IMG/VR virus record: IMGVR_UViG_3300025015_000034
Span: 1-55,135 of that record
Origin: a virus
Lineage: Duplodnaviria > Caudoviricetes
DNA length: 55,135 nt
Strand: one strand, 5' to 3'
In this document: piece by piece, positions 1 through 55,135 of the stretch
Position numbering within the stretch: position 1 is the first letter of the stretch
Layout: the number at the start of each line of letters is the position of its first letter
Notes under the pieces: generated by a model
What the model saw: only the letters and a program-made list of their open reading frames with translations
Database searches by the model: none
What the model was told of the DNA's origin: nothing
Position numbers and translations under genes: made by a program

Positions 1-1
1 A

Positions 2-94
2 AAAGGACATATATATAGAAAAGAAAGAGATGAAAAAAGAAAACAAGAAATCATAAATTATTTAAATTGTGAATTTATAGAAATTGGAGAATAA
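2..94 (+). CDS. 3' end of a NUMOD3-family homing endonuclease (gene starts before the window)
   Basis: Translates [30 protein letters not shown], matching the C-terminus of the copies at 721, 25049 and 37099. Confidence 0.8.
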   Translation, partial: KGHIYRKERDEKRKQEIINYLNCEFIEIGE

Positions 95-103
95 GAAATT
101 GAG

Positions 104-436
104 ATGAAAACAATATTAAAATTAAAAGATATAATTCAAGAACAGTTACACATTTCCAGTCACATGAAAGAATTTAATTTGGATGATTCCGCACCTATAT
201 TAACTACTGGGGTTGTAAGAAAAATAGGTAGGTATTTAGATGTAGATTTTTCTAAAACTAAGAGTGATCAATTATATATGGGAATGAAAACAGAGACAGA
301 ACATTCTGATTTAATATCAGATACTAAGCCATATATTATGAAAGATTGGATAGTTTTTGCTAAGATCGCACTCGTTCATCTTAAAGAGGATCCAAACTAT
401 TATGATAAATTACAGAAGATGGAAAAATCAAAATAA
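104..436 (+). CDS. DUF5661-like hypothetical protein with shared N-terminal leader
   Basis: GMKTETEH...AKIALVHLKEDPNYYDKL motif; N-terminus MKTILKLKDIIQEQL. Confidence 0.6.
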   Translation: MKTILKLKDIIQEQLHISSHMKEFNLDDSAPILTTGVVRKIGRYLDVDFSKTKSDQLYMGMKTETEHSDLISDTKPYIMKDWIVFAKIALVHLKEDPNYYDKLQKMEKSK

Positions 437-449
437 ATAGGAGATCAAA

Positions 450-716
450 ATGAAAGCAACACTAAAATTAAAAGAATTAATAAAAGAAATTTTATCAGAA
501 GAACCCACTACCGTCTTAGATGAAAAAGATATAGATGTTTTAGGAGAAGAAGAGGACTATCGTAAGATAATTGGGAATTATAATGATAGAATTAGAAAAT
601 TATCTGATAAAATAGCTAAGAGTGATAATCCAAGTGTAAAAATGAATTTAGCTAAAATAAGAACGCGGGCACAATCACACTTAAGTAAATTGCTTAAAAA
701 TTTAAAAACTAAATAG
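450..716 (+). CDS. small hypothetical protein with MKATLKLKELIKEILSEE leader
   Basis: ORF preceded by AGGAG; its 3' end is duplicated at 1270 and 29954. Confidence 0.7.
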   Translation: MKATLKLKELIKEILSEEPTTVLDEKDIDVLGEEEDYRKIIGNYNDRIRKLSDKIAKSDNPSVKMNLAKIRTRAQSHLSKLLKNLKTK

Positions 717-719
717 AAC
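667..719 (+). repeat. 53-bp direct repeat, copy 1 (3' end of ORF 450..716)
   Basis: GGGCACAATCACACTTAAGTAAATTGCTTAAAAATTTAAAAACTAAATAGAAC; 47/53 identical to 1270..1322. Confidence 0.9.
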
Positions 720-720
720 A

Positions 721-1266
721 ATGGAAAAACATATGCCAACTGGAGTCTATATAAGAACAGAAGAAGCTAGAAAAAATATGTCTGAGTCACATAAAGGTAA
801 ACCTCTGTCAGAAGAACATAAACAGAAAATATCTGAGACACTTAAAGGTAGTATACCCTGGAATAGAGGTAAACAATTATCAGAAGAACATAGAAAAAGT
901 ATATCTAAGGCACGCAAAGGTATAAAATTTTCAGAAGAACATAAAAGAAAAATGAGATTAGCAGCCATTAAAAGAATAGAACAAAACAAACTAGATGGTA
1001 ATCAATTTTATCCCAGATTTAATTCTAATGCATGTAAACTTATAGAAGAATATGGTAAAGCTAATGGTTACAACTTTCAGCACGCAGAAAGTGGTGGAGA
1101 ATATTTTATAGAAGAATTAGGATATTGGGTAGATGGATATGATAAGACTCGAAACGTGGTAATAGAATATTATGAAAGTGCACATAAAAGACGCGTAGAT
1201 AAAGATGAACTAAGAAAACAGGAAATAATTAATCATTTAAACTGTGAATTTATAGAAATTAAATAG
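721..1266 (+). CDS. free-standing homing endonuclease, NUMOD3 repeats plus PD-(D/E)XK/Vsr-like C-terminal domain
   Basis: SEEHKQKIS repeats; conserved [35 protein letters not shown] domain; likely start ATG 733 (MPTGVYIRT). Confidence 0.8.
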   Translation: MEKHMPTGVYIRTEEARKNMSESHKGKPLSEEHKQKISETLKGSIPWNRGKQLSEEHRKSISKARKGIKFSEEHKRKMRLAAIKRIEQNKLDGNQFYPRFNSNACKLIEEYGKANGYNFQHAESGGEYFIEELGYWVDGYDKTRNVVIEYYESAHKRRVDKDELRKQEIINHLNCEFIEIK

Positions 1267-1269
1267 CAA

Positions 1270-1322
1270 GGGCACAAGAAAACTTAAATAAATTGCTTAA
1301 AAACTTAAAAAATAAATAGAAC
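1270..1322 (+). repeat. 53-bp direct repeat, copy 2 (orphan gene end RAQENLNKLLKNLKNK*)
   Basis: Lies immediately after the endonuclease stop codon; near-identical to 667..719. Confidence 0.9.
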
Positions 1323-1362
1323 GGTAATTAAATAAAATTAATATAAAAATTTTAAATCACTA

Positions 1363-1370
1363 TATTTATA
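1363..1370 (+). promoter_or_regulatory. TATTTATA putative phage late promoter motif (representative copy)
   Basis: Same octamer upstream of starts at 4843, 13406, 14791, 24545, 25741 and 26852; near-matches at 1940, 20293, 43515 and 47795. Confidence 0.6.
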
Positions 1371-1402
1371 TTTAAAGATAAATATATTATTGGAGAAACA
1401 CA

Positions 1403-1894
1403 ATGAGCAAAGTTCTCGAACCTACAGAAGTTCATTTTACCGAATTTGAACCAAAAATGCAGTTTAGATACATCTTATATTTAAATGATGTACCTTCATA
1501 TTTGGTTAAAGCTGCAAAACGACCTAATATTACTTTTTCACCTATAACCTTGGACCATATAAACATGAAAAGAAAACTATTAGGTAAAGGTGAATGGCAA
1601 GATATTGAACTTACACTTTATGATCCAATTAAACCAAGTGGAGCTCAAGCTGTTATGAATTGGATAAGACGTGGATATGAATCAGCTACAGGTAGAGCTG
1701 GATATGCTGACTTTTATAAACAACAGATAATGTTGAATATGTTAGGACCGGTTGGTGATGTAGTAGAAGAGTGGAGATTAGTTGGTGCCTTCGTTGTAAG
1801 CGCAGATTGGGGAGCACTTGATTGGTCAAACAATGATACACCAGCTGAAATTGCAGTAACAGTTGCCTATGACTACGCGATTTTGGAGTGGTAG
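1403..1894 (+). CDS. gp19: tail tube protein, T4 gp19-like
   Basis: FEPK..FRYIL, GKGEWQDIELTLYDP, W.LVGAF..SADWGALDWS, VTVAYDYA motifs; 163 aa; GGAG RBS. Confidence 0.9.
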   Translation: MSKVLEPTEVHFTEFEPKMQFRYILYLNDVPSYLVKAAKRPNITFSPITLDHINMKRKLLGKGEWQDIELTLYDPIKPSGAQAVMNWIRRGYESATGRAGYADFYKQQIMLNMLGPVGDVVEEWRLVGAFVVSADWGALDWSNNDTPAEIAVTVAYDYAILEW

Positions 1895-1932
1895 TTCCAG
1901 TAGTACATAATTAAACTTGATTCTAAGAAATT

Positions 1933-1973
1933 CCCCTTATATTTATTATAAAATAATAGTATAAGGGGTTTTT
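1933..1973 (+). terminator. hairpin plus U-tract after gp19, overlapping the RBS of the next gene
   Basis: CCCCTTATA (1933-1941) pairs with TATAAGGGG (1960-1968), followed by TTTTT then ATG 1974. Confidence 0.7.
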
Positions 1974-2864
1974 ATGTTTAAATGTAAAATTTGTGGTTTT
2001 GAAGGAAAAAATTTAATATCGATATCTAAACACATTTCTGTATCTCATAAAATATCAACAGATAATTATTACCTAAAATATATTTCGGAAACAAAAGTTA
2101 TACCAACGTGTAAGTGTGGTTGTGGTGAACAATGTAAATTTGTAAATATAGAACGAGGATTTACTGAATATAAAATTGGTCACATATCAAGAGTTCATAA
2201 CAATTGGGGAAATAATAAACGAGCTCAGATTAAAAGTGCAGCAACACGAAGAGAACAATATAAAAATGGAGAAAGAGAAGTCTGGAATAAAGGACTAGAT
2301 ATTACAGACCCACGAGTAAAAGCCTACGCAGAAAAAAGTACTAAAGAAGCCAATCCAGAAAGAGCGAAAAAGATATCTAAGACTCAAAAACAACAATTCA
2401 AAGATGGTATACGAAGTAATGAAGGTGAGAACAATCCCATGTTCGGCAAACACCACTCGACTGTGGCAAAAGATAAAATGAGGTTAACTGCATTAAAGAA
2501 TATGAAATATAGAGGAAGATTAGAGACTTCTAGTTTAGAAATAGAAATCTCCATGCTGTTAAGTGAATTAAACATTCAACATGAATTTCAATTTCCAGCA
2601 TATGATATTAATTCATTTTTCGATTTTAAAATAAAAGATAAAAAAATCTTAATAGAGGTTGATGGAGATTATTGGCACTGTAATCCTAATACCAAATTTA
2701 AAGATCCAAAGTACGCGGCACAGATAGCAAACCTAAAAGGTGACAAGATTAAGAACGAATGGGCACTTAAAAACGGTTACAAACTGTTAAGATTTTGGGA
2801 ATCCGATATTAAAAACAATCGATTACAGGTTGTAGAGAATTTGATAAATGCGATTAAAAATTAA
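1974..2864 (+). CDS. homing endonuclease: C2H2/CKCGCG zinc motifs, NUMOD3, DUF559/Vsr-like nuclease
   Basis: CKICG..H...H, CKCGCG, GENNPMFGKHHS, IEVDGDYWH...D..KNEWA..NGYKLLRFWE. Confidence 0.8.
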   Translation: MFKCKICGFEGKNLISISKHISVSHKISTDNYYLKYISETKVIPTCKCGCGEQCKFVNIERGFTEYKIGHISRVHNNWGNNKRAQIKSAATRREQYKNGEREVWNKGLDITDPRVKAYAEKSTKEANPERAKKISKTQKQQFKDGIRSNEGENNPMFGKHHSTVAKDKMRLTALKNMKYRGRLETSSLEIEISMLLSELNIQHEFQFPAYDINSFFDFKIKDKKILIEVDGDYWHCNPNTKFKDPKYAAQIANLKGDKIKNEWALKNGYKLLRFWESDIKNNRLQVVENLINAIKN

Positions 2865-2926
2865 TAATTCCTATATATATTAATAGTTATTAACAACCAC
2901 ATTAAAACTTAGAAAGGGTCATTTAT

Positions 2927-3730
2927 ATGAGTGACATTGTAGATTTAAAGAAAAGTGAAACTAAAAAGGAAATGTATCCCACAGAGGCGGTTTCGTTGCC
3001 CAGCGCCGGTTGGTTTTATTCAATTGAAAATCCACTATCAAGTGGTGTACTAAACCTAAGACTTCCCACGGCAAAAGCTGAAGACATTTTGACATCAAGA
3101 AACCTAATAACCAAAGGTATTGTAATTGATGAACTATTAAAATCTTTAATCACAGATGATATAAATTATGAAGATATTTTATTAGGTGATAAAAATGGAT
3201 TAATAATAGCAGCTAGAATGCTATTATATGGCTCTAACTATACGACAGTAGTTAAATGTCCAAATTGTGGAGCATCAAATACCAAAACTTATAATTTATC
3301 TGATTTAGAAAGTAAAGAATTAGATTTTGAAAAGTTAGGTCCTAAAGGAACTAATTCATTTGATTTTGAATTACCAATAAGCAAAACTAAAATCAAATTT
3401 AAATTTTTAACTCAGAGAGATGAGTCAGATGTTGAAACACACCTTAAAAAAATGAAAAAGAACTTTGGTGGTGATTCAGAAATAACAACTAGATTATCAT
3501 ATGTAATTACTCAATATGGGAACGAATCAGGTCAATCTAAAATATTAAAACTCATTATAGATACTATGACATCTAGAGATTCAAAGGCATTCAGAGATTA
3601 CTTGGCAGAAGTAACCCCTGGAATAGAGACTGATATCTTATTTGAATGTGACGAATGTAGTTATTCAGATGACATTACCCTGCCAATGGATATTAACTTT
3701 TTTTGGCCCAGCAGACGACTACAGAAATAA
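2927..3730 (+). CDS. baseplate hub assembly protein / tail assembly chaperone (T4 gp26-like)
   Basis: V.LPS.G..Y, EDILTS, GDKNGLIIAAR...YG, CPNC and CDEC zinc pairs, C-terminal FFWP; lies between tube and tape measure. Confidence 0.7.
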   Translation: MSDIVDLKKSETKKEMYPTEAVSLPSAGWFYSIENPLSSGVLNLRLPTAKAEDILTSRNLITKGIVIDELLKSLITDDINYEDILLGDKNGLIIAARMLLYGSNYTTVVKCPNCGASNTKTYNLSDLESKELDFEKLGPKGTNSFDFELPISKTKIKFKFLTQRDESDVETHLKKMKKNFGGDSEITTRLSYVITQYGNESGQSKILKLIIDTMTSRDSKAFRDYLAEVTPGIETDILFECDECSYSDDITLPMDINFFWPSRRLQK

Positions 3731-3932
3731 ATTGTGGTCAGAGATATTTCAGATAGCATATTTTTCAAACGGTGGTTTTACACATGATGAAATTTACAAT
3801 ATGCCTACATTCAAACGGAGATTCTATCTCGAACAGCTAATATCTCAAAAACGAGCAGAAAAAGAAGAAGTAGATAAATCCAAGACAGGTAAAAAGTATC
3901 CAAAACCTCCAAGTGTTAGACCTAAAAAATAA
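3642..3932 (+). CDS. small tail/baseplate chaperone (gp51-like), possibly a frameshift extension of the upstream gene
   Basis: EIFQIAYFSNGGFTHDEIYNMPTFKRRFYL motif; overlaps the upstream ORF and has only a TTG start with no evident RBS. Confidence 0.6.
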   Translation: MNVTNVVIQMTLPCQWILTFFGPADDYRNKLWSEIFQIAYFSNGGFTHDEIYNMPTFKRRFYLEQLISQKRAEKEEVDKSKTGKKYPKPPSVRPKK

Positions 3933-4080
3933 TTGTGATTATTTTTTTTTTTCTCTATATATATTAAAGTAATTATATAAGATCTGAAAGTTTATTTAGG
4001 AATTCTGTTAACTTTAAATAACATCTTTAGTATAATTAAAATTAAATAATTAAAATAATTAAAATAAGGAATATATCTAA

Positions 4081-4782
4081 ATGAAAAAATCAGAATTGGT
4101 TAAGTTAATTAAAGAAGAAATTAAATATGTGATTAATCAAAATATAAAAGAGGAAACTAAAATGAAGGCAACATTGAAATTAAGAAACTTAATAAAAGAA
4201 GTTTTATCAGAAGCAAAGATATATGTTCAACAAGGACAACCTGTTCCGAAAGGAAGAAAAATAGAAAAAGGTCCTCGTGGAGGAAAATTTTATACAGGTT
4301 CAGCTGCAGAAAAAGCAGCAGCTGAAAAAGGTACAAGTACTTCTAAAACTCCTTCTGCTCCTAAAAAACCAACAGTAAATATTTTTAATAAACCTAGTAA
4401 ACAATCAACTGCTGCGAACGTTCCAGATACGGTTAAAAAACAATTACAAGATTCTGGTAAATATTTTAAGAATTTAGTTTCTATTGAACAAGACACAATG
4501 GGAAATGAACCAGAAAGTATGGTACCTGCATATAAAGCAGCTCAATCACATATAAATTCAAGATGGCCAAATGCTAAGGTAATAAATACTGAGGATGCAG
4601 ATGATCCAGATGCAGTAATGGATCATATAGCATCATTAAAACATCCTAAATCTGTTAAAAAATTCAAAAATTCTGCTGGTGTAGATTATAAATTAACCGA
4701 TTATGGTGATGATGGTGGTGTATTAACTTTTAATGATGGTCAAAGTGGTGACATAGATACACTTATTGTACCAAGAAAATAA
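4081..4782 (+). CDS. hypothetical protein with doubled leader and GPRGG basic domain
   Basis: MKKSELVKLIKEEI then a second in-frame start MKATLKLRNLIKEVLSEA (ATG 4162, own GAGG); KGPRGGKFY. Confidence 0.7.
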   Translation: MKKSELVKLIKEEIKYVINQNIKEETKMKATLKLRNLIKEVLSEAKIYVQQGQPVPKGRKIEKGPRGGKFYTGSAAEKAAAEKGTSTSKTPSAPKKPTVNIFNKPSKQSTAANVPDTVKKQLQDSGKYFKNLVSIEQDTMGNEPESMVPAYKAAQSHINSRWPNAKVINTEDADDPDAVMDHIASLKHPKSVKKFKNSAGVDYKLTDYGDDGGVLTFNDGQSGDIDTLIVPRK

Positions 4783-4806
4783 ACACATTAAAGTAATATT
4801 CATTTT

Positions 4807-4831
4807 AAAAGCCTCGATAGAGGCTTTTTTT
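4807..4831 (+). terminator. rho-independent terminator
   Basis: AAAAGCCTC-GATA-GAGGCTTTTTTT. Confidence 0.85.
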
Positions 4832-4885
4832 ATTTTCTTTAATATTTATATCTATATCATTCCCTAACACCAAAAGGAAATTTAA

Positions 4886-5185
4886 ATGAGAATTAAGTTA
4901 AAACAGATAATATCAGATACTGCTATCCCTAAGAAACAAAAAATTACTGAAGGTTTAGTAACTAATTTTATTGCCGGTATATTGAAAATATTATATACAG
5001 GAAAAGCAAAAATTTTATATTCACAAATAAATAATAATCCTAAACTAGTAGATGCAACTCAGAAATTACAAATTTCTATTGATGATTACAAAAAAATGTT
5101 GAATGATCCAAAGATTCAAGCATATCTTAATAATTTAGATCCAAAGGTTGTAAAAGGAATAATTGATCTTTCAGATCCATTTTAA
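4886..5185 (+). CDS. hypothetical protein
   Basis: ORF with AAGGA RBS downstream of the TATTTATA motif. Confidence 0.6.
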   Translation: MRIKLKQIISDTAIPKKQKITEGLVTNFIAGILKILYTGKAKILYSQINNNPKLVDATQKLQISIDDYKKMLNDPKIQAYLNNLDPKVVKGIIDLSDPF

Positions 5186-5198
5186 AAATTAATATAAT

Positions 5199-8186
5199 AT
5201 GGAAAAAACACCGTCAGAGTTTCCAGATTACGAAGAACGTCGTAAACTAGAAGATAAATCCTACGAACACAGTTTAGATAGTTTAAGATCTTTTCATTCA
5301 CAAATTAAAAGTGAGTGGCAAAAAACTCTTAAACAATTAGAAACTACTCAGGGAACTGGACTTGGTACAGAAGTGTTTGATAAAAGTTTAAAATCTTTGG
5401 AAAAAAGATTTGAAAAAATGAATATCATCGCAGAAGATTTTGGAGCTGATCTTAAGGGTGTAATAGGTAAAGTATCAGAAGAAAAAGTTTTGGAATTAGA
5501 AGGAATGGGTAAAGTAATAGATGAGATTACGACGAAGGCAAGAACTCGTATAGATGAACTTAAAGCTACACAAGAAGAAACAGCTTTTGCAGCAGGTGGA
5601 TCGATGATAGTAAAATCGGAGGGTCTGGGTGAATTATTTAAAACAGAAATAGAAAGATTAAAAGGTACAATTGGCACATCTCTATTTGATTCAGATAAAT
5701 TGGGTAACTATCAATCTCAACTAAATGAGATGTTATCTAGTATTAGTGATAATTTAGATAAAATTGCTTTAAAAACAGAAAAGACATTATTAGATGAGAA
5801 AAATATTGAACAATGGAATAAAGCTAAAGAAGTTATAACTAGTATAAATAATAAATTAATAGCAGAAAAAGAGAACATAGAGGCAAATGATGCCGCAATT
5901 AAAGAGGTAACCACTAGTATGACCTCTTGGATTGATAACATTGATGATGCAGTCAAAAAGGTACCAATAATAGGTGATTGGTTATCGAAGAGCATGGGGT
6001 TTGATAAAATGAAAGAAGAGCTTCAGAACAACCTAAGTGCAGCATTTAAAGATGGTAAAATGTCAGCAGCTGGATTTGCAACTGCAATGACTACTACTAT
6101 GAAAACAATGGCAGCTGGAATAACTAATGTATTAAAGGCACTCGTATTTAATCCATGGTTATTAGCAATTGTGGGGGTTGCTTTATTGATTAAAATGTTT
6201 GTAGACTTGCAAGGAGCGGCAGAAGACTTTAGAAAAGAAAGCGGTTTATCTAATATAGCTAACAAAGAATTAACAGAAAATATACAAAAAAGTGCTTTAG
6301 GTGCAAGAAAATTTGGTGTAGAATTAGAAGATGTTTATGCTACAACAACAGAATTAGTTCAAGCATTTGGTATCGCAGGGTTAGTAACTGCACAACTAGC
6401 AACTGATATGGCTACATTAGCTAAGGTTACTGGTATACCGGTAAAAGATTTAGTTCAAACATTAGAAATGACAACTGGAATAGGTGGTGCAACTAAAGAA
6501 ACTGCTTATAATATGATGTTAATTGGAGCCCATGCCGCAAGCACTGCTAAAATTCCTTTGGTTCCCTTCTTTGAAGATATAGCAGCTAGTTCAGACTTTG
6601 TCGCAACTTATATGGGAGACGCAGGTAAAAATATATATAAGACTGCGATAGGTGCGAAGATGTTAGGTGTAAATATGCAACAGGTTGCGAAAATGATGGA
6701 AACTATAATGGATTTCGATACCGCAATTGAAAATGAATTACAGGCATCGATGTTAGTAGGTAGACAAATTGATTTTAATACAGCAAGATATATGTTGTTT
6801 AAAGGTAATATTGAAGGTGCAACTAAAGAAATGTTTCGTCAAATTGGTTCATTACAAGACTTTGATGATAATACAAAAACAAATATTTTCGGTAGAAAAG
6901 CACTTGCTAAGGTAATGGGAATGGAAGTAGGTGAACTAAGAAAGTCACTTATGTTAAGAGAAATGATTGGTGCTAATATGGGAGGTCAGAAAGATTTATT
7001 ACAGGCTGCATATGATGAATTAAATGGTGGGGTAAAATTAGAAAAAGAGCAATATTTGGAACAATTAAAAATACAAAGTTCACTCACAAATATTGGAAAT
7101 AAATTTGCTCAAATCGGTGCATCATTAGCTGTTGTTTTATTACCAGCTGTCAATGCAATTGCGTATGCTATTGATAAAGTATCCGGAATATTATCATCTA
7201 TATTTGAAGTAATAGATTTTAGACTTCTAATGGCGGGAGTATTAACAGATAGTTGGGTTAGTAAATTAATTAAAGCTACTATTGTTATTGGTGGTATTTT
7301 AATAGCTATGTTAGCTATTAAGGTTACACTTGCAGCAATGAATTCATTTGCAGGAAAAATAGGTGGGGGCGGAGCAGCAGGAAAGGGTGGTGGAATGTTT
7401 GGTTCAATATTTGGAAAAATGAATCCAGTTGCAATGATAAAAGGTGCAGCTGCAGTGGTAATTATGGCAGGAGCATTGTGGGTACTGGCACAGGCGATCA
7501 AAGTATTTGCAGATAATCCAAACCTTTGGGAATCGATGGGAGCCGCAGCAGTAGGATTAGGAATATTAACATTAGCAATAATGGGTCTAGGTACACTTAT
7601 GTCATCAGGCGCAGGTGCTCTTGCTATTATAGGAGGTGCCCTTGCTATGGGTATTATGGCAGGTACTCTATGGTTATTAGGTAAGGCAATAGATAATTTT
7701 GTTCCTATGGTTGATACATTATTAAGAGGTATTGCAAACATTGCTCAAACTATAGGTGCTACGGTTGTAAATATAATAAATTCAGTTGCAGATTCAATAG
7801 TAAGAATTTCAAATATAGATGCATTAAATTTATATGCAGTCGCTGGTGGAATTTTTTCTCTTGCAAGTGCACTGGGTTTATTTGCAGCATCTTCAGTGAT
7901 AGCTTTACCAGGTTTGTTGGCATTAGCAAGTTTGGGTCCAGCATTAATGTTAACTGCAAATGCAATGAGACTAATATCCAATCCAGCAGTATCAGCTACC
8001 AATGTTCCAAATACAAGAACACTAACAGAATATTCAATTGTTAGAGAAGATAATAATTCTCCACTTATATCTAAGATTCAAGAACTTATAGATGTAGTTA
8101 AAAATAAGAATGGAGATATTTATCTTGATGGTAAAAAGGTTGGTGCTGGAATTGCTAGAAGTACTCAGGTTTCTAAAATGACTTAA
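5199..8186 (+). CDS. tail tape measure protein
   Basis: 995 aa, helical and Ala/Gly-rich with hydrophobic C-terminal half; ends IYLDGKKVG; sits in the tail module. Confidence 0.85.
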   Translation: MEKTPSEFPDYEERRKLEDKSYEHSLDSLRSFHSQIKSEWQKTLKQLETTQGTGLGTEVFDKSLKSLEKRFEKMNIIAEDFGADLKGVIGKVSEEKVLELEGMGKVIDEITTKARTRIDELKATQEETAFAAGGSMIVKSEGLGELFKTEIERLKGTIGTSLFDSDKLGNYQSQLNEMLSSISDNLDKIALKTEKTLLDEKNIEQWNKAKEVITSINNKLIAEKENIEANDAAIKEVTTSMTSWIDNIDDAVKKVPIIGDWLSKSMGFDKMKEELQNNLSAAFKDGKMSAAGFATAMTTTMKTMAAGITNVLKALVFNPWLLAIVGVALLIKMFVDLQGAAEDFRKESGLSNIANKELTENIQKSALGARKFGVELEDVYATTTELVQAFGIAGLVTAQLATDMATLAKVTGIPVKDLVQTLEMTTGIGGATKETAYNMMLIGAHAASTAKIPLVPFFEDIAASSDFVATYMGDAGKNIYKTAIGAKMLGVNMQQVAKMMETIMDFDTAIENELQASMLVGRQIDFNTARYMLFKGNIEGATKEMFRQIGSLQDFDDNTKTNIFGRKALAKVMGMEVGELRKSLMLREMIGANMGGQKDLLQAAYDELNGGVKLEKEQYLEQLKIQSSLTNIGNKFAQIGASLAVVLLPAVNAIAYAIDKVSGILSSIFEVIDFRLLMAGVLTDSWVSKLIKATIVIGGILIAMLAIKVTLAAMNSFAGKIGGGGAAGKGGGMFGSIFGKMNPVAMIKGAAAVVIMAGALWVLAQAIKVFADNPNLWESMGAAAVGLGILTLAIMGLGTLMSSGAGALAIIGGALAMGIMAGTLWLLGKAIDNFVPMVDTLLRGIANIAQTIGATVVNIINSVADSIVRISNIDALNLYAVAGGIFSLASALGLFAASSVIALPGLLALASLGPALMLTANAMRLISNPAVSATNVPNTRTLTEYSIVREDNNSPLISKIQELIDVVKNKNGDIYLDGKKVGAGIARSTQVSKMT

Positions 8187-8200
8187 ATTGAGAAAATAGA

Positions 8201-10045
8201 ATGGCTAAATTATTTCAAAATAAAAATTCTAGTATATTAAATGACTATAATAATAGTAGTCATCCTAATGATATAATAGATCTATCAACTGATCCAACTC
8301 TATTAACTATGTATAATAATATTAAACCTGAGAATAGTTTAATATCAGGCGGAGGTATGAGTTTAGTTGACAGATATTATAAAGAATATGGTTATACATC
8401 AATGGTTGGTGATTTAGCTGGATATCTAACAGGAGTAAAATCTCCTACAGATTTAATACAAACAGGAATTAGTAAATTAGCAACAGGTGCAAGTAGAGGT
8501 GGAATAAATTCCTTTTTATTTTCTGTTGCTAATCAAGTACTAAGAAATCCATTTATAGAAAATACAATTAATAATTTTTTAGCTAGTCCATTTGATTTTT
8601 CTACTGCAACTGGAGTAGAATTACAATTAATACCATCTGAACAATTCATAGAAGTCAACCACCAAAAATATTTTAATGCCAATGTAGGAAGTAATATAGA
8701 TGGTAGTATATTAGGATCTATATTTAAACCTATAGTTTCATCTATAATATCAAGTGTTGCAAATAGTGGAAGATTAGGAATGAGTGATGCAACACAATTA
8801 TTAGCTGGAGGGTTAAATGCGAATGAAATAATGCAGCTTTCTAGAGATGGAATAAAATACACAAAGGCTGCTGGTTTTTTTGATCCAACTAGACCTATTT
8901 GGAATTCTAAACTATTAAAAAATTGGTCAGAAGATCCAGAAAATGTTTATACTTATGATAAATTTACTCATATGGGTGATGGTTCATTAAGCTATTCACT
9001 CACAAGAGATACCCAATTCGGCGATGATTCTAAATTAGGTGATTCAATATTACAGAGATGGCAAAAACGACAAGATGAAATAACAGAGAATGATTATAAA
9101 TTAAATAAACTGGTAGCAACTACCATCGATTCAAATCCTCCATATATTTCTCCTGTAAGTTTAGGTGCTCCAGGTGGTGGTTTAGGTAGTTTGGGAAAAT
9201 CATCTAATGGAATATTCAATAATATAATACAAAATAATGCAGATAAAGTTAAAGGATATCAACAGTCACTTGGATCTAGTCCTAACACAGATGAAAGTTT
9301 AGAGGGTACTTATACTGCTCAGGAGGAAATTAGTATAAGGATGCAGAGATTAGGTTTTACTAGAGGTGAAAGTTATGTTGGTTCAACTGCTCAAATTGAT
9401 AGAAATTTAGGTCATGGAGATGCAGACAAAATTAATGTATTAGATGTAGGAGATGATTATCCAGAAGGAACAGCAGATATAATTAAATTTATATTTGAAG
9501 ATATATCAAGTAAACCTGGGATTGATATTCCAATAATATTTAGAGCGATATTAACTGGAATAAAAGATAATATTAAACCAACCTGGAATGAAACCAACTA
9601 TCTAGGACGTCCTGACCAATTTTATACCTACAACGGAATAACACGAGATATTAATTTTTCACTTTCAGTTTATATAGGTAGTGTAAATGAAATAACATCT
9701 CAGTGGAAGAAAATAAATAGGTTAGCTGGATTATGTTATCCTATAGAATTTGGTGTTGGTAAAGGAATGAAAGCACCTATTATAAGATTAACCATAGGTG
9801 ATTTGTATAAAAGAATTTATGGGTTTATCTCAGATTTTTCTGTAGATATTCCTGATGAGGCGTTTTGGGATACAGAAGCAGGAAGACAATTACCTCAACT
9901 AATTAATATAGGAATATCATTTACTGTAATGTTTGAAAATGATCAACCGAGAACAGATGTTGCTCATTTTATCAATGAAAGTTTAGGAAAAATAAAGATA
10001 AATGATAAAGAAGATTATTTAATGATAGAAAGAAAAAATAAATAA
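8201..10045 (+). CDS. baseplate / tail tube initiator-like protein
   Basis: C-terminal FRAILTGIKDN..PTWNE..YLGRPD.FYTY....RDINFS...APIIRLTIGD tube-fold motif; follows tape measure. Confidence 0.65.
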   Translation: MAKLFQNKNSSILNDYNNSSHPNDIIDLSTDPTLLTMYNNIKPENSLISGGGMSLVDRYYKEYGYTSMVGDLAGYLTGVKSPTDLIQTGISKLATGASRGGINSFLFSVANQVLRNPFIENTINNFLASPFDFSTATGVELQLIPSEQFIEVNHQKYFNANVGSNIDGSILGSIFKPIVSSIISSVANSGRLGMSDATQLLAGGLNANEIMQLSRDGIKYTKAAGFFDPTRPIWNSKLLKNWSEDPENVYTYDKFTHMGDGSLSYSLTRDTQFGDDSKLGDSILQRWQKRQDEITENDYKLNKLVATTIDSNPPYISPVSLGAPGGGLGSLGKSSNGIFNNIIQNNADKVKGYQQSLGSSPNTDESLEGTYTAQEEISIRMQRLGFTRGESYVGSTAQIDRNLGHGDADKINVLDVGDDYPEGTADIIKFIFEDISSKPGIDIPIIFRAILTGIKDNIKPTWNETNYLGRPDQFYTYNGITRDINFSLSVYIGSVNEITSQWKKINRLAGLCYPIEFGVGKGMKAPIIRLTIGDLYKRIYGFISDFSVDIPDEAFWDTEAGRQLPQLINIGISFTVMFENDQPRTDVAHFINESLGKIKINDKEDYLMIERKNK

Positions 10046-10057
10046 TTAAGAAAAATT

Positions 10058-10366
10058 ATGGCTAAAAGTAGATATTTATATTCACCTAAAACAAAAGCAA
10101 ATAATAAAGAAATTTATGATAACATGCAATATCCTATTATAGATCAACTTGCTAATGATAATTATATTATTACCAATGTATCCACAAGATTAGATCTATT
10201 AGCACATGAGTATTATGGAGACTCAGAATTATATTGGATTATAGCAGTGTGCAATAACATTTATGGTACACTATTTACAGAACCTGGTTTACAATTATGT
10301 GTTCCAAATAGAAATAGGATATCAGATATATTTGCAAAATTGGAAAGCTTAAATAAAGGTAATTAA
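10058..10366 (+). CDS. baseplate wedge protein, LysM-like (gp53/tail X type)
   Basis: RLDLLAHEYYGDSELYWIIAVCN...PGLQLCVP. Confidence 0.8.
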   Translation: MAKSRYLYSPKTKANNKEIYDNMQYPIIDQLANDNYIITNVSTRLDLLAHEYYGDSELYWIIAVCNNIYGTLFTEPGLQLCVPNRNRISDIFAKLESLNKGN

Positions 10367-10368
10367 TA

Positions 10369-13014
10369 ATGATATATCAAGGATTTCCATATCTTAGTAC
10401 GATAGATCCAAAAATACAAGAGGAATTACGTAAACGACAAACATTAGAGTCACGTGAAAGAAATATAGATGCGTGGGCAAAGGTAACTAGTGGTGTTAAA
10501 AAGAAAGAAACAAATACTTTATATTATTTAGCTGGAACAATTAACAACACATCACAAAATCCAGATAATTATGAATTCAGAGATTTATATAATGTAGGCG
10601 ATAATAGACCTATAGGTGGAATGACTTCCTTAGATGTTTCCTATAAAACTATATATGGTGGAATTAGAGAAGCAACCGTAAAATGGTCAGTGAATAATTT
10701 ATTTCAGTTTAATGAAGCAGCTCCTTATTTTCTATGTCCAGGCAGAACAATGTTAATAGAATGGGGTTGGTCTGATGGTTCTAGTGATCACGCTCTTTTA
10801 CAAAGTCAATATGATGACATGAAACAAGAAAAAGGCCAACAGGCTTATTCTTATTTAAATGCACGAACAGTTGCTAATAATGGATTATACGATGGTATGT
10901 TAGGAATAGTTACAAATTATGATTTTAGTTTAAGAGAAGATGGTGGATATGATTGTACTACGTTTGTAACTAGTCAAGGTAGTTTAATGTATGGATTGAA
11001 TCTTATAAACCAAGTAGTTGTTAAAGATGGTTCAGCAGCTGATTCACAAGTAGATATGAAGAATTTAGTTGATATGTATTTAATAGACATAGCTACAAAT
11101 GAGTGGCAAACTGCTAGAAATAAAAAACGTAAAATACTTCAAACTCTTACATTTAAGGATAAGGAAGAAGAAAATGCAGTATATTTTGACTGCCAAGTTT
11201 ATATAGATGGTAAAGAAAGTAATGATGTTAGCAATAGGTTTGTGACATGGGGGTTTATAGAAGAAGTTATAGTTAATTATTGTATGGGAATAAAATATAA
11301 AAGTAATAGCAAACCATTGTTTATGCTTAGGAGTATAGATAATAATGATCCTTCCTATAATTCTGTAAAAATATTAAACCATCCATCACTTAGATCAAGT
11401 GATTTAACTAAATTTTTTATATGTAATCCAGATGCTCCAGATAGTAGTATGTTGAAATTTGGTGAATCAACTGAAAAAGTAGACTCAGCAATTACCAACT
11501 TTGGTTATTTAAGACATATGTATGTAAATTTAGATCTTGTCAAAAAGGCATTTACTGAACATGATACATTATCAGAAGCTTTAATATCTATATTAGATCA
11601 AATTAATGGAGCAGCAATTAATTTTTGGGATTTTAGTATTAAAATTGATGAACCAACTCAAACTGCTAGAATAATTGATGCACATTTTGTAAATGCAGAT
11701 CTCAAACAGAAACTAACAGATGCTAAATTAAAACCAGAATCTGACTTAAAGGATATTTTTATGTTTAGAGTATATGGCGGGACAGGATTTATTAAAAGTA
11801 TTTCATTTGATTCTAAATTGTCACAAGATATAAAACTTACGTCATTATATACTGTTAATAAAGATGAACAAAGTAAAATAATATTTAATAATGACAATGA
11901 TTCATTTTCATCACTTTGGAATAAAGGACAACAATATACAGATCACTTTTTAGACATTTTATTCTATGATGTACCAAAACCAGGAGAAGTAAAAGAAACT
12001 ATAACTGCACATGAATCTGTATATGGGGGTGTTAATGCACATTTTTCTGATGCTCTTACATCTAAATGTTTGCCTAAACGAAAACAAATACCAACTATAG
12101 CAACCGCAACATTAGCCCCGTCAGAAAATTTTATTTGGTGGGGTGGTAATGAAACCGAATATATGAAATTAGAAATATACGGTTCTACTGGTAACAATGC
12201 TAAGAATACATATATTATTCCAGCAGATTTTGAAATGGATATAGAAGGAATAGGGGGTATAAAGATAGGAGATACATTTTTAGTAGATGCTTTACCTGAC
12301 ATGTATTTAGAAACATCTGTACTTAGAGTAACAGGAGTTGATCATACGATAACAAAAAATTTATGGACAACAAAAATAAAAGCAATGTTGGCAGTTGCAG
12401 ATTTTAATAGAAAAGCATCTACTGTTAGAGGCAATATAGGTGGTGTACTTAAACCTGGAAAAGTTATTATACCCACTTCCCCAGATTTAACCGTATCTGA
12501 TAAAAAAGTCTTAAAATGGATAAAAAACAACATGGGTCCAACACTAAGAAGATACGCAAGTGGATTATATACAGAGGATATATTAGCAGGAATAATGTGG
12601 ACAGAAGCTCGTGGTCCAATCGGTACATTTGGGGTAGCACAAAAACAGACTGCTCAGCAAGTCTGTTCACAAATAAAAAATCCTGATGCCAGTAATATCG
12701 CATATAGTTTTTTTCAATTTAATTATAATGGGGTATCTAATGAGTATAAAAATTGGATAGATAGAGGTGGCTGGAAAAGACCTCATGAAGCAACAGAAAA
12801 GGCAGTACAATTATTATTAAGCAAAGAAAAGTATATAAGATCAAATGTTAGTTTAAGCAGTCAAGATTTATTAAAAGCTACCATATCATCTTATAATCAA
12901 GGAGAAGGGAACATCGTCAATCAATTAAAATCAGGACAAACCGTTGATACTTTAAATAATGCACAATATACGGTGAACGTATTAAAAGGTGCTAAGGATT
13001 ATCAGGCAATGTAA
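10369..13014 (+). CDS. baseplate hub protein with C-terminal lysozyme-like (SLT/GH23) domain
   Basis: N-terminal PG.TMLIEWGW and YDGMLG.VTNY; C-terminal LAGIMWTE, FFQF, ISSYNQGEGN resemble lytic transglycosylase motifs. Confidence 0.65.
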   Translation: MIYQGFPYLSTIDPKIQEELRKRQTLESRERNIDAWAKVTSGVKKKETNTLYYLAGTINNTSQNPDNYEFRDLYNVGDNRPIGGMTSLDVSYKTIYGGIREATVKWSVNNLFQFNEAAPYFLCPGRTMLIEWGWSDGSSDHALLQSQYDDMKQEKGQQAYSYLNARTVANNGLYDGMLGIVTNYDFSLREDGGYDCTTFVTSQGSLMYGLNLINQVVVKDGSAADSQVDMKNLVDMYLIDIATNEWQTARNKKRKILQTLTFKDKEEENAVYFDCQVYIDGKESNDVSNRFVTWGFIEEVIVNYCMGIKYKSNSKPLFMLRSIDNNDPSYNSVKILNHPSLRSSDLTKFFICNPDAPDSSMLKFGESTEKVDSAITNFGYLRHMYVNLDLVKKAFTEHDTLSEALISILDQINGAAINFWDFSIKIDEPTQTARIIDAHFVNADLKQKLTDAKLKPESDLKDIFMFRVYGGTGFIKSISFDSKLSQDIKLTSLYTVNKDEQSKIIFNNDNDSFSSLWNKGQQYTDHFLDILFYDVPKPGEVKETITAHESVYGGVNAHFSDALTSKCLPKRKQIPTIATATLAPSENFIWWGGNETEYMKLEIYGSTGNNAKNTYIIPADFEMDIEGIGGIKIGDTFLVDALPDMYLETSVLRVTGVDHTITKNLWTTKIKAMLAVADFNRKASTVRGNIGGVLKPGKVIIPTSPDLTVSDKKVLKWIKNNMGPTLRRYASGLYTEDILAGIMWTEARGPIGTFGVAQKQTAQQVCSQIKNPDASNIAYSFFQFNYNGVSNEYKNWIDRGGWKRPHEATEKAVQLLLSKEKYIRSNVSLSSQDLLKATISSYNQGEGNIVNQLKSGQTVDTLNNAQYTVNVLKGAKDYQAM

Positions 13015-13017
13015 TTT

Positions 13018-13392
13018 ATGTTAAACAAAATGTTAGAACCAGAATTAGAAAAAGAATTATATAAACAGATCTCTAGAATGGAGAAACTGAGGTTTGTTAA
13101 AGATATAGTGATTAAACCTACTGAGAAAGATTATAAGGATGGTATTATGGATAGATACTTCTTCAGACAGGTAAATAATCCTAAGGCAAGAATAGTGGAG
13201 GTTGATAAGAGACAGTGGAATTCATTTTCAAATGAACCTTTTTACAAAAAAGTTTCTCTACAGTGGAGAATAACTGGCAAACCAGAGATAATTGTCGATT
13301 CTAATTTAAGGTCTATAATTATAGCAGATAAAATATTATTTGGGATTAAAAAGAAACTCGAAAACAACTTGCTTCAATTTTATAAATTTTAG
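13018..13392 (+). CDS. conserved phage hypothetical protein
   Basis: PTEKDYKDG...RYF...WRITG motif; ORF abuts its neighbours. Confidence 0.65.
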   Translation: MLNKMLEPELEKELYKQISRMEKLRFVKDIVIKPTEKDYKDGIMDRYFFRQVNNPKARIVEVDKRQWNSFSNEPFYKKVSLQWRITGKPEIIVDSNLRSIIIADKILFGIKKKLENNLLQFYKF

Positions 13393-13419
13393 GACATTAA
13401 TTCTATATTTATATTAAAA

Positions 13420-14781
13420 GTGTGGTTATTTGTGCTATTTATAATTGAAAACGAAGAGAAATTAGAAAAGTTTATATCTGAATTTCATCGCTCAGATTGT
13501 ATATTGATTCCTATGCTCTGTGACCACCGAGATCATCCGGTATCCAATTATTTATTACTGTTATATATCTATATTTTAAATAATAAAAATACATATCTAT
13601 TTCCAATTAATACTAATGATTGTTTAAATTTGTCTATAGAAACTTTACAAAAGATTTTAATTACAGTAAATAATAATTCTTCTATTAAGTATGTTTTTGA
13701 CAAAAAACAACTCTATAGTATATTTGATTTAGATGATAAGTTTGTTGATTTGAAATTAATGGAGTATGTGAGTACCGGACAGTTAGAAATTAATTATGAT
13801 GAATTAATACCTGTTTATCAATTTTTCTATCGTACTAAATCTAAATTTAAAAATATAAATAGGTTGATTCCTGTTGTGAAGCACATTGAATTATTAGATA
13901 TGATGGTAGACAAAGCAATGTTTATTATTAATAAATATAAAGGTATTACATTTGAATTACCATTTAAATCTATGAATAATATTATGGTACCAGTTTTAGC
14001 TGAAATAGAAAAATCTAGGTTATATGTTAACGATGAATTTAGCAATAAGGCTATAATATCTAATAATTATTTATATTCCAATTATAATATGTTTACTCGT
14101 ACGTCTCGTCCTTCTTGTACATATAAAGGTTACAATTTAGTTTCAATTCCAAAAGAAAGTAACGATAGGAAATCTATAGAAAGCAGGTTTGAAGATGAGG
14201 GTACATTGTTGTTATTTGATTATGATGCCTATCATTTATACTTAACAGCAGAGATAATAGGAGAAAAATTTCTTGAAAATCCTCATTTGGTTCTAGGTAG
14301 AATATATTTTGGAAAAAATGAATTAACAGAAGAAGAATATGAAGAGTCAAAATCTATAACTTGGAAGTTATTATACAGTGGTATACCAAAAGAATTTTTA
14401 TTTATTCCAATGTTTAAAAAAATAAATGACTTTGTTAATGAACTATGGACCGCCTATAAAACTGATGGCTTTATATATACAAAACATTTTAAAAGAAAGT
14501 TAAAATTACAGTCCGATGGTTATGGAACACCTCAAAAATTATATAACTACTATATACAAGCACTTGAGACTGAGAACAACTGTTTAATATTAAATGAATT
14601 ACTATCTTATTATAAAAATATTGATGCAAAATCTAAGATAGTATTATATATTTATGATTCTATATTACTTGATATGTTTTTAGGTGATGGAATTAATTTA
14701 ATTAATGAAACGCGCCGCATATTGAGGTACCCAACAAAAATATATTTTGGAAAAAATTACAAAGAAATGTACAAAATTTGA
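13420..14781 (+). CDS. short family A DNA polymerase-like protein
   Basis: Motif A LLFDYDAYHL, motif B SKSITWKLLYSG, NYYIQA, motif C LYIYDSILLD; true start may be GTG 13432. Confidence 0.7.
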   Translation: MWLFVLFIIENEEKLEKFISEFHRSDCILIPMLCDHRDHPVSNYLLLLYIYILNNKNTYLFPINTNDCLNLSIETLQKILITVNNNSSIKYVFDKKQLYSIFDLDDKFVDLKLMEYVSTGQLEINYDELIPVYQFFYRTKSKFKNINRLIPVVKHIELLDMMVDKAMFIINKYKGITFELPFKSMNNIMVPVLAEIEKSRLYVNDEFSNKAIISNNYLYSNYNMFTRTSRPSCTYKGYNLVSIPKESNDRKSIESRFEDEGTLLLFDYDAYHLYLTAEIIGEKFLENPHLVLGRIYFGKNELTEEEYEESKSITWKLLYSGIPKEFLFIPMFKKINDFVNELWTAYKTDGFIYTKHFKRKLKLQSDGYGTPQKLYNYYIQALETENNCLILNELLSYYKNIDAKSKIVLYIYDSILLDMFLGDGINLINETRRILRYPTKIYFGKNYKEMYKI

Positions 14782-14826
14782 AAATCTTCATATTTATATA
14801 TAGATAAATAAATATGAGGATTTTTC

Positions 14827-15885
14827 ATGAAACAGAATAAATTTAACCTTTCTGACATTATGGACGCAGCTCTCGTCAACGAGAAAGCAGTATCTAAGAG
14901 TCAACAAAACCTATTTGGAATTGCTCACGCGATACAAAAAGGTGAGATTCCAGCTTCAAATACTCCTGCTGGTAAAATAGCAAAAACGGTATCTAAGAAA
15001 GATGTAAAAGATTTTGCATCTACTGATACAAAAAATTTACCTACAAAAAAAAAAACAGAATCTGTTAATAGTAATAATCTATCACAGTTAGTATCATATA
15101 AGAATAAAAAATATTATGTGAGTAAGTTTGAATATGATAATTCTAAGTTAGATGGTATTACATTATTTAAGGATAAAAATTTAAAAATACCAACTAATAT
15201 CTTAGTTAACAAAGAAACAATTAAACCTGTCGATGAATCTAAGATAAAAAAGTTAAAGGAGTTTAAAATGAAAAAATCAGAACTTAAACAACTTGTAAAA
15301 GAAGAATTAAAAACCATTGCCGAACAGCAAAGTGAACAATTGCCTCCAATGAGCATAGAAGAGAAAAAAGAATTTCTGGAAAACATTAAAAAATTCGATA
15401 CTTATGGCAAACATATATATACTGAAGTCGACCTTGTAGAATTATCAGAACAATTGAGTAACTTATGTAAGATTGCAGAAAGAGTAACACTCGAAGAAAC
15501 AGATGGCTGGTTTGATAAAATTACTGTGAACCGCAACATGAAAGAATTACATAGAATATCAGAAGAGTTTACAAAAACAGCAAAAGAAGCTAAATCAGTT
15601 CAAGAACGGATGAGGTCACTTTATGAGGACATGGGAACTACGCTTTCTAGATATTTTGAAGTAAAAAATAAAGAAGAGGTTCCTGAGGAACCTATTGTCT
15701 CAGAAGAAGAATCTGGACCAAGTAAATCTGAACGTCAACAAATATCTGGTCAACTTAAAAAACTAAAAGGTACTTTGAAGAATAAAAATGAACATTCTTT
15801 GGCCGTTGGTAACTGGAATGTAAACCTGAAGCGAGACCCTAAAACCGGACAGTGGGGTCGGTCATTTTCAAAAAAGTCGAATTAG
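14827..15885 (+). CDS. DUF3008-like protein fused to a second leader-bearing module
   Basis: AVSKSQQNLFGIAHAIQKG..AK..SKKDVKDFAST; internal ATG 15268 with AAGGAG RBS starts MKKSELKQLVKEEL. Confidence 0.65.
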   Translation: MKQNKFNLSDIMDAALVNEKAVSKSQQNLFGIAHAIQKGEIPASNTPAGKIAKTVSKKDVKDFASTDTKNLPTKKKTESVNSNNLSQLVSYKNKKYYVSKFEYDNSKLDGITLFKDKNLKIPTNILVNKETIKPVDESKIKKLKEFKMKKSELKQLVKEELKTIAEQQSEQLPPMSIEEKKEFLENIKKFDTYGKHIYTEVDLVELSEQLSNLCKIAERVTLEETDGWFDKITVNRNMKELHRISEEFTKTAKEAKSVQERMRSLYEDMGTTLSRYFEVKNKEEVPEEPIVSEEESGPSKSERQQISGQLKKLKGTLKNKNEHSLAVGNWNVNLKRDPKTGQWGRSFSKKSN

Positions 15886-15894
15886 GAGTAGAAT

Positions 15895-16637
15895 ATGCCA
15901 CGTGGAGTTTATATAAGAACAGAAAAAATTAAACAAAAGATGTCAAAGGCAAAAAAAGGTGAAAATAATCCTATGTATGGAAAATCTCTATATTCTGTTT
16001 GGTTAACGCTGTATGGAAAAGAAGAAGCTGATATTAAACAAAACAAACTAATAGAAAAAAGAACAAAAACAATAGTGGACAGTGGTGTATTGAGAGGTAA
16101 AAATAATCCTTTGTTTGGAAAACACCATACTAAAGAGGCAAGAAAAAAATATCTATAGCAGTCAAAAATAGAATTATTTCAGACGAAACAAGAAAAAAAT
16201 TATCTATTGCTGCAAAAGGTAAGATTTTCTCTGAGGAAGATAAACAGCGAATATATAAAACTAGAATAGGAAGACGCCAGTCTAAGGAACATAGAAAAAA
16301 CTCAAGACTTTCAGCAATTAAAAGAATAGAAAAGAATAAATTAAATGGAGGACAGTTAGCTCCATTGTATAATTCTAAATCTATTTCTATTATAGAAGAA
16401 TATGCTAAAATTAATGGGTATAACTTCCAACACGCAGAAAATGGCGGAGAATATTTTATAAAGGAATTAGGTTATTGGGTAGACGGTTATGATAAGGATA
16501 AGAATGTGGTAATTGAGTACTGTGAAGGACATCACAACCAACCTAAACGACATTTAAAAGATGAAAAGAGAAAACAAGAAATCATTAATTATTTAAATTG
16601 TGAATTTATAGAAATTAGAGAATCGGGGTTTCAATGA
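15895..16637 (+). CDS. NUMOD3-family homing endonuclease, frameshifted at an A7 run (16143-16149)
   Basis: MPRGVYIRT start, GENNPMYGK; second frame carries the family C-terminal domain. Confidence 0.75.
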
Positions 16638-16849
16638 GTGGTATTACAGTTATAGTGAGAGACAAGTATGCGGATAAAAGTAAAAACCTGGATTTAGCAT
16701 TAAAAAAATTTAAAAATAAAATTAAAGAATCTCAGATACTAATAGATTATATGGATCGACAGTATTTTATCAAACCTTCTGCGGTAAAAAGACGAAAAAA
16801 AATAATGGCAAAATTAAGACATAAGCATTTATTAATACACGAAAATTAG
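16634..16849 (+). CDS. rpsU: phage-encoded ribosomal protein bS21
   Basis: V.VR....NLDLALKKFK.K....IL....RQYFIKPSAVKRRKK, 71 aa. Confidence 0.85.
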   Translation: MSGITVIVRDKYADKSKNLDLALKKFKNKIKESQILIDYMDRQYFIKPSAVKRRKKIMAKLRHKHLLIHEN

Positions 16850-16857
16850 GAAAATAA

Positions 16858-17199
16858 ATGGAAGATAAAAATGGAAATAATATCCCAATATCAAAATATA
16901 TAATTGATACGGTTAATCTCAAATTTGAAAAAGTATATGCCAGATTTGAGTCTATTGATCATGCATTAGCACTGCGAGAAGAAAATTTACATGAAGATCT
17001 CATGCACCTAAACGAACTAAGAAGTGAAGTTATCACCGATAGGAATCTTTTAGTTAGAAAAACAGACTATGAAAATTTAAAGGAAAGAGTTAAAACAATT
17101 GAGGTACAACGTGATAATAAAACCAGAAATACTAATATTGCATTAGTTCTATCTTTTGTTGCAATAATACTTGGACTTATAGATAAATTTTTTAAATAA
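16858..17199 (+). CDS. coiled-coil protein with C-terminal transmembrane helix (holin-like, uncertain)
   Basis: C-terminal IALVLSFVAIILGLI hydrophobic stretch. Confidence 0.5.
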   Translation: MEDKNGNNIPISKYIIDTVNLKFEKVYARFESIDHALALREENLHEDLMHLNELRSEVITDRNLLVRKTDYENLKERVKTIEVQRDNKTRNTNIALVLSFVAIILGLIDKFFK

Positions 17200-17379
17200 A
17201 AACAAAGGTAATTAAAATATAAAATTTTAAATAATTCGATATTCTTCTACAGAATTCCCATATATATATAATACGAATACACTATCGTTTTCCTCATATA
17301 GTGTGACCGAACATAACAAACCTATATAAGACTTCTAAATAAGTCTCAATCTCGATAAATAATTATTGGAGAAATAATA

Positions 17380-18480
17380 ATGAGTGATATTTTAAAAAGT
17401 GCCATTGCAGAAGCAAAGGTATTAAAACAAATAGCAGTTCAAAATGCTAAAGATATGTTGTTAGAATCTTTTGATCAAAAAGTTGACGGAATACTTTCTG
17501 CTAAACTTCAAAAAGAAATGAACGGCGAAGATTCAGAAGATTCAGAAGTAACAGAAACAGAAGATCCTGGGAAACCAGATACATTTGATGCATTTGGTAA
17601 AAAAGATCAAGATGTTACACCAGTTTTGACAGAAGATGACGAAGAATTTCCGGAAGAAGACGAAGAAGACGAAGCAACTCCAGAAATTCCAACTGAAGGT
17701 GCAGAAGGTTCATTACCAGAAGATGTTATTCCAGACGAAGACGACGAGGAAGATTTAGAATTCGAAAGTATTCTAAAAGAACTTGACGACGAAGTTGAAG
17801 ATGACAAAACTAATCTTAGTGATGTAAACCCAAAACTTCCAGTAGAAGATGAAGAAGATTTAATTGTACCTCCTACAGAAGACGAACCAGTTCCAACTGA
17901 GGGCGTGGAAGATGTAGTTCCTCCTGTACCTGATAAAGATGACGACGAAGATATTGATATATCTGAGTTGTTTGAAGATGATGAGCAAGTTCCTGAGGTA
18001 CCTGATGAAGAAGATGAAGATGACGAAGAAGAACCAGTGCTACCAACAGAATCAATCAAAGAACTGAAAAACCTTCGTGTTGCAAATATGAAATTGAAAA
18101 AAGCAGTAAGACATAGAGAAAAAGTTATTGGTGGTTTGACAGAGCAAATGTCTCAAATTAATTTATTAAATCACAAGTTAGCTTTTACAACAAAATTGTT
18201 TAAACAGTTTAATCTATCTAATGAATCAAAGATGAAAATCGTTGAAACATTTGACAGAGCAAAGTCTACACGTGAGGTTAAATTGATTTATGCAACCTTA
18301 CATGAATCTTTAAAAAGTCCTGTTAGAAAGAAAGTAACTATTCAATCTATAAAGGAAGGAAAAGGAGCTTCAAAAACAGTTATTGGTGGTGGTGAAACTA
18401 GCACAATTCTTTCTGAAGGTTCAGACCTGACAAAAAGATTTGCTAAATTAGCAAACACTGAAAAATATTTTGATAAATAA
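17380..18480 (+). CDS. prohead core/scaffolding protein
   Basis: Directly upstream of the capsid gene; very acidic centre, coiled-coil C-terminus, many LxE sites. Confidence 0.75.
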   Translation: MSDILKSAIAEAKVLKQIAVQNAKDMLLESFDQKVDGILSAKLQKEMNGEDSEDSEVTETEDPGKPDTFDAFGKKDQDVTPVLTEDDEEFPEEDEEDEATPEIPTEGAEGSLPEDVIPDEDDEEDLEFESILKELDDEVEDDKTNLSDVNPKLPVEDEEDLIVPPTEDEPVPTEGVEDVVPPVPDKDDDEDIDISELFEDDEQVPEVPDEEDEDDEEEPVLPTESIKELKNLRVANMKLKKAVRHREKVIGGLTEQMSQINLLNHKLAFTTKLFKQFNLSNESKMKIVETFDRAKSTREVKLIYATLHESLKSPVRKKVTIQSIKEGKGASKTVIGGGETSTILSEGSDLTKRFAKLANTEKYFDK

Positions 18481-18504
18481 CAATAATATAACGGAGAAAA
18501 ATAT

Positions 18505-20152
18505 ATGGGTAAATTTAATTTAAATAGTCTATTAAGTGGAAAAAATCCAACAGACGTTCTGTTGTCAGAGACTAGAAAACTTGTGGATAAATGGACTCCA
18601 ACTGGTTTGTTAAAAGGTTTGAAAAATGAAACTGAAATTCGTGGAATGTCAGTTCTATTAGAAAACCAAGCAAGACAGTTGATTCGTGAATCTTCAAGAA
18701 TCAGTTCTGATGGTACGGAAGAATGGTCAGGAGTAGCACTTCCATTGGTAAGAAGAATTTTTGGCGAGATTGCTGCTAAGGAATTCGTTTCAGTTCAACC
18801 AATGAATCTGCCTTCAGGTCTAGTATTCTTCTTGGATTTTAGATATGGTTCAGGTACACAGCCTGGATTCAAGATTGAACATTCATTATTTGGTGGTGAT
18901 ACCGGTAGTGATGGTTTAGCTGGTTTGTTCGGTAGAACAAATGCAGTTAACGGCGGTCTTTACGGCGCTGGAAGATTTGGTTATACAATTAATGATGCAT
19001 ATTCAGGTTCACTGGCTGCAATTCCATTTATTTTAGCATCAGCTTCTTGGGCAGATGTTAACTATGAAGACGGACATATTAGTGCATCAGTACTTGCAGG
19101 TAGACTTCATAAATTTGTATTAACCCTTGGTCCTGATATTGATAAAGAAGGTGTAAGAGCTTTTAGACTTTATTCAGGTTCAGGTGGAGGAAATGACACA
19201 ATATCCAGAATACACTGCAGTTGCTGCAAGTGGTTCAACTACAAGTTATAGAGTGTCATTTATTGTAACAGGTTCAGCATCTCAGTTCCAACTTGGTGCA
19301 ACCGGATCATTAGCAGTTAGATATCACAAACAACCAATAGCATCTGATCGTGGTGACTTTGAAGACTTATCAGTTTCTGGTAGTCGTGCTTTATTAGACA
19401 TACCTGAGATTGACATCGTATTAAAAAGTGAACCTATTGTTGCTAAAACACGTAAATTGAAAGCAGTTTGGACTCCAGAATTAACTCAAGATTTGAATGC
19501 ATATCATTCAATTGACGCAGAAGCAGAATTGACTTCTATGTTGAGCGAATATGTTTCAATGGAAATTGATCTGGAAATCTTATCTATGTTGATTACAAAT
19601 GCTGCAACAACTGAAGTTTGGAGTGCAAGAATTGGATTTGAATTCGATTCAACCAATGGTAACTTTGTACAAACAGCAGTTAATAACCAAGCATATACAA
19701 AACCAACTTGGTACCAAACATTAGGTGTTAAGATCCAAAAAGTAAGTAACAAGATTCATCAAAAAACACTTCGTGGCGGTGCTAACTTTATGGTAGTATC
19801 TCCTGATGTTGCAACTATTCTTGAATCTATTTCTGGATATACAGTTGACACAGATGGTGATAAACTGAGCTTTGCAATGGGTGTAACTAAATCTGGTTCA
19901 TTTGCTAACAGATTTACTGTATATAAGAACCCTTATATGACAAGTAATGTTATATTGATGGGATTTAAAGGTGGAAGCTTCCTAGAATCAGGAGCAGTTT
20001 ATTCACCATTTGTTCCGTTAATTATGACACCTGTTATCTATGACTACGACAATTTTACCCCAAGAAAGGGAGTTATGACTAGATATGCTAAAAAAATGAT
20101 AAGACCGGAATTTTACGGAAGAGTCTTAGTAGCAGGTCTAGAATATGTATAA
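18505..20152 (+). CDS. gp23: major capsid protein, T4 gp23-like, interrupted by one +1 frameshift near 19190
   Basis: LLENQ, PLVRR, VSVQPMNLPSGLVFFLD in ORF 18505..19251; AKTRKLKAVWTPE..QDLNAYH..DAEAEL and TPRKGVMTRYAK in ORF 19184..20152. Confidence 0.92.
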
Positions 20153-20176
20153 TTTATTATAAAATAATAAGTTAAG

Positions 20177-20204
20177 AAAGCTAGTCGAAAGACTAGCTTT
20201 TTTT
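20177..20204 (+). terminator. rho-independent terminator after the capsid gene
   Basis: AAAGCTAGTC-GAAA-GACTAGCTTT-TTTT. Confidence 0.9.
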
Positions 20205-20326
20205 ATGTTCAAAGTTAAACCAATCAAAATTTTATAACTATTAAAGTTTTAATAAAATTATAACAAAACTATATTATTAGAAATTCCAACCATATTTATG
20301 TATATAAATAATTAAAGGAGAATTTT

Positions 20327-22162
20327 ATGGTAAAATGTAATATCTGTAGTAGAGAATTTCAAAATAATAAAGGAATATCCTATCATTTTAGAATAGCACA
20401 TAATTTAGATTATATAAAATATTTAATTGAGAATAAGTTAATCAAAGTACCAAAATGTTTAAATTGCGGCAAAGATATTTTAACTAAAAGAGGTAGAGCT
20501 AAAATACTTAATAATCCATCAGAATTAAAATATTGCTCAAATAAATGTAAACTAACAGGTAAAGAATATAGAAAAAAAATGTCCGTACTTGGCAAAAAAA
20601 ATGCCAAATATATCACTCATAGAACAATATCAGATTCAGAAAAAAGAAAAAAAGCAATTACTACAAAAAAATCATGGGAAGATGATGATGTTAGAGCTAG
20701 TAGAATTAAAAATATGAAATTATATAAAAATACAGAAGAACATAATTTAAATATTTCTAAAGCTCTAACTGGAATAAAAAGAACGGATGAATACAAGAAT
20801 AACATGTCTAAGATAATATCTGATAAATATATTAACGGAGAATTTCTTTCTAATAAAATAAAGTATAATTCTACTAAAAATAATAAATTTATATACTGTA
20901 TGTCTTCTTATGAATTTAAATTCTGTGTTTACTTGGATATGAATGACGACATTATTAATTGGAAATATCAACCATTCTATTTGGTTAGTGAAAAAAATAA
21001 AAGATATATTCCTGATTTTTACTATGAAGATAATAGTGGAAACAAATACTTAGTTGAAATAGACAGATATAAAGGATATAAAGAAAAATATGGTTATAAG
21101 TGGAAATTAGAATTAGCAGAAAAACATTGTAAGGAAAATAATATTATATTTTTATATTTAGATATAAATGATATTAATAACATGTGGATGAAAAAGTTTG
21201 TATTACTTGATATAAACGCGATAAGTTTGTCAAATCAAGAAAACAATGATTTTATATCAAAATATTTATCCGAGTTATTTACATTATCTAGATTAGGTAT
21301 TACAATACCAACACCAGAATTAAATAGTGTAAATTTAGATGATTCTAAAGAACTGGACACTGTTTCGAATAGGAAATTTTCAACAAACAATAGTGAATTT
21401 TTACTATCATTTTATCCCAATTATTGGAATTGCAAGTGGAGATATTCTAGATTTTCTCCAACTCAATCTATAAATTATAAAACTACATTTGAAACTATAT
21501 TAGGTAATTTAATTAAGAGAAATAAAAATATTAATGCTAAAGAAATCATAAAACAGATTAGAGGAGAGAGATATTCTATTTCATTTTTTCCTGATTGTTG
21601 GGCATCTTGGATATATTCGAAATTTTTGCCTAATTCGGGCCAGTTAAATATTTTAGACATCTGTGGTGGCTTCGGAGGAAGATTATTGGGATTTAAACAT
21701 TTTATTGAATCTTATAAAATCACAGATTATAATTATACCTATATAGATATAAATAAAGAAACATGTAAAAATAGTGAAAATTTAGTTAAATATATAGATT
21801 TAAATAATATTAAAATTATAAATAATAGGTTTGAAGTAACAGATGAAATATTTAATAAAAACTATGATTTGATATTCACATCTATCCCTTACTATGATCT
21901 GGAGATATACAATGACATCAATTTAAAAGAAATATATAAAACAGAAGAAATGTTTATCGTCAACTTTATTAATAAAGTATTTGATATAAAGAGTAAACAT
22001 ATCATTTTAAATGTATCTAGTAAATATAGTAAGTTGTTAGAAAATAAATTCATCAATACCAAAGGATATAGGTTAGATAATTTATTGAAAATAGAATTAT
22101 CAAAACACCCGTTTCAAAAGAAAAACAACGTAGAATTGTTCTATGTTTATAAACCAAAATAA
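20327..22162 (+). CDS. zinc-finger/TnsA-like endonuclease fused to an amino-DNA-methyltransferase-like domain
   Basis: C2H2 and CxxC motifs; SSYE..F...LD...RYIPDF...LVEI; ILDICGGFGGRLLG (SAM binding); DLIFTSIPYYDLEIY (motif IV-like). Confidence 0.7.
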   Translation: MVKCNICSREFQNNKGISYHFRIAHNLDYIKYLIENKLIKVPKCLNCGKDILTKRGRAKILNNPSELKYCSNKCKLTGKEYRKKMSVLGKKNAKYITHRTISDSEKRKKAITTKKSWEDDDVRASRIKNMKLYKNTEEHNLNISKALTGIKRTDEYKNNMSKIISDKYINGEFLSNKIKYNSTKNNKFIYCMSSYEFKFCVYLDMNDDIINWKYQPFYLVSEKNKRYIPDFYYEDNSGNKYLVEIDRYKGYKEKYGYKWKLELAEKHCKENNIIFLYLDINDINNMWMKKFVLLDINAISLSNQENNDFISKYLSELFTLSRLGITIPTPELNSVNLDDSKELDTVSNRKFSTNNSEFLLSFYPNYWNCKWRYSRFSPTQSINYKTTFETILGNLIKRNKNINAKEIIKQIRGERYSISFFPDCWASWIYSKFLPNSGQLNILDICGGFGGRLLGFKHFIESYKITDYNYTYIDINKETCKNSENLVKYIDLNNIKIINNRFEVTDEIFNKNYDLIFTSIPYYDLEIYNDINLKEIYKTEEMFIVNFINKVFDIKSKHIILNVSSKYSKLLENKFINTKGYRLDNLLKIELSKHPFQKKNNVELFYVYKPK

Positions 22163-22257
22163 TTTATAATAAAAATAATATAAACAAATTAAAATGTTAT
22201 ATTTGAAATTCTGTTTATGTTTATTATCATAATACGTAAGCTAGGATTAAAATAAAA

Positions 22258-22761
22258 ATGGACACAAATAAAATAATTATATCAAAAGAAGAATCCTTGG
22301 TATGTAAAGTATGTAATACTAAGTGTTATTCTCATATAAATTTACTATTTCATATAAAATCAAATCATAACATAGAAAATTTTGAAAAATATATAATTGT
22401 GTGTTATTTTAACAATGTATACCCTAAATGTAAATGTGGGTGTGGAATAAAGTTAAAATTTAAATCATTAATATGTGGTCCATGGTTTAGAGATTATACC
22501 AAAAATCACTTTCCAAGAAAACCTCACTCACTCGAATCCAAGAAAAAAATTGCAGAAACATACAAAAGGAATTGTACTGAAAAGTATGGAGTTAATAATA
22601 TATTCCAAGTAAAGTTGACTAAAGATAAAATTAGAGATATTAAATTTAAAAGATATGGTAATCCAAATTACAACAATTCAGAAAAAAATAAACAGACCCA
22701 GCACATCAATTATGATAGAATATAGGACTGTGGTAACTTAAAATATGAATTAAAGGAATAA
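22258..22761 (+). pseudogene. internally deleted Hef-like endonuclease remnant
   Basis: Zinc-finger N-terminus joined to YDRI*DCGNLKYELKE*, the C-terminus of the neighbouring gene family, with TAG at the Trp position. Confidence 0.65.
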
Positions 22762-22762
22762 T

Positions 22763-24526
22763 ATGCATAGGTGTAAAATGTGTGAAACTCAAATATCAGA
22801 TAAAAGAACATATTGTTCTAACACATGTAAGTTTTCTGATAAAGATTATAGTTTAAAACGGGGTAATAAAGATAATTTAAATGATAATTCATTAGAAATT
22901 AAATGTTTATTCTGTGAATATAAATCACGTGACATAAATAATTATTCTGGTACATTAACAAGACATTTAAAAGAAAAACATAAGTGGGATTTTGATGCGA
23001 AATATTTTGAAATAATTAAATCTATAAAAAAAGAAACATTAAAATGTCCTCACTGTGATTGGACAACAATAGATATTGAAAATAAATCAGGTATGTTTAC
23101 CAATCATTTAAAAAATAAGCACCATTTGGAACCAAAAGATATTATAGAAAAATATCCAGAAATGAAATCTTTGTGGCAACAATATTTTAAAAAAATTGAA
23201 TATAATAAATTTTTAAGTGAATCAGATAAAAATAGTATTAAATGTGAAATATGTGGAAACTTTTTGAAAAAATTAACGAATTCACATCTTGAGAAACATA
23301 ATATATCTCCGAGCAAATATAAATCACAGTATAGTATAGTATCAACATCTTCTAAATTAACCTGTGAAAAACAATCATTTCAAACTAAAAAATCAAATGC
23401 TAGACTGGTTGAATATTATAAAAATAATAATATAAAAATGCCATGGCACACCAACGAGGCAAATATCAAAAAATTAAAAATTGTATTTGATAAATATTTA
23501 GACAGTATAAGTAATAATTTTGTTATAAATATAACATTTGAGCAGTTTAAAAATCACGAAGAAATTAAATTTAGATGTAAAAAATGTAACTATGAGTTTG
23601 AAACAATTAATAGATACCCAAGATGCTATAGTTGTGAACTGAGATTTAATAGTAAAGAACAAATTGAAATTAGAGACTTCATAAAATCATTAAATTTAAA
23701 TGTTGAAGAAAATAGTAGAAAATTATTGGGAAATGGAATGGAAATAGATTTATTTATTCCAGAAAAAAACGTAGGCATTGAATATAATGGTTTATATTGG
23801 CATAGTGAATTAAATGGAAAAAATAGAAATTATCACTTAGAAAAAACACTATTCGCTAATAAAAATAATATAAAACTAATCCAAATATTTTCTGATGAGT
23901 GGCTATACAAAAAGGATATTGTTAAAAATAGGTTAAAATATATTTTAGGCATATATGATAAAATAATCTATGCAAGAAAGTGCATAATAAAGGAAATAGA
24001 CATTAAATCAAAAAATGAATTTTTACATAATATTCATATTCAGGGAAAAGATTCATCTAAGATTAAGCTTGGAGCCTTTCATAAAAATGAATTAGTTGCA
24101 GTTATGACATTTGGATCTAAAAGAATTGCACTGGGTTCTAAATCAAAGATAGACGAATATGAGCTCATGAGATTTGCAACCAAATACAAGGTTATTGGTA
24201 TCGCTGGTAAATTACTACAATATTTTATTAATAATTATCATCCTAAAAAAATAATAACATATGCAGACAGACGTTGGTCTACTGGTAACTTATATGAGAA
24301 GATTGGATTTTTGAAAACTGGAGAATCTAAACCTAATTATTGGTATGTAAAACGTGATTATGATATTAGAGAATATAGATTTGGTTATAGAAAATCTATT
24401 CTTTTAAAAGAAGGATATAGTTCAGATTTATCTGAGTGGCAGATTATGCAAATTAAAGGCTATGACAGAGTATGGGATTGTGGTAATTTAAAATATGAAT
24501 TAATATTCGAAAATATTAATCTTTAA
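22763..24526 (+). CDS. Hef-like homing endonuclease with multiple zinc fingers
   Basis: EIDLFIP...GIEYNGLYWHSE; YARKC, H.QG, YELMRFA, ITYADRRWS.G.LY...GF, WDCG. Confidence 0.75.
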   Translation: MHRCKMCETQISDKRTYCSNTCKFSDKDYSLKRGNKDNLNDNSLEIKCLFCEYKSRDINNYSGTLTRHLKEKHKWDFDAKYFEIIKSIKKETLKCPHCDWTTIDIENKSGMFTNHLKNKHHLEPKDIIEKYPEMKSLWQQYFKKIEYNKFLSESDKNSIKCEICGNFLKKLTNSHLEKHNISPSKYKSQYSIVSTSSKLTCEKQSFQTKKSNARLVEYYKNNNIKMPWHTNEANIKKLKIVFDKYLDSISNNFVINITFEQFKNHEEIKFRCKKCNYEFETINRYPRCYSCELRFNSKEQIEIRDFIKSLNLNVEENSRKLLGNGMEIDLFIPEKNVGIEYNGLYWHSELNGKNRNYHLEKTLFANKNNIKLIQIFSDEWLYKKDIVKNRLKYILGIYDKIIYARKCIIKEIDIKSKNEFLHNIHIQGKDSSKIKLGAFHKNELVAVMTFGSKRIALGSKSKIDEYELMRFATKYKVIGIAGKLLQYFINNYHPKKIITYADRRWSTGNLYEKIGFLKTGESKPNYWYVKRDYDIREYRFGYRKSILLKEGYSSDLSEWQIMQIKGYDRVWDCGNLKYELIFENINL

Positions 24527-24794
24527 TATTTTGAAATACTCCTATATTTATACTAAATAGACATATTAAGGGAACAATAATAAAACATATTAAATTAAAA
24601 GAAATGATTGTTATAAATGAAGCCAATAGTTATAAAGATTATACTTTATCTAACTGGAGACATCTATTAGAAAAAAATTGGAATTATCTTAAACAAGATA
24701 ATGGAACAGCTAATATAGAAAATATTATAGAACATCTATTAAAAATTGTAATTTCCAATATTTCCTAATAAAAATAATAACGGAGACACACTAA

Positions 24795-25043
24795 GTGGAC
24801 GAAAAACAATTTAACAATATAGACACAATTGTATCTACAGTAGTAGATTTATTAAATTCTATAGATGACCCAATAGAAAAACGATTACTATGTGAAAAGT
24901 TAATTTTTGAAATAATGAATTGGGGACTTGATAACATCTATGAACAGTTGGGAATCTTAGAAAAAATTAAATCTGATTTTATTCATAGTTATTATACTGT
25001 TGAGGAAGATGACGCATCTGAATCCTCTGATGAAGAACTATAA
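24795..25043 (+). CDS. small acidic hypothetical protein
   Basis: GTG start with GGAG RBS. Confidence 0.6.
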   Translation: MDEKQFNNIDTIVSTVVDLLNSIDDPIEKRLLCEKLIFEIMNWGLDNIYEQLGILEKIKSDFIHSYYTVEEDDASESSDEEL

Positions 25044-25048
25044 AGACT

Positions 25049-25633
25049 ATGTATATTAAACATACTACGAAAAAATTGAAAAAACAATGTCCCAATCCTG
25101 ATAATAACTCACGTTGTAAAACAGAAATATTAACCTGTAAATCCAATTTATGTGCAAGTTGTGCTCAATTTGGAAAACCACACTCTGATGAACATAAAAG
25201 AAAAATATCTATGGCAGGATTAGGTAAAAAATTATCAGAAGAACATAAGAGAAACATATCTAAGGCGCAAAAAGGTAAAAAGAAAAAACCATTTTCAGAA
25301 GAAATTAAAAGAAACATTAGATTAGCAGCTATTAAAGTAATAGAGAGAAATAAATTAAATGGAAATCAGCTATACCCTGCTTATAATCCAAGATCTATTC
25401 CTATTATTGAAGAATATGGTAGAACTCACGGTTACTCATTTCAACACGCAGAAAACGATGGAGAATTTTATATTAAAGACTTGGGTTATTGGGTAGATGG
25501 ATATGATAAGATTAATAATGTTGTTGTAGAATATTATGAAAAAGCTCACAAGAAACGAGTTGACAGAGACGAAAGAAGAAAACAAGAAATTATTAATCAT
25601 TTACAATGTGAATTTATAGAAATTAAAGAATAA
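25049..25633 (+). CDS. NUMOD3-family homing endonuclease
   Basis: Cys-rich N-terminus, SEEHKRNIS repeats, family C-terminal domain. Confidence 0.8.
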   Translation: MYIKHTTKKLKKQCPNPDNNSRCKTEILTCKSNLCASCAQFGKPHSDEHKRKISMAGLGKKLSEEHKRNISKAQKGKKKKPFSEEIKRNIRLAAIKVIERNKLNGNQLYPAYNPRSIPIIEEYGRTHGYSFQHAENDGEFYIKDLGYWVDGYDKINNVVVEYYEKAHKKRVDRDERRKQEIINHLQCEFIEIKE

Positions 25634-25684
25634 GATGCTTTACTAAATAATAAAGTTTTTATTAAATAAAACTTCCAACCTCTT

Positions 25685-25710
25685 AGGCTGCTACGAAAGT
25701 AGCCTTTTTT
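25685..25710 (+). terminator. rho-independent terminator
   Basis: GCTAC-GAAA-GTAGC stem followed by a T-run. Confidence 0.7.
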
Positions 25711-25767
25711 ATATTCTGAGTAATATTTTAATTTTACCAATATTTATATTAAATTAAGGGAATCACA

Positions 25768-26274
25768 GTGATTCTATTAAAAGAAATATTGAAAAATACT
25801 AAATATATAGTTTATTGTGACCTGGATTCTGTATTGGCTGATTTTGATAATATGTTTGTTAGCATAGCAGGTGTCAATATTAAGGATGGTTGGTCATTTA
25901 AAAAGAAATATGGAGAAGAAAAATTTTGGAATATAATTAGTAACTATGGTATAAAATTTTGGACAGATATGCCATGGATGTCAGATGGCAGGCAGCTCTG
26001 GAAATATATAATTAGTACTTTTTCTAAAATTAATATATTAAGTTCTGTTCCTGAAGACGACACAGCTCATAGTAGACAAGGTAAAATTGTTTGGTGCAAA
26101 AGGAATTTAGGAAATGTAAATGTTATTTTAGAAAAAAATAAATATAGATATGTATCTAAAAATAGTATATTAATAGATGACCTAGAAAAAAATATAAATC
26201 CTTGGGTATCATCTGGCGGAATAGGTATTTTACATAAATCTACTGGAAATACTATTTCTAAACTTGAAAAATAA
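25768..26274 (+). CDS. HAD-family 5'(3')-deoxyribonucleotidase-like phosphatase
   Basis: YCDLDSVLADF (DxD), ILSS, GK..W, ILIDD..KNI..W...GGIGILH. Confidence 0.8.
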   Translation: MILLKEILKNTKYIVYCDLDSVLADFDNMFVSIAGVNIKDGWSFKKKYGEEKFWNIISNYGIKFWTDMPWMSDGRQLWKYIISTFSKINILSSVPEDDTAHSRQGKIVWCKRNLGNVNVILEKNKYRYVSKNSILIDDLEKNINPWVSSGGIGILHKSTGNTISKLEK

Positions 26275-26275
26275 T

Positions 26276-26820
26276 ATGATAAAACTAGCTAGTTTAGTAA
26301 AAGAAGGTGGTAAACTATTTGGGAGTAGGGCATCTCGTGTTTCTACAGAAGAAATGAATTATGTTTACAATGAATTAAGAAAAAAAGTTGGTAATCAATT
26401 CAAAAAATTTGATTTAAGTAGAGTACTTTCTGCTGAGGGGATCATGGAGATATTGATATAATAGTTCTGGTACCCAATAAAGATCTAAAAACAATAATTA
26501 TGTCATTGGGATCTTATATTCTAGATTATTCAAAAAACGGAGAAGTATATTCATTTTTATATAAATGTGAGAGTATAAATAAAGCTGTTCATGTAGATTT
26601 CATTAAAACATCAGAAGATAATTTTAATAGTAGAAAACAATATTATTCATATAATGATTTTTCTGGCATTGTTGGTATATTTTCTAAAAAATTACATTTT
26701 AAATATGGTTCAGATGGATTTTTCAAGAGATTTAAAGATAAGAGAGGAAATTGGCATGATATTCCAATATCAAACAATTTAATGGATGGGCTTAAAATAT
26801 TAGGATTGAACCCAAAATAA
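26276..26820 (+). CDS. Pol-beta-type nucleotidyltransferase-like protein, frameshifted near the G4 run at 26437-26440
   Basis: Joining the frames gives DHGDIDIIVL and VHVDFI; leader MIKLASLVKEGG; may also be truncated. Confidence 0.55.
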
Positions 26821-26871
26821 CTAAAAAAGAGGCAAAAATGTTTGTTACTACTATTTATAATAAAATAATAT

Positions 26872-27130
26872 ATGTCAACATTTGTGAGGTGGGATGAATT
26901 TTGTCGTTTATGGGACGATTGTTTAAAAAACAATAACAGAGATTACCAGAGGTGGGGCAAAACTACCAGAAGAAACTTTAGAAGCATATAAGGCTTTAGA
27001 TAAAAAGAAAAAGGTTATTAAAGTTATAGTATGGTTTAGGGGTGAAAAATTTGAAGAAGAAAAAGAAGTGAAAGACTATAATATTACTGTGCATGATATG
27101 GAATTATTGACAGAACAATATAATAAATAA
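26872..27130 (+). CDS. small hypothetical protein, apparently frameshifted at the A-run near 26925-26930
   Basis: ATG after a TATTTATA motif; a second frame is open to KKKVIKVIVWFRGEKFEEEKEV. Confidence 0.4.
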
Positions 27131-27178
27131 AATAAACTTAACAAGTAGTCAAATTAAAAATATAGATGGAATATCATA

Positions 27179-29938
27179 ATGTCAAAATTATCTGAATATT
27201 TATATTATAAATTTAATATTAATGAAATTTTAAGATCTAAGATGCCTCAGATTAAAGGTAATAATATACTAGATGCTATAAAAATTTTAGATAAATATGG
27301 TATACCTTATAAATATGTGGCAATCAATATTGATAATTTGAAACCTGTTCAGCAAAATATAATACCAGATAAAATAAATAATATTTGTAAAGATATAGAA
27401 TCCGGTAAAAAAATGAATCCTATTTTTATTTCTATGGACAATAATATTATTGATGGTCACCATAGGTGGTTAGCATTTAAAAAATTAAATAAACAAACTA
27501 TAAATACAATTAAACTAGGTTTAGATAAAGAAGATGCTTTAAGATTATTCAATAAAATACAACAAGTTGTAACTGAAAACCAAAGATATTGTCCTAACTG
27601 TAACAAATTATTAACATATGTTGGTAAGCGGTCAAAAGCCCGAGCGGATAAAAATAATGCAATGTGTTTAAAATGTTCCCAAGTAGGAAAACACACAGGA
27701 AAGAATAATTCCATGTACGGAAAATATGGTGTTGATAATCCTTTATATGGAAGAGAAAGAAATGATATTAAAGGTGATAAAAATTTATTTCATAAAAATG
27801 AGATTAAGAAAAAAATAAAAGAAACAAATTATTTAAGAGGATATTGGAATAGATCAGAAAATAAATCAGCATTTAGAAATTATTTGGAAAAAGTCAGAAC
27901 AATAACAACAGAAAACTATAGTAAATATTTTTATGATATATCAAATGCTAAAAAAAGAAGTGATGAATATCATTTAGATCACAAATATTCTATTCACAGT
28001 GGATTTAAAAATAATATTTCACCTGAGATTATAGCTCATTACAAAAATCTAGAAATATTACATCATCGTTTAAATGAAAGTAAAGGCAATAAAAATAGTA
28101 TTACATTAGAACAGTTAATGTTAGATATTAAAAATTCTAAAAACCCACTAAATGAAAATAAAATTAAAAATATAGTTGTTGTGATGAGTGGTCGTTTTCA
28201 ACCATTCCATTCCGGACATTATTTCTCATATCAAGATTTAATAAATAAATTTGGAAAAAATGTTTATATAACAACTTCTAATGTAACAGATGATGAAAAA
28301 TCTCCATTTAATTTTAATGATAAAAAAGAAATTATAACTAAAATGTTTGGTATACCATCGAACAAAGTAATTAGAGTTAAGAATCCTTATAAACCTGAGG
28401 AAATATTAGATAAATTCAATAGTAAAGATACTGCACTTGTGGCTGCAGTGGGAGAAAAAGATAGAAATAGATTAAGTGGAAAATATTATGTTCCTTATAC
28501 ATCTAAAGAAAATTTAGAGGGATATTTAGATAAAGGATATGTTTATATAGTACCTCAGTTAAAACTTAAAATTGGTGGTACTACTATAAGTGGTAGTTCA
28601 ATAAGAAATAATTTTAGTAAAGAATTATTTAAACAAATATATCCTAAATTTGATTCTAGTATATATCAGTTAATGAAAAAGAAAATTACAGAAAGTTTAT
28701 TATTGGAAGGTGGTTCCTATGGGCATATCGATAACATATTTGAAGATATGGGTTTAACATTTGGTGATCTAAAAAATATAATAAATTTAGCACTTGAAGG
28801 TAAATTAGAAATGGTTCAGGAAAAAACTGATGGGATGAACGCTATGTTTTCTTGGATAGATGGTAAATTAAAGGTAGCAAGAAACGCTTCTCATTTAAAA
28901 AACTTCGGTAGAAATGCACTAGACATAAGTGGACTCCAAAATATGTTTTCAGGTAGAGGTGACATACAAATAGCATTCACAGAAGCTATGAGAGATTTAA
29001 ATTCAGCAATATCTAAATTATCTGATAAGCAAAAAAATAAAATATTTGCAAATGGTAAAAAATTTATGAGTGTAGAAATAATATATCCTCAGACAACTAA
29101 TGTTGTACCATATAATTATTCTATGTTAATATTTCATGGTACCAGAGAATATGACGAAAATGGTAACATTTTAGGTGAAGATAAAAGTGAAGCAACATTA
29201 TTAACTAATATGATTAGACAGGTGAATGAAGATGTACAGAATACATTTAAGATAAGGGCTCCTAATAATTTATCATTACCGAAAGTTAAAAATTTTACAT
29301 CTCAAAAATCTCATTTTTTGAGTAAATTAGGTACATTACAAAAGAAATTTAACCTAAAAGATTCTGATTCAATAACTCAATATCACCAGGTATGGTGGGA
29401 GAATTTTATCAATCAACAAGCTAAAAAACTTAAATATACAATACCTAATGATTTATTTATGGATTTAGTAAAAAGATGGGCATACAATGATACGTCCAAA
29501 AAGATTGTAGATATTAAAAAAAGAATAGATGATGATTCATTTAAATCTTGGGTAGATAATTTTGATAAAAATTCTAAATCTCAACAAGCAAAAGATAATA
29601 TGAGACCCTTTGAATTATTGTTTTTAGAATTAGGTGCTCAGGTATTAAAAAATATAAATTCATTTTTAGCTGTTAATCCTGAACAATCACTACAACAAAT
29701 GAAAACAAATATAGATAAAACAATAAAGGATATAGAAAGTTCAGGAGATGTCAATGCAATAAATAAAATGAAAACTGAATTAAATAGATTAAATGCGATG
29801 GGTGGACTAGATGCAGTTGTTCCGTCGGAAGGAATAACCTTCATGTATGGTCCAGATAATAATAAAAAACTTTACAAAATTACTGGTGCATTTTCCCCGA
29901 TAAACCAGTTGTTAGGAATTTTAAAATATAAAAGGTAA
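27179..29938 (+). CDS. multidomain protein: ParB-like, Zn/HNH endonuclease, HxGH nucleotidyltransferase, ligase-like domain
   Basis: IIDGHHRW; CPNC/CLKC and YHLDHKYSI..NLE....NESKG; GRFQPFHSGH; QEKTDG, SEGITF, LYKITG. Confidence 0.7.
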   Translation: MSKLSEYLYYKFNINEILRSKMPQIKGNNILDAIKILDKYGIPYKYVAINIDNLKPVQQNIIPDKINNICKDIESGKKMNPIFISMDNNIIDGHHRWLAFKKLNKQTINTIKLGLDKEDALRLFNKIQQVVTENQRYCPNCNKLLTYVGKRSKARADKNNAMCLKCSQVGKHTGKNNSMYGKYGVDNPLYGRERNDIKGDKNLFHKNEIKKKIKETNYLRGYWNRSENKSAFRNYLEKVRTITTENYSKYFYDISNAKKRSDEYHLDHKYSIHSGFKNNISPEIIAHYKNLEILHHRLNESKGNKNSITLEQLMLDIKNSKNPLNENKIKNIVVVMSGRFQPFHSGHYFSYQDLINKFGKNVYITTSNVTDDEKSPFNFNDKKEIITKMFGIPSNKVIRVKNPYKPEEILDKFNSKDTALVAAVGEKDRNRLSGKYYVPYTSKENLEGYLDKGYVYIVPQLKLKIGGTTISGSSIRNNFSKELFKQIYPKFDSSIYQLMKKKITESLLLEGGSYGHIDNIFEDMGLTFGDLKNIINLALEGKLEMVQEKTDGMNAMFSWIDGKLKVARNASHLKNFGRNALDISGLQNMFSGRGDIQIAFTEAMRDLNSAISKLSDKQKNKIFANGKKFMSVEIIYPQTTNVVPYNYSMLIFHGTREYDENGNILGEDKSEATLLTNMIRQVNEDVQNTFKIRAPNNLSLPKVKNFTSQKSHFLSKLGTLQKKFNLKDSDSITQYHQVWWENFINQQAKKLKYTIPNDLFMDLVKRWAYNDTSKKIVDIKKRIDDDSFKSWVDNFDKNSKSQQAKDNMRPFELLFLELGAQVLKNINSFLAVNPEQSLQQMKTNIDKTIKDIESSGDVNAINKMKTELNRLNAMGGLDAVVPSEGITFMYGPDNNKKLYKITGAFSPINQLLGILKYKR

Positions 29939-29953
29939 AACAAATAAGAACAA

Positions 29954-30005
29954 GGGCACAAGAAAGCCTAAGTAAATTTCTTAAAAACTTAAAAAATAAA
30001 TAGAA
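29954..30005 (+). repeat. third copy of the 53-bp gene-end repeat
   Basis: Region translates IRTRAQESLSKFLKNLKNK*; directly upstream of an endonuclease copy. Confidence 0.88.
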
Positions 30006-30030
30006 TGGAAACTATAGAAATTACTATTAG

Positions 30031-30522
30031 ATGAGGAAAAACATGCCAAGTGGAGTTTATATAAGAACTGAAGAAATTAAAAGAAAAATATCTGAGTCAC
30101 AGACAGGTAAAATTTTATCAGAAGAAACTAAAAGAAAAATATCTGAGGCAATTAAAGGTAAAAAGAAAAAACCATTTTCAGAAGAAACAAAACAAAAAAT
30201 AAGACTATCAGCAATTAAAAGAATTGAAAAATGTAAATTTAATGGAACCAGAATGGTACCATCATACAATCCAAAATCAATTCCTATCATAGAAGAATTT
30301 GGTAAAGCAAATGGTTACAACTTCCAACACGCAGAAAATGGTGGAGAATTTTATATTAAAACTTTGGGATATTGAGTAGATGGGTATGATAAGACTCAAA
30401 ATGTTGTCATCGAGTACTATGAAAAAGCCCACAGAAATAGTGTCGATAGAGATGAAAGAAGAAAATAGGAAATTATAAATCATCTTAATTGTAAATTTAT
30501 AGAAATTAGGGAATATTCATAA
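30031..30522 (+). pseudogene. NUMOD3-family endonuclease with two nonsense codons
   Basis: TGA at 30373 (Trp in paralogs) and TAG at 30466 (Gln in paralogs); frame otherwise intact. Confidence 0.8.
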
Positions 30523-30523
30523 T

Positions 30524-31012
30524 ATGAGTATAGCGGAATTGTCACGTATAAGTCGCGCTCAAGATATCGCAATGAGTGTTCATGCAAACCAATTTAGAAA
30601 AGTGTCTAAAAAACCATATTTTTTGCATCCTTTTTGTGTATATCAAGCAGCTAAGGAACATGGATACTCAGATGAGGTACAAATAATTTCCATCTTACAT
30701 GATGTACTTGAAAATACAACTAATAAAAAGTATGTAGAAGAAAAAATTAAGTCTACATTTGGAGGTACTATATTAGAATTCGTAAAATTACTTTCTCATA
30801 ATCCAGGTGATAATTATAACAAATATTTATTGTTTTTAGCTAAAAAAAGTAAAACAGCATTAACAGTAAAACTTTTGGATATAGAGCAAAATCTCAAAGA
30901 TAATCCATCAGAAAAACAAATGAATAAATATATAAATGGAATAAAATATCTTTTAAAGAATAATATTGAAATAGACAAACGATTTTTAGATGAATTTAGG
31001 AAATATTTGTAA
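30524..31012 (+). CDS. HD-domain (p)ppGpp hydrolase-like protein (SpoT/Mesh1 HD_4 type)
   Basis: H..QFRK....PYFLHP, ILHDVLENT, VKLLD...N. Confidence 0.75.
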   Translation: MSIAELSRISRAQDIAMSVHANQFRKVSKKPYFLHPFCVYQAAKEHGYSDEVQIISILHDVLENTTNKKYVEEKIKSTFGGTILEFVKLLSHNPGDNYNKYLLFLAKKSKTALTVKLLDIEQNLKDNPSEKQMNKYINGIKYLLKNNIEIDKRFLDEFRKYL

Positions 31013-31403
31013 TGTCAACATATACAAATTCTCATAAGAAATACTATAAAGAAAATAGAAAAAGGATACGAGAGCAACAAAAGAAATATAGTAAAAAGAA
31101 TAAAATTAAATGTAGAGAAAATACTAAAAGGTGGATAACTAAAATGGATATAGAATGAAAGAATGGTATCTGAGAACTTTATATAATTTATCTATAGAAG
31201 AATATAATATGTTTAAAAATCAACGTGGATGTTGTGCTATATGTGAACACATCAGAGTCAATTAAAAAGAACTCTATGTGTTGATCATGATCACGAAACT
31301 GAAAATAAGAGGATTACTGTGTAGTACTTGCAATAGAGCAATAGGTATGCTGAAGGATAGTGTTAAGATATTGCAAACAGCTATAGATTATTTAAAGTTG
31401 TAA
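31012..31403 (+). pseudogene. endonuclease VII-like gene broken by several frameshifts
   Basis: Fragments QRGCCAICE, LCVDHDHET and IRGLLCSTCNRAIGMLKDS lie in different frames. Confidence 0.7.
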
Positions 31404-31488
31404 TATATATAAATAATGGTATTAATATTGATTCTGATGTTGCTTGATTAATTAAAATAGGTTTCAATAAAATAAAACGAGGTAAAAT

Positions 31489-34400
31489 ATGGCAAATGTT
31501 TTTCAGACACTAAAAAAATTATTTTCTTCTGATGTAGTAGTTAGACGTATTGGCAAGGGAAAATTCCGGGTTATTGATGCATATAATACCCAGGCTATGG
31601 GTATGTTAGCAACTAATTATTTAACAGGAAAATACTCTTCTTTATATTTAAATAATTTTAATTACGGATACAGTTCAACTTTAACATCACAATCTCAGAG
31701 GTTTATGTTGTTTAGAGAATATGAAATAATGGATCAAGATCCAATAATTTCATCGGTTTTAGACATATATTCTGAGGAATCCACTATAAAGAATTACTAT
31801 GGCGATATAGTTACTGTAAAATCAGATGATAAAGAAATTAAAGGTATATTAGATAATTTATTTTACGATATATTAAATATAGATTTTAATTTAGTTCACT
31901 GGGTAAGAAATTTAGTTAAATATGGAGATATGTTTTTAAAACTAGATCTAGCCGAAAAAATAGGTATTGTAGGTGTAATTCCTATATCATCATATTTTAT
32001 TCAAAGGTTAGAAGGAATAGATATGCAGCATCCTTATGAAGTTAGTTTTAAAATTGATGGTCCTTTCTTAAATGGAACGTATGATAATTATGAAATTTCT
32101 CACTTTAGAATGTTAACAGATTCTAATTTCCTACCTTATGGTAAGAGTATGATTGAAGGAGCAAGAAGAATTTGGAAACAATTGACATTGATGGAAGATG
32201 CAATGTTAATCCACAGAATAATTAGAGCTCCTCAAAAACGAATATTCAAAATAGATGTTGGTAACTTGTCTCCAGAAGAAACAGATTTATATATTAGAAA
32301 AATAGCAGATCAGATCAAGAAGGTACCATATATGGATGAAAATGGTAATTATAATCTAAAATATAATATACAAAATATCACTGAGGACTTCTTTATACCT
32401 ACAAGAGGACCAGAAGCTAATACTGTAGTAGATACTTTACAAGGATTAGAATATAATGCAATCGAAGATGTCGAGTATCTAAAGTGTTTACGAGGAGATA
32501 TAAAAATAAAATTATTAAATGGTGAAGATAAGTCTATAAAGGAGATTTCGGAAACATTTGAACCTAATAAATATGAAACATGGTCAATTAATCCTAATAC
32601 ATTAAAATTGGAACCAGTTAAAATAATAGGTGCTAAAAAAACTATTAAAGATGCAAAGTTAATAAGAATTGTATTAGATAATAATGAATATATAGATTGT
32701 ACTTACAATCATAAATTTATGTTAAGAGATGGCACGTTTATGGAAGCTGATAAACTATCAGTAGGCGCTTCAGTAATGCCATTGTATACAAAAATAACAG
32801 ATGAACATAATTATTTAAAGGGATATGAATTAATTTATAATCCAGGAGAAAATAAATGGAGATATTCACATAGAATAGTTGGTGAATACAAATATCCAGA
32901 TTTAAATAACCACAGTGGAATATTACATCATGTTGATTTTAATAAATTAAACAACACATCAAGTTTTACAGGAGACAAACACAATTTTACTGAAAATTTA
33001 AATATGAGAGTAACCAATCAATACTCAAACCATGTAAACTATTTAAACCATAAAATTAAAGATATAATTTATTTAACTGAAACTGATGATACTTATGATA
33101 TTGAAGTTTCTGCTAATTCAAATTTTGCACTATCATCTGGCATTTTTGTTCATAATAGTAAAATGCTAGCAGCACTTAAAGTTCCAAAGGCCTTCATTGG
33201 TTTTGAAGAAGCGATAGGATGTGTTGTACCAGATACTCAAATACCACTGTTAAGTGGAAATACTAAAAGTGTAAAAGAATTAATAATTGATTATGAATTA
33301 GGGATAACCAACTATGTGTATTCAATAGATGAAAATACAAATAAAATTGTTCCTGGAAAAATAGAATGGGCAGGATACACACGAAAACATGCAGAATTAG
33401 TTAGAGTTCATTTAGATAATAATAATCATATTGATTGTACACCAGATCACAAATTTATGCTAAGAAATAATATCTGGGTAGAAGCTAAAGATTTAAAAGA
33501 AAATGATTCTTTAATGCCATTATATAGAAAACACAATGGTTTGGGCTATGAAACTGTGTATGATATTAATAGTTGCAAATATATTCCAACTCATAAAATG
33601 GTGGTCGAGGGAATTAATAAATATATAAAGGGGAATGTTACCCACCACGTAGACTTTAATAAAACAAACAACTATCCTGACAATTTAGATTGTACGATGA
33701 ATTTTCGGCAACATAGAAAATACCATCAGGATAACATTAAAAAAACGTTAAATTCTAAAGAAAATATTGAGCGCCGTGTAAATGACCCTAATTGGTTAAA
33801 CTCAGTTAAAATCGCTGGACGCAAAGGTGGTCTAAAATCAAAGGATAAGCTTGTTAAATGGATAAAACAAAATGGTCCATGGAATAAAGGGATGTCAAGG
33901 TGTAAAAAGAAGCAGGCTATATGCAGTAATTGTGGATTATTGATAGAAGTGTTGGAAGGTAAAAAAAATAAAAACTATGTATGTAGTGAAACTTGTAGAA
34001 AGGAATTTTTCAGAGGAAAAAATTTATATAACTATATTACCTTAGATTTTGATTATTTAATTGAATGTGCAAAACAGTCTACATCATTTAAAGATTTATG
34101 TAATAGATCAAGTACAGGTAGACATATAATATTTAGAGAAATCCAACAATTAGGATTAAGCAAATTAGATTTTATAAATTGCTATATGCCTCTAGCAAAA
34201 GAAAATAGAGGATTTTTAAATAATTATATGTCAGAATTAGAATTTATTCCTAAATATGGTTTTGATGAATTAATGCAGGTTGCAAATAATAGTAATTCTA
34301 TATCAGATGCATGTAAAAAATTAAAAATAACATTGACATATTTTAATAAGATGGTGGAATATCATGGTTATGATAAAATAGATTTTGTTTTAGAAAATAT

Positions 34401-35343
34401 GCCTAAAATGAAGAACAATAAAATGGCATGGTCTCAATTTGAGAAAACAATAAACAAAAAACTTAATCATAAAGTTAAATATATTGAAAAATTAAATATT
34501 ACAGAGGATGTATGCGATATTACCATTTTTAAATATAATAATTTTGCAACAGATGCGGGAGTTATTATTCATAATTCCAAGGCCACACTGTCCCAGGAAG
34601 ATATTCGGTTCGCTCGTACAATTGAAAGAATTCAAAAAATTGTTGCAGCAGAATTAAATAATTTAGCATTGGTTCATTTATATGTTCAGGGATATAGAGA
34701 AGAAGATTTAGCTAATTTCGAATTAACACTTTCAAGTCCATCTACAATCTATGAACAAGAGAAAATAGAACTGTGGAAGAGTAGACTTGATGTAGCCCAA
34801 AGTGCTAAGCAAAACGCGGTATTAGGTAATGAATTCTTATATAAAGAAATATTCGATTTAACAACTGATAGAATAGAAAAAATAAATAAATCATTAGTAG
34901 AAGATTCTAAATTTGAATATAGATTGAATCAGATTAAAGAACAAGGTAATGATCCTGCCGCATCAGGCCAACATGCAGATGAATCTGGAACAGTTAGACA
35001 AGTAAATGAACCAGATCAAATTGATGTTGAAGGAAACCAAGCAGCTAATTCTGGAGATGGAGCACAGTCGCAGGGAGCTGGCAGACCCAAAGAATCTAAA
35101 TCTAACTACAAAACAGATGAACATCCGATGGGCAGAGACCCGTTAGGTCAAAAAGATATGAAACAAAGCATGAAGGTACCTAAACCTAGCAAGTTAAGTT
35201 TTAAAGGGGGCAGTCCCCTAAGTGTTGAAACTAAAAAAGATTTGAAGCAGTCTTTGTTTTCAACTAAAATACTCAAAAAAATACTTAAAGAAAATGGAGG
35301 CGAAGATATAATGACTGGTAGTATGGAGGAGATATTAAATTAA
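31489..35343 (+). CDS. gp20: portal protein, T4 gp20-like, with two cis-inteins (mature protein about 608 aa)
   Basis: YGKSMIEGARRIWKQLTLMEDAMLIHRIIRAPQKRIFKIDVGNL, EDFFIP.RG, ALKVPKAF, EDIRFARTIERIQ. Confidence 0.93.
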   Translation: MANVFQTLKKLFSSDVVVRRIGKGKFRVIDAYNTQAMGMLATNYLTGKYSSLYLNNFNYGYSSTLTSQSQRFMLFREYEIMDQDPIISSVLDIYSEESTIKNYYGDIVTVKSDDKEIKGILDNLFYDILNIDFNLVHWVRNLVKYGDMFLKLDLAEKIGIVGVIPISSYFIQRLEGIDMQHPYEVSFKIDGPFLNGTYDNYEISHFRMLTDSNFLPYGKSMIEGARRIWKQLTLMEDAMLIHRIIRAPQKRIFKIDVGNLSPEETDLYIRKIADQIKKVPYMDENGNYNLKYNIQNITEDFFIPTRGPEANTVVDTLQGLEYNAIEDVEYLKCLRGDIKIKLLNGEDKSIKEISETFEPNKYETWSINPNTLKLEPVKIIGAKKTIKDAKLIRIVLDNNEYIDCTYNHKFMLRDGTFMEADKLSVGASVMPLYTKITDEHNYLKGYELIYNPGENKWRYSHRIVGEYKYPDLNNHSGILHHVDFNKLNNTSSFTGDKHNFTENLNMRVTNQYSNHVNYLNHKIKDIIYLTETDDTYDIEVSANSNFALSSGIFVHNSKMLAALKVPKAFIGFEEAIGCVVPDTQIPLLSGNTKSVKELIIDYELGITNYVYSIDENTNKIVPGKIEWAGYTRKHAELVRVHLDNNNHIDCTPDHKFMLRNNIWVEAKDLKENDSLMPLYRKHNGLGYETVYDINSCKYIPTHKMVVEGINKYIKGNVTHHVDFNKTNNYPDNLDCTMNFRQHRKYHQDNIKKTLNSKENIERRVNDPNWLNSVKIAGRKGGLKSKDKLVKWIKQNGPWNKGMSRCKKKQAICSNCGLLIEVLEGKKNKNYVCSETCRKEFFRGKNLYNYITLDFDYLIECAKQSTSFKDLCNRSSTGRHIIFREIQQLGLSKLDFINCYMPLAKENRGFLNNYMSELEFIPKYGFDELMQVANNSNSISDACKKLKITLTYFNKMVEYHGYDKIDFVLENMPKMKNNKMAWSQFEKTINKKLNHKVKYIEKLNITEDVCDITIFKYNNFATDAGVIIHNSKATLSQEDIRFARTIERIQKIVAAELNNLALVHLYVQGYREEDLANFELTLSSPSTIYEQEKIELWKSRLDVAQSAKQNAVLGNEFLYKEIFDLTTDRIEKINKSLVEDSKFEYRLNQIKEQGNDPAASGQHADESGTVRQVNEPDQIDVEGNQAANSGDGAQSQGAGRPKESKSNYKTDEHPMGRDPLGQKDMKQSMKVPKPSKLSFKGGSPLSVETKKDLKQSLFSTKILKKILKENGGEDIMTGSMEEILN
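32485..33156 (+). mobile_element. intein 1 in portal (224 aa, degenerate HNH)
   Basis: Starts CLRGD, block B CTYNHKF, ends GIFVHN before Ser; HHVDFNKLNN. Confidence 0.92.
33220..34575 (+). mobile_element. intein 2 in portal (452 aa, HNH)
   Basis: Starts CVVPDT, block B CTPDHKF, ends GVIIHN before Ser; HHVDFNKTNNYPDNL. Confidence 0.92.
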
Positions 35344-35386
35344 ATTCATAAAGTCTATATTTAATAATAATACTGGGAATTAATAT

Positions 35387-36219
35387 ATGCCAAGAGGGAT
35401 TTATATAAGAACGAAAGAAGCTAAAAAAATATATCGAAAGCTCAGATAGGTATAAGTAGAGGTCCACTTTCTGAGGAACATAAACAAAAAATAGCTGAAG
35501 GAAATACTGGAAATAAAAGAACCGAAGAAGCAAAGAAACGTATGTCTGAGGCGCAAAAAGGTAAAATCGTATCAGAAGAAACTAAAATGAAGATGTCTAA
35601 GGCACATAGAGGTGTATCTTTATCGGAAAAACAAAGAAAAAGTATATCTGTAGCACTGAGGGGAAAAAGTAAGAAACCATTTTCAGAAGAAGCCAGGCAT
35701 AATATGTCTGAGGCACATAAAGGTAAAGTTTTATCAGACGAAACTAAACAAAGAATGTCAATATCACAGACCGGTCACCCAGGATATATGAAAGATAAAA
35801 AACACTCAGAAGAAACTAAACAAAAAATGTCAGGTGCACATAAAGGAAAAGTTTTATCAGAAGAAACAAAACGACGTATGAGAATATCAGCAATCGAACA
35901 TATACAGAATAATAAATTACGGGAGGTTCAAATAACTCCATCATATAATCCAAGGTCTATTCCTATTATAGAAGAATATGGTAAAGTGAATGGGTATAAT
36001 TTCCAGCATGCTATGAACGGAGGAGAATTTCGTATACCAGAACTGGGTTATTGGGTAGATGGATATGATAATACTAAGAACGTGGTAATAGAGTATTATG
36101 AAAAAAGACATAGAAGATCTGTTGATAGAGATTTAACACGTATGCGGGAAATAATGAATTTTTTAAATTGCAAGTTTATTATATATGACGAATTAACAGG
36201 AAAATTTAATGAACAGTAA
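35387..36219 (+). CDS. NUMOD3-family homing endonuclease, frameshifted at the A-run near 35423-35429
   Basis: MPRGIYIRT start at 35387; many SEETK repeats and family C-terminal domain in ORF 35542..36219. Confidence 0.78.
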
Positions 36220-37129
36220 CACAAAAATTAAAGTACATCACAACAAAATTCGTAATACTGGGGTTTTATTTGAATCACTTGCACGACAGGTAACAGTTGA
36301 TGTTTTGAACGACAAGTCATCGTCAACTGCTTCTGGAATTATAAAACAATTCTTTAATAAAAAAACTGAACTTAGAAAAGAATTGAATTTATATCATGCA
36401 CTAGTTAAAAATAAATTTACAAATGAAGTGAAAGCCTCAAATTTTGTGGATATTATTATAGAAGAAAGAAAAAAAATTACAAGTAAGATATTAGCTAAAG
36501 AAAAATATGAAATAATTAAGAAACTTAAAGAATCATTTTCTATAGACCAGCTTTTCTCTTCTAGGGTTGATCACTATCCAGTATATGCTTCTATTTATAA
36601 AGTGTTTCAGTATAACAATGTATTAAATGAAGTATCTAATCCTGAGGATTTGGTTAATGCAAAATTTAAAATCATAGAACATTTGACTAAACCCGAGGTA
36701 ACAAAGGCTAAAAAACAAGATACTGAAACAATATTGTCTAAAGAAACGATGCCTATAAGATTGTTAACACAGGAAATTATAATTAATGGGTTTAATGCAA
36801 AATTTAGTAATAAACTATCAGTAAAACAAAAAGGTCTTATCAGAGATTATATTAATAGTATTTCAAATACAAATTCATTGTCAGAGTCACTTAGTAAGAA
36901 AATACCATTAATTATAGAAGATTTAAAATCTTTAATAGATATAATACCCGATGATGCCATACGAATAAAATTAGATGAGGTTAAGAACCAAATATCTAAG
37001 ATTACGAATTATAAAAATATTTCGGATAGTAAAATATTGGGTATTCTCCGGATATATGATCTCATTGATGACATAAAAGAACATATAAGAAAAAATAGAT
37101 GTGCTCAAACTTTAACGGAGAACAAATAA
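36209..37129 (+). CDS. conserved head-module hypothetical protein
   Basis: [23 protein letters not shown]-terminus; lies between portal and protease. Confidence 0.65.
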
Positions 37130-37947
37130 TGCCCCGTGGAGTTTATATAAGAAAACCATTTTCAGAACAACATAAAAGAAACATGTCTGAGTCACAGAAG
37201 GGTAAAACACCTTCAGAAGAAACTAAACAAAGACTGGCAAAGTCACAGATAGGTCATATAGGATATATGAAAGGTAAAAAGTTTTCTGAAGAAACTAAAC
37301 AAAAAATGTCTATTGCACAAAAAGGTAAAATCGTGTCAGAAGAAACAAAAAGAAAACTATCTGAGGCAAAGAAAGGTAAAAAGGGAAAACCGCTTTCAGA
37401 AGAACATAAGAAAAAAATATCTAATACATGCAAAGGTAAACAACATACTGTAGAAACTAGACAAAAAATATCAAAGGAAAACAAAGGGAAACACCTTTCA
37501 GAAGAAACCAAAAGAAAAATATCTGAGAGACAAAAAGGTAAACACTTTTCAGAAGAAACAAAACAGAAAATGTCTGAGGCGAAGAAGGGTAAAAAGAGAA
37601 AACCATTTTCAGAAGAAACTAAAAGAAAAATTAGATTATCAGCTATTAAAAGAATAGAAAAAAATAGATTGAACGGTAACCAATTGTGTCCTTCACATAA
37701 TCCGAAATCAATTCCTATCATAGAAGAATATGGTAAAGCTAACTGTTACTCATTTCAACACGCAGAAAATGGTGGAGAATATTTTATAGAAGACTTAGGA
37801 TATTGGGTAGATGGTTATGATAAGATTCGAAACGTAGTTATAGAATATTATGAAAGAGCTCATAAAAATAAAGTTGATAGAGATGAGAGAAGAAAACAAG
37901 AAATAATGAATCATTTAAATTGTGAATTTATAGAGATTAAAGAATAG
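37099..37947 (+). CDS. NUMOD3-family homing endonuclease
   Basis: Likely start ATG 37129 (MPRGVYIR); about 9 SEET-type repeats; family C-terminal domain. Confidence 0.82.
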
Positions 37948-37955
37948 GAAATAAC

Positions 37956-38654
37956 ATGATGACAAATAATACAATACTTCGACAATTTATTAGAAAAGAA
38001 TTGGAAGAATTTATTTCTAAAAGAAAATTAACCTATGATGAACCATCTCTATATATGTCAGATGATACTTTAGAAGAAGATACAAACGATTTACAAAGTT
38101 TAGAACAAGATTTTAAAAAATTGACAGGTGAACCCCTAACAGATAAGGTGTTTATCATTAATCATAGATTTGATAAATATTTAAAAGTAATACAGCACTT
38201 AAATAAAAAATATGGGAAGATAGGAAAAGCTCCTTTATATATACAAGGAAATTATGTAATTTTAAAAAAGGATTTTTTTAATTTAGAAGAAATTTCTACG
38301 ACAAGTGGGGTTGCTGAATATGAAACTCCATTCGCATTTTCAAAACCGGGTTCAGATCCAAAGAAAAAACGAGCAGTGAAAGCAAATCCAGACTGGAAGG
38401 TAACAAATAATATTGATGAATCGGTTGAAGTTGAGTGTGGTGAAGAACCATCTCCAAAAAGAAAAATAGCAGATGCTGTTAAATCAATGAGAAATCAATT
38501 AACAGAGGTAGAAAAATTGGTTGATAATGCACATATGTTTAAGGAAGAAACTGGAACTAAAAGTTCTGAATTTTACAAGAGAACGCATCAACACCTTAGA
38601 AAAATTGGTGAGCAATTGACGCGTGTCATGAATAAATTGCAAACTATTAAATAA
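37956..38654 (+). CDS. hypothetical protein, probable head component
   Basis: LRQFIRKELEE leader; LEEISTTSGVAEYETPFAF motif; coiled-coil C-terminus. Confidence 0.6.
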   Translation: MMTNNTILRQFIRKELEEFISKRKLTYDEPSLYMSDDTLEEDTNDLQSLEQDFKKLTGEPLTDKVFIINHRFDKYLKVIQHLNKKYGKIGKAPLYIQGNYVILKKDFFNLEEISTTSGVAEYETPFAFSKPGSDPKKKRAVKANPDWKVTNNIDESVEVECGEEPSPKRKIADAVKSMRNQLTEVEKLVDNAHMFKEETGTKSSEFYKRTHQHLRKIGEQLTRVMNKLQTIK

Positions 38655-38668
38655 TTAATATAAAATAA

Positions 38669-39385
38669 ATGAGAATATTTACAAAAGAACATAAGAAAAA
38701 AATATCTAAATCTCTTAAAGGTAAGAAAAAATCTGCAGAAACTAGGTTAAAAATATCTGAATCTAAAACAGGTAAAAAGAGAAAACCATTTTCAGAAGAA
38801 ACCAAGTTAAAAATGTCTAATTCTAAACAAAATTTGTCAGAAGAAACCAAAAAGAAATTATCTGAGGCACACAAAGGTAAACACTTATCTGAAGAAACCA
38901 AGTTAAAAATGTCTAAGGCTAAAAAAGGTAAAGTTCTTTCAGAAGAACATAAGAGAAACATATCTGAGGCACATAAAGGTAAACATCCATCAGAAGAAAC
39001 CAAAAGAAAATTATCGGAGGCGAAAAAAGGTAAACAATTTTCAGAAGAAACTAAGAAAAAATTAAGATTATCAGCTATTAAAAGAATAGAAAAAAACAAA
39101 TTAAATGGTAACCAATTGGTTCCCGGTTATAATCCAAATTCTATTCCTATAATAGAAGAATATGGTAAAATTAACGGTTATAACTTTCAACATGCAGAAA
39201 ATGGCGGAGAATATTATATTAAAGACTTAGGATATTGGGTAGACGGATATGATAAAGATAGAAATACTGTAATAGAATATTATGAGAGTGCACATAGAAG
39301 GTGTATCGAAAAAGATAAAATTAGAAAACAAGAAATAACAAATTTTTTGAGCTGTAAATTTATAGAACTCAAAGAATGGGTATAA
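38669..39385 (+). CDS. NUMOD3-family homing endonuclease
   Basis: SEETKLKMS repeats and family C-terminal domain. Confidence 0.82.
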
Positions 39386-39409
39386 TAAACAAAAATAAAA
39401 GAGGTACAT

Positions 39410-39766
39410 ATGAACACACAGAACAATAATATTAATAACTCCACATTCAAAGAATTAGTGGGAGAAATGATTGAGGAAAATATTCCTGAATTAGATAAAA
39501 TCCCATCATTCGAAGAAATTTATGGTGGTGAAATGGCTGCTAAATTAATTGAAAGATTAAAAAAAGGTGGTACATTGATAGACGGTGTATATGAATTAAT
39601 AAAAAATGGTAATAATGTTAATTGCAAAATGTTATTTAAATTTAAAGAAAAAAATGAATCTATAGACTTGGTACAGAGTAAAGGTAAAACTTTAAAATTA
39701 CCAAGTAACTGGATTTATACACTGAATAATTCAAATGACGCAATTGTGGAATTTGTAATAAAATAA
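39410..39766 (+). CDS. hypothetical protein
   Basis: ORF with GAGG RBS. Confidence 0.6.
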   Translation: MNTQNNNINNSTFKELVGEMIEENIPELDKIPSFEEIYGGEMAAKLIERLKKGGTLIDGVYELIKNGNNVNCKMLFKFKEKNESIDLVQSKGKTLKLPSNWIYTLNNSNDAIVEFVIK

Positions 39767-39778
39767 CAGGAAAAATAA

Positions 39779-40060
39779 ATGAAGAAATTAGAACTAAAGA
39801 ATCTTATTAGAGAAGAAATTAAAAATATCTTAGTTGAAGCTGTATCTACAAAAGAACAAAATCCATATCATGGTTATAATGTTTCTAATGATGATGTTAA
39901 AAATATAAAGGTTGGACAAATTTATAAAGGACTTTTATCTGGTGAAAAAGTAAGTATCATATATGTAGATAAGGACAGTGTCAAATATAAATATAAAGAT
40001 GGTACAATAGAAAAATCTAATAAAGAGGATTTTCTTACATATTCTAAATTAATAAAATAA
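39779..40060 (+). CDS. hypothetical protein with MKKLELKNLIREEI...LVEA leader
   Basis: Leader followed by a small beta-rich domain. Confidence 0.65.
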   Translation: MKKLELKNLIREEIKNILVEAVSTKEQNPYHGYNVSNDDVKNIKVGQIYKGLLSGEKVSIIYVDKDSVKYKYKDGTIEKSNKEDFLTYSKLIK

Positions 40061-40072
40061 CTGGGAACATGA

Positions 40073-40690
40073 ATGAAAGATAAAAGACCTTTAATTGTAG
40101 ATTATATACCATTTACTATTACCCCTGAATTAATTAGAGAATCATTAGAAAAAAATTCAGGTAAATTAATTGTATCCGGAATACTACAATCTGCAGATAA
40201 ACTTAATCAAAATGGTAGAGTTTATAAATATAATATATTAGATCGTGAATTAAATAAGTATAAAAAACTTATTGCAGAAAGAAGGTCATTAGGAGAATTA
40301 GACCATCCGAACTCGGAAATAATAAATTTACAGAATGTATCCCATTTAGTAACTGCAGCAAATTGGAATGGCAAAGATATAGTTGGTAAAATTGAAATAT
40401 TGAATACTCCAAATGGTAATATATTGAGAAATTTATTAGAAGCTCAGGTTAAATTGGGTATATCATCTCGTGGTTTGGGAAGTTTAACAGAGGCTGAAAA
40501 TAATACTCATGTTGTTGGAGATGATTTTGAACTGGTATCGTGGGATTTTGTTAGTAATCCTTCAACGATAAATGCATTCATGAGTCCATTAACTGAAGGT
40601 AAATTAACGAAAGAAATAAATGATAAAATAGTGTGTCGGGGAAAAGTAGATTGTTTGATATACCAGATTTTACAAGATTTAAATACGTAA
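40073..40690 (+). CDS. gp21: prohead maturation protease, T4 gp21-like
   Basis: NQNGRVY, LGELDHP, VSH, GISSRGLGS, WDFVSNPS. Confidence 0.93.
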   Translation: MKDKRPLIVDYIPFTITPELIRESLEKNSGKLIVSGILQSADKLNQNGRVYKYNILDRELNKYKKLIAERRSLGELDHPNSEIINLQNVSHLVTAANWNGKDIVGKIEILNTPNGNILRNLLEAQVKLGISSRGLGSLTEAENNTHVVGDDFELVSWDFVSNPSTINAFMSPLTEGKLTKEINDKIVCRGKVDCLIYQILQDLNT

Positions 40691-40760
40691 AATTATCATT
40701 AAAACCTTTATAAAAATAGATTGTTAAACAATCATAATAAAAGCTATAAATGCTTGCCAA

Positions 40761-40847
40761 AATATACAGCTAAATGGTTATAATGGAATTTGGGATTGTG
40801 GTAACTTAAAATATATTTTAGAAAATAAAAATTTAATTGGAGAATAA
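40761..40847 (+). pseudogene. scar: C-terminal fragment of a Hef-like endonuclease
   Basis: Translates NIQLNGYNGIWDCGNLKYILENKNL, matching the end of 22763..24526. Confidence 0.7.
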
Positions 40848-40849
40848 TA

Positions 40850-41278
40850 ATGGGGTTTATAAGATTAATAGGAATAACTTTATTTCTAATATTATTAATG
40901 TTTATTAATGATATGAGAGCACAGACAACATATACGTTAACAACAGTAAATTCATCCAATACCCATGAATTTACTTCAATATATGACTATTTATATATAA
41001 ATTTAATAGGAGCAACAGCAAATGATACACTGTTTGTTTTCGGTGGTAGTTATACTAATTATATGACTCCTATAAGCGTTGAAAGTTTTTATAGTCCAGG
41101 TGTTTGGTTACCAGTAATCACAGGAGTAACAGCATCTGGCACAATAGATTCAGATAGAATGTATTTATTATTTGTTCCAGGTGGGTTAAAATATATACAA
41201 ATTCGTAAGGGATATATAATTGGTACAATAGAATATAGATTAGAACATAGATCTAATGAAACACTTATAACACAGTAA
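40850..41278 (+). CDS. secreted hypothetical protein
   Basis: Signal peptide MGFIRLIGITLFLILLMFINDMRA followed by Q. Confidence 0.7.
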   Translation: MGFIRLIGITLFLILLMFINDMRAQTTYTLTTVNSSNTHEFTSIYDYLYINLIGATANDTLFVFGGSYTNYMTPISVESFYSPGVWLPVITGVTASGTIDSDRMYLLFVPGGLKYIQIRKGYIIGTIEYRLEHRSNETLITQ

Positions 41279-41288
41279 ACATAAGAAT

Positions 41289-42938
41289 ATGATTAAATAT
41301 TTATATAAAATATTATTATTATTTTTTATTGCTACCATGGGTTTATACTCTCAATGGGATAAAGACTGGTATCATGGCTGGTTTATTATAGACGGAACAC
41401 CACCTTCCGCACCAACAAGCTTAGCAGCAGTAGGTGGAGTGGAAGAGGTTGTTTTTACTTGGGACGCAAATACAGAGAGTGATTTAGCTGGATATATTTT
41501 TTATGGAGGAACTTCCACAGATCCAACAGACTCAGTTGCTTTTATTACTGCTGGGACAGAAACTTATACTTGGACTGGAAGAACTGAAGGCACTATTTAT
41601 TTTGGACGGCTAAAAGCAAGAGATGCTGTTTATAATTATTCTGCTTATTCAGACAATGCGAGTGACACTGCAATGTATAACTGGAGTATCACTTTAACCT
41701 CATCGGCTAATCCTACAATTACAATGCAAGGTATTGGAATAATAACAATTGATTGGGGAGATAGCACAACAAGCAATCATACATTAATCGGTTCTGATGT
41801 AGCAGTTTCGCATACTTATACTTATAATTTGGTAAGGAACGTTATTATTTATAATGCTACAAGAATAACTAAATTCTTAACAACCAGTAATTGTAATTGG
41901 TCGTTTACAATGGAGTCATTGCCACGACGATTGACTTATTATTATAATTATGGTTCAAACACAACTTCAGGTTCAATAAGCAGTCTTCCAACTGGATTAA
42001 CTTATTATTATAATTATGGTTCAAACACAACTTCAGGTTCAATAAGCAGTCTTCCAACTGGATTAACTTATTATTATAATTCTGGTTCAAACACAACTTC
42101 AGGTTCAATAAGCAGTCTTCCAACTGGATTGATTACTTATCTTAATTATGGTTTAAACACAACTTCAGGTTCAATAAGCAGTCTTCCAACTGGATTGATT
42201 ACTTATCTTAATTCTGGTTCAAACACAACTTCAGGTTCAATAAGCAGTCTTCCAACTGGATTAACTTATTATTATAATTCTGGTTCAAACACAACTTCAG
42301 GTTCAATAAGCAGTCTTCCAACTGGATTAACTTATTATTATAATTCTGGTTCAAACACAACTTCAGGTTCAATAAGCAGTCTTCCAACTGGATTAACTTA
42401 TTATTATAATTCTGGTTCAAACACAACTTCAGGTTTAATAAGCAGTCTTCCAACTGGATTAACTTATTATTATAATTATGGTTTAAACACAACTTCAGGT
42501 TCAATAAGCAGTCTTCCAACTGGATTGATTACTTATCTTAATTCTGGTTCAAACACAACTTCTGGTTTAATTAGTGCTTTACCCGATGGATTGACTTACT
42601 ATTATAATTCTGGTTTAAACACAACTTCTGGTTTAATTAGTGCTTTACCCGCTGGATTGACTTACTATTATAATACTGGTTCAAACACAGTAGCAGATTA
42701 TACTGCTGGTAGAACTTGGGCAAATAATCAACAGTATTTTTTAAGTTTACCAACTGTAGGTAATGGTTTGAGCAGCACAGAAGTTGATAATTTGTTAATC
42801 GACTTAGCAAATGTTGTCACATGGACTGGAAATAAAGTTATAAATATTGCTGGGAACAATGCAGCACGAACTTCTGCTTCAGATGCAGCTAAAGCAACTT
42901 TACTTGGAAAGGGTGTAACGGTAACAGTAAATGAATAA
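41289..42938 (+). CDS. secreted protein: FN3 domain, PKD-like segment, 22-aa LRR-like repeats
   Basis: Signal peptide ending GLYS-Q; PPSAPTSL..W.AN.ESDLAGY FN3 motif; IDWGD; tandem repeats. Confidence 0.8.
   Translation: MIKYLYKILLLFFIATMGLYSQWDKDWYHGWFIIDGTPPSAPTSLAAVGGVEEVVFTWDANTESDLAGYIFYGGTSTDPTDSVAFITAGTETYTWTGRTEGTIYFGRLKARDAVYNYSAYSDNASDTAMYNWSITLTSSANPTITMQGIGIITIDWGDSTTSNHTLIGSDVAVSHTYTYNLVRNVIIYNATRITKFLTTSNCNWSFTMESLPRRLTYYYNYGSNTTSGSISSLPTGLTYYYNYGSNTTSGSISSLPTGLTYYYNSGSNTTSGSISSLPTGLITYLNYGLNTTSGSISSLPTGLITYLNSGSNTTSGSISSLPTGLTYYYNSGSNTTSGSISSLPTGLTYYYNSGSNTTSGSISSLPTGLTYYYNSGSNTTSGLISSLPTGLTYYYNYGLNTTSGSISSLPTGLITYLNSGSNTTSGLISALPDGLTYYYNSGLNTTSGLISALPAGLTYYYNTGSNTVADYTAGRTWANNQQYFLSLPTVGNGLSSTEVDNLLIDLANVVTWTGNKVINIAGNNAARTSASDAAKATLLGKGVTVTVNE
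41931..42689 (+). repeat. 66-bp coding tandem repeat, about 11.5 copies
   Basis: Unit encodes LTYYYNSGSNTTSGSISSLPTG with near-identical DNA. Confidence 0.95.
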
Positions 42939-43281
42939 ATTTATTCCAATTTTTGTTTTATTTCCATTATTTATTTTTGCTCAAGCAAAAGTACCAACAA
43001 AAGTACCATTCACTATTTCATTATCTGCAGAAGATACAGCACAATATTCTGCATCAATTAAAAAAGGTAATTATAAAGATGGTAAGATTAATTTTATTGC
43101 AAACAAAAGCAATAAAGATATATCCTGGCGTATAGTTTTTGATAATAAAAATATAATTGCATATTTTGAGAGCATCGGCTACACTTATACTATTTTTGAT
43201 TTATTTGAAGGCATAAAAGAGGAGTGTGAGAAGTTTATTAAAGATAATGGGTTAATAATTAAAGAAGTTCTTAATCCATAA
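42931..43281 (+). CDS. secreted hypothetical protein
   Basis: Signal peptide MNKFIPIFVLFPLFIFA followed by Q. Confidence 0.7.
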   Translation: MNKFIPIFVLFPLFIFAQAKVPTKVPFTISLSAEDTAQYSASIKKGNYKDGKINFIANKSNKDISWRIVFDNKNIIAYFESIGYTYTIFDLFEGIKEECEKFIKDNGLIIKEVLNP

Positions 43282-43546
43282 TGCCAACAATGTAGGAAAT
43301 TCAAAATAAATTAAATGATTTTGGTTATAATAACTGGTTTGTCTTGGAGTGCAGTTTCTGGTGAAACTGAATATTGCAAAATGCTTGATAGAAAACTATA
43401 TGGTGAACATAATAAGCAATATTTAGAATATTCAAATAAATGGCAAGGTGCAACAGATGGAGCTACGCTTAATGATGCTTCGGCAGGTGACAAGATAAAA
43501 AATTTAATCTTATATATTTATTATAATAAGGAAATGGTGGTTAAGA

Positions 43547-43948
43547 ATGGAGTCAACTAAAATAAAATATAAAAATAAAATTTATTATCTAAATTCGAAA
43601 GATTTAGAGGATAAATCTATTAAAAAGTTGTTTGCATATGTAGATAAAGAATGTAAACAATTAGCTAAAACATTTGGTGGTAAAACAATGATGTTTGATA
43701 AAAATGACATTAAGGATAAATTAAAAGAAACTAAGATAGCAAATAATAAAACGTTAATAGAGAGAAAGTGGATATCATGGTCATCTAAAAATGAAAATAT
43801 TCCAGTTGGAACAAAAGTAAAAATTGGTGGTCATTTTGGTGACATATCCGGAAGAGTAGGAGTTGTATCTGATGACTCTACGACTGACAATTTCTCAATT
43901 GTAAAAATTTCAGAAAAAAACGAACATTCCACAATTCAGATTTATTAA
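43547..43948 (+). CDS. hypothetical protein
   Basis: Follows a TATTTATT motif; YKNKIYY segment resembles YKNKKYY in 14827..15885. Confidence 0.55.
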   Translation: MESTKIKYKNKIYYLNSKDLEDKSIKKLFAYVDKECKQLAKTFGGKTMMFDKNDIKDKLKETKIANNKTLIERKWISWSSKNENIPVGTKVKIGGHFGDISGRVGVVSDDSTTDNFSIVKISEKNEHSTIQIY

Positions 43949-43992
43949 TATACGAAAATAAGGGAAAAATAAAGACATTCGGAGGAAATAAA

Positions 43993-44226
43993 ATGAAAAA
44001 ATCAGAATTAAAACATTTAATAAGAGAAGAAGTATATAAATTCTTAGAAGGATGTGGTGGGAAACCAGTAAAATATAAAAAATATCAAGATGAAAATGTA
44101 GAAGAGGTTGAAAATATAGAAGAACCAATAGAACAGAATCCCGATGAAGAAGATAATATAGAAGAAGTATCTCCTCCAGGTTGGTCAGGTACTGTAGGGG
44201 CTATGAAAAACATAAAGATGATATAG
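43993..44226 (+). CDS. hypothetical protein with MKKSELKHLIREEV leader, probably extended by a frameshift at the A5 run 44206-44210
   Basis: GGAGG RBS; alternate frame continues HKDDIDNPWTLSWYLKNKG. Confidence 0.6.
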   Translation: MKKSELKHLIREEVYKFLEGCGGKPVKYKKYQDENVEEVENIEEPIEQNPDEEDNIEEVSPPGWSGTVGAMKNIKMI

Positions 44227-44312
44227 ATAATCCTTGGACACTTTCGTGGTATCTAAAAAATAAAGGCGCACATCCTCACTATAAACCGATAAAAAATAAA
44301 GGAGTATAAAAA

Positions 44313-44600
44313 ATGATAAAAGTGAAAGTTCAACATAAATTGGCATGGGAAGGAAATGAATCAACACCAGCACCTATGGTTTGGGCATTTATTGGTAATA
44401 CTAAGCCATATGAATCAATTTTTAAAGAAATAACCGGACTAACGGAGACGGCGGACAGTAGAGAACATGCGGGAAAATTTTATTTTAATAATATCAATAA
44501 GTGGTGGTACGTACGAGATAAAAGCGCGGCAAATTTAGCAATTAAAAAAATAAATATATTAGAGAAATTCGAGGCAGCTAAACTGTATTGGAATATCTAA
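44313..44600 (+). CDS. hypothetical protein
   Basis: AAGGAG RBS. Confidence 0.6.
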   Translation: MIKVKVQHKLAWEGNESTPAPMVWAFIGNTKPYESIFKEITGLTETADSREHAGKFYFNNINKWWYVRDKSAANLAIKKINILEKFEAAKLYWNI

Positions 44601-44626
44601 TTTTTAAAACATAACGGAGAAAGGAA

Positions 44627-45154
44627 ATGATAATATCAGGTTCATTTGTAACTGGATCAGCAATAACTATATCCAGAATTAATAGTTCATCAATATTAGC
44701 AGAAGCATTATTTACTACTGTAGAATCTTGTAACATTCAACAAAATGGATTTGTAAATGCACTGGCTCAGTTTACCGACTGTGATGCAGACTTTTGGGTA
44801 GAACTTGATGGGACACGTGTAGGACCAGTTGGTTCTTTTTCTGCACCCCAATCTGGATGGCTGCAAAATATAGCAATATCTAGTGTAACAACCTTACTTA
44901 GTTCGGGTGGACACACTGCATCTCTATGTGGTAGAAAAGTAGAAGGCGACGGTATAGTATATGTTAATTCAGCAGGATTATCAGTTATACCATTAGAAAC
45001 AACATCTGGTGAAATAACACGACTTAATAATGTATTAGTAACTGGATCATTAGATATATCCGGCTCACTTATATTTACATCTGTTTCTGGAACACAGTGG
45101 CAATTGTTTATTAATTCAGTAGATGGATCAGTAACTGCAAGTGCAGTAGTATAA
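44627..45154 (+). CDS. Ser/Gly-rich beta protein, probably virion structural
   Basis: Repeated SGS/TGS motifs; strong RBS. Confidence 0.55.
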   Translation: MIISGSFVTGSAITISRINSSSILAEALFTTVESCNIQQNGFVNALAQFTDCDADFWVELDGTRVGPVGSFSAPQSGWLQNIAISSVTTLLSSGGHTASLCGRKVEGDGIVYVNSAGLSVIPLETTSGEITRLNNVLVTGSLDISGSLIFTSVSGTQWQLFINSVDGSVTASAVV

Positions 45155-45294
45155 AAGAATAGACAGTGGTACCCTAGATGCGTATAAAAGATTTAGCATA
45201 TGCTAAAGAATATAAAGAGAATCCATTTTTGTAGATGAAGAAGATGGTACTAAATGTGCTGTGGTTGATGGAAAAAATAACAGATGCTTATTAA

Positions 45295-47316
45295 ATGAAT
45301 AAAGATCTTGCAACAATTATAGATCTGGATAAAATAGCCAGTGAACTGGTTTATAGAGTAGGGATCCCCGATTTTAAGAATAATGACCACTTAGCTATCC
45401 TGATAGAAATTTTAAAAAATTTCAATTGGCCCAAACAGGGCATCCAAGCATTAATAAGAAACCTAATATTAGTTTCAGAAGCAACACCAACATCTCAAAA
45501 AAAAGTAAAGGTTTATTTACAAAAAGGAGAAGAAGCTCCTAAGGATAGAAAGGTTAAAAAGGGTCCTAGAGGTGGGACATATTATGATGCAACATCTGAA
45601 GAAAAAGCTAAAATTGAAAAATCAAGAATACAAAAACCTATAAATAATAAATCTACTATTGCTCCTGTAGATAAAACAGTTCAGCGTCAACAAAAAATAA
45701 TTACTAAAGAACCAATACAAAAAAAGAATATAGACACAAAAGAAGAAATTATTACTCCTGAACATATTCAACGAGTACAGAAGGCACTTGAAAAAACTAA
45801 AAGTACTACCAGTTTTTTACAAAATGAACCAGAAACACAGAAAATAGTAAATAGTTTTATTGGTGATGTAAATGTATTATTAAAAACAAGAAATAAAGAT
45901 TTAGCAAAAAAGATGGTGGACAAATATAAACTTGAGCATAATAATGAAAACGCTAAACTTGGAGAAAAATCTAAACTTTATTTAAGATCTGTGAACTTAA
46001 AATATAGAAAAATATTTAGTGGTCTTGAAGGAAATGTAGCATCAACTACATTGGCAAAAATATTATATGATTCTGGAGCACTTAGTAAAAAAGGTAAGAT
46101 GAGTAAAAAGTCTATGACAGCAAATAAAATCTTTACTGAATCTGAGCAATTACCTATTAAGAAAACTGATGCTGGTATACAAATTGGAAATATAACCGTT
46201 AAACATGCTAAAAATTATGATTATAATAAATTACCTCAGATGTTTATGAATTCTCAGGGTTTAAGTAAGAAAGAAGCAATTCAAAAAACAAAAGAATTAA
46301 AACTAAGAGTTGAAAGACACAATTTTATTATAAATAATTTTAGTAGTATTTTTAGTGGTGCGAATCTAAATACGTTGAAGGTGTGTCCTAAGTGTGATGT
46401 TACAACTTCAGAAGGTAGAACTTTTACTAAAAAAACAGCTACAGATATCTTACTAAATAAAATAACAGAACTAGGGGGTAAAGATAAAACAATTACTGAA
46501 ATTACAAAATCACTAAACGCATTAAATAATATTACAGATAAAGATAAATATGAAACTGAATTAAATGATATATTATTTAAAATATCAAATAATAAATCTA
46601 CAACTTCAACATCAGCTGACTTAACAGAAATAATTGATTATTTGAGATTATTAAACAGAGACATAATAGCATATTTTCCATCAGAATCTAATTTTGCCTT
46701 AGGAGATATATTAACTTTTACTGATAGGCAACCCACAATAAAGGATATTCTAGGTGCTAAAAATTTAAGTTCAATATTTGTTAGTTTAGAAAACAGGAGT
46801 GTAAAAAAAGGAACAGGTGGAGCATCTTCATCTGAAAATAAAATTAAATTGACAAAATTTAAATCTAAAGATACTCAAACTAATTTAGTGAAAATTGTAG
46901 ATATATATGATTCTCTTATTAACAAAGATAACGTGACAGAAGCAGATAAATTAATCAGAACATTAGAACAAAAATATTCTAGTTATTTGACAGAAGATGA
47001 TACTTATGTAAAATATATAAGAGGTAGAGATAATTGGGTTGCAGATAATTCTAAAAAGCTTCACAATAAAGAAGTATGGAAAAGATATTATCAATTAGGA
47101 TATATGCTACAAACTATTTATAATAATGATGTGTCAATTCAAGCATTTCAAAATTCAAAATATAATGTAAGGACAAAGAGTGTAGATCATGAATTATCAG
47201 ATGGTGTTAATGTAGTTGCAAAACTTGAATTTACACCGAGTATGATAAGAACATCAACTAGAAAACCATTGAATAAATATGGAACTAGATTTCATCATGT
47301 AGTAAATAAATATTAA
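45295..47316 (+). CDS. large hypothetical protein with GPRGG basic domain
   Basis: LVSEA followed by KVYLQKGEEAPKDRKVKKGPRGGTYY. Confidence 0.65.
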   Translation: MNKDLATIIDLDKIASELVYRVGIPDFKNNDHLAILIEILKNFNWPKQGIQALIRNLILVSEATPTSQKKVKVYLQKGEEAPKDRKVKKGPRGGTYYDATSEEKAKIEKSRIQKPINNKSTIAPVDKTVQRQQKIITKEPIQKKNIDTKEEIITPEHIQRVQKALEKTKSTTSFLQNEPETQKIVNSFIGDVNVLLKTRNKDLAKKMVDKYKLEHNNENAKLGEKSKLYLRSVNLKYRKIFSGLEGNVASTTLAKILYDSGALSKKGKMSKKSMTANKIFTESEQLPIKKTDAGIQIGNITVKHAKNYDYNKLPQMFMNSQGLSKKEAIQKTKELKLRVERHNFIINNFSSIFSGANLNTLKVCPKCDVTTSEGRTFTKKTATDILLNKITELGGKDKTITEITKSLNALNNITDKDKYETELNDILFKISNNKSTTSTSADLTEIIDYLRLLNRDIIAYFPSESNFALGDILTFTDRQPTIKDILGAKNLSSIFVSLENRSVKKGTGGASSSENKIKLTKFKSKDTQTNLVKIVDIYDSLINKDNVTEADKLIRTLEQKYSSYLTEDDTYVKYIRGRDNWVADNSKKLHNKEVWKRYYQLGYMLQTIYNNDVSIQAFQNSKYNVRTKSVDHELSDGVNVVAKLEFTPSMIRTSTRKPLNKYGTRFHHVVNKY

Positions 47317-47328
47317 ACGGAAAAAATT

Positions 47329-47733
47329 ATGGAAAGTCAGTTACTTATAACGTTTACAACAGGAAAAAAATTAGATGAAACTTTGGTAGAAATTCAAAAT
47401 GCTTATAAATTATTATATGATAAAATATTTATATTACAAGATGAGGAAAATGAAAAAGAGGTAATCTGTAGTTATAATATAGATTTACATGAAACTATAG
47501 ATGGAGATAAGATACCTAGAAATACAATTGGAGTACATAGGAAAAAGCAAACTAATACTTTATATACAATAAATGCTTTAAATTATTTGATTACCGTGTT
47601 GAACGATGGAAAATTAGATAAACAATTTCCAGTACCATGGCAAAATTATTCTAACATGGTGTTGGTAACAAATAATGGTGAATTTAAAAAAATTAAAACG
47701 AGGTTATTGAAAATTGTAGAATTAAATGGATGA
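47329..47733 (+). CDS. conserved phage hypothetical protein
   Basis: QLL.TF, NTI.VHRKKQTNTLYTINALN, W..Y.N motif; upstream of SSB. Confidence 0.65.
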   Translation: MESQLLITFTTGKKLDETLVEIQNAYKLLYDKIFILQDEENEKEVICSYNIDLHETIDGDKIPRNTIGVHRKKQTNTLYTINALNYLITVLNDGKLDKQFPVPWQNYSNMVLVTNNGEFKKIKTRLLKIVELNG

Positions 47734-47880
47734 AAAAGTTAAATGAAATTCTACTTTATTGATAAATTTTTATAATAAAAAGAAATTCTTCTTATATTTA
47801 TTACTAATGGTAGTTATTTAAATATAATAATTACTTATTAACTATTAAATATTAACTAATAAATTACAAGGAGAATTGTT

Positions 47881-48696
47881 ATGAACACATCCAGTCAAAC
47901 AAATGATCTTTTAAAAAAAGTCAAAGATCGTCTAAAAACACTTCAAGATTCAAACAAGCGAACAACTGGAACATGGAAACCAAAAGGTGTACATGTTATT
48001 AGGATGTTGCCCTACAAGTTCAATGAATATCCGTTTATTGAATTATATTTTCATTATGACATATTCAAAAACAGTGAAATATCCCCTATTTCATTTGGTG
48101 ATCCAGACCCAGTAGTAGAAGCTGCTGAAAAATTAAAAGCAGAACGAGACAAAGAATCGTTTATATTAAGTAGAAAACTAATGCCTAAACTGAGAACCTA
48201 CGTTCCCATTATTGTAAGGGGAGAAGAGGCTGCTGGTGTTAGATATTGGGGGTTTGGAAAAGAAATATATGAAGCTATATTAAAATATATGGATGATCCA
48301 GAATATGGTAATGTATTCGATCCTGATACAGGAGTGGATTTTGATCTTGAATATACTCCTCCAGAACAAGCTGGAAATACTTATGGCAAGATATCAATTA
48401 AGGCAAAAAGAAATTCAACCAAATTGGCTGATTCTCCTGAACTGGTTCAGAAGTGGCTTAATACTCAAACCAATATTAATGAAGTATATAAGGTGAAAAG
48501 TTACGAAGAATTAAAGGACATGTTGAATGAATGGTTAGAAAAAGCTAGCGAAGATACTGGAGAAGAAACTGGAACTGAAGATGAAAAAGAACCTGAAGCT
48601 AAAGAGCAAAAAAAAGATGAAGTTAAATCTTCAAAAACAGTAAAAGATGCGAGCGCAGCATTTAACGAACTATTTAACAAAAACAAAAAAATATAA
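47881..48696 (+). CDS. gp32: single-stranded DNA-binding protein, T4 gp32-like
   Basis: WKP, IRMLP, PF.ELYFHY, R.YVPIIVRGEE, WGFGK.IY, D...G.D; acidic tail ending FNELF. Confidence 0.85.
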   Translation: MNTSSQTNDLLKKVKDRLKTLQDSNKRTTGTWKPKGVHVIRMLPYKFNEYPFIELYFHYDIFKNSEISPISFGDPDPVVEAAEKLKAERDKESFILSRKLMPKLRTYVPIIVRGEEAAGVRYWGFGKEIYEAILKYMDDPEYGNVFDPDTGVDFDLEYTPPEQAGNTYGKISIKAKRNSTKLADSPELVQKWLNTQTNINEVYKVKSYEELKDMLNEWLEKASEDTGEETGTEDEKEPEAKEQKKDEVKSSKTVKDASAAFNELFNKNKKI

Positions 48697-48712
48697 TAAC
48701 CAGAGTTGACGT

Positions 48713-49030
48713 ATGAAGAAAGAAAAAAATAGTACTGAGAAGGCTGACCAATCTGAAAAAAATGTAGTTAAGCATGAAACCAGAGATAAACTTATTAGCG
48801 AAGTTTATAAAATGATTAACGAATCTGAGTCTGATTATTTTGCAACATTTTTAGATGAGGAAGAATCGACATCAACTATTATAGATTGGGTCTCTACAGG
48901 AGACCCAATTTTGGATATCCACATAAGCAATAGAATGAATGGAGGCATTGCAGTCGGGCGAATTTCAGAAATTAATGGATTAGAGTCATGTGTAACTGAG
49001 GATACACTTATTGATATAATAGTTGAATAA
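48713..49030 (+). CDS. uvsX: RecA/UvsX N-terminal part plus 13-aa split-intein N-fragment
   Basis: WVSTG...LD..IS....GG...GRISEINGLES then CVTEDTLIDIIVE* (48989-49027). Confidence 0.88.
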   Translation: MKKEKNSTEKADQSEKNVVKHETRDKLISEVYKMINESESDYFATFLDEEESTSTIIDWVSTGDPILDIHISNRMNGGIAVGRISEINGLESCVTEDTLIDIIVE

Positions 49031-49105
49031 AATAATGTTCAACCTAAGAATAAGAATTTTGCAAAGGGTAAAGATAGTAATAGTTATGGAAGATCACCAT
49101 CAATT

Positions 49106-49522
49106 ATGTCTGGGAGGGGAATCAATGGATATTTAAATTATTACGATAATAAAATATATTTTAGAAGTAGTCTAGAGATGTTAGTTTATATTTATTTATG
49201 TGAAAATAATGTAAGGTTTGAATTATCCAAACATAGAATAGAGTATGATAACGGAAATAAGACATATAATCCAGATATAGTTATTGATAATACAATAATA
49301 GAAATAAAACCAAAATTTCTATTAAATTGTAAAACAGTTGTGGACAAATTAGAAGCTCTCAAAAATTATTGTAATATATTTAACCTTAAATTTAAAATAA
49401 TTACAGAAGATTCATATGAAATATGGAAATATTTCAATAAAGATTTTATAGAATTGTTAATAAAAGAAAATAAATTGATATTATCAGATAAACAAAAAGA
49501 AAGATTATATAACTATAATTGA
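49106..49522 (+). CDS. TnsA-like PD-(D/E)XK endonuclease between the split recA halves
   Basis: YFRSSLE, TYNPDIVI, IIEIKP; frame is open upstream to 49031. Confidence 0.75.
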   Translation: MSGRGINGYLNYYDNKIYFRSSLEMLVYIYLCENNVRFELSKHRIEYDNGNKTYNPDIVIDNTIIEIKPKFLLNCKTVVDKLEALKNYCNIFNLKFKIITEDSYEIWKYFNKDFIELLIKENKLILSDKQKERLYNYN

Positions 49523-49531
49523 AGTTTAATT

Positions 49532-50836
49532 ATGGACATACAAAAAATAAAAATTAAAGATGTTAAAAAGTTACTCGATTCGGGCAAAATAGTAAGGGTG
49601 AAAACTCTAAATGGAGATTTTACTAAGATTAAGAATTATATTACTAAAGGAATACTAGATACATATGAAATTGAACTTGAAAACCTTAATAAGATTAAGG
49701 TTTCGGCAACCCATCTGTTTTTTAGTAATATTGGATGGATTAAAACCGAAAATCTGAAAGTCAATAAACATAGTTTGTTGTGTGATGATGGTGGGTACCA
49801 TCTTGTTAAGAAAATAGAATATGTAGGAAAACATAATATAGTTGATATAGGTGTAGAACATTTAGAACAGTGCTATTTCGGTAATGGAATACTTAATCAT
49901 AATTCTGGAAAATCTTTGTTAATCGGTCACATATTAGCAGAAACTCAGAAAAAAGATGGAATTGCCGTATTAATAGATACTGAAGATGCGATTGATAGAG
50001 ATTTTTTAAAAATTATAGGCGTGGATCTAAATAAATTAATTTATGTAAATACAAATTTAATAGAAGATGTATTTGAAATAATTGAGAGTATTATAGAAAA
50101 GGTTAGAAAAGATGACTCTAATAAACTTATTACCATAGCAGTTGATTCTATAATGGGCGCAACGGATAAAACAGAAGATGAAGCGGGCTGGGACAAAGCA
50201 GGTTATAAGACTCAAAAAGCAATTATCATTGGACAAGCAATGAGAAAAATAACTCATACGATTGCAAAATATAGAATTGCGCTTGTGTTTACTAATCAAT
50301 TAAGAACCAAGCTCGGGGTACTTTGGGGAGATCCTCTCACAACATCCGGAGGTAAAGCTATTGGATTTCATGCATCACTCAGACTTAGATTAAAAATGTT
50401 ATCTCAGATAAAATTGAAGGACAAAACTGTTGGTATTAAGGTAAACTGTACTGTAAAAAAGAGCAGATTTGGTTCAATGTATAATTCATGTAACTTTGAT
50501 ATTTATTTTGATAGAGGACTAGATCCTATTTCAACTTGGTTTGAAGAAGGAAAACGATATAAAATAATAATTCCTGCAAAAAAATTGGATGATGTTGGTA
50601 AAAAAATGAAAGAAGTGAAGGGATGGAACATGTTAGATACTGATGAAAATCAACCTGAGCACTTTTTCCAACTACCGTCGTTTGAAGAAAAAATATTAAA
50701 AAATTCGGAAAAAAAGGAATACTTATATACAAAATTAGTTGACAATATTCTTCTAAAATATAAGAACAGGTCTCAACTTATTCCTATGGATAAAGAAGAG
50801 CTGAAGTATATAGGCGATGAAGAAGATGAAGGATAA
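49532..50836 (+). CDS. uvsX: split-intein C-fragment (124 aa) plus RecA/UvsX C-terminal part
   Basis: VSATHLF block B, YFGNGILNHN then SGKS (Walker A), IDTEDA, IAVDS, FTNQLR, TTSGGKAIGFHASLRL. Confidence 0.9.
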   Translation: MDIQKIKIKDVKKLLDSGKIVRVKTLNGDFTKIKNYITKGILDTYEIELENLNKIKVSATHLFFSNIGWIKTENLKVNKHSLLCDDGGYHLVKKIEYVGKHNIVDIGVEHLEQCYFGNGILNHNSGKSLLIGHILAETQKKDGIAVLIDTEDAIDRDFLKIIGVDLNKLIYVNTNLIEDVFEIIESIIEKVRKDDSNKLITIAVDSIMGATDKTEDEAGWDKAGYKTQKAIIIGQAMRKITHTIAKYRIALVFTNQLRTKLGVLWGDPLTTSGGKAIGFHASLRLRLKMLSQIKLKDKTVGIKVNCTVKKSRFGSMYNSCNFDIYFDRGLDPISTWFEEGKRYKIIIPAKKLDDVGKKMKEVKGWNMLDTDENQPEHFFQLPSFEEKILKNSEKKEYLYTKLVDNILLKYKNRSQLIPMDKEELKYIGDEEDEG

Positions 50837-51884
50837 GTTTAGAGCTATTTTAGATGAAATAGAAAAAGACAATAGAGGTTTAAGTTCACAAAACATAAAT
50901 TCTAGAATATTACTAGTAGATGGTTTAAATAATTATATTAGAATTTGGGTCATTATGCCAACTGTTAATGAAGACGGAACTCACGTTGGAGGAATTGTTG
51001 GATTTTTACAGACGTTGGGTTTAGCAATTCGGACGCTTCGACCAACTAGACTAATAGTTACTTTCGATGGGAAGGGCGGCTCCTTGCGTAGGAGAAAACT
51101 ATATCCACAATATAAACAGAATAGAGGACGAGGCGTTCGTTTAAATAGAACCCATAATTGGGCAGATGATGCAGAAGAATCTAAACAGATGATGTATCAA
51201 TTAATGAGGGTTATAAAATATTTAAGTCAACTACCATGTACAGTAATTTCAGTAGATAATATCGAAGCAGATGACACAATAGGATATATATGTGAGTTAT
51301 GCAGAGAAAATGATGATACTGAAAGTTTATTTATAATGTCTTCAGATAAAGATTTTTATCAACTAGTAGATAAAAAAATAAAAATTTGGAATCCAGTTAA
51401 AAAGAAAATGACTGAATATAATGATATTATAAATGAATTTAATATTCAGCCATATAATTTTTTATTATTTAAGGCTATGAACGGTGACAGTAGTGATAAC
51501 TTACCAAAGATAAAAGGTATAGGAAAAAAGACAGGAATTAAAAATTTTCCTTTATTAACTGAAACAACCCAATATAGTACAACTGATGTATTAAAGTATG
51601 CTCAGGAGCACCAGGATAGCTCCAGATTATGCAGAATACTTCTAGATAATAGTAAACAATATGAATTAAATTACATACTTATGAGGCTCGCTGGAGGTAA
51701 TATAAGCAAATCAGCTGCTTTACATATTTTAGATAAGTTCAATTCTAAACCTCATAAACTAGATCACCATAGTATTCAAGAACTAGTATTAGAGGACAAA
51801 CTTTGGTCTTCATTTCCGAACATAAACTCATGGGTAAATTTAAATTTTGCCCGTTTGAACTTTTTCGCGATGAAAAATAAATAA
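50817..51884 (+). CDS. 5'-3' exonuclease / flap endonuclease (T4 RNase H or PolI N-terminal type)
   Basis: LLVDG.N, FDG, YK.NR, EADD, SSDKDF.QL, GDSSDNLP..KGIG.KT. Confidence 0.9.
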   Translation: MKKMKDKFRAILDEIEKDNRGLSSQNINSRILLVDGLNNYIRIWVIMPTVNEDGTHVGGIVGFLQTLGLAIRTLRPTRLIVTFDGKGGSLRRRKLYPQYKQNRGRGVRLNRTHNWADDAEESKQMMYQLMRVIKYLSQLPCTVISVDNIEADDTIGYICELCRENDDTESLFIMSSDKDFYQLVDKKIKIWNPVKKKMTEYNDIINEFNIQPYNFLLFKAMNGDSSDNLPKIKGIGKKTGIKNFPLLTETTQYSTTDVLKYAQEHQDSSRLCRILLDNSKQYELNYILMRLAGGNISKSAALHILDKFNSKPHKLDHHSIQELVLEDKLWSSFPNINSWVNLNFARLNFFAMKNK

Positions 51885-51887
51885 TTT

Positions 51888-51932
51888 TATTACTTTTTAA
51901 ATTGTAAATTTGTAGAAATTAAAGAATGGTAA
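51888..51932 (+). pseudogene. scar: last codons of a NUMOD3-family endonuclease
   Basis: Translates YYFLNCKFVEIKEW*; compare [14 protein letters not shown] at the end of 38669..39385. Confidence 0.65.
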
Positions 51933-51939
51933 CATCTAA

Positions 51940-53280
51940 GTGGAAGTAGATAATCTTGCAAATTTTGGTCAATCATATCAATCGAAAACGATTTATTCTT
52001 TGCTTACTGATGGGCCATTTTTAGAACAGATAGAAGATGTTTTATTTACAGAATATTTTGAATCTGAAGCGAATCAATGGATTGTAAAAATAATCAAACA
52101 GCACTTTGAGGTGTTTAAAGTACCCCCTACTTTAGATGTATTTAAATGTGAACTAGAAAAAGAAACAAATGATTTATTTAAAGAAGAAATCATAAAGAGA
52201 TTATCAGATGCGCTTGATTATAAAGATGCACAAGACCTGCAATATATAAAGGAAAACTTTATTCAGTTCTGTATCAATCAGCACTACAAGATTACATTTT
52301 ATCAATCCTTAGATGATTATAAAAAAGGAAATTATTCTGCGATTAGAAAAAGATTCGAAGATGCAGAAAAAGTAGGACAAAGTAGAGATTTAGGTCTTAT
52401 GTTATTAGACAAAACAGCAGACACTGTAATGAATCAACTTAAGAGAAAAACTATATCAACTCCATGGGACATAATAAATGATATGACAGAAGGAGGCTTG
52501 GCACCTGGGGATTTATCAATAATAGTTGGAGGACCGGGAGCGGGAAAATCATGGTTTTTATGCAATGTTGGGTCGCATGGTTTAAAATTAGGATTAAACA
52601 TAATCCATTATACATTAGAACTAGATGATATAATGATTGCAAGAAGATATTATTCTTTATTTACTGGTATACCGAGTATGGATTTAAAATATAGTTTAAG
52701 TGAAATAGATAGTAAAATTACTGTATATAAGAATAAAAATGCAACACTATGTATAAAGAAATACCCAACAAAACGTGCATCTATTAATACTCTAATTACA
52801 CATGTTAAAAAATATAAATCCATGGGGTTAAACCCTGACTTAATTGTAGTAGATTATGCTGATTTACTTAAGCCAGAAAAATTTTACAAAGACAAACGAT
52901 TAGAATTAGGTAACATATATGAGGAACTAAGAGGAATGGCTGGTGAACTTCAGGTACCAATTTGGACTGGAAGTCAGGCAAACCGTTGTCTATTTTTAGA
53001 TACAAATGTTATAACATGTGATAAGGGTACTATAAAAATAGTAAATATTACTGTAGGAGATAAAATATTAACGCATGCTGGGTTTAAAAAAGTAACATTT
53101 ATATATCCTATAGAAAAACAACCCGTTTATAAAATCAAAACAAAGGGAGGAAAAGAAATTTTGGTTTCTGCTAAGCATTTATTTCCAGTTCAATACAATA
53201 AGTTCAAATCAATTGATAGTGGTCTAGTTCCAGGTGATAAATTATTTATTAAAAAGCAAAAATTGACACCTAGTTCATAA
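51940..53280 (+). CDS. gp41: replicative helicase gp41/DnaB N-terminal part plus split-intein N-fragment (97 aa, from 52987)
   Basis: GGPGAGKS, YTLEL, IVVDYADLL, WTGSQANR then CLFLDT...VSAKHLF. Confidence 0.92.
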   Translation: MEVDNLANFGQSYQSKTIYSLLTDGPFLEQIEDVLFTEYFESEANQWIVKIIKQHFEVFKVPPTLDVFKCELEKETNDLFKEEIIKRLSDALDYKDAQDLQYIKENFIQFCINQHYKITFYQSLDDYKKGNYSAIRKRFEDAEKVGQSRDLGLMLLDKTADTVMNQLKRKTISTPWDIINDMTEGGLAPGDLSIIVGGPGAGKSWFLCNVGSHGLKLGLNIIHYTLELDDIMIARRYYSLFTGIPSMDLKYSLSEIDSKITVYKNKNATLCIKKYPTKRASINTLITHVKKYKSMGLNPDLIVVDYADLLKPEKFYKDKRLELGNIYEELRGMAGELQVPIWTGSQANRCLFLDTNVITCDKGTIKIVNITVGDKILTHAGFKKVTFIYPIEKQPVYKIKTKGGKEILVSAKHLFPVQYNKFKSIDSGLVPGDKLFIKKQKLTPSS

Positions 53281-53327
53281 GAATTTTTTATTTTTCTATA
53301 TATTATTATAATAAAATAGGAAAATAC

Positions 53328-54457
53328 ATGGAAACAATATCATTCGATGATTTTACAAAATTCAAAAACATTAAAACATATAGATTAACTAACAAACAAA
53401 AACAGCAACTGGTAGACATATTAAATTCATTTGATAAAAATATATATCATCAAATAGATATATAATAGAAAACTTTATAAAGTATGATGTAGAATTTGAT
53501 CCTACTTGGAAAAACAGGTTTATTAAAATTAAAAATATTTTAAAGCATGATTCTTGTTCACTAGATTCTTTCGTAACCAGATATGGAAAAAGCAATGGAC
53601 ATACATTGTGGTTAGAAAGAAGAAAAGGTATTAGTGTAACTAAAGAAAAATATGCAAAAAAGCACGGAATAGATAAAGCTAATGAATTATCACGTAAGAA
53701 GGCATGTATTGGTAAACATATAATGATAAATAAATATGGAATTGAAGAAGGAACAGATAAATGGAATTCATATTTAAAAAAATGGAAACATAGTTATAAA
53801 GAAAATAAACAATATCATAAACCATCAAATACCAAATCTCTGAATTTTTGGGTAAATAGATTAGGAAAAGAGGAAGGAACTAAAAAATACAATTTTATTA
53901 TAGGAAAACAGAAGTATAGATTCTCTAAGCAATATTATATTGATACATACGGGAAAGAACAAGGAGAAATAGAGTGGCAAAATTATATAGCTTCAATGAA
54001 TAAAACATCATTAACTTCTTTTATAAGTAGATATGGAGATAAAAAAGGAAACAAAAAATTTAAAAAATACTTAGAAAAATTAAAAAGAAGCCATCGATCG
54101 ACATATTATAGTAAAGTTTCTCAGGAACTATTTTGGTCAATTTATAATTTACTACCTCAAATCACCCAGCAATATTGTAGATTTGCTGAATTTGGTGGAG
54201 AAGAAAAAATATACTACATAAATGATTATGATATCTTTTATCCAGATTTTAAGTTGTGCAATGTTGTAATAGAATTTGATGGTGATTATTGGCACAGCAG
54301 AGAAACTACAATTATAGCAGATAAACTCAGAGAAGAAAAATTGATTAGCAAAGGATATGAAGTATTGAGAATTAAAGAAAAAGATTATAGTTTAAACGAA
54401 GAATTAATACTTGATAATTGTATTGAATTTATAAAGGAAAATATAAATGAAACATAG
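53328..54457 (+). CDS. DUF559/Vsr-like endonuclease between the split helicase halves, frameshifted near 53450
   Basis: KYGxEEG repeats, FYPDF, VIEFDGDYWH, GYEVLRIKE; upstream ATG 53328 has an AGGA RBS in a different frame. Confidence 0.75.
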
Positions 54458-54908
54458 GTTAAAGAAGGGGGACTTTATAATAGATGAAATAGAGTCTATA
54501 GAATTAGTAGGAGATTTGCCAACAATAGATATTGAAGTAGAAAAAACGCATATGTTTTTTGCAAATGATATATATGTGCATAATTCTGGTTCCTCAACAG
54601 AGTTTATTTCAGGAGAACAAATTGCAGAAGATTACAGTAAAATAATGACAGGAGATTTTATATTTTCTATTTCACGTAAAATAGAGGATGCAATGCATAA
54701 AACTGCTAGAATTTTTATAATAAAAAACAGATTTGGAGTTGATAAAATAATATGTCCTGCAAAATTTGATGTTTCAAATGGAAATTCTGTAATTCATGAT
54801 CCATCATCTTTACTAGGCAAAGAAACTAAAGGTCAGATGAATAAAGATGATAATATAAAGAGTTTAATAAGAGAAAGATTGTTTTCTGACAAAAAAAGAA
54901 AAAAATAA
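54447..54908 (+). CDS. gp41: split-intein C-fragment (46 aa) plus helicase C-terminal part
   Basis: IDIEVEKTHMFFANDIYVHN then SG...IAEDYSKIMTGDF..SISR...IIKNRFG. Confidence 0.92.
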   Translation: MKHRLKKGDFIIDEIESIELVGDLPTIDIEVEKTHMFFANDIYVHNSGSSTEFISGEQIAEDYSKIMTGDFIFSISRKIEDAMHKTARIFIIKNRFGVDKIICPAKFDVSNGNSVIHDPSSLLGKETKGQMNKDDNIKSLIRERLFSDKKRKK

Positions 54909-55039
54909 AAAATATTTTAAAATTTTTTAGTAAAAAAGAAATTCGACTACTAATTATTATATGTGCACATAACGCGTTATTGAATCTAAAAATATATTAG
55001 ATATCCTTATTAAAGGTACCCTTTAATAGCTAGCCATAT

Positions 55040-55113
55040 TATAAATACTGTATTTATACTTTAAAACTTTAAAACTTTAAAACTTTAAAACTTTAAAACT
55101 TTAAAACTTTAAA
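55040..55113. repeat. palindrome followed by CTTTAAAA tandem repeat
   Basis: TATAAATAC-T-GTATTTATA (55040-55058), then 6 full and one 7-nt copy of CTTTAAAA (55059-55113). Confidence 0.9.
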
Positions 55114-55135
55114 TCTATTTTAAATTAATTAATAA

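Follow-up and report, generated by a model that had tools for sequence, protein, structure and literature searches.

A UvsX recombinase gene interrupted in its Walker A motif by a putative naturally split intein with a 13-residue N fragment

The DNA that we analysed, hereafter the window, is a stretch of 55,135 nucleotides (IMG/VR record IMGVR_UViG_3300025015_000034, positions 1 to 55,135) from an uncultured, T4-like phage. Three ORFs follow one another on its plus strand: ORF1 (48713..49030, 105 aa), ORF2 (49106..49522, 138 aa) and ORF3 (49532..50836, 434 aa). ORF1 begins with the 92-residue start of a UvsX/RecA-like recombinase (48713..48988), identified by translation, PHROG 97 and alignments. 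This N-extein closes with the first half of a Walker A motif, GLES. It is followed by a 13-residue intein N fragment, CVTEDTLIDIIVE (48989..49027), which comprises Cys1 and the first two β-strands and was assigned from its translation, its conservation in alignment A3, its codons and a model of the complex. The translated C-terminal end of ORF1 thus reads ...EINGLES, then the 13-mer, then the TAA stop that splits the intein (49028..49030). ORF3 opens with the 124-residue C fragment (49532..49903), which carries intein blocks B, F and G and was delimited by translation, Pfam, invariant positions in alignment A2 and alignment to the contiguous relative P0013. It continues into the C-extein (49904..50836), made of Ser+1, the remainder of Walker A (SGKS), 310 aa of RecA/UvsX core and C-terminal domain, and a stop. 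Along the ORF3 translation, KVSATH (residues 56-61) and GILNHN (119-124) precede SGKSLLIGH. The two halves are separate translation units, with a stop at intein codon 14, a gap of 501 nt and a fresh ATG. No clear Shine-Dalgarno motif was apparent by eye upstream of ATG 49532, and a promoter and terminator scan returned 14 promoter-like sites for 15.1 expected and 0 terminators. A gp41/DnaB-like gene adjoining in the same stretch is a textbook fractured gene.

The TAA at 49028 had been singled out for verification in the original prediction, and it was bridged by contigs from 4/4 runs of four other studies with zero differing letters. A protein identical to the 105-aa ORF1 product is on record in 37 contigs, and one identical to the 434-aa ORF3 product in 23. 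Apart from the window, 18 non-duplicate loci have a stop at this codon too. All four runs from the other studies carry an additional G behind 49520, at the ORF2 stop, so that ORF2 no longer ends in the frame of ORF3; the intein is unaffected. The layout cannot be ascribed to chance, because the same arrangement was seen in 24 further loci.

The interrupted gene encodes a recombinase. Residues 124-330 of ORF3 matched Pfam RecA at 8.7e-40 (137.3 bits, cut-off 27), and both the N-extein (2.2e-10) and ORF3 (2e-40) matched the UvsX-like recombinases of PHROG 97. A search of the whole record for PF00154 gave a single match, at 49901-50521; CheckV estimates the record to be about 24% complete, so that a second, intact recombinase gene may lie elsewhere in the genome. 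The N-extein aligned with residues 5-87 of P0013 and with the intein-less relatives L001 and L004, while the C-extein was 60-63% identical to the intein-less L001-L004. GLESSGKS runs uninterrupted in L001 (402 aa) and L004 (415 aa), in the context EINGLESSGKSLLIGHIL, and both are ungapped at the junction, showing a precise in-frame insertion immediately after the fourth residue of the Walker A loop (GLES/SGKS). As read from the translation, GLES joined to SGKS forms the Walker A pattern GxxxxGKS, and the predicted spliced length, 92 + 310 = 402 aa, equals that of L001. Translations, Pfam and the intein-less relatives therefore agree with what had been predicted, namely a RecA/UvsX gene whose Walker A motif is cut by an atypical split intein, the N fragment of which has 13 residues, and a rebuilt GLESSGKS in a protein of about 402 aa.

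Both fragments retain the residues needed for splicing. The first-residue nucleophile, a cysteine at ORF1 residue 93, is invariant in 20/20 N fragments, as are the V, D and T of the N fragment across the 20 rows of A3. Among the 19 non-duplicate 13-aa alleles, C1, V2, D5 and T6 never vary, although each is encoded by 2-4 codons; such invariant residues combined with synonymous codon variation indicate, at the sequence level, that the N fragment is under purifying selection. In the C fragment we recognised block B (S58-A-T-H61), block F (IVDIGV, with D105) and block G (GILNHN, with H123 and N124, ORF3 numbering). H61, D105, H123 and N124 are invariant in 11/11 C fragments of A2, and the residue following the invariant HN is Ser in 10 of them, including S125 of ORF3, and Thr in the other. 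The C fragment aligned to P0013 from residue 112 of this relative. Its match to Pfam Intein_splicing (1e-05, profile positions 25-91) scored 25.9 bits, under the 35.8 cut-off, as expected for a domain without its first 13 residues.

A locus search performed with the whole of ORF3 had retrieved only four intein-less relatives, and it was the junction-centred alignment A2 that uncovered the family. Examination of the best 80 of 180 relatives from this search gave the intein state in 35 related viral loci, contiguous in 8 and split in 27. Within this same set an N fragment was located upstream in 24 of the 27 split loci, 22 of them with 13 residues and 2 with 14; the protein collection supplied two more N-fragment proteins, one of 13 aa and one of 14 aa. 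The N-extein parts of these 24 other split loci are only 40-73% identical. In the 19 non-duplicate loci, window included, the stop at codon 14 is TAA in 14, TGA in 4 and TAG in 1. The two fragments of the window add up to 13 + 124 = 137 aa, compared with 136-146 aa for the contiguous relatives. One contiguous relative, L013, appears to be a re-fusion in which the start Met of the C fragment is retained. No isolated phage covered 80% of ORF3, the best being the RecA of Microcystis phage Mel-JY01 (41%), so that the split family is known here from metagenomes only. The split intein of the original prediction stands, whereas its singularity does not: the family is widespread, 13 aa is its norm, VidaL is a relative and artificial 11-aa splits are already in use.

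The DNA between the two intein fragments carries what is left of an endonuclease gene. ORF2 contains the PD-(D/E)xK core (RSSLE...PDIV...EIKP) of a homing-type endonuclease, recognised with Pfam, PHROG, BLASTP and alignment A4. Two Pfam profiles matched it: the TnsA-like endonuclease N domain, at 9.5e-06 and with a score of 26.5 bits that equals the cut-off, and Phage_endo_I, which at 3.4e-04 stayed under its cut-off; no Vsr or GIY-YIG match was obtained in Pfam and NCBIfam gave nothing. The stretch preceding it (49031..49105) is open in the frame of ORF1 and ORF2 and devoid of a start: no ORF of this frame begins before 49106, and no ATG, GTG or TTG was spotted in 49031-49105. Homology to endonucleases nevertheless extends into it, from about 49058 (YGRSPS motif). 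When translated 49031-49519 was compared by BLASTP with the 404-aa endonuclease of L022, query residues 10-159 matched target residues 248-399 with 57% identity (2e-42). Alignment with ten full-length homologues of 360-436 aa (A4) showed that ORF2 lacks an N-terminal part of about 250 residues, and a full-length endonuclease ORF lies between the intein fragments in 13/24 related loci. By homology, the middle ORF is thus a 5'-truncated remnant that keeps the final ~38% of an endonuclease of 360-436 aa, still whole in 13 relatives. The endonuclease identity originally given to this ORF was retained, with the gene now recognised as incomplete, as only residues 248-399 of the L022 protein are matched. 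Loss of the 5' two-thirds of the gene suggests that the endonuclease is probably decaying.

Structure prediction was consistent with this anatomy. The fold model was taken from the contiguous relative L013, whose identity to five further contiguous members is 47-56%, and the chains of the window were modelled only as a complex. The AF2 model of L013 (pLDDT 89.7, pTM 0.83) adopts the HINT horseshoe fold and places strands at residues 12-17 and 20-25, so that the split site lies in the turn between them. It gave 62 PDB matches at E <= 0.001, and all those among the matches listed are intein or intein-like (BIL) domains. The top match was VidaL (6vgv, E 1.5e-11, TM 0.87/0.88, rmsd 1.8 Å) and the second the DnaB mini-intein 1mi8 (TM 0.81); VidaL was also the best PDB match of a contiguous family member by sequence (phmmer 2.8e-09). 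The complex model docked the 13-mer onto the C fragment with a score of 0.76, against 0.01 for the best of three controls. The mark used for this score was attained by 116/157 solved complexes and 2/215 mismatched pairs, a calibration that is only rough here since the model was fed our own alignments. Contact agreement between runs was at least 69%, with a low pLDDT of 47-50 for the N-fragment chain. The modelled interface involves residues 41-56 of the N fragment and residues 1-9, 19-24, 55-62, 101-107 and 115-125 of the C fragment, that is, blocks B, F and G. Resemblance to the solved VidaL structure may have contributed to this pass of the complex model. The original description of VidaL reportedly names VidaL T4Lh-1 and VidaL UvsX-2. 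Our full-text search of the accessible literature found no UvsX-named VidaL inteins, and this exact UvsX intein may have been described before.

On the basis of the gene anatomy, the stop codon, the family-wide conservation, the fold of the contiguous relative and its likeness to VidaL, we propose, with a probability of about 85%, that a naturally split class-1 mini-intein of the S1 type lies in the Walker A motif of UvsX and that the two polypeptides trans-splice to a 402-aa recombinase. What we infer is that the fragments associate, that they splice, and in which order the events took place. The first polypeptide would consist of the 92-aa N-extein and the 13-residue intein N fragment, the second of the 124-residue intein C fragment and the 310-aa C-extein. 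The C fragment would supply a HINT fold that is otherwise complete, and the 13-mer would fill it in with two strands. Cys1 would begin an N-S acyl shift, followed by attack of Ser+1 and cyclisation of Asn124, and the product set free would be a 402-aa recombinase whose ATP-binding loop is intact; neither piece should be able to bind ATP unless spliced. An essential phage recombinase would in this way rely on predicted trans-splicing within its own ATP-binding loop. As to the origin of the split, most likely the intein-coding DNA was invaded at the hairpin turn by a free-standing gene for a PD-(D/E)xK homing endonuclease, and this gene later lost its 5' two-thirds, in which case the split has outlasted a decaying endonuclease.

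The alternative that survives best, although we consider it unlikely, is that insertion of the endonuclease broke both the intein and uvsX without any rejoining, the phage doing without this protein or using another recombinase encoded outside the 55-kb record. The low completeness of the record and the decay of the endonuclease itself would fit such a dead gene. It accounts poorly, however, for the retention of the same split in 24 other loci whose N-part exteins have diverged so far, for catalytic residues that stay invariant while their codons change synonymously, and for two exteins that are both open and full-length, with a RecA match of 8.7e-40. Less probable still is an association without ligation, in which the reassembled intein would merely hold the two halves of a non-covalent recombinase together. 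The complex model speaks for association only and is in line with this view, but a Walker A loop that still contained a 137-residue domain should be unable to bind ATP, and all splicing residues are conserved, which mere association does not need.

Read-through, in which TAA 49028 and TGA 49520 are passed or recoded to give one precursor with a contiguous intein and a nested endonuclease domain, ranks slightly lower again and appears very improbable. In the window, ORF1, the remnant, ORF2 and ORF3 do share one frame with no further stop between them, and the N and C fragments are in frame in 12/25 loci, window included. The fragments are nevertheless in different frames in the other 13/25, codon 14 is TAA, TGA or TAG depending on the locus, so that no single reassignment fits, and the extra G found at 49520 in the four other runs breaks the continuity of ORF2 with ORF3; the remaining genes of the stretch finish on ordinary table 11 stops. 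That the intein is contiguous and its stop an assembly or sequencing error is scarcely credible, since the one-base difference from the other runs at 49520 is all that favours it, against identical contigs of four other studies across 49028, the exact ORF1 product in 37 contigs and an insert of about 500 bp, bearing a homologous endonuclease remnant, that sets the fragments apart.

Returning to the trans-splicing split intein, we see about even chances that the proposal extends to the entire natural UvsX intein family, which would then function with N fragments of 13 residues, shorter than any other natural one yet seen, and would preserve all stages of an endonuclease-driven split life cycle. 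These stages would be the contiguous intein, the split with an intact endonuclease, the decaying endonuclease (this phage), the bare split with a 9-nt spacer, and apparent re-fusion. The family would thereby offer a clean series for following the way in which atypical split sites arise and persist through endonuclease invasion and decay. Short intein N fragments are also accessible by peptide synthesis, which allows labelled or modified peptides to be attached to recombinant proteins. If the proposal is true and splicing is as fast as that of VidaL, dozens of mutually divergent alleles would become available for peptide-based semisynthesis.

The three-gene, one-strand layout with a free-standing endonuclease in the middle recalls the fractured genes (gp41, NrdJ, IMPDH and others) of Dassa et al. 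2009. According to the accessible portion of that paper (PMC2677866), their inteins are split canonically at the endonuclease domain, with N fragments of 88-105 aa and C fragments of 33-54 aa, one terminase excepted; their endonucleases are GIY-YIG or Vsr-like, whereas ORF2 is a truncated protein of the canonical PD-(D/E)xK type, nearest to T7 endonuclease I/TnsA-N by Pfam. UvsX figures in the same portion as a neighbouring gene only. AceL TerL and GOS TerL are likewise natural phage-derived split inteins with short N fragments used in semisynthesis; the available excerpt of PMC13014065 describes them as terminase inteins whose split site, S2, follows the first helix and whose N fragments measure 25 and 37 aa. 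The range given there for natural atypical N fragments is 15-37 aa, and an excerpt of PMC10189870 calls the 15-aa N fragment of the PolB16 OarG intein 'the shortest characterized to date'. Relative to these figures the 13-mer is slightly shorter than the natural N fragments described, in keeping with the original expectation that it would rank among the shortest. Natural N fragments in use have 15-16 residues (PolB16 and VidaL, in the same excerpts), to which a conserved 13-mer with divergent alleles would be a modest, practical addition. PolB16 OarG shares the natural S1 split and the very short N fragment, but is cysteine-less, has a DNA polymerase as host and shows slow splicing accompanied by side reactions (PMC13014065, excerpt), while the phage intein has Cys1 and Ser+1, a UvsX host and an N fragment two residues shorter. 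Ssp DnaB M86 has an S1-type split and an N fragment of 11 aa, but is man-made and laboratory-evolved (PMC13014065, excerpt), unlike the natural, conserved 13-mer of the phage. The closest solved relative remains VidaL (6vgv/6vgw), in the same excerpt a natural, cysteine-dependent intein with a 16-aa N fragment and a half-life of about 1 min at 37 °C, split like PolB16 at the S1 position, right after β-strand 2. It shares with the phage intein the hairpin turn at which the split occurs, Cys1 and the HN/S C-terminal junction, and its flanks ESG/SGK (supplement of PMC10264447) are suggestive of a Walker A loop interrupted at the equivalent position. The two differ in sequence, with about 22% identity and a weak match of the ORF3 C fragment alone (E 0.21), and the 13-mer has no counterpart of the three-residue KKG tail that ends the VidaL N fragment.

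The original prediction described a RecA/UvsX gene cut within its Walker A motif by a split intein, and all the elements that it listed were found where it placed them. The locus lies in a T4-like replication and recombination block of the 55-kb viral record (CheckV completeness about 24%), flanked by a gp32-like ssDNA-binding protein gene (47881-48696, Pfam gp32 1.2e-11) and a 5'-3' exonuclease or RNase H-like gene of the same block (50817-51884), to which a DnaB/gp41-like helicase gene also belongs. ORF1 (48713-49030, 105 aa) has the C-terminus ...EINGLES followed by CVTEDTLIDIIVE and a TAA stop. ORF2 (49106-49522, 138 aa) resembles a PD-(D/E)xK endonuclease, and ORF3 (49532-50836, 434 aa) opens with 124 intein residues, containing blocks B (SATH), F and G (GILNHN), and then runs on through SGKSLLIGH... 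to a RecA core (Pfam RecA 8.7e-40; PHROG 97 'UvsX-like recombinase' 2e-40). Jointly, ORF1 and ORF3 encode a complete class-1 mini-intein at position 4|5 of the UvsX Walker A motif. In the window, ORF1, a start-less remnant, ORF2 and ORF3 form one frame, broken only by TAA 49028 and TGA 49520. Over 25 loci, the window and others from the best 80 of 180 relatives, the two fragments lie in a common frame in 12 and in different frames in 13.

Four related viral contigs carry an intein-less UvsX, 60-63% identical to the C-extein. In the two examined (L001 and L004) the protein reads uninterrupted across the site (...EINGLESSGKSLLIGHIL...) with GLESSGKS unbroken; the L001 protein measures 402 aa, which is what splicing would yield (92 + 310). 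Splicing would restore GLESSGKS in a 402-aa recombinase. The TAA at 49028, for which a check in reads had been proposed, is bridged without any differing letter by contigs of four runs out of four, from four different studies and none of them marked as a possible source of the window, covering 48600-50900. Their sole difference from the window is an extra G behind 49520, present in all four runs; the window lacks this base, whether through true variation or through an error of assembly. This G would turn the ORF2 TGA into TGG, adding 12 codons and an overlap with the ORF3 start, and leaves the intein untouched. The exact ORF1 product is recorded from 37 contigs and that of ORF3 from 23. The insertion point and the stop of the split intein are real.

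Searching proteins with the intein portion of ORF3 returned 13 relatives: seven (414-435 aa) start at the C fragment like ORF3, three (277-285 aa) start there and end early, and three (531-534 aa) hold a contiguous intein at the identical site (GLES|CVTEDT...). The ORF1 search added two N-fragment proteins, whose C-termini have 13 and 14 intein residues. Viral contigs were also scanned with an alignment built around the C fragment and its junction, giving 180 relatives, the best 80 of which were examined. Among these 80, the UvsX intein is present at 35 loci (L005-L039, 45-62% identity), eight contiguous and 27 starting at the C fragment; an N fragment was located upstream in 24 of the 27, with 13 residues in 22 and 14 in two. 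None was found within 3000 nt upstream in L007, nor in the flanks of just 750 and 3 nt available for L010 and L021. Judging from these alleles, 13 residues is the norm of the family. Codons were compared over 18 loci and the window, leaving aside duplicates (L016, L023, L024, L038) and the two 14-aa alleles. C1, V2, D5 and T6 of the 13-mer are invariant, each with two to four different codons, and codon 14 is a stop in every allele (TAA in 14, TGA in 4, TAG in 1), so both the 13-mer and the stop position are under purifying selection. H61, D105, H123 and N124 of the C fragment do not vary (11/11) and residue +1, the first of the C-extein, is Ser or Thr; the catalytic residues are all conserved over this divergent family. 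Set beside this conservation and the agreement of the four runs, a dead gene, read-through into a single precursor, an artefact and association of the fragments without ligation are, even taken jointly, improbable. Stop-codon reassignment is not favoured, because codon 14 is always a stop while three different stop codons are in use.

The composite intein (13 + 124 = 137 aa) falls within the 136-146 aa of contiguous relatives. One of these, L013, was modelled with AlphaFold2 from a six-row alignment (pLDDT 89.7, pTM 0.83). The split site is a two-residue turn in this model, lying between strands at residues 12-17 and 20-25. Foldseek against the PDB placed the split intein VidaL first (6vgv, E 1.5e-11, TM 0.87/0.88, rmsd 1.8 A), followed by DnaB, gp41-1 and RecA mini-inteins. 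VidaL was also the best PDB sequence match of a contiguous family member (2.8e-09); the window C fragment alone matched it weakly (E 0.21), its best match being the Spl DnaX mini-intein (5.5e-06). The model shows a VidaL-like predicted fold, split at the S1 turn. In L013 (L013:2947-3387) CVTEDTIIDVIIE is directly joined to MKKEKIKI..., that is, the 13-mer to a C fragment retaining its start Met, and this intein looks like a once split, re-fused one. We also modelled the complex of the last 56 residues of ORF1 with the first 139 of ORF3, using a family alignment for each. It scored 0.76 against 0.01 for the best of three controls, a mark that 116 solved complexes out of 157 attain, as do 2 mismatched pairs out of 215, although this pass may mirror likeness to a known structure, VidaL being solved. 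Contact agreement between runs was at least 69% and partner pLDDT at least 47. On the N side the confident contacts involve exactly LES and the 13-mer; on the C side they involve the neighbouring strands (residues 1-9 and 19-24), block B (55-62), block F (101-107) and block G with Ser+1 (115-125). The prediction supports binding of the 13-mer to the C fragment, where it would dock as strands 1-2 of the intein fold.

The original prediction placed an endonuclease gene between the two halves; the homology held, the intact gene did not. Among split loci from the best 80 of 180 relatives, the spacer contains an ORF of 360-436 aa in 13 of 24, merely 52-98-aa C-terminal pieces of the endonuclease in four, and no ORF of at least 50 aa in seven, including L011 and L038 with a spacer of 9 nt. 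The full-length enzyme comprises an N-terminal region with weak helix-turn-helix matches, a conserved NPMYGK motif and a C-terminal PD-(D/E)xK core (RSSLE...PDIV...EIKP) with Pfam Phage_endo_I and TnsA-like N matches below or at cut-offs. ORF2 aligns to this core only, so a deletion has taken away about 60% of the gene and with it the region presumed to recognise DNA. The frame just past the ORF1 TAA matches residues 248-399 of the 404-aa L022 endonuclease (57% identity, 2e-42), from 16 codons 5' of the ORF2 ATG, and the ORF2 start would be an internal, non-conserved Met, if ORF2 is made at all. The best interpretation is a homing endonuclease gene in decay. Insertion of such a gene into the intein's own DNA probably created the split, which would persist after endonuclease loss. 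Its PD-(D/E)xK type is unlike the GIY-YIG and Vsr-like families named for fractured genes in the available text of PMC2677866.

The record appears to hold at least four inteins, counting UvsX, a helicase and two in a 1284-aa ORF. The DnaB/gp41-like helicase ORF (51940-53280) ends in a conventional N part of about 96 aa (CLFLDTNV...); a 283-aa ORF follows (53606-54457; weak DUF559, NCBIfam 0.0028, 17.7 bits against a cut-off of 218), then a 153-aa ORF (54447-54908) with a C part of about 46 aa (...IYVHN|SGSS) and the helicase C-terminus. This second fractured gene (51940-54908) follows the classic pattern described by Dassa et al. 2009, as far as their available text goes. Three Intein_splicing matches in the 1284-aa ORF (31489-35343), at 32512-33156 (2.1e-20), 33250-33579 (8.2e-13) and 34369-34575 (5.9e-07), suggest two contiguous inteins, the second apparently large. 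UvsX of some relatives has a second atypical split or intein at ...GDPW|TTSGG (proteins P0002, P0004, P0007; L006:2605-3843; L013:2737-3909). The ORFs split there end past CVDP.TTKIKI..., with 15 residues in P0002 and P0004 and 11 in P0007, and ORFs of 660-680 aa in L031, L032 and L035 may carry it contiguously; ORF3 of the window lacks it and reads uninterrupted (GDPLTTSGGKA). UvsX-like genes of cultured jumbo Pseudomonas phages (PA5oct and relatives) match in one piece from ORF3 residue 21 (24% identity), so they seem to have an unsplit intein at, or close to, the site of the window's UvsX intein. Positions 23-72 of the 779-position PHROG 9666 profile match ORF1 and positions 462-715 match ORF3, as would be expected if the UvsX proteins behind the profile had a large intein at this point. 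Among the best 80 of 180 relatives, L040-L084 form a sister family, 30-36% identical, in the Walker A motif of a different P-loop protein, whose motifs suggest a T4-type replicative helicase. Its junctions read ..LAG|CVHP[DE]T... and ...SSHN|TGVGKS, and it includes contiguous forms and forms split at the same turn. The N fragment, found in 21 of its 31 split loci, has 18 aa in nine, 16 in six, 17 in two, 14 in two, 15 in one and 13 in one; very short N fragments are thus common among phage P-loop inteins.

The locus is laid out as a 'fractured gene' in the sense of Dassa et al. 2009, whose available text reports a single atypical break, in terminase, and names UvsX as a neighbouring gene only (PMC2677866). 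In the VidaL construct as printed, ESG borders an N fragment of 16 residues, and the C fragment has HN as its last residues, with SGK next (PMC10264447). These flanks resemble a Walker A loop interrupted at the position matching the window's, and the 13-mer corresponds to the VidaL N fragment minus its final three residues. Compared with described inteins, that of the window is a new, more compact VidaL-type S1 split intein and no new kind. The two papers first describing VidaL reportedly list a 'UvsX' intein that shares its source, and the family may therefore have been described before; these names gave no match in a full-text literature search. Natural atypical N fragments are put at 15-37 aa (PMC13014065, 2026) or about 15-25 aa (PMC11923092, 2025) in the portions available, which give VidaL 16 aa and an artificial split intein 11 aa (both PMC13014065), while PolB16 OarG, at 15 aa, is called 'record-short' and 'the shortest characterized to date' (PMC10189870). 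A specialist is unlikely to be surprised by this split intein, which has practical value for intein engineering and for which the family-level context is useful. Within these sources, the expectation that 13 aa would rank among the shortest natural N fragments is borne out, as a small quantitative record of 13 residues against the 15-16 of PolB16 and VidaL.
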